Source of the DNA: Dendrobates tinctorius
Lineage: Eukaryota
Assembly (NCBI RefSeq): GCF_039654945.1
Contig: NW_027361853.1
Coordinates: forward strand, 3,782,001-3,846,000
Direction: 5' to 3'
DNA: 64,000 bases
The notes beneath the pieces were generated by a model. The model saw nothing but the letters and a program-made list of their open reading frames with translations. It was not told the origin of the DNA and did no database searches. The stretch's first letter is position 1; each line of letters begins with the position of its first letter. Of this stretch, positions 1 to 64,000 are shown piece after piece. The position numbers and the translations under genes were made by a program.

Positions 1-458
1 CAATCACACCTCCTCCTCCATGCTTCATGGTGGGAACCAGGCATGTAGAGTCCATCCGTTCACCTTTTGTGCGTCGCACAAAGACACGGTGGTTGGAACC
101 AAAGATCTCAAATTTGAACTCACCAGACCAAAGCACAGATTTTCACTGGTCTAATGTCCATTCAACAAGTCTCTTCTGCTTGTTGCCTATCTTTAAAGAG
201 GAGGATGAATGAACTCATGGAGATCAACATCCGACACTGCGGAGACACCATCACGTGTTTCTCAACGCAGTGATTCTAGAGCACTGCCCCCATCCCTTAT
301 GGGAAATATGTAAAACATGCAAAACAGAAGCCGCGGAGACACCATCACGTGTTTCTCAACGCAAGCAATGACCAGCCAGGTCTTTTCCCGGGAAGGAACA
401 ACCACGGGAAGGGCAGTCTCCAATGAAGGAAACCACCTATGCCAAAACATGGTATTCA

Positions 459-502
459 TCCACATACAGCTGTTTCGGGGTATTGCCCCTCATCAGTGTG
501 GA
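459..502 (-). ncRNA. Minimal type I hammerhead ribozyme
   Basis: Minus strand reads TCCACA-CTGATGA-GGGG caata CCCC-GAAA-CAGCTG-TA-TGTGGA: 6-bp stem I, intact core, 4-bp stem II, palindromic stem III, GUA cleavage triplet. Confidence 0.88.
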
Positions 503-884
503 GTAGGAAACTGGCTGATAGGAGCAATGCCTAGTAAACAGACTATAAAGAGGAGGATGAATGAACTCATGGAGATCAACATCCGACACTGCGGAGACAC
601 CATCACGTGTTTCTCAACACAGTGATTCTAGAGCACTGCCCCCATCCCTTATGACCTGGCTGGTCATTGCTTGCGTTGAGAAACACGTGATGGTGTCTCC
701 GCGGCTTCTGTTTTGCATGTTTTACATATTTCCCATAAGGGATGGGGGCAGTGCTCTAGAATCACTGCGTTGAGAAACACGTGATGGTGTCTCCGCAGTG
801 TCGGATGTTGATCTCCATGAGTTCATTCATCCTCCTCTTTATAGTCTTTTTACTAGGCATTGCTCCTACCAGCCAGTTTCCTAC

Positions 885-928
885 TCCACACTGATGAGGG
901 GCAATACCCCAAAACAGCTGTATGTGGA
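885..928 (+). ncRNA. Minimal type I hammerhead ribozyme, core mutated (GAAA>AAAA)
   Basis: Same motif as 459-502 but with aaaa at 911-914 in place of GAAA. Confidence 0.8.
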
Positions 929-1444
929 TGGATACCATGTTTTGGCATAGGTGGTTTCCTTCATTGGAGACTGCCCTTCCCGTGGTTGTTCCTTCCCGGG
1001 AAAAGACCTGGCTGGTCATTGCTTGCGTTGAGAAACACGTGATGGTGTCTCCGCGGCTTCTGTTTTGCATGTTGCCTATCTTTAGCAGTGGTTTCCTAGC
1101 AGCTATTTTACCATGAAGGCCTGCTGCACAAAGTCTCATCTTAACAGTTGTTGTGGAGACGTGTCTGCTGCTAGAACTCTGTGTGGCATTGACCTGGTCT
1201 CTAATCTGAGCTGCTGTTAACCTGCGATTTCTGAGGCTGGTGACTTAGATGAACTTATCCTCCGCAGCAGAGGTGACTCTTGGTCTTCCTTTCCTGGGGC
1301 AGTCCTCATGTGAGCCAGTTTCTTTGTAGCGCTTGATGGTTTTTGCCACTGCACTTGGGGACACTTTCAAAGTTTTCCCAATTTTTCAGACTGACTGACC
1401 TTCTTATCTTAAAGTAATGATGGCCACTCGTTTTTCTTTGCTTA

Positions 1445-1980
1445 GGCTGGTTTCACACTTACGTTTTATCGCGCAGCGCATTGTGCGCTATCGGTCGCAC
1501 GCGCAATTGTCCCCTATCTTTAAAATGGCGGGCGCAGTGTCCAGCGATTGCACGCGGGCCTCAGCGTTTGCGTGCGCTGCGCATTTTCCAGGTGTGCAAC
1601 CAGACGCGCCGGACGCTACATGTTGCATTTTTTGTTCTGCCCAACGTCGTTAAAAAATTGCATGCGCGCGTCAGCGCACGAAATGCGCAAAAAAATTGTA
1701 TTATAGTCTATGGTGTCGCTGACGTGCGCTGTGAAGCGCGCGCAATTTCAGAGTAAACAATGTCTAGACACTTGTTTAATACACCCCCTAAAAAAGCAAC
1801 ATTGTTTTGGAGGAGGGTAGATAAAAGAAGGGGTCTGTAGTGCCAGATCATTACTCTCCAGACAGACTGCAAGACAAAGAAGACAAGACAACACCCACCC
1901 AGCCTGAGACAATCCACTACTTTGGAGAACACAGCAGCTATAATGTGAGTATTCTAAAATCAATTTATGTGAGCCCGTCC
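1445..1980. mobile_element. MITE (PIF/Harbinger-like) inserted in the Tc1 element
   Basis: TTA at 1442-1444 and 1981-1983. Degenerate TIRs (ggctggtttcacac / atgtgagcccgtcc). The Tc1 sequence is continuous once it is removed. Confidence 0.65.
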
Positions 1981-2454
1981 TTAGCTGCTTTTTTCTTGCC
2001 ATAATACAAATTCTAACAGTCTATTCAGTAGGTCAGCTGTGTATCCACCAGACTTCTGCACAACACAACTGATGGTCTCAACCCCATTTATAAGGCAAGA
2101 AATCTCACTTATTAAACCTGACAGGGCACACCTGTAAAGTGAAAACCATTTCCGGTGACTACCTCTTGAAGCTCATCGAGAGAAAGCCAAGATGGTGCAA
2201 AGCAGTAATCAAAGCTAAAGGTCGCTACTTTGAAGAACCTAGAATATAAGACATACAGTATTTTCAGTTGTTTCACACTTTTTTTGTTAATTATATAATT
2301 CCACATGTGTTCATAGTTTTGATGCCTTCAGAGTGAATCTACAATTTTCATAGACATGAAAATAAAGAAAACTCTTTGAATGACAAGGTGTGTCCAAACT
2401 TTTGGTCTGTACTGTATGTTCTGGATTATAATGTGGTGCACCCTGTCCCTCATT

Positions 2455-4873
2455 TATTAACCCGCTATTAAGAAATCGTCCAAGTAAGGGATTATTAGGA
2501 TGTCTTGTTCCCTTAGGTGGGCCATCATCTCTGCTACTAGCTTTGTGAATATGCTTGGGGCTATAGATATTCCGAAAGGCAGGGCTCTGTATTGGAATTC
2601 CCCAATTTCCCCTCCTATGGGGAAATTTCCAGGAGTCTTTGTGAATGGGGTCATGAAACAGTTCGGGAACAGAATTTTGATGGTGGATTTTGATTCCATT
2701 TTGATTTTTGACATATCGATTTTAGTTTAGTTTCCGTAAATTTATTATTGTTCGATATGTGCCATCTGGTTTGGACACTATAAATAGCGGGGAGTAACCC
2801 TTTGCCCATCTCCTGAGGGGGAACCTCCTGAAGGACTGCTTTTTCTACTAGATTTAGGACCTCGCCTTCAAAAGCTTTTTATTCCCGTGCAGAGGATCTT
2901 AGTGGAGTAACCACATATATTTTGAGGTGGGAGAGAAAGTCTATCCGCAGGCCCTACTCAATTAGATTTAAGATCCAAGGGCTGTTCGAGATTTTTCCCC
3001 AGGCCAAAAGGAAAAGGGTTAATCTTCCCCCCACCCTGGGCAAACTGTCACTATGAGGATTTTTTGTCCCGGGAAGAACTGCTGAAGAGGAATCCTCTAT
3101 CCCTCTTTCTCCCCTCATCCTATCTGTTCTGTTCTCTCGATGGCTTTTTACAAAAAAACTTTTTGTTCCGAAAGGACCGTTTAAAGGCTGCAGGCACCAG
3201 TTTCGGAAATCCCTTTTTCTTATCCCCTGCTTTCTGGAGGATATCATCCCTGAAAAAAAATTTCCCCTCGCATGGAACTGAGCATAATTTAAGTTTAGTT
3301 TGTAAGTCCCCTGGCCAGCATTTGAGCCATAGTGCTCTCCGGGTTGCGTTTGAGAAGGCTGCCGCTTTAGACGTTAAGTGGACTGAGTCAGCCGACTAGT
3401 CCGCCAAGAAGGCTGCTGCTCCTCTTATCACTGGAAAAGATTCTAGAATTTTATCTCTAGGTGTGTCCTCCCTCAGCTGTTTCTCAAGTTGATCCACCCA
3501 TATCAGGATGTGGACGCCTCCTCCTCGAAAGAATATTTCCTTTTAAGAGAAGGGACCATGGAGTTCTTTCTGTCCTGCTTCTCCCAATCTTTTTTGATCA
3601 AGACCTGCACATTTTCATTTAGCGGAAATACCCTGAGTTTCTTTTGCCCAGTACCCCCAAACATTATGTCTTGAACTGACCTATCAGGGCGAGGGTCCAA
3701 TACCTCCATGGTAGATCTCACTGCTTTCACTAGTGTGTCCGCCTCGTCTAGGGAAAAGCAATGAGGCCCCCCCCCCCCCCCCGTTTCCTCATCTGAGGAT
3801 GAGGAGAAAGAGTCTGATATATCCAAGTTAATTTCTCCAGCTGTAGAGGGATCCGATTGGGAACCTAATAAGGTGTCCTTCTTTTTTACTTTATCCCCCT
3901 GTTTTAGAGATGTAAGGGCACTCTGGACCTCTGATCTAATTACAGCTCTAAGATCAGAGGCGAAATCTGGGGTTTCCTCGCAGAGTACTTCTTGTATACA
4001 AGATTCACAGAGCTTCTTATCCCATGATTCTGGTAAGGCTCTGTTAAAAGTGGGGCATTCCCTTTTCTTCCTTTTCCCTTTCTTTCCTTAATAAGGGAAA
4101 AGAAGCCTATTACAATGGTGAACATTCTCGAAGGTCACTCACCAGATGGATGCGGTCTCAGGTACCGGTTCGGTAGGTGAAACTGGATCCTGTATAGGAT
4201 GATCCAGGGGTGATGACTTGCTCCTTGCAGCTGATCTGCTGTGCTGCGTGGAGTGATTACTAGAACGAGTGTCTCGCCTGTCCCGATCCTCCTGTCGGTG
4301 GTGATGCTGCTGCTGGTTGCTATCCTCCATTTTGCACAGGACCGCTTCCAGCCAGGAGCATTTTCTAATGCTCAGTTTTAAATTTCCCGGCGTGTGACAT
4401 CACTTCCTCCCATCCTGCACCGCGTTTACCCGGGGAGCGCGCACCATGCATGCGCAGACTCAGGGACCCGGAAGGAGTCTTCTATTTCCGGGGCAGTGGC
4501 CATCTTAGTTCACCGCTGTGTATCCCAACACCGCAATCACGTGTGCATCTACCCGAGTCCCCGGCAGCCCCAGCCTCCTTTCCGGAGTGGCGGCTCCATT
4601 CTCCCCCCGCTCACCCTGCAGACACATCGGTCCCAGCGGTGACGGCTTCGGGACCCGCACGCGCCATGACAGGGGCCACCCCGCTGCCAGTATCCGGACA
4701 GGTCGGCCCCGGATCTTTTCGTTCGTCTTGTTCAGATACCGCAAACTGTAGGTCACCCGTCAGGGACAAGAAACCAACTGGGGCTGAGGAGAGATACTGC
4801 CCTTTTCTGTATGTTTCCTGTCCTTGAAGGGCGGATCCCCTCTCTCCGTGGTGCTGTCATGGGGATGGAGAAA
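2455..4873 (-). mobile_element. DIRS-like (tyrosine-recombinase class) retrotransposon, 5' part only, decayed
   Basis: RT fragment YRALPFGISIAPSIFTK...IIPYLDDFLI (2457-2714) and gag-like fragments (3503-3826, 2954-3247). The minus-strand terminus starts TTTCTCC at 4873. No recombinase region remains. Confidence 0.8.
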
Positions 4874-5146
4874 TAGGGTCACCGATCCCCCACCGGTACC
4901 TCGCTGCTTCCCTCCATGGCCTCCAGCGTCTTCTGGGAAGAAAATGGTGGGCGCATGCGTAGTGCGCCCACCGAGATCTGATGGCCAGCACCAGGCAACA
5001 ATAGACTTTTCCTATTGGTTCATTTTGGTCACTGTGATAGACCCTATCACAGTGATCAAATTAAAAAAAAATAGTAAATCAAACCCCCTGTTAACACCCC
5101 CTTAGGGAAAAATAATAAAATAAAAAGTATTTATTTTATTTTCCCA

Positions 5147-5362
5147 TTAGGGTTAGACTTGGGCTAAAGTTAGGGTTGGGGCTAAAGTTAGGTTTAGGGT
5201 TGGGGCTAAAGTTGGGATTAGGGTTAGGGTTGGGATTAGAGTTAGGTTTGTGGCTAGGGTTATGGTTGGGACTAGGGTTAGGGGTGTGTTGGGTTTAGGG
5301 TTGTGGTTAGGGTTGGAATTAAATGTATGTTGGGGTTAGGGTTGGAATTAGAATTGAGGGGT
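5147..5362 (+). repeat. Degenerate telomere-like (TTAGGG/TTGGGG)n tract
   Basis: Many ttaggg, ttgggg and ttggga units interspersed with ctaaag. Confidence 0.85.
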
Positions 5363-6165
5363 TTCCGCTGTTTAGGCACATCAGGGGCTCTCCATACGCG
5401 ACATGGCGTCCAATCTCAATTCCAGCCCATTCTGCGTTGAAAAAGTAAAACGGTGCTCATTCACTTCCGAGCTCTGCTGTGCATCCAAACAGTGGTTTAC
5501 CCCCACATATGTGGTATCGGCGTACTCAGGACAAATTTCTCAACAACTTTGGAGTTCTAATTTCTCCTGTTACCTTTGGAAAAATAAAAATTTGTGGGCG
5601 AAAGAATCTTTTGTGGAAAAAATGATTATTTTCACTGCTCTAAGTTATAAACTTCTGTGAAGCACTTGGGGGTTCAAAGTGCTCACCACACATCTAGATA
5701 AGTTCCTTGGGGCGGTCTAGTTTCCAAAATGGGGTCACTTGAGGGGGGTTTCTGTTTAGGCACAGCAGGGGCTCTGCAAACATAACATGACGAAATGAGA
5801 TGAGTAGTTCCAGCAGCGTTAAAATGTAATGACTTGCTTTATTTCTTCTCATTAAAAACAAATGGTCAGATGACAAATTCACTCTCCAGGACTACTGCCA
5901 ATACACATGGGACAAGCTTTACGCGCTTCGATCTATGCGATCTTTATCAAAAGCCATGTCCATTCTTCCGACACAGAGTTCTATATAGAAAGAACTAACC
6001 ACTAGTATTGCAGTATTAAATCACATGACAAACACATACCGGTATGTGAAATCAGAAAGAACAAACATAAAAATCCAATAGAACGTTTAGAAAAGCTATT
6101 GCTTACGCCTTATCCAAATTATAAACACATTAGTTTAATTATAATGAAGCGCTAAATCATTGAGC

Positions 6166-7628
6166 TTATTTAAGCCATGTGGAAATCTTGTGTTTAAACG
6201 ATATATCCAATACGCTTGTGAGAAGTAGTCTTCTGGCATCCCCCATACACCACATTTGTGGAATTACAGTTAATATAACTCCTAATTTTATTTTAATCGT
6301 ATGTTTATTATGACTGCTAGTAGCATGAAGAACCGTATTTCCACTGAGCGGACTGGACTGAATGGAATGGTTGGAAATACCAACCAATTCCAAATCCAAG
6401 AATGAAATTTTATTGGCGTCATATTTACACGTAAACCTAATATTAAAGTCATTACGGTAGAATTCAAATAGTTCACAAAGTCCGGTATGGCAAATACACT
6501 CCCCCCCCCCCCCCCCCCCAAATAATGAGGGTATTATCGATGTATCTGCCATACCCGGCAAGTATTCAGAAAAAGGATTAGAGGCTGAGAATATGAATTG
6601 CAATTCCCAAAAAGACATCACCAAATTTGCCAATAAAGGCGAAAATTTCGCCCCCATGGCCACGCCTGTTTTCTGTAGATTGCACTCACCATTAAATGCA
6701 AAGAAATTATGAGACAATAAAAAACTAACCACCTGAAGAATGTAATCTATTAAGTTCACTGTATATTCACTGTATTTGTACAAATAAAACTTCAATGCCT
6801 GAATAGCCAATTTATGCGGAATACACGTATAAAGGGATGCTACATCACAGCATACCCAAGATAACCAAATTTTTTCCGAAAAAAATTCCAAAACTTGTTT
6901 GGAATCTCTTATATGACCAGGGGATTGTTTAACAAGCGGCTGTAGAAGTGAGTCTACCCATTGGCATAAATGCTCGTTTGCAGAGACTATTGGGCGCATA
7001 GGAGGTATTCCTTGCTTTTTACGTATTTTAGGAACCCAATGAATAAAGGGTAAAATTGGGTTTTTAACCTCCAAAAATTCTGCTTGTTGGGCAGTCAAAA
7101 CCCCCAGACTCAAACCATCTCTGATGACCATGACACTCTTATCCCTAAACTCATACAAAGGGTTGTGAGATAATTTCTCATACACAGCACAATCAGATAA
7201 CAGCTGCATCATACTGTCATAATAATCAGTAGAGTCTAAGACTACTACCACTAAACCCTTGTCTGACATCTTAATTGTTAGATCTGTCATATCTTGTAAC
7301 TCTTTAAGCGCTGCAAATTGCTTCTTAGAGAAATTTCTCTTTCCATGATTCACTCTGGACTTATTATATAACACAAGCAATTCCTGCTCAGCCAGATCTT
7401 GGAACCGGTCCATACATTCTGACCTGGTCTGAACCGGGTAAAAATATGGATTCTTCGTAGAAAAACTATACGATAAATCAGTACTCTGGATTTTTTTAGA
7501 CGATTCCGAGTCCAAGAGCTGCAGAGTAACCAACGCCGCTTGTTCTTTGAAGTCCAAATTGGCAAATTCATTCTGCAGATTTTCACCAGCATGAAGTAAA
7601 AGTTGGTCCTGATGTTCCTCCACAGGTA
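6166..7628 (-). pseudogene. PLE reverse transcriptase, frameshifted and internally deleted (left arm)
   Basis: ORF 6166-7665 carries PLE RT motifs but leaves frame at the YIDD motif. It has deletions near 6301 and 6245 relative to the plus arm. Confidence 0.85.
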
Positions 7629-7698
7629 CCCTTTGTATGAGTTTAGGGATGAGTGTCATGGTCATCAGAGATGGTTTGAGTCTGGGGGTTTTGACTGC

Positions 7699-9321
7699 AC
7701 AAAAATTCTTAATAAATATAATTCTGGATTAATTATTCAACGGCTCATATACAAAAAAAATTAATCCTTAAAAGATACTAATGTACATTTCTCACATCAC
7801 AGAACGCTGCTATTACCTCTAATCCCCCACAACAACCCATTTTTCATATTGTATCATGCCCAAAACAATAAGCCATTGATCACTCAGGCTCAAAATTGCA
7901 CTGTCCCAAAAAAAAAAAAAAAAATCAGCAAATTAACAAATATGTACGAACTTAGCTCATGGCCACTGAAAAATCACCTCAATATATACTGTATAGCACG
8001 TGGGGTAATAGTACTTTGACAAAGGCAGTTTCAAATAAAGGGGGTAAGGTACCAATCAAAACAGATATACAACCATCTGAGTATTCTTAAACAGCATTAA
8101 TAAACATTTCTCAAATCACCAACCGCTGCTATTACCTCTAATCCCCCATAACAGCACATTTTCATATTGCTTCATGCCCAAAATTGACAAATAATTTTGT
8201 TGATTTAATACCTGGGGATAGTGTAATTTGAGCCGGGTGATCAATGGCTTATTGTTTTTGGGCATGAAGCAATATGAAAATGTGCTGTTATGGGGGATTA
8301 GAGGTAATAGCAGCGGTTGGTGATTTGAGAAATGTTTATTAATGCTGTTTAAGAATACTCAGATGGTTGTATATCTGTTTTGATTGATATCTTACCCCCT
8401 TTATTTGAAACTGCCTTTGTCAAAGTACTATTACCCCACGTACTATATACAGTATATTGAGGTGATTTTTCAGTAGCCATGAGCTAAGTTCTTACATATG
8501 TTAATTTGCTGTTTTTTTCTTTTTTGTTTTTTTTTTGGGACAGTGCAATTTTGAGCCTGAGTGATCAATGGCTCATTGTTTTGGGTATGATGCAATATGA
8601 AAAATGTGTTGTTGTTGTTGGGGATTAGAGGTAATAGCAGCGTTCCGTGATGTGAGAAATGTACATTAATGCTGCTTAAGAACATTTAAATGATTGTGTA
8701 TCTGTTCTGATTGATATCTTACCCCCTTTACTTGCAACTGCCTTTGCTAATGCACTATTATCCCGTACACTGTATACATTGGTTTGCAGATACATTTTAT
8801 TATTATTATTATTATTAAAACATTTTTTGTCTTTGGGGGGGATTTTTCAGAGATAATTCTAAGTTATTACCCCTGTCTCCCTTGGCCATATGTTCTGACA
8901 CCCTCTTTCCTCTTTCTGGGTGAGAAGTGTAGGGGTCAGTAAGGGTCAGCCCACGTGGAGCAGGGGCACCAGAGTAACGTAGGGTGTAAAAGCTCCGCTG
9001 TCAGGCAGGGAGACACCTAAATAGGGTTATTTAGACCCCTTTTCCTCCCAAAGCAAATGTTTACAAATCTGCCAAAAATCAGAGTTTTTTCCAGTTACTA
9101 TTCCTCACATTTTTGTCTTGGTGGTTTGTGGCATGGGGTTATCATCTGTTAGATTTTTGTCCCCGGCCATCTGTTGTACTCCAAGCTGATGTTGTTTAGA
9201 TAGGAGTCAACAGGATGATTAGGGAGAGCCGCTGACGAGCGGGGGCGCCATTTGCGTATCAAGAGGGTGCCAACCTCCGCTGTCAGGTAGGAGAGAGATA
9301 TAGGGCCCTATAGGGACAAAT
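7699..9321. mobile_element. Non-coding fold-back insertion with ~320-bp tandem units, nested in the PLE RT
   Basis: 13-bp target duplication gggttttg(a/c)ctgc (7686-7698, 9322-9334). About 7740-8187 is an inverted copy of about 8235-8700. Unit marker cgctgctattacctctaatcccc occurs at 7805 and 8124, and its complement near 8292 and 8619. Confidence 0.75.
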
Positions 9322-9522
9322 GGGTTTTGCCTGCCCAACAAGCAGAATTTTTGGAGGTTAAAAACCCAATTTTACCCATTATTCATGGGGTTCCTAAAAT
9401 ACATAAAAAGCAAGGAATACCTCCTATGCGCCCAATAGTCTCGGGCATAGGCTCTGCAAACGAGCATTTATGCCAATGGGTAGACTCACTTCTACAGCCC
9501 AAAAAAGGAGGACTTCACTGCC

Positions 9523-10669
9523 TTGATCTCATGGTCTCGCTATATCGACGATATACTGTTTATATGGCAGGGAACTGAAGCGTCATTGAATTTTTTTATT
9601 GAGAAGTTAAATGACAATCAGCTTAATATCAAATTAAAGTACAGTAAAAAACAAATTGAGTTCTTGGACGTTATGCTGGAGGTCGATGAATCCAATTTTA
9701 TTACTATGGATGTGTTCCGTAAAGTGACAGCAACAAACTCTCTTCTGCACGCCACGTCGGCACATCACCCACAGACGGTGAGGGCGATACCGGTGGGTCA
9801 ATTTCTGCGTATGAAACGAATATGTTCAGATAACATCAAATTTCACAAACAAGCAGATATTCTTACTTCCAATCTTAAACAAAGGGGGTACAACCATAAA
9901 ACAATTAGAGCTGGGTATAGACGGGCTCAATTTACACCCAGAAATGAACTTCTAATAGAAAAGCAAAAAGCAGTGGTTGAACAACTAGTGCGCCTTATCA
10001 CGACCTTTAACTCTAGATGGACTGACATCATGGATGTACTAAGGAAACATTGGTCGATTCTTAGGGCCGATGATGACCTTTGTAGATTTTTGCCAACTAA
10101 ACCGAGTGTGTCTTGGAGACGATCAAAAAATTTGAAAGATCTATTGACACGGAGCCACTATGTGGCCCCACAGAAGTCGTTCTTTTCAGAAAGAGCAGGT
10201 CCCAAATGGGGATGTTTCCAGTGTGGAAACTGTTCAGCATGTAACTATGTAGAGAGAACATTTTCATTTGATAACAGCGAGGCCACAAGAACATACACAC
10301 TTACTCACCATGTTACATGCACTACAGATATGGTAGTGTATTACGCCTATTGTCCGTGTAAATTTATTTACATTGGAATGACAACCAGACAATTAAACGA
10401 GGATTTTAGAACATGTGAGAGATATTAAAAATGCGGCAACGGTGGAGGATCTATCGATTCTTAAAACCATTCCAAGACACTTTCGTTTGTGTCATAACAG
10501 TAATCCCAAATATCTTAAAGTGAAAGGTATAGATAGGGTACAGCTAGGTATTCGGGGAGGTGATTATAGGAAGGAGTTACTTAAAAGAGAAACCAAATGG
10601 ATGGTTGTTCTAGATACATGTGCCCCTAAGGGCCTAAACGAAACATTGAGCTTTCAGCCCTTTCTTTAA
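9523..10669 (+). pseudogene. PLE RT C-terminus plus GIY-YIG endonuclease, one frameshift near 10400
   Basis: WSRYIDDILFIW, thumb region, Cys motif, VVY..CPC.FIYIGMT, and ...RETKWMVVLDTCAPKGLN in the next frame. Confidence 0.85.
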
Positions 10670-11890
10670 GTAAGCGCGAATTTTATTGTATATAGTTTTG
10701 GATTTATTTTTTTGCTTAGTTTAATTGGCACATTTGGGCTCTCTGACCCTTAGACTTCTGCATGTTTACTCATTTAATATTTACCCTCCCATTTAGAGAT
10801 CGATATATGGATCTGGTAGACGGGATATGTCTTCTGATGGGAAAGCTGGAGGAATCATTATCCTGGGCAACCATCTGGAATTCCTGTTATGGAAGAATTT
10901 CTTCACAAATGATCAGTGCGATATATATGAATATTTGTAATCTGTGATAATGGTGATTTTTCTTTTATACACCTGGGTACTAATGCCAATCATGAGCTGT
11001 TATGATATATTTTATGAATACCTATTTGTTTGTGCCATATATTTCCACAATATGGGGTTTTATTGTGTGATGGGTGCGGCATATATACAGGTATATATGA
11101 AGATTTGCAATCTTTGACAACTGCAGTATTCTATATATATTTTTTAATTATGTGCCTAGATGGCATTCTTTGTGAATGCCTACTGGGTTATTTATCTCTT
11201 CATTATGGAGAGCTGTTATATGATGGATGCTGCATATATATGGATATTATGTCAATTGTGACCCTTTATGATGTTTTAAGGGACTGTCTACTTATATGCG
11301 CTATATGCTCTGTTAATATGGAGATTTGATATGTGACGGTCTCTATTTGTGATGTATACTATATAATATTCTGATATACGTATAATTATATAACTGCATG
11401 ATTCACATTGTTGTTTCTTTGCTAAGCACTGATTTACTATCTATAATGTATCCTGTCTGCCTTTTTGTATTCTTGAGTAGAAATTATGTACTTACTTATT
11501 TAGATAACGGATTTTGATGATCCTCTTTATCAGTGGGATGGATATAAAATGAATTAGAGCTGAATAATCCAGTTACACAGCAGATATATAGCCCGTTTTG
11601 GGCAGTGATATTGGTGTGGGATATCTGGCCTTAAGTATCTTGTTCATTTGGGGCTCTATTGTGGGTCTCTCTGTGATCACGGGCTTGAGCGCACACCGCG
11701 CATGCGCTGTGTTGCGGTGGGGTGGCCAGCGTTCGTGTGGGTGCTGCGTCGCTAGGTTACATGCCTGGTCACGTGACCGGATCATGTGATCTGGTGACGC
11801 GTGCCCTGAGCGCCGTCCCCCCCGCCGCGTCACAACATGGCGGTGATGCGCCGCACACAGCTGCTGATGTTTAGAGATACATGCAGGGGC

Positions 11891-11898
11891 TATATAAA
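11891..11898 (+). promoter_or_regulatory. TATA box in the PLE pseudo-LTR
   Basis: TATATAAA after a CpG-rich stretch, about 25 nt upstream of the hammerhead. Confidence 0.5.
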
Positions 11899-11921
11899 GG
11901 GGTCAGTTTTGATGCTTACAT

Positions 11922-11965
11922 ACCTCCTGATGAAACTGCAGAGGCGGTGAAACGCGCGTCGGGGT
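11922..11965 (+). ncRNA. Minimal type I hammerhead ribozyme (PLE-associated)
   Basis: ACCTC-CTGATGA-A-ACTGC agag GCGGT-GAAA-CGCGCG-TC-GGGGT, with a GUC triplet and palindromic stem III. Confidence 0.85.
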
Positions 11966-14198
11966 GCGTTACGGGTCTACAACTAGGTGGCAGCATGATG
12001 ACAGGTATATGTACACCATATATGTTGTTAATTCTGTGACGTCTATTTATACCACATGGGAGTTATACTCCTTCCCATTTGGCGCACTAGGGGGATGGAT
12101 ATTAAGTGAGCAAGGGTTTTTGCTTATTAAGGACTTATGTTACTATATCCCCTCACATGATGCATAATTAGGACCTGCATTGCAGAGTCCATGCTATGTT
12201 TGACCTATATGTTGTGACCCTATACAATTTATCTTATCCACAACAATGCTTGTTTGTCTATCCAGGTGAGGTATTTACCTCTTTATATGTGCTCTGTATC
12301 TCTTATGTGCATTATATAATGTTAATATGATGGTTTTGTATTTATTGAAATAAAATTTGTATTTTTGGATCTTTTTGCTCCATTTTTTCTCCTTTGGTGG
12401 TATGTATTGATTCTGGAGGGATCATTGGTCTAATTTTTCATGAAATGAGGTTTTTAGTGTTTGGATTGTTCACTTCTACAGCCGCTTGTTAAACAATCCC
12501 CTGGTCATATAAGAGATTCCAAACAAGTTTTGGAATTTTTTTCGGAAAAAATTTGGTTATCCACATATACTTGGGTATGCTGTGATGTAGTATCCCGTTA
12601 TACGTGTATTCCGCATAAATTGGCTATTCAGGCATTGAAGTTTTATTTGTACAAATTCAGTGAATATACAGTGGACTTAATAGATTACATTCTTCAGGTG
12701 GTTAGTTTTTTATTGTCTCATAATTTTTTTTGCATTTAATGGTGAGTGCTAGCTACACAAAACAGGCGTGGCCATGGGGGTGAAATTTTCATCTTCATTG
12801 GCAAATTTGGTGATGTGTTTTTGGGAATTGCAATTCATATTCTCAGCCTCTAATCCTTTTTCTGAATACTTGGTCTGGTATGGCAGATACATCGATGATA
12901 CCCTCATTATTTGGGGGGGTGGTATCTGCCATGCCGGACTTTGTGAACTATTTGAATTCTAAAGACTTTAATATTAGGTTTACGTGTAAATATGACACCA
13001 ATAAAATTTCATTCTTGGATTTGGAATTGGTTGGTATTTCCAACCATTCCATTCAGTCCAGTCCGCTCAGTGGAAATACGGTTCTTCATGCTACTAGCAG
13101 TCATAATAAACATACGATTAAGTTTGTCCCCGTAGGGGAGTATACTAGCATAAAACGTAACTGCAGTCATGCATCTGATCTGGATAGGGAATTTAAACAA
13201 GTGACTGAAAAGCTAAAAAAACGCAAATACCCAGTGTGGACGCTGAATAGAGCCCGAAATTTAGTTCCTAAAAAACAACTTGCTGAATTAATTAAGTCTA
13301 ATACAAGTAAAAGTACAAAAGAGTGGAACAAAAAAACCGTATGTATGTTTTCAATTTAGCCCACAATTTATGCAAATTAAGAATATAATCAATAAATATT
13401 TACCTATATTGTATGAGGATGAAAAATTAAAAAAAAGGTACTTAATACAGTTGTTAATATAATTTCGAGACGTGCACCAACTCTGGGCAACAAACTGTCA
13501 CCCAGTACATTTTTTCTGAATAAGAAAAAACCTCTACGTAATTGGTTAAATTGTATGGGCTTTTATAGATGTGGCTCTAATAGCTGTAAGACTTGTGCAC
13601 ATGCGATAGTCATCAAAGATTGTTTTGAAAGCGGAGATCAAATGAAATATAAAATTAGGAGTTATATTAACTGTAATTCCACAAATGTGGTGTATAGGGT
13701 TACTTGTAAGATCTGTAAGCTTTCCTATGTAGGATGTACATCTAGGAAACTTAAGGTTCGCATCAGAGTACATTTATATGATATAACCAGTACAAAACCA
13801 CGGATAGAAATGTATCTGCGGCATCGCAACATTTCATTGTTTGTCATGCCAGGAGCATTAGTTCCTTTGAAGTTCATGGCATAGAAATAGTTAATACTCC
13901 ATATCAAGGGGGGGATGCCAGAAGACTACTTCTCACAAGAGAAGCGTATTGGATATATCGTTTAAACACAAGATTTCCACATGGCTTAAATAAGCACAAT
14001 GATTTAGCGCTTCATTATAATTAAACTAATGTGTTTATAATTTGGATAAGGCGTAAGCAACAGCTTTTTTAAACGTTCTTTTGGATTTTTATGTTTGTTC
14101 TTTCTGATTTCACATGTGTGTTTGTCATGTGATTTAATACTGCAATACTAGTGGTTAGTTCTTTCTATATAGAACTCTGTGTCGGAAGAATGGACATG

Positions 14199-14237
14199 GC
14201 TTTTGATAAAGATCGCATAGATCGAAGCGCGTAAAGC
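14199..14237 (+). ncRNA. Variant hammerhead-like motif in the PLE terminal repeat (inverted copy at 5916-5954)
   Basis: GCTT-TTGATAAA-GATC gcata GATC-GAAG-CGCG-TA-AAGC: hammerhead geometry with a non-canonical core. Confidence 0.55.
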
Positions 14238-14563
14238 TTGTCCCATGTGTATTGGCAGTAGTCCTGGAGAGTGAATTTGTCATCTGACCATTTGTTTTTA
14301 ATGAGAAGAAATAAAGCAAGTCATTACGTTTTAACGCAGCTGGAACTACTCATCTCATTTTCTCTATGGATTCCACGTCTGTCAGGTCGAAGTTCCGAGG
14401 TTTCTGCGGTGGTTGCTGGTGAGCTAGCTATATTTTGTATATTTTTGTGTAAACATAACATGACACCCGCAGACCATTCCATCAAAGTCTGCATTCCAAA
14501 ACGTCACTACTTCCCTTCCGAGCCCCGACGTGTGCCCAAAGAGTAGTTGTTTTCTCCCACTTA

Positions 14564-15051
14564 GGCCTGTTTCACACTTCAGTTTTTTGTGTCAGTTAAA
14601 ATCCGCCAAAAAGGCGGAAAGCAGATGCGTTCCTAACTGATGTGAACGGATGCCACCGGATCCGTTTTTTTACGGATCCGCCGAATGAAGAATTTTAAAG
14701 GAACCGCTGCCCGGAAAGAGAGGAGAGAGAGAGAATTTTTCTGTGTCTGCCAGAAATGATTTCAGGGTTAAATTTCCTCCTGACTTCATTCCTCCGGGCA
14801 TGCACTGTATCAAAATGTGGATCCTGCACTACAAAAAACGTTACATAGTCCGTCCAGGCATCCCGGCGGACGCAAAAAAATTGACGGATCCGCAAAAAAA
14901 CGGATCCAACGGACGGCCATCCGTCAAGATCCGCCGGTAATGCAAGGGAATGGGGAACAAAACGGATCCACCAAAAAAAATGGCGGATCCGTTTTTTTGC
15001 AAAATCGGCGGATTTTGACTGATGGTCAAAAACCGAAGTGTGAAACAGGCC
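14564..15051. mobile_element. MITE (PIF/Harbinger-like)
   Basis: Perfect 17-bp TIR ggcctgtttcacacttc / gaagtgtgaaacaggcc, tta/ata flanks, internal cggatccg subrepeats. Confidence 0.8.
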
Positions 15052-16604
15052 ATATGGGGCACCAGCATACTCAGACCAAATTGGACAACTTTTGGGGTCC
15101 AAATTTTCCTGTTACCCTTGTGAAAATATAAAATAAGGGGCTAATAGCATTTTCGTGAAAAAAACGATTTTTTATTTTCACGGCTCTACATTATAAACTT
15201 TAGTGAAACACTTAGGGGTTCAAAGTGCTCACCACACATCTAGATAAGTTCCTTGGGGGGGTCTAGTTTCCAAAATGGTGTCACTTGTGGGGGGTTTCCA
15301 CTGTTTAGGCATCAGGGGCTCTCCAAACGTGACATGGCGTCCAATCTCAATTTCAGCCAATTCTGCATTGAAAAACTCAAACGGTACTTCCCTTCCGAGC
15401 TCTGCCGTGCGCCCAGTGGTTTACCCCCACAAGTGGGGTATCGACATATTCAGGAGAAATTGCACAACAAATTTTGTGGTTCATTTTCTCTTTTTACAAC
15501 TGTGAAAATAAAAAAATTGGTTCTGAATTAAAGTGTGTGTGAAAAAAAGTTACTGTAAATGTTCATTTTTTCATTCCACATTGCTTCAGTTCCTGTGAAG
15601 CATGTAAAGGGTTAATTAACTTCTTGAATGTGGTTTTGAGCACCTTGATGGGTGCGGTTTTTTAGAATGGTTCACTTTTGGGTATTTTCTGTAATTTACC
15701 ACATTAACAATGTATAGAGTGTATTTCTGAATCATTTAACGCTAGCTTCATTGGAAAAAACTGTGCTTTTCTTTCAAAAATAAGGAAATTTCTAAATGAC
15801 CCTAAACTTTTGAACTGTAGAGTATCTCTCTGATTTAAGGGCATAAAAATTAAAAGTTTGACAATTGCAAAATTTTTAATTTTCGCCAGATTTGTTTTTT
15901 TTTCATAAATTAAACGCAAATCATATCAAAGAAATTTTACCACTAAAAGGAACACTGTCACGAAAAAACAATCTCAGAATCAGCAGGATCCGTTAACATG
16001 TTCCAGAGTTATAACCTCATAAATTGCCATAAATTGACAGTGGTTAGAATTGTAAAAATTGGCATGGTCATTAAGTAGCAAACCTGTCACAGTATGCATC
16101 ACTAACAAGTGGTTTTCAATCAAAGCGGCGCCGTAATCATCTCCAAAAATCACTTTGTATACTTATATAGTACCTTCTCTTCTCTTTCAGTCATTGGGGT
16201 GGAGCTTCATTTTTTTGCCACAGGTTTGTCATATTGTCGACCTCCATGCACTCTGATTGGTGTTCCAGGGAGCACCGACATTACAGGAATGTCGGTGTTA
16301 CGGGGAGCACCGATATTACAGGAATGTACTCTAAAATCTTGCGTCGAGCGTGGTTACAGAGCTTATGGCTTGCAGCAGACTCCAGCGGATGCGCACAGTC
16401 GATGAAGTTTGGTATGAGATACACCCAGATACAGTGTGCATGCGCGGGGAGTTGCTCGATACTGCCCAAGTGCAAAATTTAAGAGCAGATTCCTGTGACG
16501 TTGGCGCACCCTAATCAGAGTGCGTGGGCTTCTCAAACCGGCAAATGAATTTAAATGAAGCGCCACTCCTATGACTGAAAGAGAATGTACTATTATATAT
16601 GTAC

Positions 16605-17089
16605 AAAACAGGATTCCAGATCTTTCCGTCTTATTGAAGTCTTATCTCGGTCGTAAATGTGCTTCACATTACTGATGCAGGGCTTCACATGTGTTAGGGC
16701 GGTTTCACATTGGCGTTTCAGGGTGCAGCGACGGCCTGCGCACGGCCGCCGCTAAGCCCCACCCCTGTCGCGCCTCCTCCGGTAGCTCCGCCTACCGGCG
16801 CATTACGCTGCATGCGTCCTGCGTCCCCTATCACTGGGGACACAGGCCGTGCGCAGTATGCGTTTGGCGGCGCATGCGTCCTTTTGACGGTGCGCCGACC
16901 AGCACCAAACGCAACCTCTTGCGCGACAGGGGCAGGGCTTAGCGGCGGCCGTGCGCAGGCCGTCGCTGCACCCTGAAACGCCAATGTGAAACCGCCCTAA
17001 CACATGTGAAGCCCTGCATCAGTAATGTGAAGCACATTTACGACCGAGATAAGACTTCAATAAAGCGGAAAGATCTGGAATCCTGTTTT
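16605..17089. repeat. 169-bp-arm inverted repeat comprising a MITE end plus ~90 bp of its flank
   Basis: 16605-16773 is a near-perfect reverse complement of 16921-17089. MITE-like termini lie at 16697 and 16997. Confidence 0.9.
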
Positions 17090-17593
17090 CTGCTTATTAG
17101 AAATTAAGAAGGGTGGTTAGCATGAACTGTGTCTAATAGGTAAATCATATTTTCAGAAACGTGATGAAGTGGCGAACACAAAGCATGTTTTCCCGTCGCT
17201 GGGCAATGACCAGAATCCCTCCAACTGAATAATGGCCAGATAGGAAACATGGCATGGCTGTTGTCAGCCATCTATGAAAAGGTAAAATCACGATAAAAAA
17301 TATTACGTACAGTAGATATCAAGCACCTGTGACCATCAGGAGCGAAGGTATTGTGAATGATGGGAATCTCAGTTCTCTGAAAACCAGCCTGACGCCCTTT
17401 TAGATGTGATCAAGGGGGAGGTGTGTGGGTGCACTGTAACTTAGGAGCTAAATAAATAAAATAAATAAAAAGCAGAACCTGAGTCTGGATCATTTGTCAG
17501 TATTTAGAGGCACAGTTCACTGTAGATGCCTCCCTCAATAAATCTGAAGCCATTGTGGTGACGTCAGGTCGTTAGTTTCTTTTGTTAATCCTC

Positions 17594-17599
17594 TTTATT
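17594..17599 (-). terminator. Candidate polyadenylation signal for GALNT16
   Basis: AATAAA on the minus strand about 1.7 kb after the stop, at the end of a repeat-poor AT-rich stretch. Other AATAAA sites exist (e.g. ~18390), so this is tentative. Confidence 0.3.
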
Positions 17600-19312
17600 T
17601 TTTGTAATTGTATATGCTGTATTGTTTTGTCCCCCTTGTAAAAAATCTTTTTTTTTTTTTTTTTTAATAAACACTGCCTATTGTTCGGTTCTGGATTAAA
17701 TATAAAATTTAATAGTTCTGCTCCTTTTGTTCTGTAAACCACACTCCTGAAAGCCATAAACTACCAGAAATCAGGTGTCCAGTGGGCATGTATAAATGAC
17801 TGGTGGTGGGAGTGAGTAGTTCTTGGGTTATCATGGAGTTAGGAGTGAATGTACTGGGATATACAGTATATATTCAATGCGTTGGAATCTGAGCTGCTTA
17901 TACCATACGCTCACTGTCTATCTTTCATTTGTAACAGATCAGTTTACTGCTTGCTGGATGCGATTAAACTTTAAAATTACGGTAATATGAATTTTGATGA
18001 GCGCATTAGATTTATATGAAAAAAGGGTTGAAAGAAAATAAACCAAATACAGATGGCTTATCACAGACTTGTTCATCTGTGTCCATTTTTTCTATTTCTA
18101 TGTTTTGTCATAAAGCTAAAAAGTATCTGTCAAAAAATACAGATAACCCACCATGTAGCCAGATTTTCAGTGCACAGGTATTAAATTGCCTGTGTGCGTT
18201 TATCATGATAAAACAGCTTCTACTAAAGGAATTATACTAATAACACATTGGTCAATTAAGTTTGAGTTTTGCGCATAAGCTCGTACTGAATGGTCAAAAT
18301 ATGAGACGCATATTTTGACACAAATTATAAACTATCTTAAACACAATGACAGTTCAAAAATGTAGCTAAAATTATATATATTTCAAATTTATTTATTTTT
18401 GTGAGAACGGCTATTCCTATGCACCCTTGACTTCTTTGATAACGAGCCAATCAGTGACCAAATGGGTCATGAAGTCAACAATGCAGAGGAACTGCAAACA
18501 ATAAGTTAACATTAGATTTTTACAAAATACCGCTGTCTTTCATGTTGTGTTTCCATTGAAAATTAACGCAATAATATTTAACGTCTAAGACAATCAGCTC
18601 GGTCGTATACACAGTAACACAAAACTATTAAAGCTAGAGCTACAACTCCCTCATGTTTTATTGACATGCAGAGCCAAGTATCAGAGGGTTGGATGTCTGA
18701 GCCTTTAACATTTAGAATTACATGTATGATGAACCCCAGCAGAGATTGAACATACAGAAAGGTCATTCGTTTTACATCGTCAAAAGACAATATCTGTGCA
18801 GCTCTAGATTTCGGATCCATTCACATGGCCTCTGACACACAAATGTGAGGTATCACGTCCCTGGCTGTTCGAAAGTCTTTAAAAATTAGATGATCGGTAA
18901 CATCACTTACTACACGTCAAGAAGTAACATGGCTATATTACTTTAAAGATGAAAAGATTCCGGTAGCCTTAAATAACGTAACTGGTTTTAAGAACATCAC
19001 ATCTGTACTTACTGTGCAAAGAATAAGTAAACTTGCTGAAAACAGAAAATTAAGGGACCAGAATACCAAATTTGATATCAAGATAAAGTAAAAACGGTAG
19101 GCGTCTGCCACATCCAGAAGCAAATGGTCCCCTTTGAAAAAATAAAATAAAATAAAACCATGACAATATCAGGTATTGCCACCCATGGTCTGGCAGTGTC
19201 TTAACACCTACAAGGAGTCTATGTATTTGATGTTTAAAACTGGGTGGTCCATAAAATGTTCCAGTGTCCCTCATCATGGATCACGTCCATGCAAGATTGT
19301 GATGATATGCAT

Positions 19313-19450
19313 TCAAGTTGCCTGAAGTAGCTCCCACTGCTGACTTGTAAGATCTGATTGGCAAGGGTTGATCAGAACCCTGGAGGAATGAGTATCCAAA
19401 CACATTGCACTACTCAGGTGCTGTAAGAAGTGTCCTTTCAACTTCCATTT
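19313..19450 (-). CDS. GALNT16: Polypeptide N-acetylgalactosaminyltransferase 16, last coding exon (ricin lectin C-terminus)
   Basis: AG acceptor at 19451-19452. Encodes KWKLKGHFLQHLSSAMCLDTHSSRVLINPCQSDLTSQQWELLQAT* (138 nt, phase 0, QxW motif). Confidence 0.9.
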   Translation of the reverse strand, partial: KWKLKGHFLQHLSSAMCLDTHSSRVLINPCQSDLTSQQWELLQAT

Positions 19451-20646
19451 CTGGAAAAAAAATAGGAATAAAAGTCAACACCATGCACCAGTAATGCTGC
19501 CTTAGTTTGAAAGAATTTTTAACAATAAAGGGATCATAAATTTTACTTTACAATAGTGACACAATTTCCAAACTATGTTGAAAGACAAGAAAGATGATAT
19601 AAACGGCAAACAAATTATTTATTTTGCAGAATACAATATTATCAGGGTCACAGTTTGTGGACTCACTGTAAAAACAACAAAATGGTGCCAAAAATGTCTC
19701 AAGTTAAGAAATTCAACCTGGCCAGACTGCGTGTCCTATTTCAGGTACACTATGCTATCAGGGTATACACTGTGTAGGGGTTTCTGCTCTCTTGTAGACG
19801 CTTGGATACGCACAGGCTTTTTATATCAAAACAGAATGTTTTTTTTGTCCTTCATAAACTTTATAGCTCCAAAATGAAAACAGCCTTTCTTCAGCACAAA
19901 TGAATAATAAAAAAGGCCTTTCTCTGGGTAAGCAAAGTAAAACAAATGATCTTACCAACTTGGTGTTACAGGCACTTCTCAGTCTCTAGCATTGACTATC
20001 CACCATGAACTTTCTTTCTCCAACTCAACACACACTGCTGAACCCTGCTGCCTGTATTAGACCTGGGAGTATGGGAGCGACCTTTCCCACCCAGGCTCTT
20101 TTGGTCTCTCCTAAATCCTGAACCCAAAATCCAGTCAAAATAAAACCACCTCGTCCTTTAGGACCTTAATTCCTAATTTTATTATTATATTAATAAGTTT
20201 GCTTTACAGCAATGTATATGCAATAATAGTAGGTTTGTCAAGGCTTAATTTACAAATTTAAGATTGATGTGGATATTTTTCCAGTAAGCATTTACATTAA
20301 TCATGTGAGCATGCTTACATTTTTGGATTGTTTAACAAAATCATTATGTTTATTACCCATCGCCTGGACGCATGAAATGCATGTCAAGGTTTTTCTCATG
20401 CACACATGCAGACCAGGATATCAAAAGGTAAGATATGAGATGACAGTTGGGGCTTTTAAAAATCTATGAAGAGGAAGAGAAGTGCTAGAGGCAAAGATAT
20501 GCTACTACAAGTTCCATAGAAGTTTATGAACACCAACTGTCATTTCTTTCAGTAATGGTAAGATCTGCTTCTTTTGTTTTCTGCTGTGTAAACGTTGGCT
20601 GGGTCCTGTGGTCAGACAAAACTTGTACATCGTAATGATAGAAGTA

Positions 20647-21616
20647 CTAGATTATGGCCCGATGCTATCGCATCGGGAGGATGCGATAGCATCACACCTC
20701 TTGCCATGTTAACCCTCAACACACACACTCCACTCACCTTTCACCATCTCCACTCACTCTTTCACTCCACATACGACCCCTTCTCTCACTCCGTCTCTCA
20801 TACTCACGCCGTCATCGCCGCTGCTCCACGATCCCCGATATCTTCTTCCGCCGGCGCCATCCTGGATCCAGACGTTGTCCACGCCGGCGACATGTTCTTG
20901 CGGCGACGCCATCTTGAGTATCGTGAAATCCCGCGATAATCAAGATGGTGTCGCCGCAAGAACATGTCGCCGGCGTGGACGACGTCGGGATCCAAAATGG
21001 CGTCGGCGAAATCTCGCGAGTTTTCGCCGACGCCATTTTGGATCCCGACGTCGTCCTTGCCGGCGACATGTTCTTGCGGCGACGCCATCTTGAGTATTGC
21101 AGGATTTCGCTGATCCAAAATAGCGTCGCCGCAGGAACATGTCACCGGCGTGGATGCGGTCGGGATCCAAAATGGCGTTGGCGAAATCTCGCGAGATTTC
21201 GCCGACGCCATTTTGGATCCCGACCGCATCCACGCCGGCTACATGTTCTTGCGGCGACGCCATCTTGACTATCGCGGGATTTCGCCGATCCAAAATGGCG
21301 TCGCCGCAAGAACATGTCGCCGGCGTGGAGGACGTCTGGATCCAGGATGGCGCCGGCGGAAGAAGATGTCGGGGATCGTGGATCAGCGGCGATGATGGCG
21401 TGAGTATGAGAGACGGAGTGAGAGAAAGGGTCGTATGTGGAGTGAAAGAGTGAGTGGACGTGAGTGGAGATGGTGAAAGGTGAGAGGAGTGTGTGTGTTG
21501 AGGAGGAGTGGTGTGTTGAGGGTTAACATGGAAAGAGGTGTGCGGTGACGTCACCGGTTACAACTGGACGGAAGTTGTTACAACCGGAAGCTGCTTAGGG
21601 CATTTATTATTATAGA
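20647..21616 (-). mobile_element. Non-autonomous Helitron with palindromic interior
   Basis: Minus strand has A|TC...CTAG|T termini and no TSD. An 8-bp hairpin cccgatgc-tatc-gcatcggg (20658-20677) lies 7 nt from the terminal CTAG. Confidence 0.8.
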
Positions 21617-21623
21617 TAGTCAC

Positions 21624-21740
21624 CTGTCTGCTGTCTTTCTGGTTGCATGGTTCAAGCATGACCAAGGCACCTGTGGAAAATGAGGTGATGGACAAGCATT
21701 TATCTTGCTGTCGGATCAAAGTGTCACTGAGCGCCCACTC
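21624..21740 (-). CDS. GALNT16: GALNT16 coding exon (lectin domain)
   Basis: AG/GT bounded, 117 nt, EWALSDTLIRQQDKCLSITSFSTGALVMLEPCNQKDSRQ. Confidence 0.92.
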
Positions 21741-22071
21741 CTGGAATAAAAACAGATCAGAAATTAGATTGATTAAAAAATACAACTCTACTAGCATAAC
21801 TGTGTATATGGCATCAACATCTATGGCATCTACAACCTTCCCTTGTTCAAAGTCACTCGAGTCTCATTTACTTCCCTTTCCAACATTTTGACTCCCTCCC
21901 CTCTTTGCCTGTAGAAGCCACATGACCATTAGAACCAATAAAGAAGTACAGATAAATTTGGAGAATCCAATCAATGTTGGAACAGGAAAATGGGTATTTA
22001 TAAGATGATTTCATTTCTTTAAAGAACAAAATAAAGGACTGAACTTTTAATGCTTCGATCATTTTGCTCAT

Positions 22072-22528
22072 TTACCTGCGTGGTCGGTGGAGCGCTTGCA
22101 GTTCCCTTACCTGCGTGGTCGGTGCAGCGCTTGCAGTTCCCTTACCTGCGTGGTCGGTGCAGCGCTTGCAGCTCCCTTACCTGCGTGGTCGGTGCAGCGC
22201 ATGCAGTTCCCTTACCTGCGTGATCGGTGCAGCGCTTGCAGCTCCCTTACCTGCGTGGTCGGTGCAGCGCATGCAGTTCCCTTACCTGCGTGGTCGGTGC
22301 AGCGCTTGCAGTTCCCTTACCTGCGTGGTCGGTGCAGCGCTTGCAGCTCCCTTACCTGCGTGGTCGGTGCAGCGCATGCAGTTCCCTTACCTGCGTGATC
22401 GGTGCAGCGCTTGCAGCTCCCTTACCTGCGTGGTCGGTGCAGCGCATGCAGTTCCCTTACCTGCGTGGTCGGTGCAGCGCTTGCAGTTCCCTTACCTGTG
22501 TGGTCGGTGCAGTGCTTGCAGTTCCCTT
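22072..22528. repeat. 35-bp minisatellite (13 units) made of the exon 3' end plus splice donor
   Basis: Minus-strand unit GTAAGGGAACTGCAAGCGCTGCACCGACCACGCAG. Donor GT at 22075+35k for k=0..12. Confidence 0.97.
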
Positions 22529-22637
22529 GCAGCTTCCAACCCCGGCCAATGTATTTCCCGCTGTGTCTGGTCCTTGGGATTCCAAGCAATTTCCTCCCTG
22601 CTTTATAATCCCTGTGATCACTTCTTTCTCGGGAATT
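22496..22637 (-). CDS. GALNT16: GALNT16 coding exon (start of lectin domain)
   Basis: AG at 22638-22639; 142 nt; IPEKEVITGIIKQGGNCLESQGPDTAGNTLAGVGSCKGTASTAPTTQ. Phase fits both neighbours only with the first donor. Confidence 0.9.
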
Positions 22638-23264
22638 CTATTTTATAAATATATAAATATTACAATGTAATAAATATATAAAATTACATGTGATACAATT
22701 AACTTTTAAATATGATTGTCGCTGCGTACGAGGAAAGCTACACCTCTTAAAATTGAACATGTCCACTCCGATCTCTGCACAAAAATTACACCTTTTGCAC
22801 AATTTTGCACAAAGATTTGTAAAAATGGTGGGTGCAGTTTGTGCCAAGAACTGGTGAAAATACATTGATAACTTCCCAACAATGTCCGTAAGAACCTGTA
22901 TAACTTCAGCATAAAGTTGTATGGCTGCTGCGTGTTGCTGTGCAAGTATTATTGTACTCTATGGACAGGGATATTTCCCGTATAGGCGATGCTTTCTTAT
23001 ATACAAGTACATATAGAGTCTAATGCTGGAGTAATACACACCCTATAAAAATACGGTCTGTTTTTCATGGACCAGAATTGCACAAATGTTTCATGAACAG
23101 TGATCCGTATGTCATCCGATTGTCATGCGAAGATGCAATTTTCTCGCATCTAAGCATCCGTGTGACATCTGTATGGCATCCGTATGATGAGATTTTCTCG
23201 ACGGCTTGCAAAATGGACATATAATGGAGCCAAATGATAGGTTAAAACACAAAAGAAAGAATAG

Positions 23265-23392
23265 NNNNNNNNNNNNNNNNNNNNNNNNNNNNNNNNNNNN
23301 NNNNNNNNNNNNNNNNNNNNNNNNNNNNNNNNNNNNNNNNNNNNNNNNNNNNNNNNNNNNNNNNNNNNNNNNNNNNNNNNNNNNNNNNNNNN
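23265..23392. other. Assembly gap
   Basis: N run. Confidence 1.
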
Positions 23393-25158
23393 TAGCCGCT
23401 AAATCAATTGCCAGTTTCTGTAAAATCAATACAAAACCCGACATGAAATGACACGTGGTTTACATACAATAAACCATTTCATTTAGTTTTTTATATGTCT
23501 TTGACTAATAATTAGATTAGTGTATGTGTGTAAAGTTTTGGACATGTAGGAGTAAAATTAACGGGTAAATTCGTTGAAAAAATTGCGTTGGCTCCCGCGG
23601 TAATTTCTCTGCCAGAGAGGGAAAGCCAATGAGTGAGAGCAGATATTAGTAGCCTAGAAAGGGACCATTGTTTTGCCCTCCCCCAGCTAAAAAAATCTGC
23701 CCCCCAGCCACCCCAGAAAAGATGCACCTTTTCTGGCACTTAGTCTCTCTATTCCCATTGCCTTTAGCGGTGGCTCATGGGATAATAATCATGGGTTAAT
23801 GTCACCTTGCTATTGAAAGGAGATAAGCTGGGTTAATAATGGAGAGGTGTCAAAAAGACACCTCTCCATTATTAATCCTATAGTATGAAAGAGTTAGAAA
23901 AGACACACACACATTAATTAAAATTTTTTTTAATGAAATAATCACACAAAGTTTTTGCCCAAATTTATTATTCTGCTAATCCAACAGAATCCCTTGTTGT
24001 CCTTAAAAAAAACAACAATATCCATACCTCTCCGCCGTTCAGTCACATCCCACACTGCAATCTATCACAAGGGGTTAACTAGTTTACAACAGGGACCGGA
24101 GCTAATGCTACTGGCCCCGCTGTAAACCACTGCAGAATGAATGAATTCATCTCTGCGCTGGCGCCCCGGCTGACCGGGGATGAACTAATAAGCGTAGGAA
24201 AGTTTCTGAACTTTTTCCCATGCTGTCAGTTCACCTCAGGTTAGCCGGGAACTCCGCGCAGCCTCAGTGATGTCAGCGGTAATCACTGAGGCTGTGCAGA
24301 GTCCCCGGCTGACTTGAAGTGAACTCAGGAGCGTGGGAAAAAGTTCAGAAACTTTCCCACGCTTATTAGTTCATCCCCGGTCAGCTGGAGCGCCTGCGCA
24401 GTCATGATTTAATTCATTCTGCAGTGGTTTACAGCATTAGTACCGATCCCTGTTGTAAATAAGATAACCCCTTGTGATGGATTACAGCAGGGGACATGAC
24501 AGAACAGCGGAGAGGTATGGATATTGTTGGTTTTGTATTTTTTGTTTTATTACAGAACAACAAGGGATTCTGTTGGATTAGCAGAATAATAAATTTGGTC
24601 AAAAATTCTGTGATTATTTCATTAAAAGAATTTTTTATTAATGTGTATGTATCTTTTCTAACCCTTTAACACTATAGGATTAATAATGCATAGGTGTCTT
24701 ATTGACACCTCTATTATTAACTCGACTTAATGTCACCTTTCAATAGCAAGGTGACATTAACACATTATTATTAACCCATGAGCCACCGCTAAAGGCAATG
24801 GGAATAGAGAGGCTAAGTGCCAGTAAAGGCACATCTTATAGATGCTCCTTTTCTGGGGTGGCTGGGGGCAGATTTTTTAGCCGGGGGGGGCAAAAACAAT
24901 GGTCCCTCTTTAGGCTATTAATATCTGCCCTCACTCACTGGCTTTCCCTGTCTGGCGAAGAAATTACTGTGAGAGCCCACGCAATTTTTTTTAACGAATT
25001 TACACGTTAATTTAACACCTACATGTCCAAAATTTTACACACTTAACCTAATCTAATTATTAGTCAAAGACATATAAAAGACTAAATGAAATGACATGGT
25101 TTACTATATGTATGTTTTGTATTGATTTTACAGAAGTCGGCAATTGATTTAGCGGCTA
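23393..25158. repeat. Long imperfect inverted repeat (~880-bp arms, centre ~24275)
   Basis: tagccgctaaatcaattgcc at 23393 pairs with ggcaattgatttagcggcta ending at 25158. The arms stay colinear down to the central cctcagtga...tcactgagg. Confidence 0.85.
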
Positions 25159-25180
25159 TTATGCTATGTAGAACCCTATG

Positions 25181-25233
<53 letters not shown>

Positions 25234-25255
25234 TACATACATACATACATACATA

Positions 25256-27202
25256 CAGTACAGACTAAAAGTTTGGAGTATCTCCAACAAAGTGTTAATC
25301 CGCACAGCCGGGAAGCTCATTCATTGCACAAATAGTTATGTAAGCTGGTACTGCAAATATGCGTACTATGGGAAGTGCTCCAAAAACTGGGGTGCCACTC
25401 CAAAGCAATTAGTCACAACGGCTACACCAAAAAAGAAAACGGATGGCACTCACCGGTTAAAATCTTCTTTATTCCAATACACGTCGGCATAGGGAGGATG
25501 GGAGCGGGAGTGGAAATGACGACAGCCGTTTCGTGCTGCAGTAGTGCTTCTACTGGAGAGTAGAAGCGCTACTGCAGCGCGAAACGGCTGTCGTTATTTC
25601 CACTCCCGCTCCCATCCTCCCCATGCCGACGTTTTAAAGTATTGGAATAAAGAAGATTTTAACCAGTGAGTGCCATCCGTTTTCTTTTTTGGTGTAGACT
25701 AAAAGTTTGGACACACCTTCTCATTCAAAGAGTTTTCTTTATTTTCACAACTGTGAAAATTGTAGATTCACTCTGAAGGCATCAAAACTATGAATTAACA
25801 CATGTGGAATTATATAATTAACAAAAAAATGTGAAACAACTGAAAATATGTCTTATATTCTAGGTTCTTCAAAGTAGCCACCTTTTGCTTTGATTACTGC
25901 TTTGCACACTCTTGACGAGCTTCAAGAGGTAGTCACTGGAAATGGTCTTCCAAAAGTCTTGAAGGAGTTCCCAGACTGTGGAGGCCAGGTCATCTGGCGG
26001 AGCACCCCATCACTCTCCTTCTTGGTCAAATAGCCCTTACACAGCCTGGAGGTGAATTTGGGGTCATTGTCCTGTTGAAAAATAAATGATGGTCCAATTT
26101 ATCGCAAACCGGATGGAATAGCATGCCGCTGCAAGATGCTGCGGTAGCCATGCTGGTTCAGTATGCCTTCAATTTTGAATAAATCCCCAATAGTGTCACC
26201 AGCAAAGCACCTCCTCCTCCATGCTTCACGATGGGAACTAGGCATGTAGAGTCCTTCTGTTCACCTTTTTTGCGTCACACAAGGACACGGTGGTTGGAAC
26301 CAAAGATCTCAAATTTGGACTCATCAGACCAAAGCACAGATTTCCACTGGTCTAATGTCCACTCCTTGTGTTCTTTAGCCCAAACAAGTCTCTTCTGCTT
26401 GTTGCCTGTCCTTAGCAGTGGTTTCCTAGCTATTTTACCATGAAGGCCTGCTGCACAAAGTCTCCTCTTAACAGTTGTTGTAGCGATGTGTCTGCTGCTA
26501 GAACTCTGTGTGGCATTGACCTGGTCTCTAATCTGAGCTGCTGTTAACCTGCGATTTCTGAGGCTGGTGACTCAGATTAACTTATCCTCTGCAGCAGAGG
26601 TGACTCTTGGTCTTCCTTTCCTGGGGCGGTCCTCATGCGAGCCAGTTTCTTTGTAGCGCTTGATGGTTTTTGCCACTGCACTTGGGGACACTTTCAAAAT
26701 TTTCCCAATTTTTCGGACTGACTGACCTTCATTTCTTAAAGTAATGATGGCCACTCGTTTTTCTTTACTTAGAATTTGTATTATGGCAAGAAAAAAGCAG
26801 CTAACAGTCTATTCAGTAGGACTATCACCTGTGTATCCACCAGACTTCTGCACAACACAACTGATGGTCCCAACCCCATTTATAAGGCAAGAAATCCCAC
26901 TTATTAAACCTGACAGGGCACACCTGTGAAGTGAAAACCATTTCCGGTGACTACCTCTTGAAGCTCATCAAGAGAATGCCAAGAGTGTGCAAAGCAGTAA
27001 TCAAAGCAAAAGGTGGCTACTTTGAAGAACCTAGAATATAAGATATATTTTCAGTTGTTTCACACTTTTTTGTTAACTATATAATTCCACATGTGATAAT
27101 TCATAGTTTTGATGCCTTCAGAGTGAAACTACAATTTTCATAGTCAGGAAAATAAAGAAAACTCTTTGAACGAGAAGGTGTGTCCAAACTTTTGGTCTGT
27201 AC

Positions 27203-27204
<2 letters not shown>
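25256..27204 (-). mobile_element. Tc1/mariner-like DNA transposon with both TIRs, transposase decayed
   Basis: TA|cagtacagac...gtctgtactg with ~200-bp TIRs. Transposase HTH fragment AIITLRNEGQSVRKIGK...RKGRPRVT (26572-26754). Inserted in a TA/CA microsatellite. Confidence 0.92.
25278..25695. mobile_element. PLE terminal-repeat-like fold-back insertion with truncated hammerhead-like motifs, inside the Tc1 TIR
   Basis: 16-bp target duplication agactaaaagtttgga (25262-25277, 25696-25711). Arms at 25422-25554 and 25559-25697. Motif GTAGAA-GCGCT actgc AGCGC-GAAA-CGGCTG-TC. Confidence 0.8.
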
Positions 27205-27244
<40 letters not shown>

Positions 27245-28286
27245 CTCAATGACGTGTATATATCTATTCTTTCTATTCTTTGTTAAACATGTCAGTGTGA
27301 GTTTACTGTATCGCAAAATGAATTGCCGGCTGTTGTTAAAGGACACCGGTGCGTATTTCTCGCAAGTCACACTTGTGGTCCGTGTGTAATCCGTTTTTTA
27401 CTTGCACCCATAGACTTGCATTGGCGAGTCTTTGCCGAGAATCGCTGACAATCGCAGTATGCTGAGATTTTCTCAGCCCATATAAAACGAGCAAGAAAAA
27501 AAAATCGGATGATGGGAGCTGCCCCATAGTTTAACATTGGGATGAGTGCAATGCGATCCTAGCACCACTCGCCTCCTCATTGATGGCGACTTGTGTCTCT
27601 GCATGCCGGCCAGGACATGTGCACAATTGGCAGCTATCTTTCATGTGTCCTTCTCCAATGAATAGGTCAGGTGCATGTCTCAGCTGATAGATGGGGATAC
27701 AACATGGATCCTGATCACCTCCCAAAATAGAAGTGAACTTTACCGAAATTACTCCTTTAAATTAAACTCAATAGACCTGATATACGAAAAGTTTTACGCC
27801 AGTATTCTGGTGTAAAAAGCTTTGGATAGTGGTATCATTTTGGTGCAACTGGAGGCTGCAGTAAAATTATGCGACTTTTGGCATTCTCAAGCCATTTTCT
27901 ATGAGATCTGACAAAGAGAGCAGAACTGGTTTGGGACAGAGGCATAGAGACCTCTGCACATCAGGAGTCTCTTCCGGAATCAGGAGCTTCTGACTTGACT
28001 GCAGCACACCTCGTCATCATGACCGGTGTGAACAACTCCAGTCTTGATGAATCAGGCCCTGTGCGTACTTAGGCATAAGAAACCATTCATCTTTTTTCTT
28101 CTACCTGACTCACAAAGAAAGCACCAAAAAAAAACAAGAAAGAAAAACGTGTGAAATTATGGGCATGAAAAATGTCTTCTGCACCTTTATGGCAGCCCAT
28201 CTATAGCGGTGTCCAAAACAGAGCAGTACTACGGCTGTGTGTCTGATCCCCTCAACACGGGAGCCCCTGGTCTGGTAGTGACTTAC

Positions 28287-28370
28287 TTCAGTTCTGGGTA
28301 GACGTTCTGGAGATACCACTGGAATGTTTTACAGCTCAACTTCTTTCTTAGCTCCAGTCTGTCAGACACG
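28287..28370 (-). CDS. GALNT16: GALNT16 coding exon
   Basis: 84 nt, [35 protein letters not shown]. Confidence 0.95.
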
Positions 28371-28767
28371 CTACAGAGAGGAGACAAATATTGATGGTTA
28401 AAATGCAAAATGTTTGATTTCTCTATTAATAACCGAGAAAATAAAAATACAGCAATGTGAACATTTCTGCCACTAGATCGGCAGTGATGGGTGAAATTGA
28501 ATAGTGAGACTAAAATAAGCTTCATTAACTAAACCTCAAACATTTAATGTAAGTTCTCATGGGTTCCATTTACTGTGGACATTTTGTGCAGCAAGTCGAA
28601 ATAAATCTGCAGGGAAATGCACATGAAATTGTACAGCTTCTGCTGTAGATATAAGGCTGAGTCCACACTGGGTTTGTGGACACAGTCTGGTGCATGCGCT
28701 CAATGTTGGCCATTTGCCAAAAAAAACACACTTTCAGGTTCTCTATGGTGAACTGTTGCCTATAGCG

Positions 28768-28968
28768 CAGCACTGCAGCCTTACAGCACTGGGGTCCAAA
28801 TCCCACCAAGGACAACATCTGCAAGGAGTTTGTATGTTCTCCTCGTGTTTGTGTGGTTTTCCTCCGGTTTCCTCCCAAATTCCAAAGACATACTTAGACT
28901 GTGATGATGATGACGACTGTAAAGTGCTGTGGAATTAATGGCGCTATATATAAGCGAGTAAAATAAAT
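28768..28968 (+). mobile_element. tRNA-derived SINE, decayed
   Basis: Homologous to the copy at 31052-31313 (caaggacaacatctgcaaggagtttgtatgttctc). Confidence 0.75.
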
Positions 28969-29053
28969 ATTGAGACATTACAGTATACATTGAGAAAAGC
29001 TTTCAGTCATTTACTCTGGCAACGATCACAGACACAGTGTGCAACAAGCCTAT

Positions 29054-30006
29054 AGGCCCCGTCACAGTGAGATCACTAGTGAGATCGCTGATTTTGTGAC
29101 GCAACAGCAATCTCGCCAGCGATCTCACTGTGACACACATCAGCGACCGGGCCCCCTGCCGGGTATCGCTGATAGTGCAGCAATGTCCTGGGCAATTTTT
29201 TGATTGTTGGTCTCCCGCTGGCCAGCACGCATCGTGTGGCAGCGGGAGACCAACGATCAGTGAGCTCCCAGCGCTGTAAGCAGACGCTGGGAGCTGGTAT
29301 CCAGGGTAAATATTGGGTAAAGCCCCCGTTACACACTGCGATATCACTAGCAATATCGCTGTAAAGTCACCGATTTTGTGACGTTATAGCGATATTGCTA
29401 GCGATATCGCTGCATGTGATACTTACCTCCGACCGCTCCCCCGCTGGTTATCGCTGATCGCGTGAGAAGCTGCTGGACCATTCCTCGTCGGTCACTTCCT
29501 GCGGCGCTTCCTGTGGCGCCGACGAGCGACGCGTGGAGCCGGGCAAGAGGACGCAGGATCGCCGCGTCTGACAGGTAAGTAGTGACCCCCGACCCCAGCG
29601 ATGTCGCTGGTGAGATCTGCCTGTGTGGCAGCTCACTAGCGACCATCTAGCGATGCACCAGCGATCCTGACCGCGTCATATCGCTAGTCGGGATCGCTGG
29701 TGCATCGCTAGGTGTAACGGTACCCTTACTAAGCGCGCGCATCGCTTAGTTACCCGCTGTGTACCCTGGATACCTGCGTGCTCGCGCTGGGAGCTGGTAT
29801 CCAAGGTACACAGCGGGTAACTAAGCGAAGCGCTCGCTTAGTTACCCGATATTTACCTTGGATACCAGCGTCCTCGGGGGCCTGATCGCTGGTGAAATCT
29901 GCCTATTTGACAGCTCACCAGGGATCATTTAGCGAGGCACCAGCGATCCTGACAAGGTCGTATCGTTGTCAGGATCGCTGGTGCATCGCTTAGTGTGATG
30001 GGACCC
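29054..30006. mobile_element. Nested palindromic MITEs (PIF/Harbinger-like); inner copy ~29321-29725
   Basis: Outer ends ggccccgtcaca / tgtgatgggacc, inner ends cccgttacac / gtgtaacgg, and many agcgat/atcgct subrepeats. Confidence 0.65.
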
Positions 30007-31051
30007 TTACTATAGTGGAATAATCAATCCCCAGCAGCACTAACAATGGAGGACCCGGCAACCTCTATATCCTTGCCCGCCACCTCTATATCCTTGCCCC
30101 CATGCCATCAATAAAGGTTTTTTTTTAAGATATCTTCTGTACTGAATTTATTGGGTAAATCTGCAACAAATCCATGCTCAGTTCATAGCAGAAATTGACA
30201 TGCTGCTAATAAAATCCACACTGCGAGTCAATTTTTAGGCAGGCTAAAATTGCAGCATCTGAATGATTTGTTAAAACCCTATTCACATTTCTGCAAGAAA
30301 AAACAATGGCATTATCATCACGGGATAAATGCTGGTTCATAGAACATACACTGATTTCTTTTGTGCATTGTTAGTGTAATGAAAACACAGAAGAAAAAAT
30401 AACTGTGAACTGATGATAAACTGGCCTCCTGGTATAGGAAACTAAAATCACTGCTTATAGCTAGAAAAAGAAAAAGAAACATTGTTCACTGATTAACATC
30501 ACAAGAATACATAAAGACAAAGCATAGAAAATGGATTAATGTTGAGCTGTACAGTTCATATGATTGGTATGATGGAGCCTCAGATGTGGCCTATGAGTCT
30601 ATTGAAGGGTCATACATTACATTTCCTGTCTGCACTTCATGCCAACAAGAAAGGAAATGGCTTTCCCACATGCTCCCCAATAGACAGTGCAGTCTCTTGA
30701 CCTTCAGAGCAACTCAAGACACATGCCCCAATATACAGTATCACACCACCTAACTTCAGGCTTCTACTGACAAATGATGACCTGAGCAGGAATACGCTTA
30801 GCTGTAAGACACTGCCACCTACTGGCCATATCAATTTATGTCCATTTTACGCACTAAAGCTTGTCGAGTTGAACAATTGCAGACTAGAAGCAATATGTGT
30901 ATGCAGACTAGAAGATGTGGATGTTGCAGCTGCTGACATCAGATTTCCAACATAATGCGGTGAGAAGTGGATGGAAGTCATTTTTTTGACAATCAAACCA
31001 ATATATAACAACTGCACTGGAGTGGTATCTTCCTCGGGCCATACAGAATAG

Positions 31052-31313
31052 TAATAATCTTTATTTTTATATAGCGCTAACATATTCCGCAGCGCTTTAC
31101 CGTTTTGCACACATTATCATCACTGTCCCGATGGGGCTCACAATCTAAATTGCCCATCAGTATGTCTTTGGAATGTGGGAGGAAACCGGAGAACAACCAC
31201 GCAAACACAGGGAGAACATACAAACTCCTTGCAGATGTTGTCCTTGGTGGGATTCGAACCCAGGACTCCAGCGCTGCAAGGCTGCAGTGCTATCCACTGA
31301 GCCACCGTGCTGC
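31052..31313 (-). mobile_element. tRNA-derived SINE with pol III A and B boxes
   Basis: Minus strand has TGGCTCAGTGG (A box), GGTTCGAATCC (B box) and an AT-rich tail. Confidence 0.85.
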
Positions 31314-31654
31314 AGAGTACTGCAGTTTCAGGCGCCGGACATCTCTGACCTTTCCCGGCGCCTGCGTACTGCAGTACTCTGCTCTGCCCTTAACAGGGCA
31401 GAGCTGTACACCTGCGCCAGAGCCACGACGGGAAGCAGAGAAGAGGACGTCATCGCTAGAAGATGGGAGGCGCCAGACTGCAACACCCATCGGACCCGGA
31501 CCGGACCGCCCCCCCGGTGAGTATAATCTAACTCGTTTTTCTTATCTTTCAGGTTACATGGGGGGCTTATCTACAGCATTACAGAATGCTAGAAGATAAG
31601 CCCCTAATGGTGGTGGCCGCATCTTATATGCGAAAAAATAGGTGACAGATTCCC
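31314..31654. mobile_element. Partial TTAA-target MITE (Kolobok/T2-like)
   Basis: Ends gtgacagattccct|ttaa, resembling the ends of 54182-54601. Confidence 0.55.
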
Positions 31655-31658
31655 TTTA

Positions 31659-33136
31659 AAAAGATGAGAGGCCTGTAATTGACATCATAGGTAGACCACA
31701 ACTAGACCACCACAAAATGTAAAAACAAGACCAGAAAATCACCTTGTCTGATTTGGCAAGATTTATTTTGCAAATTATGGTGGAAAATAAGTATTTAATT
31801 ATTAACAAAAGTTCATCTCAATATTTTGTTATATATTCTTTGTTGGCAATGGCAGAGGTCAAACGTTTTCTGTAAGTCTTCAGAATGTTGGCCCATTCCT
31901 CCATGCAGATCTCCTCTACAGCAGTGATATTTTGGGCCTGTCGCTGGGCAACAAAGACTTTCAACTCCCTCCAAAGGTTTTCTCTGGGGTTGAGATCTGG
32001 AGACTGGCTAGGCCAATCCAGGACCTTCATATGCTTCTTACAAAAGCCACTCCTTTGTTGCCCTGGCGGTGTGCTTGGGATCATTATCATGCTGAAAGAC
32101 CCATCCAGGTTCCATCTTCAGTGCCCTTGCTGACGGAAGGAGGTTTGCACTCAAAATCTCATGATACATGCCCCCATTCATTTTTTCATGTACACTGATC
32201 AGTTGTTCTGGTCACTTTGCAGAGAAACAGCCCCAAAGCATGATGTTGCACCATGCTTCACAGTAGGTATGATGTTCTTTGGATGCAACTCAGAATTCTG
32301 TCTCCGCCAAACACGACAAGTTTTATTTCTACCAAACAGTTCTACTTTGGATTCATCAGACCATATGACATTCTCCCAATATTCTTCTGGATAATCCAAA
32401 TGCTCTCTAACAAACTTCAGATGGGCCCATACATGTACTGGCTTAAGCAGGGGGTCACGTCTGGCACTGCAGGATCTGAGTCCCTGGCGGCGTAGTGTGT
32501 TACTGATGGTAGCCTTTGTTACTGTGGTCCCAGCTCTATGCAGGTCATTCACAAGGGTCCCCTATGTGGTTTTGGGATTTTTGCTCACCGTTCTTGTGAT
32601 CATTTTGACGCCGCGGGATGATATCTTGCATGGAGCCCCAGATCGAGGGAGATTATCAGTGGTCTTGTAGGTCTTCTATTTTCTTATTATTGCTCCCACA
32701 GTTGATTTCATCACACCAAGCTGCTTGCCTATTGCAGATTCAGTCTTCCCAGCCTGGTGCAGGGCTACAGTTTTGTTTCTGGTGTCCTTTGGCAGCTCTT
32801 TGATCTTCACCATAGTGGAGTTTGGAGTGTGACTGTTTTAGGTTGTCAACAAGTGTCCACAAGTTCAAACAGGTGCCGTTACCACAGGTAATGAGTGGAG
32901 GACAAAGGAGACTCTTAAAGAAGAAGTTACAGGTCTGTGAGCCAGAAATCTTGCATGTCTTTAGGTGACCAAATACTTATTTTCCACCATAATTTGCAGA
33001 ATAAATCTTGCCAAATCAGACAAGGTGATTTTCTGGATTTGCTTTCTCATTTTGACTCTCATAGTCATGGTCTACCTATGATGTCAATTACAGGCCTCTC
33101 ACAATTGCACTTGCACAGTTGATGGCTGACTAAATA
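31659..33136 (-). mobile_element. Tc1-like transposon (second family), decayed
   Basis: Fragments VIWSDESKVELFG and [15 protein letters not shown]. Inverted homolog of 59154-60716. Confidence 0.9.
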
Positions 33137-33298
33137 NNNNNNNNNNNNNNNNNNNNNNNNNNNNNNNNNNNNNNNNNNNNNNNNNNNNNNNNNNNNNNNN
33201 NNNNNNNNNNNNNNNNNNNNNNNNNNNNNNNNNNNNNNNNNNNNNNNNNNNNNNNNNNNNNNNNNNNNNNNNNNNNNNNNNNNNNNNNNNNNNNNNNN
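33137..33298. other. Assembly gap
   Basis: N run. Confidence 1.
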
Positions 33299-33708
33299 TG
33301 GAACATATATACCAGGATGTGCCCAGGATGGAAGATGTATACATATATATATACTTAGAAGGAGCCCAAAATGGGGGACATTACTACATAATGAGGAGGT
33401 GCAACTTGTATGTCCTTATAGGATTTAAAACGCTACAAGGGCCTATGCATCTGACCAACATGACTGCCAGGTCCAATTCTTGCACCATAACTCATCATAC
33501 TCTAGTTACACCATTGAGTGCCAGAAATGTCTAATGGTGGCTCATTGAAGGGAGAACTATGCAATCAGCAGTCTGAAATTGAACATGCCCAACAATCAAT
33601 TGTCCTGGGGATCCATATGTTGGCTAATTTACATTTAAAGCAAAAGACATTTCTAGAATTTCTGAAATGAGAAAATATTGTATCTATGTGTGCAAAAAAT
33701 CTACTCAC

Positions 33709-33801
33709 CTTCCAAAGGCTTTTCCTATGGCAGAAGGTCTGGCCTGGTAATAATACTGTTTATATTCATCCATCCAAACCTCTGCTGTCCGTTTGGTGTT
33801 T
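33709..33801 (-). CDS. GALNT16: GALNT16 coding exon
   Basis: 93 nt, [38 protein letters not shown]. Absent from the ORF track; found by reading the sequence. Confidence 0.95.
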
Positions 33802-34189
33802 CTGAAGGGGTAAGGAAATGCAATTTTAGGCATAAAACACATATAAAAACAGGTTATCCTGTACATGCAGAACTACTGGAAATACATAATTAGTCCCTTT
33901 TCTAGAAGGAAATGTGATGTCAGAAAAAAAACTATTGCGTAAATTGGTTTTAAATTAATGCATCTTTTTTATGGAATTACAATTTTTTCATGTGACTGTT
34001 TAGAGTAATAAATGCTGTAAAGTTCTATCTATTGTCCAATAGAATAAATTCTACAAACAGAAAATAAAAACAAATTATGTATTAAAAAAAAAAATGTTTC
34101 AAAGCTGGTTGTATTTGTTACATAATAATATAGGAGATACATGTCCATTTAACTCATTAGTGCAAAATTATGTACACACAAAATAGGCA

Positions 34190-35285
34190 AATCACTGGTC
34201 CCAGATGGCATACACCCCCGAGTACTGCAGGAACAAAGTATCGTGATAAACAGACCATTATTTCTAAAATTCAAGGATTCCATATTAAAAGGGTCTGTAC
34301 CACAGGACAACAAATGTAGTGCAAATATTCAAAAAGGGAACAAAATCTGAACCTGGTAATCAATAACCAGTAAGATATTCTCTACAGGAGGCAACATTTT
34401 TTAGGGTTTTCTAAGAGATGCCATCTTGGATTATCTCACCAAAAATAACCTCACAACCCAGAACCAACATGAGTTTATGAGGGAAAAGTCTTGTCAAAGT
34501 AATCTGATAGGTGTCTATGAGAAGTTTAGTTCCAGACTGGTACAGGAAAACGCTATGGATGATGTCTACCTGGATTTTTTAAAGGGTGTTTATTAATGGA
34601 ACATACTCGGATTGGGTCGCAGTTAACAGTGTAGTTAATATTGGTCAGTACTGGGCCCTCTTCTTTTTAACAGTTTTTAATGACCTTATAGAGGGCATAC
34701 AGGTTATAATTGAAATTTTTGCAGGTTATACTAAACTCCGCAAGGTAATCAACACAGAGGAAGATAATTTAATATTACAGAGGGATTTATGTAAGCTTGA
34801 GGTATGGGCAAAGAAATGGCAATTTATGTTTAGTGTAGATAAATGTAAGGTTATGAGGTTGGGCAGAGGAAATAAAATGTATAATTAAGTACTAAAAATG
34901 GAAAAACACTTGGTAAAGTTGTCACTGAAAAAGACTTGCGTGTATAGGTGGACAACAAGCTCAACTTAGTGACCAGTGCCGGGCAGCTGCTGCCAAGGCA
35001 AATAAAATGATTGGATATATTAAAGAGGCATAGATGCTCATGACAAGGACATATGGTAGTTTTGTCTCTATACAAGTCACTAGTGTGACCACACTTAGAA
35101 TACTGTGTACAATTTTGGGCTCTGGTGTATAAGGACATACAGTAGCTGAACTACAGTGGGTGCAGAGAGCAATGGGTAGACCACAAAACCAAAGAAAGGT
35201 TAACTAACTTGCGGTTATTCCCTTTGGAAAAACATAGGCTTAGAGGTGATCTTATTACAATGTACAAATATAAAAGGGTAACAAT
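34190..35285 (+). mobile_element. CR1 LINE fragment, heavily decayed; boundaries approximate
   Basis: RT remnants (NDLIEGI..FAGYTKL..LQRDL.KLEVWA..WQ..F.VDKCKVM; HLEYCVQFW). Confidence 0.75.
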
Positions 35286-35339
35286 GTTTTGAGCAAAAAG
35301 GTAACAATGTTTTGAACTTTTGCCTTTCAGGCTCCATAT

Positions 35340-36590
35340 CTCGCCATTCATTTATAGACAATCATCTTGGCTATCTTAAACATAACTTTGACTTGCAACA
35401 ATTTAACATATGATTTGTTATGCATATTCTTGCCACGCCACTGCATTGTTACTGTTTTGCTCTTAAAAATCTAAATTTTAATTTTTATTATTTTGTTAGT
35501 ATTTTGTAAATCCACCTTCTACACGTTTCCAAAGTTGGTGCATACTGATTGACTCACTTGGGTATGTATACGTTTTTTTTCTTAAACTCTACCCACAAGT
35601 TTTTGATTGGATTGAGGTCTGGGAACTATTTGGGCCAATCTAGCACCTCTACTTCATTGTCATTCAACCATTTCTTCGCCAATCTCAACGTATGCTTCCT
35701 GTCATTCTTTTGCTGGAACACTAGGTTGTCCTTTTCATACCCAGAATACTTGAGTGTATGAAGTAACTCGTCATGTAGGACAGCATTGAGACCACCATCG
35801 ATCCTGTTCAAGTATCCAACACCTTTGGCCTTGAAACAACCCCATATCATCAGGCTTCCTCCACCAAACTTGACAGTTCCTTCATTTTCTTGATCCATTA
35901 GCACCTATTCAACATGTTTCTTCCAGACCCATTTGCACCTATCATTTCTACTGACAACTGTTCATAGTTTTTTGCAAACTTGAGCTGACGCTTCTCATGA
36001 TAATATTGAAGTCGAGGATTCTTCACCTTTTTTCAGGCCACCATTCCAGACATGTACAACATGCTTGTATGGACGTTTGTGATCTCACTATTATGAAGCA
36101 TACGAGCCGCCTCCACTGCCGTGTTTGTCGCACCAGAACTGATAGACCTTGTGATGAGCCAACTTGTTGACTCCGATATTTTGTCTGGATGTTCACCTCT
36201 TGGCTTCTAAATGGATGGATGGACTTCATTTTGTATTCTTCCAACTATCATGGCAGTCACATGATGCAGTTTGGCATTTTTTTGGGCTGAGAGACAGCCA
36301 TCGATGAGCTGGATGATGCGGTTTCTCTTTTGTTGGGAAATCTTTTTCATGGTTGCTCCTCGATTTGAACCAGTGACCTTTCACTTGGGAATCAACCTAA
36401 TAACACCCTGAGCTATTAGGGAATGTGAGAACAGGTTGTAATTTGTAGTATCCAGGAAGAAAAAGATTTTTCCACCATCAGGAGCAAAACAGTAACAATG
36501 CAGTGACATGACAAGAATCTGCAGAACTAATCATATGCTAAATAGCTGCAAGTAACATTTATGTATGAGATAGCCAAGATGATGGTCCAT
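35340..36590 (-). mobile_element. Tc1-like transposon (third family), decayed; boundaries approximate
   Basis: TVKFGGGSLMIWGCF...FQQKNDRKHT...LDWP (35626-35904). Inverted termini at about 35380-35462 and 36482-36562. Confidence 0.8.
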
Positions 36591-36655
36591 AAAATGATGG
36601 TAGTCTCATATTCAAAGCAATAGTGGATGGTGAGATGTGGAGCCTGAAAGTTGAA

Positions 36656-37574
36656 GGCTATGTGCCCACGTAGCGTTTTAAAACGCACACTGAAAACCGG
36701 ACTCCTTCCCAGAAATCGCATGTTTTTTTCAGCGCGATTTCACCGCGATTTTACCGCGATTATGTTTGCGATTTTGCCGCGATTTTCGCGTGCGATAGTC
36801 AAGCACTTTCCAAGCGATTTGAAGCATCGCTTGGAAAGTGATTGACAGGTTGGTCACACTCGTCAAACATAGTGTTTGACAAGTGTGAGCAGCTGTTTAC
36901 TATTGAGGCCGCCTATGCAGCATCAATAGTAAAAGATAAAATGTTAAAAATGATAAAAAAATAAAAAATCAGGGGTATATTTACCTTCCGATGTCCCGCG
37001 CTGCATTCCCGGGCCTCAGCGTTCCCAGCGATGCCTTGAGAGACCTGTGATGACGTTGGTCTCGCGTTACTATAGCGATCTCGCGAGACCACGTCATCAC
37101 AGGTCCTTGCCGCAAGGCATTACTGGGAACGCTGAGGCCCGGGAAGGCAGCGCGGGACGTCGGAAGATAAATATACCCCGATTTTTTATTCTTTTTTTTA
37201 CAGGGGTATGGTACCCAGGGCCTGGAAGACAGTCTCCTCTCCTCCACACCGTGGGTACCAACCGCACATGAGACACTTAACTTCCCGCATGGTGGGCATA
37301 GCCACATGCGGGAAGTAAGCGGTTCTCATGCATTCCTATGGTTGTGGAATCGCGGCAATTCTATGCGATTCCGCACATAAGAATGAGCATGCTGCGATTT
37401 TTTCCGTGATGCGATTCCGCTGCGGAAAAAAGCGCAGCATTAGCACAGCATGTGGGGAATGCCATAGGAATGCATGGGGTGCGTTCTGTACACGATTTTT
37501 AAACGTTTTCGCAGCATTTTCGTGCCAAAAATCGAGGCAAAAACGCTTAAAAATCACATTGTGGGCACACAGCC
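36656..37574. mobile_element. Palindromic MITE
   Basis: TIRs ggctatgtgcccac / gtgggcacacagcc, gaa direct flanks, internal hairpin at about 36965-37190. Confidence 0.75.
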
Positions 37575-39344
37575 GAAAGGTCAAAACATTGTTGCCCTTT
37601 TGCTTGTCCGTGTATATAAGGAAACAGTACGGAGATATTTCTTAAGATATTTTACTCTTAGGCCTGTGATGATAACAAGAGGCATCCTCTATGTCTACAG
37701 CAGGATTTCCCAAACTTGCCAATTTCTGATGCCTTGCTAATAACTCCATCACCTGTACAATACTAAGCAAATCCTGAAAACATGATCTGTTGTCTGACTG
37801 GTGGTTGGTAACACTGGTCTAGAGGAAAGAAGGTTTAATCAACATCAGAGATATTGATTCTTTACTGTTCAAGTAGTGAGATTATGGCACCTTCTGCCAC
37901 AATGTTCTAATGGTCTATTCACTAAAAAAGTACAAGGAGGCTTGGACGCCTTACTTGAAAAATTTAATATTACAGGTTATGGTCATTAGATTCTGGGATG
38001 GGATGTTGATCCAGGGAGCTAGTCTGAATGCGGTATGTGGAGTCGGGAAGGAACTTCTCCACTGATATAGCAATGGTTTCATGTGGTTTTTGCCTTCTTC
38101 TGGATCAACAGTTTGGGGTATAGGTTGCACACAGTGGACTATTAATCATATACAGCAAAAAAATAAAAACAAAGATTCCAAAATTGATGTTTGCTTTCTA
38201 TTTCTTCCCAACAGATCTCTGAATTTGGCCACTTCAGTGCCACTGCGCTCCACCGAACCCACAGAAGCAAAAGCTGCGTCTGTATGCAGCATCTGAAGCA
38301 TAGAGTTCGAGCCACCAGCGCAACCATAGACTGCTAATGAATCAGAAGCGCACTGCTCCCCAGACAGGAGGAAGCCAAGAGGCAGGGGACTGGTGCGCTC
38401 CTGCTCAACAAGATGAGGATAAATGATTTATTGTCTGACATCGAGTATAGGGCATAAGGGGCAGAGCAGCTTCAAAGAAAGCCAAAATTAGTAGACATGC
38501 ACCAATTCAGTTTTTTTAGTGTGCTTTTTAAAACTACCCATATACATTTAATAAATGGAGGTTGTCACATTTTATCAAGCCCACCAGTCATTTATTCACT
38601 CACAAATAACACCTCTAACAGACACCACTTCCTTTCTCCCCTGCCCATTGAAAGAAAACAAGTACAACTTGGCTGATCCAATAGATCTTTCACATAAGGA
38701 AAAATGGAAAAGAGAGAAACTAAATAGTTAAATACTGCAACTAATGTATATGTGGCTGCAGTTTCCAGCTTGTGTCGCCATTTCTTGACGCAGACTCATT
38801 ACAGAGCAGATTTTACAGGCTGCATTAAAACATTTATTATGAAGGCATAAGTCAGATTTAATTGATCAGTAAATGTTTTGCAGATTTTGGCATCTGCTAA
38901 AGCCCTCGCTGCTATAAGCATGGCCATTAATAACATTTGATTACATGGTTTATGGATTTTCCATCTAGTTTTCTTAAAACAGGTATCTGTTTAAATGACA
39001 GAACTTATTTTATGCTTGTACCAACTGTGATAATCTAACCAATACCACCTCCCAATATTTATTTTATATGAACTTGCAGGCAAACTTAACTCTATCTAAA
39101 GCCAGTTCCCACGTCCCTATTTTACGGTCCGTGCACAGAAGCTATTTCTGGACCCACCGTGGTTTTCATAACTCTGAACTAACAGCCTGTGACCATTTAC
39201 TCTGTGCAAAGGTGCCTGGGATGTCCAGGGAGATCAGTGCATACACTGCTCATGGCTGTCGTGAGAACCAGTGCATGCAATGATGTCGTGCCTACAACGT
39301 ACAGGCTTCTAGGAGAATCTAACTTTGCCCCAAAATGATTCTTA

Positions 39345-39791
39345 GGCTGGAGTCACACACAACCATTAAAAAATCGGTCCGATTTTTATGGTACGAAATC
39401 GCACAAAGATTTCTTGTCCAGGGATCCGTCTGTCATCCGAATTTCCGGCGATGAACCGATTTTATTCGCATCTAAGCATCCGTTTGACATCCAATACCAA
39501 TGCCTGATGCTCTTTCCTGTTGACCTGGAGAAGTCTGGCGATTTTATCGCAAGTCACACTTGTGGTCTGTTTGTAATCCGATTTTTAATCGCGCCCATAG
39601 ACTTGCATTGGCGAGTCCGATCCGAAAATCGGTGACAATCGCAGCATGCTGCGATTGTCTCAGTCCGAGGAAACGTTCCGAAAAAAAATCGGATGATGGG
39701 AGCAGCACCATAGAATAACATTGGGACGAATGCAATGCGATTTTTTATCTCATTGCATTCGTCCGATTTTTTCGCTAGTGTGACTCCAGCC
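39345..39791. mobile_element. MITE (PIF/Harbinger-like), intact
   Basis: TTA TSD; TIR ggctggagtcacac / gtgtgactccagcc. Same family as the split copy 44760-52314. Confidence 0.85.
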
Positions 39792-40054
39792 TTAGAATCT
39801 ATATTTGTCAAGGAAAACAACAGCAGGTAGATCACACAAATCCTACCACTGCCACCAGTTTGTCAAAAGAACACAGCCGGGGAATCAAACAGATCTCCCA
39901 GCTGGTACCAACTTGTCGGGGAACAACACTCCGCCGCCGTCGCCACTCGCTAGGATAATTACAAAACTGGGTGACAAGGGATAGATGAGGCAGCTTCCAC
40001 TACTAGGCCAGTTATTGGGGAACCCACAGTGAGCGTATGGAATATACACATCTG

Positions 40055-41078
40055 ATCCGAATATAAATGGGAAAAAAAATTCCAAGTGCGGTGAAACTGC
40101 AGCAAAAAAAGTGCAATTCCACAACTGTTTTTTAATTTTTTTTTTTTTTTACCATGTTCACCATATGCTAAAAATGACCTGCCACTATGATTCTCCAGGT
40201 CATTACGAGTTCATAGACACCAAACATGTCTAGGTTCTTTTTTATGTAAGTGGTGAAAACAAAATTCCAAAGTTTGTTAAAAAAAAAAAAAAAAAAAAGG
40301 GTAATTTTCAGAGACCCGTAGTGTCTCCATTTTTCGTGATCTCGGGTTGGGTGAGGGCTTATTTTTTTGGTGCCGAGCTGACATTTTTAATGATATCATT
40401 TTGGTGGAGATACAATTTTTTGATCGCCCATTATTGCATTTTAATGCAATGTTGCGGTGACCAATTTTGGGGTTTTGACTTTTTTTCTCATTACGCCGTT
40501 TAGCGATCAGGTTATTTTTTTTTCATATTGATAGATTGGGCAATACCAAATGTGTATGTTTGATTTTTTCGTATTGTTTTATTTTTAATGTGTCAAAAGG
40601 GGGTGATTTGAACTTTTTTTTAAAAAAAATTATATTTTAAAAAACATTTTTTTTTAATTACTTTTGGCAAGCTTTAATAGTCTCCATGGGAATCTAGAAG
40701 CTGCCATAACCGGATCGGCTCTGTTACTTACATGCAATGATCACATCGCCTGTATGTAGCAGAATTGCTGACTTGCTATGAGCACCCCTCGACGGTCTGG
40801 CAGTGACAACCACAGAGGTCTGCAGGAGACCTCTGGTTGTCATGCTGATCCATCGGTGAACCGCGATCATGTGACAGGGTCACCAGCGGGCAAGATTTCC
40901 GGCGCGATTGTCGGAAGCGCGTGTTAAATGCCTGTCAGAGTTTGACAGCGGCATTTAACGGGTTAACAGCCGCGGATGGATCGCGATTCCACCCCCGGCT
41001 GTTCTGGGCACATGTCAGCTCCATCAAAGGGGAAGACATGACATGCGCTGTACATGTACGGAACATATCGTGAAGGGG
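40055..41078. mobile_element. One end of a piggyBac-like non-autonomous transposon; left boundary approximate
   Basis: Terminates ...cgtgaagggg|TTAA at 41078-41082. Confidence 0.5.
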
Positions 41079-41451
41079 TTAATTTTATTGTCTACTGGCT
41101 ATTCCTTAGTTTACCAGCCAATTCTCCAAAGCAGGGATCACAGAGCTCTTTGTTATTGAGCTTGTAAGCGCTGCTCTAAAGTTGATAGGAACGCTGGATC
41201 TGGCTACCAGATCCAAACTGTCAATCAGACGCGCTCCGCCCCTAGACAAGCATGAAAACCTGAGTAAGAGGAGCAGTACGCCCCTGATTAGCAATGATGA
41301 GCCATAACTTTAGGTCAAGATAGCAAAGGTAAAAGATTGCATTTAATATAATATATAATCTATACTATAGTACCCATGTATTTCCCCTCTACCTGTTTTG
41401 CATTAATATATTATAAATGTACAGAAATATAAACCATGTGTTAGCACATAC

Positions 41452-41578
41452 TTGATATAAGTGAGCGCATTGCCATCAGGAAATTCATAGGGGTGGCGTT
41501 TTCTAAAGACATGACCAACACGGCTGCAGGGAACAATTTCTAGGCTACCACCACACATCCAGACCCGGAAAGAGAGTT
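41452..41578 (-). CDS. GALNT16: GALNT16 coding exon (catalytic Gal/GalNAc-T region)
   Basis: 127 nt, [47 protein letters not shown]. Confidence 0.97.
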
Positions 41579-43016
41579 CTGCAATACAACAGGACATCAT
41601 CACATCTCAAAAGCTGGACATAATTGTTTAGACAGTAAATACATAAGATTTTGACTTCCATTTTATGTATTAGCATGTTGTCTAATAAGAAAAGAGAACA
41701 ACTCGAACAATAAGGTTATTGAACAATACTAATACAGAGATCTATAAAACATTTTGAATAAAAAGGATTATTCCCTTTTGGGGGATTTTTAGCAAATGGG
41801 TAAGAATGACAGATATGGGAACTAAACGGAACAGAGATCCCACAACCAACATTCACAAATTCAATGCAGTTTCAAGCATCTGGTTTTTCTGTTGCAATCA
41901 AAGTGATACATCAGACAACCGGCCAAGCAGATTTTAAATGCCATAAATGTCTAATAACTTTTCAAGGAGAATCGGTCACCAGGTTTTTCCTATGTAATCT
42001 GAGAGCAACATGATGTAGGGTTAGAGACCTTGATTCTAGTTATGTGTCACTTACTAGGTTGTGTCTTACTGTTTCCATAAAATCAGTATTTTGTTTTTAG
42101 AAGATTATCACAACAGGACTAGGTGTCTCGTGCTTCCAAGTCAACTGCTATGTGTAACCACGCCCTCACCACTGATTGGCAGCTTTTTGTATATTGACAC
42201 AAAGCAGCCAATCAGTCGTGTGGGCGAGGTTATACAGAGCTCAGCACTCAGAGCTCTGCTAGATCTGCAGCAGAGAAAAAGGGATTTTATATCAACCAAG
42301 TGACACATTGATAAATGCATTGGAAAATTACAAATATGATAAACAAGTGCTGTTAACAGTGGTTAGACTATTATAGAGGCACAATGCTCTAACATAAACA
42401 ATATAACGTATTCAAAGCCACACTATTTAATCAGAATAGTAGCAGTTTATTTTTAGAGAGACTAATACAATGTACTAAATAGTGCAAGTGTAGATAGATT
42501 AAAAAGGAATAATTATTAGGAAAGGTAGGCTTTTGTTTAATGCGTACTTTATGGGTTTGCAAACTTAGATTCCTCATGATTGCTAGAGCAAAGGCTGCAG
42601 CACTGATGTGAAGCCAATGCCCAGTCAGATTGTAACGTAGAGCACCACTCCACCAGTTTTTTTATTTTACTCCTGGAGTGGTGCCATTAATCTAAGTTCC
42701 CTGTCCTTAGTCTCATAATCACCAGCCGCCGTCTTCTTCTGTTATTGGCGGCACTCCAGTCTTCCGCAGGTTGTGACCAGTCTATGAGAGACAAAATGAG
42801 GATCTTATAGACTTACACTGAGAGCTTGTGACCATTACCCTCTAACTTCTGGTCAACCAGAAGTTGCAGTCACAAGATGGCGTATTGGGACCAGAGTAGT
42901 GATGGAAAGAGATAAAGATGGTAGCTGATTTATAAACAATAAAAATATTGGAGTGGTGCTTGGAAAAAAAATGATTTATTCCTGAACTAAATGCTAACAA
43001 TGCTTCTATACACTTA

Positions 43017-43413
43017 GGGTCCCGTTACATTTAGCGATGCACCAGCAATCCCGACAACGATACGACCCGGTCAAGATCGCTGGTGCATCGCTAAATGGTC
43101 ACTAGTGAGCTGCCACACAGGCAGATCTCAACAGTGACGCAGCAGCGATAAACGATCCGTCAGGGGTTGCTCTTACCTGTCACTCCGCAGCGATGATGAC
43201 GACTTCCGCCTGCGTCCATGCATCGCTAGTCGGCGCCAGCGGGACGCCAACGAGGAAAAAATTGCCCAGGACATTCGAGTGCGATCAGCGATATCCGGCG
43301 GGGGGGGGGGGCGGTCGGAGGTAAGTGTCACATGTAGCGAGATCGCTGTTGCGTCACAAAATCCGTGACACTTTAGCGATATTGCTAGCGATCTCGCTGT
43401 GTGTGAAAGGCCC
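43017..43413. mobile_element. MITE (family of 29054-30006)
   Basis: TTA on both sides and shared agcgatgcaccagc motifs. Confidence 0.7.
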
Positions 43414-45778
43414 TTAAGGGACGGGTGCATTAACAATGGTCAATCATCAGGAACAAGCATTAATAGGAGCGAATGTTCATGAGCTGTCGATCACTCGACA
43501 ATTAAAAATTACTGTTCTTGGCAGCACATCAACTTATGTAAACAAGTGATGTGCTGCCAAGAACACTGATTCTCTACAGTGCACAGGATGATCTGATCAT
43601 TAATATGATTGTATTGTGTGCAGCAAGGGCGGTCGGCAGAGTATCTGAACAGGCTATTAAATGACCTACCAGTTTGCATGTAGCAGATTGGCAGCCATTT
43701 TACGTTCGCAGGTTGGCAAGTGTAAGCCCAATTTTATAAGAGGCTGCAGTACATAGCGCCCTTTATACTCATTGCAATGTTCTTGTAATGCATAGAGGCA
43801 TATAGTCCTCCAGACCTTGACAAAAATAGGGAAATTATTGCGTTTGTTGTAGATGCCCTGTTTCTAAATACCCTAGACAAAGAAAAGTGGTGGTGGCACT
43901 CAGCACCGGCGGCACTCACTTTAGTTGCCCCCTCACCCCCTTTTCCTGCTACACTCTTGATCAGAGTATATACCAATGCTTCCCAACCAGAGATCCACTG
44001 AACATGGCAGTGTTGCTCATGAAAAACAGTCTCGGAAGATTTCATCTGCAGCCTACATTTTTTTAATGCGGAGAATACAATATATACTCTGGTTGCCATA
44101 GGTACCAAGATTACTTTTATTAAAAAGACATTCCCGTCACTGAAGTCTTTGGTACATATTGGGTTAACCGTTTTATAGCCCATCATATATGTAAACTGCG
44201 CACATTTACTATTCTGCAGTATATGGAGCTTTAAATCTCTCGCTCTTTTTTTTTGCCAAGTTAATAAAGTGTAATAAAAATCACAGACACACAGAGGAGG
44301 CGGCAGATTCACCCACACATTTGCTACAAATCATAAGATTTATGGGGAGACGCAGGAAGATAAATAGCTGCAAGAATGATTCATCCGTACTTTATGGTGC
44401 AAGAGATAAATGGGTCCAAAACTAGCAAATGTATACCGAGGTTACTTTTCCATCATTGCGGCTTTAGTGATTACTCATCAGCAGCCGGTACAACAGAATA
44501 TGACAAATCCACGCAAATGATCATTTACTATCCATCTGTTATAGTCACGAGAACAAGCAACACTTTCATCCCAGAGAAAGGCAGCAAGGAAGACAGTGTG
44601 GGGTGCGGTACACGCAGCTTCCAGATTTAGGGCAGGGAAAATGTTCATGTAGACTCGTAATCAAATGTGGTCGCTTGTTTTGTTCTCCAATTATAGATCC
44701 AATGAATAAAGAATAAATGGAAATCTGGTAATCGGTGCACATTGCCGATTTTTTAGTAAGGCTGGAGTCACACTCAACAAATAAAAAATCAGTCTGATTT
44801 TAACGGTACGAAATCGCACAAAGATTTCATGTCCAGGGATCCGTCTGTCATCCCATTTTCCGGCGATGAACCGATTTTATTCGCATCTAAGCATCATAGA
44901 ATCATAGAATCGTAGAGTTGGAAGGGACCTCCTGGTCTGTCCAGCCTCTGTTTGAAGACTTCCATTGAAGGAGAACTCACCACTTCTCGTGGCAGCCTGT
45001 TCCACTCTTTGATCACTCTAACTGTCAAAAAGTTTTTTCTAATATCTAATCTGTCTCCTCCCATTCAGTTTCATCCCATTGCTTCTAGTCTTTCCTTGTG
45101 CAAATGAGAATAAAGTTGATCTGTTATGATTGAGTCACCGTAGGAGGCAGACACAAAAATAGAAGCTACGTCCAGAAAAACAGAGAAATTGGCAACTATC
45201 AGATTGCAGACCCCTGAACCTATCAACACAACTAGCAGTAGCCGTGGGGGGTTCCTACGATGCCCTAGACCCCTCGATCACAGCCGGAGCGCTAAATAGC
45301 CTAAAGACAGAAAAGGAAATCTAAACTGCCCCAGAGCAGACCCCAAAGTAAAAGGCAGCCCCCAACATATAATGACGGTGAAGCAAGATGAAAAAACACT
45401 CACACAGATAGAAAGATAGGCTGAGCAAACAATGGGGCCCAAGCTAACTAAACAGAAAAGGAAAGGAAGGTTGCTGTCTGCAATCTGCCAAAACCCTATC
45501 AAAGACATAAGCCAACAAGCTGATATGAAAAAGACCCTGAAGAAGCTGGGCTTCAAAAACTAAATCAGCACTCAGGTATTTTCAGAAGACAGAGCTAAAG
45601 GAATTCAGCACACCCCAGCAGGGAATGGCAGAAATCCAGAAAAACAAAGCAAAACAAAGTCAAAGCACCAATGCAAAAAGCCGAGCAGAAAACTTAGCTT
45701 TAGAGGAGCAGGAATTCAGACTGGTCTCCAAGGATCCCACAGAGAAATCACCCGCAGGGCAGAAGGGCGTCGGCAGCC

Positions 45779-48505
45779 TTATATCCAGTCAGTAACTCCA
45801 CTCAGCCAGTCATCATCATCAGACTCAGGTGTTTGGTAATCCGCCTCACTACCTTCCTTCACCAGAAGAGGGAGTTCATCAGACCTCAATGGTAAAGGGG
45901 AAAATGAACACATAACAGTACCTCCCCCTTGAGGAGGGGTCACTGAACCCTCATCCACGCCACCAGGGCGATCAGGGTGAGCCCGATGAAAGGCACGCAC
46001 CAATCTTTTGGCATGAATATCAGAGGCAGAGACCCAGGAATTATCCTCCTGACCATAACCCTTCCACTTAACCAAATACTGGAGTCTCCGTCTAGCCAGA
46101 CGGGAATCCAGTACTTTCTCTACCTCATATTCCATGTTACCTTCAACCAATACAGGGTCTGGAGGTGCCACCCCCGGAACAACAGGTTCAACAAACCTCT
46201 TCAACAAAGATTTATGGAACACATTATGGATTTTAAATGTGACAGGAAGAGCCAAACGAAAAGAGACCGGATTAAAAATCTCCAAAATCTTGTAAGGTCC
46301 AATAAATCTAGGCTTAAACTTAGGAGAAGCCACCTTCATAGCAATATTTTTTGATGATAACCACACCATATCACCAACCTTAAACTGGGGACCAATGGTC
46401 CTATGTCGGTTGGAAAACCGCTGGGCCTTTTCCTGGGAGAGAGATAACTTATCCACCACTTGGTCCCAGATCTGGTGCATTCTCTCCACCACAGTGTCAA
46501 CACCTGGGCAGGCAGAGGGCTCCACCTGCCCTGAAGAAAATCGAGGATGAAACCCAAAGTTACAAAAAAAAGGTGACATCAAAGTGGCAGAAATAGCTCT
46601 ATTATTTAAAGCAAATTCGGCCAAGGGCAAAAATGAAACCCAATCATCCTGATCAGCAGAAATAAAACATCTCAAATATGACTCCAAGGTCTGGTTTGTT
46701 CTCTCTGTCTGCCCATTGGTCTGAGGGTGAAAAGCAGAGGAGAAGGACAACTGAATTCCCAGCTTGGAACAGAAAGTTCTCCAAAATCTAGACACAAACT
46801 GGACTCCTCTGTCAGATACAATGTTCTCAGGAATCCCGTGCAAGCGAACCACCTGTTGTAAAAACAGGGGCACCAACTCAGAGGAAGACGGCAACTTAGG
46901 GAGTGGTACAAGATGAACCATCTTAGAGAACCTGTCACAAATCACCCAAATAACAGTCATCCTCTGAGAGACAGGCATATCAGAGATGAAATCCATTGAA
47001 ATATGGGTCCATGGCCTCTTGGGGACAGGCAAAGGCATCAACAATCCACTAGAGCGAGAACACGATTTAGACCGGGAGCACGTCCCACAGGACTGCACAA
47101 AATTCCTGACATCACGAGACAAGGAGGGCCACCAAAAAGACCGACTCACCAGATCTCTAGTACCAAAAATACCTGGATGACCAGCCAAAGCAGAGCAATG
47201 AACTTCAGACATCACTCTCTTCTTCCACTGGTCAGGAACATACAACTTTCCACTGGGACAACGCTCAGGTTTGTCCTCCTGGAACTCTTCCAGAGCACGT
47301 CTCAAATCGGGCGAGATGGCAGAAAGAACTACCCCTTCGCCTAAGATGGTAGCAGGCTTGGTCACCACAGGAGAATCAGCAAAGAAGCTCCTAGAGAGGG
47401 CGTCTGCCTTGACATTCTTAGTTCCAGGAAGAAAAGAAACCACAAAATCAAAACGTGTAAAAAACAAGGCCCACCTATCCTGTCTAGGGTTCAAGAGCTT
47501 AGCCGACTCTAGGTAAATCAAATTCTTGTGGTCAGTGAGGACCACGACTTGATGCTTAGCTCCCTCCAACCAATGTCTCCACTCCTCAAATGCCCATTTC
47601 ATGGCCAACAGTTCCCGATTCCCCACATCATAGTTACGTTCAGATGGAGAGAACTTTCGGGAAAAGAAAGCACAGGGATTCATTTCAGATGTTACAGGAT
47701 CCTTTTGGGACAAAACAGCTCCTGCACCAATCTCAGAAGCATCCACCTCTACCTGGAACGGAAGTGAGACATCAGGTTGCCGCAAAACCGGGGCGGAGGT
47801 GAATCTTCGCTTCAGCTCCTGAAAGGAAGAAACAGCCTCCGGAGACCAATTTAACACATCAGCACCCTTCTTAGTCAAATCAGTCAATGGCTTGGCAATA
47901 CTAGAAAATTTTGCTATAAATTTCCGATAAAAATTAGCAAAACCCAAAAACTTCTGGAGGGCCTTCAAAGAAGTGGGCTGAACCCAATCATAAATGGCCT
48001 GTACCTTGGCCGGGTCCATTTCAGTAGTTGACGGGGACAAAATAAATCCCAAAAAAGAAATCCTCTGTACTCCAAAAAGGCATTTAGATCCTTTGACATA
48101 CAGGGAATTCTCCCTCAAGATCCGGAACACAGTCCAAATATGTTCCACATGAGAATCCCAATCCTTGGAGAAGATCAAAATATCATCCAGATAGATAATC
48201 AAAAATGTATCGACAAAATCTCGGAAAATATCGTTCATGAAGCACTGGAAGACAGAAGGGGCATTAGTGAGCCCAAAAGGCATCACCAGGTACTCAAAAT
48301 GTCCCTCCGGAGTATTAAACGCCGTCTTCCATTCATCCCCATGCTTAATGCGAATAAGATTATACGCCCCCCTGAGGTCAAGCTTGGTAAACCAGCAAGC
48401 ACCTTTAACTCTGGAGAATAGATCAGAAATCTGGGGTAACGGATACTGATATTTAACAGTAATTTTGTTGAGGGCACGATAATCAATACAAGGTCTTAAT
48501 GATCC
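45779..48505 (-). CDS. Gypsy pol: RT (YLDD), RNase H, integrase, chromodomain; open frame running into the 3' LTR
   Basis: ORF 45779-48286 extends upstream without stops to about 48505 (LRPCIDYRALN). Chromodomain YEVEKVLDSR...[15 protein letters not shown]. Confidence 0.9.
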   Translation of the reverse strand, partial: GSLRPCIDYRALNKITVKYQYPLPQISDLFSRVKGACWFTKLDLRGAYNLIRIKHGDEWKTAFNTPEGHFEYLVMPFGLTNAPSVFQCFMNDIFRDFVDTFLIIYLDDILIFSKDWDSHVEHIWTVFRILRENSLYVKGSKCLFGVQRISFLGFILSPSTTEMDPAKVQAIYDWVQPTSLKALQKFLGFANFYRKFIAKFSSIAKPLTDLTKKGADVLNWSPEAVSSFQELKRRFTSAPVLRQPDVSLPFQVEVDASEIGAGAVLSQKDPVTSEMNPCAFFSRKFSPSERNYDVGNRELLAMKWAFEEWRHWLEGAKHQVVVLTDHKNLIYLESAKLLNPRQDRWALFFTRFDFVVSFLPGTKNVKADALSRSFFADSPVVTKPATILGEGVVLSAISPDLRRALEEFQEDKPERCPSGKLYVPDQWKKRVMSEVHCSALAGHPGIFGTRDLVSRSFWWPSLSRDVRNFVQSCGTCSRSKSCSRSSGLLMPLPVPKRPWTHISMDFISDMPVSQRMTVIWVICDRFSKMVHLVPLPKLPSSSELVPLFLQQVVRLHGIPENIVSDRGVQFVSRFWRTFCSKLGIQLSFSSAFHPQTNGQTERTNQTLESYLRCFISADQDDWVSFLPLAEFALNNRAISATLMSPFFCNFGFHPRFSSGQVEPSACPGVDTVVERMHQIWDQVVDKLSLSQEKAQRFSNRHRTIGPQFKVGDMVWLSSKNIAMKVASPKFKPRFIGPYKILEIFNPVSFRLALPVTFKIHNVFHKSLLKRFVEPVVPGVAPPDPVLVEGNMEYEVEKVLDSRLARRRLQYLVKWKGYGQEDNSWVSASDIHAKRLVRAFHRAHPDRPGGVDEGSVTPPQGGGTVMCSFSPLPLRSDELPLLVKEGSEADYQTPESDDDDWLSGVTDWI

Positions 48506-49969
48506 ACCTTTTTGGCTACAAAAAAAAAACCGGCACCCAAGGGTGACGAGGATGGTCTAATATGACCCTTCTCCAATGCCTCCTTAATATAGGATCGCAT
48601 AGCCTCGTGCTCGGGTACAGATAAATTGAAGAGCCGACCCTTGGGAAATTTACACCCCGGGCTCAGTTCAATTGCACAGTCATAACTCCTATGAGGAGGC
48701 AGAGACGCAGACTCATTCTCACTAAATACATCATAAAAGTCCGCCAAATAATCAGGAACATCATGCGACTGAGGAGAGGTGGAAAACACCGGAGCCTCAC
48801 TAAAGGCACACCGACAACCCCAACTCACCACAGACACAGATTTCCAATCCAAAACTGGATTATGAATTTGTAACCAGGGAAACCCCAGAACAATAGTATC
48901 ATGCAGATTATGCAACACCAAAAATCTATAATTTTCTTGATGGTCTGGGGCGACCCGCATTACCACCTGGGTCCAAAACTGAGGTTTATTTTTAGCCAAA
49001 GGAGTAGCATCAATCCCCCTCAAAGGGATAGGCGTCTGCAGAGGTGTCATCGGAAATCCACAACGTTTAGCAAAATCCAAGTCCATTAGGTTTAGGGCTG
49101 CTCCCGAATCCACAAAAGCCTTGGCGGAAAATGTGGACAGGGAGCAGATCAGAGTAATAGCCAGAAGAAACTTAGGTTGAACACCACCAACAGAAAACGT
49201 GTGTGCAAAGCGTTTCTCTTGTTTAGGACAGACAGAAATAATATGCGAGGCATCTCCACAGAAAAAACACAACTTATTACGCCTTCTGAACTCCTGACGC
49301 TGCTCTCTGGAAAAAACTATCACATTGCATAGGTTCAGACATTTGTTCAACAGGTGGCAACACCTCTCGTGCAGCTTTGCGTTCACGCAAACGCCGATCA
49401 ACCTGAATGGCTAATGACATAGAATCGTCAAGACCAGAGGGAACAGGAAATCCCACCACAGAATCTTTTACGGCTTCTGACAACCCCTTCCAAAAGAGAG
49501 CAGCCAAGGCATTATCATTCCAGGTAGTAAGTACTGCCCACTTTCGGAATTTTTGACAGTACAATTCTGCAGAATCACGACCCTGGTTCAATGCCAGCAG
49601 GGTATTTTCAGCCTGATCAATGGCATTAGGTTCGTCATACAACAACCCCAAGGCCTGAAAAAATGCGTTCACATTAGTCAGAATAGGATCATCTGGTTTC
49701 AAAGAAAACGCCCAATCCTGGGGATCGCCACGCAGCAAAGAGATGACAATTTTAACCTGCTGCGCGGAGCTCCCTGACGAGTTAGGCTTCAAGGCAAAAA
49801 ATAATTTACAATTATTTTTGAAATTCAAAAATTTAGACCGATCCCCAAAAAATACATCAGGTGTAGGAATCTTTGGTTCAGCAGCATGTGAATGAGCAAG
49901 GTAGGCGGAAAATCCCCGCACTTCCGCAGCGAGCTGCTCCACACGATCAGACAATTGCTTTATCTCCAT
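48496..49969 (-). pseudogene. Gypsy gag, zinc knuckle and protease, with frameshifts near 49315 and 48507
   Basis: gag 49277-49969. CFFCGDASHIISVC and VDSGA lie in ORF 48496-49401. Confidence 0.85.
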
Positions 49970-52900
49970 TGAGAGAAAAAAAAATTCCCCCTACGGCCTC
50001 AGAGATATAGAGGAAAAAATATACACAATTTTTTTTTTTTTTTTTACAATTCTTTCCTGCTATTGAGTACCCTAGGATCTGCGGTATGGCGGGTGATTCT
50101 GTTATGATTGAGTCACCGTAGGAGGCAGACACAAAAATAGAAGCTACGTCCAGAAAACCAGAGAAGTTGGCAACTATCAGATTGCAGACCCCTGAACCTA
50201 TCAACACAACTAGCAGTAGCCGTGGGGGGTTCCTACGATGCCCTAGACCCCTCGATCACAGCCGGAGCGCTAAATAGCCTAAAGACAGAAATGGAAATCT
50301 AAACTGCCCCAGAGCAGACCCCAAAGTAAAAGGCAGCCCCCAACACATAATGACGGTGAAGCAAGATGAAAGAACACTCACACAGATAGAAAGATAGGCT
50401 GAGCAAACGATGGGGCCCAAGCTAACTAAACAGAAAAGGAAAGGAAGGTTGCTGTCTGCAATCTGCCAAAACCCTATCAAAGACATAAGCTAACAAGCTG
50501 ATATGAAAAAGACCCTGAAGCAGCTAGGCTTCAAAAACTAAATCAGCACTCAGGTATTTTCAGAAGACAGAGCTAAAGGAATTCAGCACACCCCAGCAGG
50601 GAATGGCAGAAATCCAGAAAAACAAAGCAAAACAAAGTCAAAGCACCAATGCAAAAAGCCGAGCAGAAAACTTAGCTTTAGAGGAGCAGGAATTCAGACT
50701 GGTCTCCAAGGATCCCACAGAGAAATCACCCGCAGGGCAGAAGGGCGTCGGCAGACTTATATCCAGTCAGTAACTCCACTCAGCCAGTCATCATCATCAG
50801 ACTCAGGTGTTTGATAATCAGGCTCACTACCTTTCTTTACCAGAAGAGGGAGTTCCTCGGGCCTCAGTAGTGAAGGGGAAAATGAACTCACAACATTGAT
50901 CCTTCTACAATGTGACAGCCCTTTAGATATTAGTAGACAGCTATTAAGTCTCCTCTCAGTCTTCTCTTTTGCAAACTAAACATTCCTAAATCCTGCAACC
51001 TTTCCTCATAAGACAGGGTTTGCAGACCGGTCACCATTCTGGTCGCTCTTTTCTGAACTTGCTCCAGTTTGTTGATGTCTTTTTTAAAATGTGGTGCCCA
51101 AAACTGGACACAATATTCCAGATGAGGTCTGACCAAAGAGGTGTAGAGGGAAATAATGACTTCACGTGATCTAGACTGTATGCTTCTGTTAATACATCCT
51201 AGAATTGCATTTGCCTTTTTTGCTGCTGCATCACACTGCTGACTCATATTCAGTCTGTGATCTATTAGTATACCAAGTCTTTTTCACATGTGCTGTCACT
51301 TAGCCCTATTCCTCCCATTCTATATATGCTTTTTTCATTTTTATTGCCCAGATGTAGTACTTTGCATTTCTCCCTGTTAAAAACCATTCCGTTACTTGCT
51401 GCCCACTTCTCCAGTTTATTTAAATCTTTTTGAATCCTCTCTCTCTCTTCTCTAGTATTAGCTATCCCTCCTAGTTTTGTGTCATCAGCAAATTTAATCA
51501 GTTTACCCTCAATTCCTTCATCTAAATCGTTGATAAAGATGTTGAACAATACAGGGCCCAGGACAGAGCCCTGTGGTACCCCACTTGAGACATTCTTCCA
51601 ACTGGATGTGCAGCCATTTACGACCACTCTTTGGGTCCGATCACTAAGCCAGTTATGAATCCACGTAACAGTTGCCTTGTCCATTCCATACGTAGTCATT
51701 TTTTCAATAAGGATTGTATGAGAGACTTTGTCAAATGCTTTGCTGAAGTCAAGATATACTATATCCACAGCATTTCCTTGATCCACCCAATCAGTGATTC
51801 CGTCATAGAAGGAAATTAAGTTAGTCTGACATGACTTATTAGTTACAAACCTATGCTGACTCTGTTTAATCACTTCATTCTTATCCAGGTACTGACATAC
51901 ATGTTGTTTAATAATTTGTTCAAAGACCTTTCCTTGAATAGAAGTCAGACTCACCGGCCTATAGTTGCCTGGGTCCACCTTCTTCCCCTTTTCCCTTTCC
52001 ATCAAATTGACATCCAATGTCAATGCCTGATGCTCTTTCCTGTTGACCTGGAGAAGTCTTGCGATTTAATCGCAAGTCACACATGTGGTGCGTTTTCAAT
52101 GCGATTTTTAATCGCATCCATAGACTTGCATTGGCGAGTCCGATCCGAAAATTGGTGACAATCGCAGCATGCTGCGATTGTCTAGGTCCGAGGAACGGAT
52201 CCGATAAAAAAACGCATGATGGGAGCAGCAACATAGAATAACATTGGGACGAATGCAATGCGATTTTTTATCGCATTGCATTCGTCCGATTTAATCGCTA
52301 GTGTGACCCCGGCCTAAAAGTGCTATCCATTGTTTTCTTTAACCGATGTAAATTTGATCAAAGGTTTATTGGTCCATTTTTCACGTATTTGGAGACATCA
52401 GTCGTGTGAATCTACCCGTACCAGCAAAATCATCTTACAATCTGATCAGACAGTGCAAAATTAATATATGGGCCCTTCACAGTCCAATATATCATCATAA
52501 TGCACAAGTCCACCCATTTAAAGCCATCCTTTCTATAAAAAAAAAAAAATCCTAATCTGAAGACCTAAAATTAAATGCCTATGAGGATAGGGGTACTGAG
52601 CTGTTCTGATGTGCAAGTTTGGTTTTGGCATTATCGGCCGGTATAAATGACCCTTATTATGGGCAGCCATCTTTATCACATAATAAAACAGTTGTCTTTC
52701 TACTGGCTGACGAACACAAAGTGATCTATTCTCCTTTGCCTTTACTTGATGTTTTGCCCGCTTAAGGATCTCATTGAAGCCTTCTGACAGCGAATCCCCC
52801 CTCCCTTGACGGCCTTAAAAAAAATAAATTGGTCTGTTTGGTCTCTTTATGCAAGAAAACATCTCCTGATAAATATAAATCACATCTGACACTTTATTAC

Positions 52901-53051
52901 AAGGCTGTGATCAGCAGTGATACTTTTCCGCCTACACGACTACTGTGGCTCTCCATAAGAAATACCCAGCTGCACAAATCCGCTTGCGCTGCCAAGCAAC
53001 CTCACACCTACTACAATCGCTCCAGAAGACACAAAACTAGCATAAACTCAC

Positions 53052-53155
53052 CAAAGTTTTCTCCGCCCCAAATGTCCATCTGAGTATCGTACTTTCCTAA
53101 CTGGTTGAACCATGACTTGTCAATCACAAATATACCACCAGCAATTACAGGAGTC
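53052..53155 (-). CDS. GALNT16: GALNT16 coding exon (WGGEN motif)
   Basis: 104 nt, [41 protein letters not shown]. Confidence 0.97.
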
Positions 53156-53324
53156 CTGAAAAAGAAAAAAAGGCAAAAACAAGATAATTGTAGTTAGCAA
53201 GGGAGAAGCACTAGAAACATTTCATACTTTGGCCACGTTCTCACATTGGATAATCCAATGCATTTAAAAGTTCAAGAAAAGTGGAAGTTAGTTCTTGTAG
53301 ACCTAAAATAACTAATCAGTTTAA

Positions 53325-53680
53325 AGGGGTTGTACTCTATGTTACCGTAGACTTGTGAATCCTCACACCGTGCACACTGTGTGCTGTGAGGATTCTCCGA
53401 TGCTGGCGCTGGAAGCGGGTGGTCTTGTGTCCACAAATATGTAATTTGCATATTTCAGGCACATTCCAACTAGACTATGTCCGGCCTTGCTTAATACACT
53501 TGCTGTGCAAGTCTAGTTTGTTTGTGACCGTATGTATGCAAATCACATACTTGCGGTCATGCACCTGCTGCTCATGGCACCGGAGAATCTCCGCAGCGTG
53601 CAGTGTGAGCGACATGACTATTCACAAGTCTGCAGTGACAGAGTGTCTGCAGACTTGTACCCTAAGGCCGGACAACCCCT
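53325..53680. mobile_element. TTAA-target MITE (Kolobok/T2-like)
   Basis: TTAA|aggggttgt...acaacccct|TTAA with a palindromic interior. Confidence 0.8.
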
Positions 53681-54181
53681 TTAAAGAAGCTGTTTGTTTT
53701 TGATGCATTCTTAATAATGTAAAAAAAAGGCATGTAACATCACAATTTCATTTTTAAGTGCAGAATCTTGGCAATTTTTCACTAAAGATGAAAAAAGAAA
53801 AACTCATTAATGATGCAATATCAAATCCATACCAAGAGAAAAATTAAAAGCGGCATCAAAAAAGAGACGAAAACACAACAAAATGCAATAAACGTGCAGA
53901 ATAAACCGTAACTAATACACTACATGGAAACAGGCCCTAACTGAGTTATATAAGCGAATGTTAGTGTATAAATGCTTCATTGAAATAAATATGCTTACAC
54001 AGACGTAGCAAAATATATATAGAAATACTTCTATACTGTGTATTATTCCTTAACGCTGAGCAATACATGAAGTGTAACAGTGGTTGCTATGTGTAAAAAA
54101 AGCCATGAACAAATGAGAACATGAACGTCGTGATGCAGAAGTCGAAGAAACAAAAACAAAGTTATTGAGCTTACACATTAA

Positions 54182-54601
54182 AGGGAATCTGTCTGCAGGT
54201 TTTTTTATGTAATCTGAGCAGAGACCCTGATTTCAGTGATGTGTCACTTGTGCACCAGCTCGCTGTAGTTTCAATACAATCAGTGTTTAATCAGCAGGAG
54301 ATTATCAGGACAGGACTAGGTGTCCCATGCCAGGCAGTCCAGCTAATCTGGTATAACCCTGCCCCCCCACGACAGACTGAAAGCTTGTTGGCAATGCACA
54401 GTATACACAGGAAGCTGCCAATCAGTGGTGTGGGCGGGGTTATACACAGTTTAGAATTCTGAGCACTACTACATTTACAGCAGAGATGCTACCAAAACTG
54501 CACCAAGCAGTCCAGTAAGTGACATCACTGGAATCAGGTTCTCTGCCCCTACGTTATGCTGCTCTCAGATTACATGGCAACAACCTGCTGATCGATTCCC
54601 T
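54182..54601. mobile_element. TTAA-target MITE (Kolobok/T2-like); related partial copy ~41965-42310
   Basis: TTAA|agggaatc...gattccct termini. Confidence 0.7.
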
Positions 54602-54939
54602 TCAAAAGACATGCATGTTTAAAAATTAAGGTGCAGGGTTGTTTCTTTAAGGAAATCTACTCACTTTGTCATTTTCACTGCTAAATTTCCACATAGAAAA
54701 TCTGCAGTGGCAAAAACTGCATCAACTGTGCCAATATGCTAATGAGCGCAGCATAGGAGAGAGTGGGAGACTTTCAACTGAGATATAGTATCATGGAAAT
54801 GTTTTGGGCAAATATTTCAAAGCAGACTGGGGTTTCAAGGTGTGCTGTTCAAGCTATTTTGAAGCACCAAGAAATGGGCAATGTGGAGGATCGTAGGCAC
54901 CGAAGAAACTTTGTGCAGGAAATTCAACAATATGCACAA

Positions 54940-56918
54940 AAACATAACAACTTGCAAAGGAAATTGCAGATCCACTAGCCATAATCTTTGAAAAATCCTG
55001 GAAAGCAGGAAAAGTCCCAGAAGACTGGAGAAGGGCAAATGTTGTCCCTATCAACAAAAAAGGAAAGAAGATGGAGACAGGAAATAACAGGCCTGTGAGC
55101 CTTACTTCTATACCAGGAAAGATATTTGAACAAATTATTAAACAGCATGTATGCAAGTACTTGGATAAGAACACCGTAATTAACCACAGCCAGCATGGGT
55201 TTGTAGCATACAAGTCATGCCAGACTAATCTAATTTCCTTCTATGATGGAATCACTGGCTGGGTGGATCAGGGAAATGCGGTAGCTATAGTATATCTCGA
55301 CTTCAGCAAAGCAATTGATAAAGTATGTCATACTATCCTTATTGAGAAAATGACTAAGTATGGGATTGACAAGGCTATGGATAAGTGGATTCATAACTGG
55401 CTCAGTGATCATAACCAAGAGTGGTGATAAATGGTTGCACATCCAATCGGAATTGTGTTTCAAATGGGGTACCACAAGGCTCTGTCCTGGCCCCAATGTT
55501 GTTCAACACTTTTGCAAATGATCTAGATAAGGGAACTGAAGGTAAACCCATCATATTTTCAGATGATGCAAAGCTTGGAGAGATAGCTAACACTAGAGAA
55601 GACAGAGAAAGGATTCAGAAGGATCTAGATAAGCTTCAACAATGGGCAGCAACTAATACAATGGTATTTAGGGAGAAATGCAAGATTATTCATCTGGGCA
55701 AGAAAAATGAAAATTGCATCTACAGAATGGGAGGAATAGAACTAAGTAACACCACCTGTGAAAAAGACTTGGGTATACTAATAGATCACACTGGACATGA
55801 GTCAACAGTGTGATGTAGCAGCAAAAAAGGCAAACAAAGTTCTAGGATGTTTAAGAGAAGCATACAGTCTAGATCACATGAAGTAATTATCCCCCCTCTA
55901 CTCCTCCTTGGTCAGAACTCATCTGGAATACTGTGTACTGTTCTGGGCACATTTTAAAAAAGACATTGAAAAACTGGAGCAAGTTCAGAGAAGAGCTACC
56001 CGGATGGTGAGCGGACTGCAGAGTATGTCCTACGAGAAACGGTTAAAGGATCTGGGAATGTTTAGCTTGCAAAAAAGGAGACTTACTGTATTAGATGTCT
56101 ACAAATATCTGAAGGGATGTCACAGTGTAGAGGGATCATCATTATTCTCATTTGATCATAGAAACACGAGAACAAACACTAGAGCAGGTACAAAGGAGGG
56201 CAACAAAATTAATAAAGGGGATGGGGGAACTACAATACCCAGAGAGATTAGCAAAATTAGGATTATTTAGTCTAGAAAAAAGATGACTGAGGGGTGATCT
56301 AATAACCATGGATAAGTATATAAGGGGACAATACAAATATCTCTCCGAGGATCAGTTTATACCAAGGAAGGTGACGGTCACAAGGGGGCTTTCTCTGCGT
56401 CTGGAGGAGAAAAGGTTTTTCCACCAACATAGAAGAGGATTCTTTACAGTTAGGGCAGTGAGAATCTGGAATTCCCTGCCTGAGGAGGTGGTGATGGCGA
56501 ACTCAGTCGAAGGGTTCAAGAGAGGCCTGGATGTCTTCCTGGAGCGTAACAATATTGTATCTTACAGTTATTAGGTTCTTTAGAAGGACGTAGATCTGGG
56601 GATTTATTCTGACAGAATTTTATAGGCTGAACTGGATGGACTAATGTCTTTTTTCGGCCTTACTAACTATGTTACTATGTAATGGGATGAAACTGAAAGG
56701 GAGAAGATACAGATTAGATATTAGAGAAAACTTTTTGACAGTGAAGGTGATTAATGAGTGGAACAGGCTGCCACGAGAGATGCTGAGTTCTCCTTCAATG
56801 GAAGTCTTCAAACGAAGGCTGGACAGACATGTGTCTGAGATGGTTTAGTGAATCCTGCATTGAGCAGGGGGTTGGACCAGATGACCCTGGAGGTCCCTTC
56901 CAACTCTAACATTCCATG
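54940..56918 (+). mobile_element. 5'-truncated CR1 LINE (same family as 44895-51992, opposite orientation)
   Basis: RT fragments 55071-55427, 55421-55813 and 55908-56170. 3' end ggtcccttccaactctaacattccatg. Confidence 0.92.
56176..56680 (+). mobile_element. 3' fragment of a second CR1 subfamily nested in the CR1
   Basis: Repeats the ORF2 C-terminus (FFTVRAVRIWNSLPEEVV) with its own taactatgttactatgt tail. The host resumes at aatgggatgaaactg (56681). Confidence 0.8.
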
Positions 56919-57560
56919 TTAGCTTAAAATTAATGCATATTTATACCTTTTTTTCTTGATTGTATTTTTTTTAGTTGTGTTTTTAAGATTAGGAATCCTA
57001 TGATATGGAAGAGCGCTACCTGAGCGTAGCAAAATGATAAAGTCAATGATTATGTAAATTGTATATGCTCACCTGAGACGGTTGTGCAGGACAGGTACGA
57101 CAAGAAAAAAACTTTGCAGATCGTTGGGATCTTATCTGCGGTGTGCAGCTCATCTGAAGGATGTGGAGATGAAAATCTCCATGAAAATGCTCGCAAACTG
57201 AAGAAAATCAGTAAAAATAAAAATGTAGGTCTTGAAATTGATATTTTCCCAAGGAAACATTTTACTGCTGTATTTTCTGCCACAGAAATGGCAGAAATTA
57301 AGATTAAAACACAGCATTTTTGAGCTGTGTGTGAAGGCATCCTAAATGTTGTCTCGACTACAGGGAAGCCTGCCTCTTCCAACCACTCAGTAATGGACGG
57401 CACTCATCGTATACAAAGCTGGCAACATTTAATAAAATATTGAATCAAATCATAGACAATTACAAATCCCCGAGTTCACATAATGCCCCCAGGTAGTAAA
57501 GCTTAGGAGACAGATCTAATAAAAAAACATATTAATAGTTCGAACAGAAGCAGCGCTCAC

Positions 57561-57645
57561 CGTATGAAGGACGTTGGGTCTGAGCGGGACATCTTCTGTT
57601 CTATGGGAATCTGTTCCCACTTGAAATGCAGACTCCAGTCAAAAC
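57561..57645 (-). CDS. GALNT16: GALNT16 coding exon (most 5' exon in window)
   Basis: 85 nt, [36 protein letters not shown]. The symbol rests on recalled similarity to vertebrate GALNT16; GALNT14 is the closest alternative. Confidence 0.93.
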
Positions 57646-57696
57646 CTAATAAAATTGGATAAACAGCAAAACCATAAGCCGCGTGCATTAGGTTTT

Positions 57697-58054
57697 GGCC
57701 GGGGTCACACTGGCGAGGAATACGGCCGAGAGAGAGGCGCTAAAAGCACGCATTACACACGGACCAATGATTCTCTATGGGGTCACTCACACCAGCCGTA
57801 TATTTCTCATCCGTATTCTACGGTCTGTGCCAATCGCAGCATGCTGCGATTGTCAGCGTACTACGGCCGTAATACACCAATGCAAGTCTATGGGTGCGCA
57901 AAAAATACGGATTACACACGGAACACACGTGTGACCTGCGAGAAATACGCACCCGGTGTCTTTTAGCAAAGCCGGCAATTCAGTGCACTATACAGTAAAC
58001 TCACACTGACAGGTTTAATAAAGAAACGAAAGAATAGATATATACACATAGAAT

Positions 58055-58099
<45 letters not shown>

Positions 58100-58429
58100 T
58101 TCTATGTGTCTATATCTATTCTTTCATTTCTTTATTAAAACTGTCATAGGGCTCCATTATATGTCCATTTTGTAAGCCTGCGAGAAAATCTCACCATACG
58201 GATGCCATACGGATTACATACGGATGCTTACATGCGCAAAATACGCGACCAGCCGACCACACCTTGATTACGGATGACATACGGATTACATACGGATGCT
58301 GACATGCGCAAAATACACGACCACACCTTGATTACGGATGACATACGGAGCACTATTTAGGGGTCTGTCATCCGTATTACGCATGTAAAATACTGACCGT
58401 ATTTTGCGTCGGTTAGTGTGACCCCGGCC
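57697..58429. mobile_element. MITE with central (TA)n
   Basis: Perfect 15-bp TIR ggccggggtcacact / agtgtgaccccggcc. Confidence 0.8.
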
Positions 58430-58933
58430 TTTGTCTTACCTACATAGCAAGTTTATTCTCTATTGAGGCTAATGGGCAAAGTCATGGCTAAAGTCATCTT
58501 CACTATTAATTTCAACAAGGCAAAAAGACAAGAAAGTCTCTAGTAAAAAAAACCCAAAAACATTAAACCCCGGAACAAATAAGATCTGAATCCCCTCCTA
58601 CCACAAGTATAGCCCTGCAGATATACCACATTAACATTCAGTGGGTGAAATAAGTATTGAACACTTCACCAGTTTTCTAAGTAAATACACATTTAAAGGT
58701 GCTCTTGACATGAAATTTTCACCAGATGACGGTAAGGCCATGTGCGCACGTTGCGGATTTGCTTGTGGAAATTTCTGTGTGGACTCTGCTTCTCTTGGCA
58801 GATTTGTAAGCTAAATAAAGATATATTATTTTTACAAAAATAATTGTGATGTAACCTCCATGTTCAAGCTTTTCTTTTTCATTCTCCATTGAAGACCATA
58901 ATATAATTGCATACCATATTCAAATATGTTTGC

Positions 58934-59124
58934 NNNNNNNNNNNNNNNNNNNNNNNNNNNNNNNNNNNNNNNNNNNNNNNNNNNNNNNNNNNNNNNNNNN
59001 NNNNNNNNNNNNNNNNNNNNNNNNNNNNNNNNNNNNNNNNNNNNNNNNNNNNNNNNNNNNNNNNNNNNNNNNNNNNNNNNNNNNNNNNNNNNNNNNNNNN
59101 NNNNNNNNNNNNNNNNNNNNNNNN
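58934..59124. other. Assembly gap
   Basis: N run. Confidence 1.
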
Positions 59125-59153
59125 CTATAAAAATCTATATATATCTATACGTA

Positions 59154-60716
59154 CAATGAGGAGAAAAAAGTATTTAGTCAGCCACCAATTGTGCAAGTTC
59201 TCCCACTTAGAAAGATGAGATAGGCCTGTAATTCACGTCATAGGTAGACGACAACTATGTGAGTCAAAATGAGAAAACAAATCCAGAAAATCACCTTGTC
59301 TGATTTAGCAAGATTTATTTTGCAAATTATGGTGGAAAATAAGTATTTGGTCACCTAAAAACCTGCAAGATTTCTGGCTCTCACAGATCTGTAACTTCTT
59401 CTTTAAGAGGCTCCTCTGTCCTCAACTCATTACTTGTAGTAATGGCATCTGTTTGAACTTGTTCTCAGTATAAAAGACACCTGTCCACAACCTAAAACAG
59501 TCACACTCCAAACTCCACTATGGTGAAGACCAAAGAACTGTCGAAGGACAGCAGAAACAAAAGTGTAGCCCTGCACCAGGCTGTGAAGACTGAATCTGCA
59601 ATAGGCAAGCAGCTTGGTGTGATGAAATCTACTGTGGGAGCAATAATAAGAAAATGGAAGACATACAAGACCACTGATAATCTCCCTCGATCTAGGCCTC
59701 CACGCAAGATCTCATGCCGTGGGGACAAAATGATCACAAGAACGGTGAGCAAAAATCCCAGAACCACACGGGGAGAGCTAGTAAATGACCTGCATAGAGC
59801 TGGGACCACCGTAACAAAGGCTACCATCATTAACACACTATGCTGCCAGGGACTCAGATCCTGCAGTGCCAGACAGATGTGCCCCCCTGCTTAAGTCAGT
59901 ACATGTCCGGGCCTGTATGAAGTTTGCTAGAGAGCATTTGGATTAACCAGAAGAGTATTTGGAGAATGCCATATGATCTGCTGAAACCAAAGTAGAAGTG
60001 TTTGGTAGAAACAAAACTGAGACAGAATGCTGAGTTGCATCCAAAGAACACCATACCTACTGTGAAGCATGGCAACATCATGCTTTGGGGCTGTTTCTCT
60101 GCAAAGGGACCAGGACGACTAATCCGTGTACATGAAAGAATGAATGGGGCCATGTTTCGCGAGATTTTGAGAGCAAACCTCCCTCCATCAGTAAGGGCAA
60201 CGAAGATGAAACCTGGATGGGTCTTTCAGCATGATAATGATCCCAAGCACACCGCCAGGCCAATGAATTTGTGGCTTCATAAGAAGCATATGAAGGTCCT
60301 ACAGTGGCCTAGCCAGTCTCCAGATCTCAACCCCATTGAAAGCCTTTGGAAGGATCTGAAAGTCCGTGTTGCCCAGCGACAGGCCCAAAACATCACTGCT
60401 CTAGAGGAGATCTGCATAGAGGAATGAGCCAACATTCCACCAACAGTGTGCACCAACCTTGTGAAGACTTACAGAAAACGTTTGACCTCTGTCATTGCTA
60501 ACAAAGGATATATAACAAAATATTGAGATTAATTTTTGTTAATGACCAAATACTTATTTTCCACCATAATTTGCAAAATAAATCTTGCCAAATCATACAA
60601 GGTAATTTTCTGGATTTGCTTTCTCATTTGACTCTCATAGTTTTGGTCTACCTATGATGTCAATTACAGGCCTCTCACATCTTTTTAAGTAGGAGAACTT
60701 GCACAATTGGTGGCTC
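59154..60716 (+). mobile_element. Tc1-like transposon (second family), decayed
   Basis: [10 protein letters not shown]... HTH (59520-59894) and [10 protein letters not shown]...[15 protein letters not shown] (60002-60427). ~200-bp TIRs. Confidence 0.92.
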
Positions 60717-60735
60717 ACCATACATACATAATGCA

Positions 60736-60795
<60 letters not shown>

Positions 60796-60797
<2 letters not shown>

Positions 60798-61167
60798 GTT
60801 GTGGCCAAAAGTATTGACACCCCTGCAATTCTGTCAGATAACACTCAGTTTCTTCCTGAAAATGATTGCAAACAAGAATTCTTTGTTATTATTATCTTCA
60901 TTTAATTTGTCTTAAATGGAAAAACACAAAAAGAATTGTCCTAAAGCCAAATTGGATATAATTCCACATCAAACATAAAAAAGAGGGTGGACAAAAGAAT
61001 TGGCACTGTTCGAAAAATCATGTGATGCTTCTCTAATTTGTGTAATTAACAGCACCTGTAACTTACCTGTGGCACCTAACAGGTGTTGGCAATAACTAAA
61101 TCACACTTGCAGCCAGTTGACATGGATTAAAGTTGACTCAACCTCTGTCCTGTGTCCTTGTGTGTAC
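60796..61167. mobile_element. Terminal part of a Tc1-like element, interrupted by the Gypsy LTR
   Basis: Starts cagttgtggccaaaagtattgacacc after a (TA)n tract, a Tc1-type TIR start. Confidence 0.65.
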
Positions 61168-64000
61168 TGTTATGAATGGGTCACCGAGAAGAAAAAAGCA
61201 AAACAAGCTAAGTCACAGAAAACCAGAGAGGTTGGTATCTATGCAGATTGCAGATCCCTAATCCTACCACACAACTAGCAGCAGCCGTGGAGCGTACCTA
61301 CGATGATCCTAGACGCCTCTTCAAGGCCGGAGGACTAAAGCCTAAAGCAAGAAAAAGGGGAAAACTAACTGCCCCAGAGCAGACCCCAAAGGAAAGAAAG
61401 CCCCCACACATGTATTGACGGTGAAACAAGATGAAAGCACAAACACAGGCAGGAAAATAAGCTGAGCAAACGATGGGGCCCAAACTAACTACAAAGGAAA
61501 GGAAAGGGAAAGACACTGTCTGCACCCTGCAAAAAACCCTACAAAAATAATGTCAAACACTTCTGATAGCAAAATTAACCCTGAAGTCACTAGACTTCTC
61601 CCACTATATCAGCACTCTGAAATATTCCTAGACATAGCAAAAAGAGGCCAAACTAGTAAGGGACAAAAAGCAAATTGGCAAATACAGATAAATAAGAGTG
61701 GAAATTCAGCACAGCCCCCAGCCGGGGCTGGCTGACCACACAAAAAACTGAATAGACCAACAAAATCAAGTGTGAACATTAGCAGAAAAACTTAGCTTTA
61801 GATGACTGGAACAGAGCTGAAAACCAAGAGCTGACAAGCCAGAAGGAATCACCAGCAACTGAATAGGGCGTCGGCTGTCTTAAATCCAATCCGAGATTCC
61901 TGAGGTCCAATCGTCATCCTCATTCTCATGTGGCAGATTTCCACCGATCAAATCAGCCTCACTACCTCCTGTTACCACCAGAGGGAGTCTGGAAGGAAAA
62001 CTCACAACTGGTGAACCAGAGAATGAACTCACAACAGTACCCCCCCTTGAGGAGGGGTCACCAAACCCTCATCCACGCCACCAGGCCGATCAGGATGGGC
62101 CCGGTGAAAAGCACAAACCAATCTATTGGCATGTATATCAGAGGCAGAGACCCAAGAATTATCCTCCTGACCATAACCCTTCTATTTGACCAAATACTGG
62201 AGTCTCCGGCTAACCAAACGAGAATCCAATATATTCTCTACCTCATATTCCACATTGCCTTCAACCAATACAGGGTCAGGAGGTGCTGCCATAGGAACCA
62301 CTGGCTCAACAAACCTCTTCAACAGAGATTTGTGAAATACGTTATGGATCTTGAACGTAACTGGAAGAGCCAATGAAAACGAAACAGGATTAAGAATTTC
62401 CAAAATCTTATAAGGACCAATAAATCTTGGCTTAAATTTAGGAGATGCAACCTTCATAGGAATATTCTTAGACGACAACCAAATCATATCACCCACTTTA
62501 AACCGGGGACCAATGGTCCTATGCCGTTTGGAAAATCGCTGGGCCTTTTCCTGGGAGAGTGACAACTTATCCACCACTTGGTCCCATATCTGCTGCATTC
62601 TCTTAACCACAGTGTCCACACCTGGGCAGGACGAAGATTCCACTTGCCCTGAAGAGAATCGAGGATGAAACCCAAAATTACAGAAAAAGGGTGACATCAA
62701 AGTGGCAGAACTAGCTCTATTGTTCAGTGCGAATTCGGCCAAGGGCAAAAATGAGACCCAATCATCCTGATCAGCAGAAATAAAACATCTCAAATAAGAT
62801 TCCAAGGTCTGGTTTGTTCTCTCAGTCTGTCCATTGGTCTGGGGATGAAGCGCGGAGGAGAAGGATAACTGACTTCCCAGATTGGAACAAAAGGCTTTCC
62901 AGAATCTGGAAACAAACTGGACTCCTCTGTCGGACACAATGTTCTCAGGAATCCCATGTAACCGAACCACCTGTTGTAAAAACAAGGGCGCCAACTCAGC
63001 GGAAGATGGTAACTTTGGGAGTGGTACAAGATGGACCATCTTCGAAAATCCATCACAAATCACCCAGATAACAGTCATTCTCTGAGAGACAGGAAGATCA
63101 GAAATAAAATCCATTGAGATATGGGTCCATGGCCTCTTGGGCGCCGGCAATGGCATCAGCAACCCACTAGAACGAGAACAGGGTTTAGACCGAGAACAAG
63201 TCCCACAGGACTGTACAAAATTCCTGACGTCACGAGATAAGGCAGGCCACTAAAAGGACCGACTCACCAAATCTCTGGTACCAAAAATACCTGGATGACC
63301 AGCCAATGCAGAGCAATGAATTTCAGACATCACTCTCTTTCTCCACTGGTCATGAACATACAATTTTCCCATAGGGCAACGCTCAGGTTTATCCTCCTGA
63401 AATTCCTCCAGGGCACGTCTCAAATCGGGCGAAATGGCAGAAAGAACTACCCCTTCACCTAGGATGGTAGTAGGCACGGTCACACTAAGAGAATCGGCAC
63501 AGAGACTCCTAGAAAGGGCGTCTGCCTTAACATTCTTAGTGCCCGGAAGAAAAGAGACCACAAAATTAAAATGCATGAAAAACAAGGCCCCCATCTAGCC
63601 TGTCTAGGATTCAAGCGTTTGGCCGACTCCAGATAAATCAAATTCTTGTGATCGGTGAGGACCACAACTTGATGTCTAGCTCCCTCCATCCAATGTCTCC
63701 ACTCCTCAAATGCCCACTTCATGGCCAACAATTCCCGATTCCCCACGTCATAGTTGCGTTCAGATGGGGAGAACTTTCGAGAAAAGAAGGCACAGGGATT
63801 CATCTTAGAAGTCAGAGGGTCTTTTTGGGACAAAACAGCTCCTGCACCAATCTCAGAAGCATCTACCTCCACTTGAAATGGAAGTGAGACATCAGGTTGC
63901 CGTAAAACTGGAGCTGAAGTAAATCTCTGCTTAAGCTCCTGAAATGCTGAGATAGCCTCAGGAGACCAATTCAGCACATCAGCGCCCTTCTTGGTCAGAT
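61168..64000 (-). mobile_element. Second chromovirus-type Gypsy element (related subfamily): 3' LTR 61168-62036 plus decayed RH/IN/chromodomain; continues beyond window
   Basis: ORFs 63480-63977, 63250-63594 and 62182-63162 are highly similar to the pol of 45122-50895 but carry stops and frameshifts. PPT at about 62037-62052. Confidence 0.93.

What the first reader, a model, noticed from the sequence alone, without database searches (positions are those of the whole stretch)
22072..22528. Minisatellite made from an exon-intron junction: 13 tandem splice donors, only the first productive
Seen: the 3' end of the GALNT16 exon 22496-22637 plus its donor was amplified as a 35-bp unit. This gives 12 CAG|GTAAGG donors and a distal CAG|GTAAAT (22075) that abuts unique intron sequence. 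Donor 1 (22495) keeps frame. Donor 2 adds 35 nt and frameshifts. Donors 3-13 include an in-frame TAA (22457-22459). Inference: the distal donor is the ancestral one and is now non-productive, so the gene depends on a donor created by the duplication. Twelve competing donors could route transcripts to NMD or to a lectin-truncated enzyme, making repeat number a tunable dial on GALNT16 dosage. The exonic copy also differs in coding (STAPTTQ versus SAPPTTQ in the distal copy).
Basis: partly seen in the sequence, partly recalled or inferred. Interest (0 to 1): 0.85.

Follow-up and report, generated by a model that had tools for sequence, protein, structure and literature searches.

The report
Splice-donor minisatellite in frog GALNT16 intron
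A poison-frog GALNT16 intron begins with 13 tandem copies of its own exon-intron junction, but assembled transcripts show only the first splice donor in use; this repeat type is already known from human F7, IFI6, CBS, LMNB2 and PDGFA.

Summary
Thirteen in-register 35-bp units lie at 22072-22526 on the minus strand. The first unit is the last 31 nt of a GALNT16 lectin-domain exon plus GTAA, so there are twelve CAG|GTAAGG donors and a distal CAG|GTAAAT. Only donor 1 keeps the reading frame.

The array was born from the junction. Bufo, Engystomops and Leptodactylus have the same exon end in a single copy. Ranitomeya imitator has the orthologous array with the same distal boundary, expanded to about 259 units (9.2 kb). 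Of those units, 241 carry a weaker CAT|GTAAGG site.

Logan contigs from four runs, covering three closely related species, show one joint only: donor 1 to acceptor 21740. Annotated frog proteins use the same junction.

This is a new member of a known kind. Borensztajn et al. 2006 (PMC1557585) list such minisatellites in human F7, IFI6, CBS, LMNB2 and PDGFA. In those genes the most upstream donor is the one used, alone or with the next two sites.

The "dosage dial" idea is unsupported. It is not excluded, because contigs drop rare isoforms.

The scan had already noted two more cases on other DNA of this genome (SURF2, ODAD3).

The parts
22496..22637 (-). GALNT16 lectin-domain exon (142 nt; ..IPEKEVITGIIKQGGNCLESQGPDTAGNTLAGVGSCKGTASTAPTTQ). 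Its last 31 nt are the exonic part of repeat unit 1.
   Evidence: tblastn of R. imitator GALNT16 (P0229) gives 98% identity. RNA contigs cover exactly 22495/6-22637, with loose ends matching the upstream exon.
22072..22526 (-). Array of 13 x 35 bp units (unit GGGAAC..CGCAGGTAA). u1 is 22492-22526 and u13 is 22072-22106.
22490..22498 (-). Donor 1, CAG|GTAAGG: the productive donor and the only one seen in transcripts.
   Evidence: A joint 22495/6 to 21740 in X19, X5 and X17, and a loose end carrying u1-specific letters in X20. In frame.
22105..22463 (-). Eleven pseudo-donors (donors 2-12), each CAG|GTAAGG at 35-nt spacing. All are non-productive.
22070..22078 (-). Distal donor 13, CAG|GTAAAT, abutting unique intron. 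The same boundary is present in R. imitator.
22457..22459 (-). In-frame TAA (AGG TAA across donor 2), which terminates any product that reads past donor 2.
22317..22491 (-). Higher-order block 1 (u2-u6, 175 bp), identical to block 2.
   Evidence: Unit variants listed.
22142..22316 (-). Higher-order block 2 (u7-u11, 175 bp), an exact copy of block 1. This shows growth by a 5-unit duplication.
21741..22071 (-). Unique remainder of the intron. It is 81.5% identical to the R. imitator intron.
   Evidence: Intron contigs in X5 and X17.
21624..21740 (-). Next GALNT16 exon (EWALSD..KDSRQ), whose acceptor is used by donor 1.
19313..19450 (-). Coding part of the last GALNT16 exon (KWKLKG..WELLQAT plus stop).
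   Evidence: The loose end at 21624 reads AAATGGAAG...

Best explanation
This is a junction-spanning minisatellite of the human F7 IVS7 type.

Origin (inferred): in an ancestor of dendrobatid frogs, a 35-bp segment was tandemly duplicated. The segment held the last 31 nt of a GALNT16 lectin-domain exon plus the first 4 nt (GTAA) of the intron. Its breakpoints show AA microhomology (gcAA|GGGAAC ... GTAA|ATGAG).

Growth (inferred from unit variants): slippage and unequal exchange then expanded and homogenised the array independently in each lineage. The window species has 13 units, including an exact 5-unit (175-bp) block duplication. Ranitomeya imitator has about 259 units.

Splicing (shown at contig level): every unit carries a strong 5' splice site, yet the spliceosome uses the most upstream one. 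The rest of the array is removed as ordinary intron.

Cause of that choice (inferred by analogy): this would follow from exon definition or 5'-to-3' first-come selection, as demonstrated experimentally for F7.

Fitness effect (inferred): the array is most likely a neutral or nearly neutral structural variant rather than a regulator of GALNT16 dosage.
For: The array and its donors are real.

The gene is GALNT16: there are Ricin_B hits, named orthologues, and the exon is 100% identical in amino acids to R. imitator GALNT16.

Single-copy junctions with the same exon end occur in Bufo bufo, Engystomops pustulosus and Leptodactylus fuscus. The array therefore came from the exon, not the exon from the array.

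R. imitator has the orthologous array of 258.6 units with the same distal GTAAATGAG boundary, and its u2 is identical to the window's u1.

Fixed variants are lineage-specific, which indicates independent homogenisation.

Donor 1 to 21740 is the only joint in contigs of X19, X5 and X17. X20 shows the same junction as a loose end.

All frog annotated proteins read ..TQ|EW.. with the same exon length.

The array RNA folds no better than shuffled sequence (z = +1.7), so no masking structure is needed to explain the choice.

The class and its behaviour are described in PMC1557585.
Against: Logan contigs drop rare variants, and a donor-2 junction differs from the donor-1 junction by only two letters near the joint. 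Minor use of pseudo-donors would therefore be invisible.

In human IFI6 and CBS the first two pseudo-sites are used constitutively (PMC1557585 Introduction), so exclusive use of donor 1 is not guaranteed.

In X5 the array contig has depth 92, against 14.5 for unique intron. That is somewhat more than k-mer multiplicity in 13 units predicts.

Copy number in the window could not be re-measured from reads.
Confidence: 0.8

Rival explanations
1. A meaningful fraction of pre-mRNAs uses pseudo-donors, mainly donor 2, producing PTC-bearing transcripts that are degraded by NMD or give a lectin-truncated enzyme. Repeat number would then tune GALNT16 output.
For: All 12 downstream donors are as strong as, or nearly as strong as, donor 1, and all are non-productive. 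The stops lie more than 55 nt upstream of the last exon junction, so NMD is plausible by the established rule. IFI6 and CBS use their first two pseudo-sites (PMC1557585). Repeat length is associated with splicing for many human tandem repeats (PMC10078293 abstract). The array contig depth in X5 is higher than expected.
Against: No such joint appears in contigs from four runs of three species. R. imitator carries about 20 times more units, yet its exon is conserved and its gene model uses donor 1. In R. imitator the pseudo-donor most at risk of use, u2, keeps full strength (CAG|GTAAGG at 14052), which argues against selection on pseudo-donor use. F7 pseudo-sites do not compete even when strengthened to a consensus value of 91. 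Associations of the F7 repeat alleles (HVR4) with coronary heart disease risk are inconsistent (PMC3166910).
Confidence: 0.1
2. The array is a selected intronic element. Reiterated U1-binding sites would reinforce definition of the upstream exon or protect the transcript from premature cleavage and polyadenylation. In the window species the four UGCAUG-bearing units could add to this.
For: The array has persisted in at least two dendrobatid lineages. Four of 13 units carry UGCAUG within 320 nt downstream of the exon. The scan noted two more junction arrays in this genome.
Against: Three other hyloid frogs splice the same exon without any array, one with an intron of only 84 nt. Unit sequence and number differ greatly between the two lineages. 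The UGCAUG motif is essentially absent from the R. imitator array (1 in 9.2 kb). Persistence is what a neutral minisatellite would show anyway.
Confidence: 0.07
3. This is an assembly artefact: a mis-assembled or artificially expanded repeat, with no such array in the animal.
For: Tandem arrays are prone to assembly error, and the copy number was not re-counted here.
Against: A second individual has contigs spanning the u2-u4 variant order and the u13/intron junction. A related species has a two-unit contig. An independent assembly of another genus has the orthologous array. The exact 5-unit higher-order structure is not what a collapsed repeat looks like.
Confidence: 0.03

Closest known systems
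Human F7 intron 7 (IVS7) 37-bp VNTR (HVR4)
   Same: It is a minisatellite of almost the same unit size (37 vs 35 bp). Its first monomer spans the exon-intron boundary, so the authentic donor is followed by identical pseudo-donors. Only the most upstream donor is used (PMC1557585).
   Different: The F7 monomer holds only 4 exonic nt, against 31 here. F7 has 5-9 copies that are polymorphic within humans; here there are 13 copies, and about 259 in another genus. The F7 site is weak (UGG/gugggu), whereas the frog site pairs with U1 at 8 of 9 positions. In F7 some pseudo-sites would keep the frame; here none does. The F7 behaviour is shown by 50 minigene constructs; here the evidence is assembled transcripts only.
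Human IFI6 (6-16) intron 2 and CBS intron 13 junction minisatellites
   Same: The splice donor is reiterated by a junction-spanning minisatellite, with 25 pseudo-sites in IFI6 and 15-20 repeats in CBS (PMC1557585 Introduction).
   Different: In those genes the first two pseudo-sites are used constitutively alongside the authentic donor. No such use was seen here, although the test was insensitive.
Human LMNB2 (100-bp unit) and PDGF (81-bp unit) junction minisatellites
   Same: Only the authentic, most upstream donor is used (PMC1557585 Introduction).
   Different: Their units are longer. Here the unit is 35 bp, so the donors are far more crowded.
SURF2 intron 3 and ODAD3 exon 6 donor arrays in this same frog genome (scan notes s1-382829, s1-383058)
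   Same: Both are tandem arrays of the gene's own exon-intron junction. For SURF2 the follow-up reported that only the first donor is used.
   Different: They lie in other genes with other units. I did not examine them.

Membership tests
Junction-spanning minisatellite with reiterated 5' splice sites (F7 IVS7 type) | Head-to-tail array of a roughly 10-100 bp unit | tested here: met
   35 bp x 13.1 copies, 94% matches. 13 in-register units, 0 expected by chance.
Junction-spanning minisatellite with reiterated 5' splice sites (F7 IVS7 type) | The first monomer spans the exon-intron boundary, so the authentic donor sequence recurs in the intron | tested here: met
   u1 (22492-22526) is 31 exonic nt plus GTAA. 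The exon end is fixed by RNA contigs and protein alignment. There are 12 identical CAG|GTAAGG sites.
Junction-spanning minisatellite with reiterated 5' splice sites (F7 IVS7 type) | Splicing uses the most upstream donor (or the first few); downstream copies are silent pseudo-sites | tested here: met
   The only joint in contigs of 4 runs from 3 species is donor 1 to 21740. Sensitivity is limited because contigs drop rare forms.
Junction-spanning minisatellite with reiterated 5' splice sites (F7 IVS7 type) | Variable copy number (VNTR behaviour) | tested here: inconclusive
   Between genera the count is 13 against about 259 units. Polymorphism within the species cannot be counted from k-mer contigs.
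Junction-spanning minisatellite with reiterated 5' splice sites (F7 IVS7 type) | Pseudo-sites are functional when the authentic site is inactivated | not testable with these tools
   This needs minigene mutagenesis.
GALNT16 (polypeptide GalNAc-transferase 16) orthologue | GT-A catalytic domain plus C-terminal ricin-B lectin domain, collinear with named GALNT16 proteins | tested here: met
   Ricin_B_lectin hits on the last two exons. Eight exons in the window align to R. imitator GALNT16 residues 251-562, and the last six are 82-100% identical. The nearest named proteins are all GALNT16.

The most novel reading that the evidence does not exclude
Pseudo-donor load does matter. A small, copy-number-dependent fraction of GALNT16 pre-mRNA would be lost to donors 2 onward. 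The sweep of the weaker CAT|GTAAGG variant through 241 of about 259 units in Ranitomeya imitator would then be a compensatory change that allowed a 9-kb expansion. With three junction arrays noted in one genome, dendrobatid frogs would be a natural series for measuring how 5' splice-site choice scales with 1, 13 and about 259 competing sites.
Probability: 0.1. Interest if true: 0.55.

Novelty: new member of a known kind. Interest (0 to 1): 0.3.

Why it matters
For GALNT16 itself the array probably matters little: the enzyme is made from donor 1 and its sequence is conserved.

Its value is as a natural experiment in 5' splice-site selection. Related frogs carry the same exon with 0 pseudo-donors (Bufo, Engystomops, Leptodactylus), 12 full-strength ones (this species) or about 258 mostly weakened ones (R. 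imitator).

That is a wider range than the human F7 model (4-8 pseudo-sites) on which the oriented-scanning idea rests.

It also adds a third junction minisatellite in one genome. This hints that such arrays may be common in repeat-rich frog genomes and could confuse gene prediction and splice-aware read mapping.

Tried and rejected
1. RNA structure masking the pseudo-donors. The fold of 22040-22560 is no more stable than shuffled sequence (z = +1.7), so this was rejected.

2. The exon captured the end of a pre-existing satellite. This was rejected because three outgroups have the same exon end without any array, and the unit occurs nowhere else in the window.

3. Dating the origin with Phyllobates terribilis. 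I also tried Dendropsophus, Nanorana, Rhinoderma and the chromosome-level R. imitator assembly. No DNA was returned, because each gene range exceeds 100 kb.

4. Searching for short or partial frog GALNT16 gene models or transcript-derived proteins with P0225. No further dendrobatid sequences were found.

5. Counting copy number or minor junctions from reads. This was not possible: all four runs are kept as contigs only, and the single read-laying run was used.

6. Selection for weakened pseudo-donors in R. imitator. I considered this but judge it unlikely, because u2, the site most likely to compete, keeps CAG|GTAAGG. Homogenisation of the array interior, with older units surviving at the edges, explains the pattern more simply.

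7. The species of the window stays coded. It is a dendrobatid close to R. imitator but not identical to it (exons 94-96% identical in nucleotides, intron about 82%).

Full report
**Observation**

The minus strand of 21600-22800 shows an exon that ends ...GGA ACT GCA AGC ACT GCA CCG ACC ACA CAG at 22496. It is followed by gtaagg and then by a perfectly phased repeat.

- Tandem Repeats Finder reports a 35-bp period with 13.1 copies and 94% matches at 22072-22528.
- A pattern search with the consensus unit GGGAAC..CGCAGGTAA finds 13 in-register copies with at most 2 mismatches, at 22072-22526. None is found elsewhere in the 64-kb window, and 0 are expected in shuffles.
- Unit 1 (22492-22526) consists of the last 31 nt of the exon plus GTAA. 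Every unit therefore carries CAG|GTAA.
- Because the next unit begins with GGG, donors 1-12 read CAG|GTAAGG. The last one reads CAG|GTAAAT and runs into unique intron.
- Units 2-6 and 7-11 are identical 175-bp blocks, so part of the growth was a 5-unit duplication.

A script spliced each of the 13 donors to the next exon:

- Donor 1 is in frame.
- Donor 2 adds 35 nt, shifts the frame, and stops after 8 codons of the next exon.
- Donors 3-13 all contain the in-frame TAA at 22459-22457.

**The gene**

The window holds the last eight exons of a polypeptide GalNAc-transferase on the minus strand.

- The last two exons hit Pfam Ricin_B_lectin.
- A whole-library HMMER search with the catalytic exon, followed by two word-index searches and a cluster look-up, gave only GALNT16-named relatives.
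- The closest is GALNT16 of the poison frog Ranitomeya imitator. It is 100% identical in the repeat-bearing exon and differs by one residue in the next exon.
- At the nucleotide level, exons are 94-96% identical to R. imitator and the unique intron 81.5%.
- The window therefore comes from another dendrobatid frog.

**Which came first**

All frog GALNT16 proteins have the same exon length and end ..CKGTAS(T/N)AP(A/T)TQ|EW... Genomic loci of three non-dendrobatid hyloid frogs show the same exon end in a single copy with no array:

| Species | Junction | Intron |
|---|---|---|
| Bufo bufo | ..GGGAACTGCAAGCACTGCCCCGGCCACACAG\|GTATAC | 944 nt |
| Engystomops pustulosus | ..CTACACAG\|GTAAGA | 84 nt |
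| Leptodactylus fuscus | ..CCACACAG\|GTAATT | 406 nt |

The repeat was therefore made from the exon-intron junction; the exon did not capture a satellite. The exonic unit u1 keeps the ancestral letters (GCACTG, CACACAG; Ser-Thr-Ala-Pro). All twelve intronic units of the window share two A>G changes, and u13 has one private change.

**The relative with a giant array**

The R. imitator locus (L001) has the orthologous exon followed by 258.6 units, 9.2 kb in all.

- The array ends ..CACACAT|GTAAATGAGGAAAATGATCG, the same boundary as the window's ..CGCAG|GTAAATGAGCAAAATGATCG. The array therefore predates the split of the two lineages.
- Its second unit is identical to the window's u1.
- 241 units read CAT|GTAAGG (G>T at position -1, one fewer U1 pair). 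Only six read CAG|GTAAGG, among them the authentic donor and the very next unit.
- Each lineage has fixed its own variants, as expected from repeated contraction, expansion and conversion.
- Because the pseudo-donor nearest the exon keeps full strength, I read the G>T sweep as turnover rather than as selection against pseudo-donor use. This step is inference.

**Transcripts**

- X19 and X5: two samples of the window's species.
- X20 and X17: two close relatives (intron about 2.4% diverged in X17).

What they showed:

- The only joint is 22495/6 to 21740, GT..AG on the minus strand, in X19, X5 and X17.
- X20 shows the same junction as a loose end whose letters (GCACTGCACCGACCACA) are specific to u1.
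- Loose ends at 22637 and 21624 read into the neighbouring exons, so these contigs are spliced RNA.
- X5 also holds unspliced intron (depth 14.5 against 262 for the exon) reaching into u13, and a 100-nt contig with the unit order u2-u3-u4.
- X17 holds a 65-nt array contig, so the close relative has the array too.

Two limits apply. Contigs cannot count copies, and they drop rare isoforms. A donor-2 junction would differ from the main one by only two letters close to the joint. Minor use is therefore not excluded.

**Mechanism**

The array RNA is not unusually structured (z = +1.7 against shuffles).

The simplest account is the one established for the human F7 gene. When identical donors follow one another, the most upstream one is selected and the others do not compete, even though they are functional.

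Borensztajn et al. 2006 (PMC1557585) showed this with 50 constructs. Their Introduction lists the class: minisatellites whose first monomer spans an exon-intron boundary.

| Human gene | Array | Donor use |
|---|---|---|
| F7 | 37 bp, 5-9 copies | Only the first donor |
| IFI6 | 25 pseudo-sites | Authentic donor plus the next two |
| CBS | 15-20 repeats | Authentic donor plus two pseudo-sites |
| LMNB2 | 100-bp unit | Only the authentic donor |
| PDGF | 81-bp unit | Only the authentic donor |

The frog array meets the defining structural features and, at contig level, the behavioural one.

A "dial" has also been sought for F7. The intron 7 repeat alleles (HVR4) have been tested for association with coronary heart disease risk, with inconsistent results (PMC3166910).

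**Verdict**

- The origin story is supported.
- The regulatory story is unsupported, though not excluded.
- It is a new member of a known kind.

Two things lift it slightly above routine. One is the comparative series of 0, 12 and about 258 pseudo-donors on one conserved exon. The other is that the scan had already noted the same construction on other DNA of this genome, in SURF2 intron 3 and at ODAD3 exon 6 (I did not test those).

No assembly gap lies in or next to the feature; the nearest N run is at 23265-23392.

Noticed in passing
L001:13984-23204 (Ranitomeya imitator, GCA_958301615.1): The orthologous GALNT16 intron holds about 259 units (9.2 kb) of the same 35-bp junction repeat. 241 units have CAT|GTAAGG and six have CAG|GTAAGG. 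Four unit variants make up most of the array.
   Followed up: yes
window 22177-22211, 22247-22281, 22352-22386, 22422-22456 (minus strand): Four of the 13 units carry UGCAUG, the Rbfox-type hexamer, created by an A>T variant within 320 nt downstream of the exon. The R. imitator array has only one in 9.2 kb.
   Followed up: partly
window 22387-22486 in run X5: The array contig has depth 92, against 14.5 for unique intron and 262 for the exon. That is more than k-mer multiplicity in 13 units predicts. This animal may carry a longer allele, or array-containing RNA may accumulate.
   Followed up: no
window 22072-22491 vs L001 array: The two changes fixed in all 12 intronic units of the window are both A>G and both create CpG (GCACTG>GCGCTG, CACACAG>CACGCAG). 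This could reflect GC-biased conversion in the array, but that is speculation.
   Followed up: no
window 21000-21358: A 175-bp tandem repeat (2.1 copies, 87% matches) lies in the following GALNT16 intron, inside a region with long open frames on the minus strand.
   Followed up: no
window 45782-49990 and 62032-63594 (minus strand): A Ty3/gypsy-like retrotransposon has an intact-looking 925-aa pol frame (45782-48556) and a gag-like frame (49280-49990). A second partial copy lies at 62032-63594. Both are inside GALNT16 introns. This was judged by eye from translations only.
   Followed up: no
window 31821-32837 and 25925-26260 (minus strand): There are Tc1/mariner-like transposase remnants in GALNT16 introns, judged by eye.
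   Followed up: no
L001:13000-13096: A run of 97 G in the R. imitator contig upstream of the exon. It may be an assembly or sequencing artefact.
   Followed up: no
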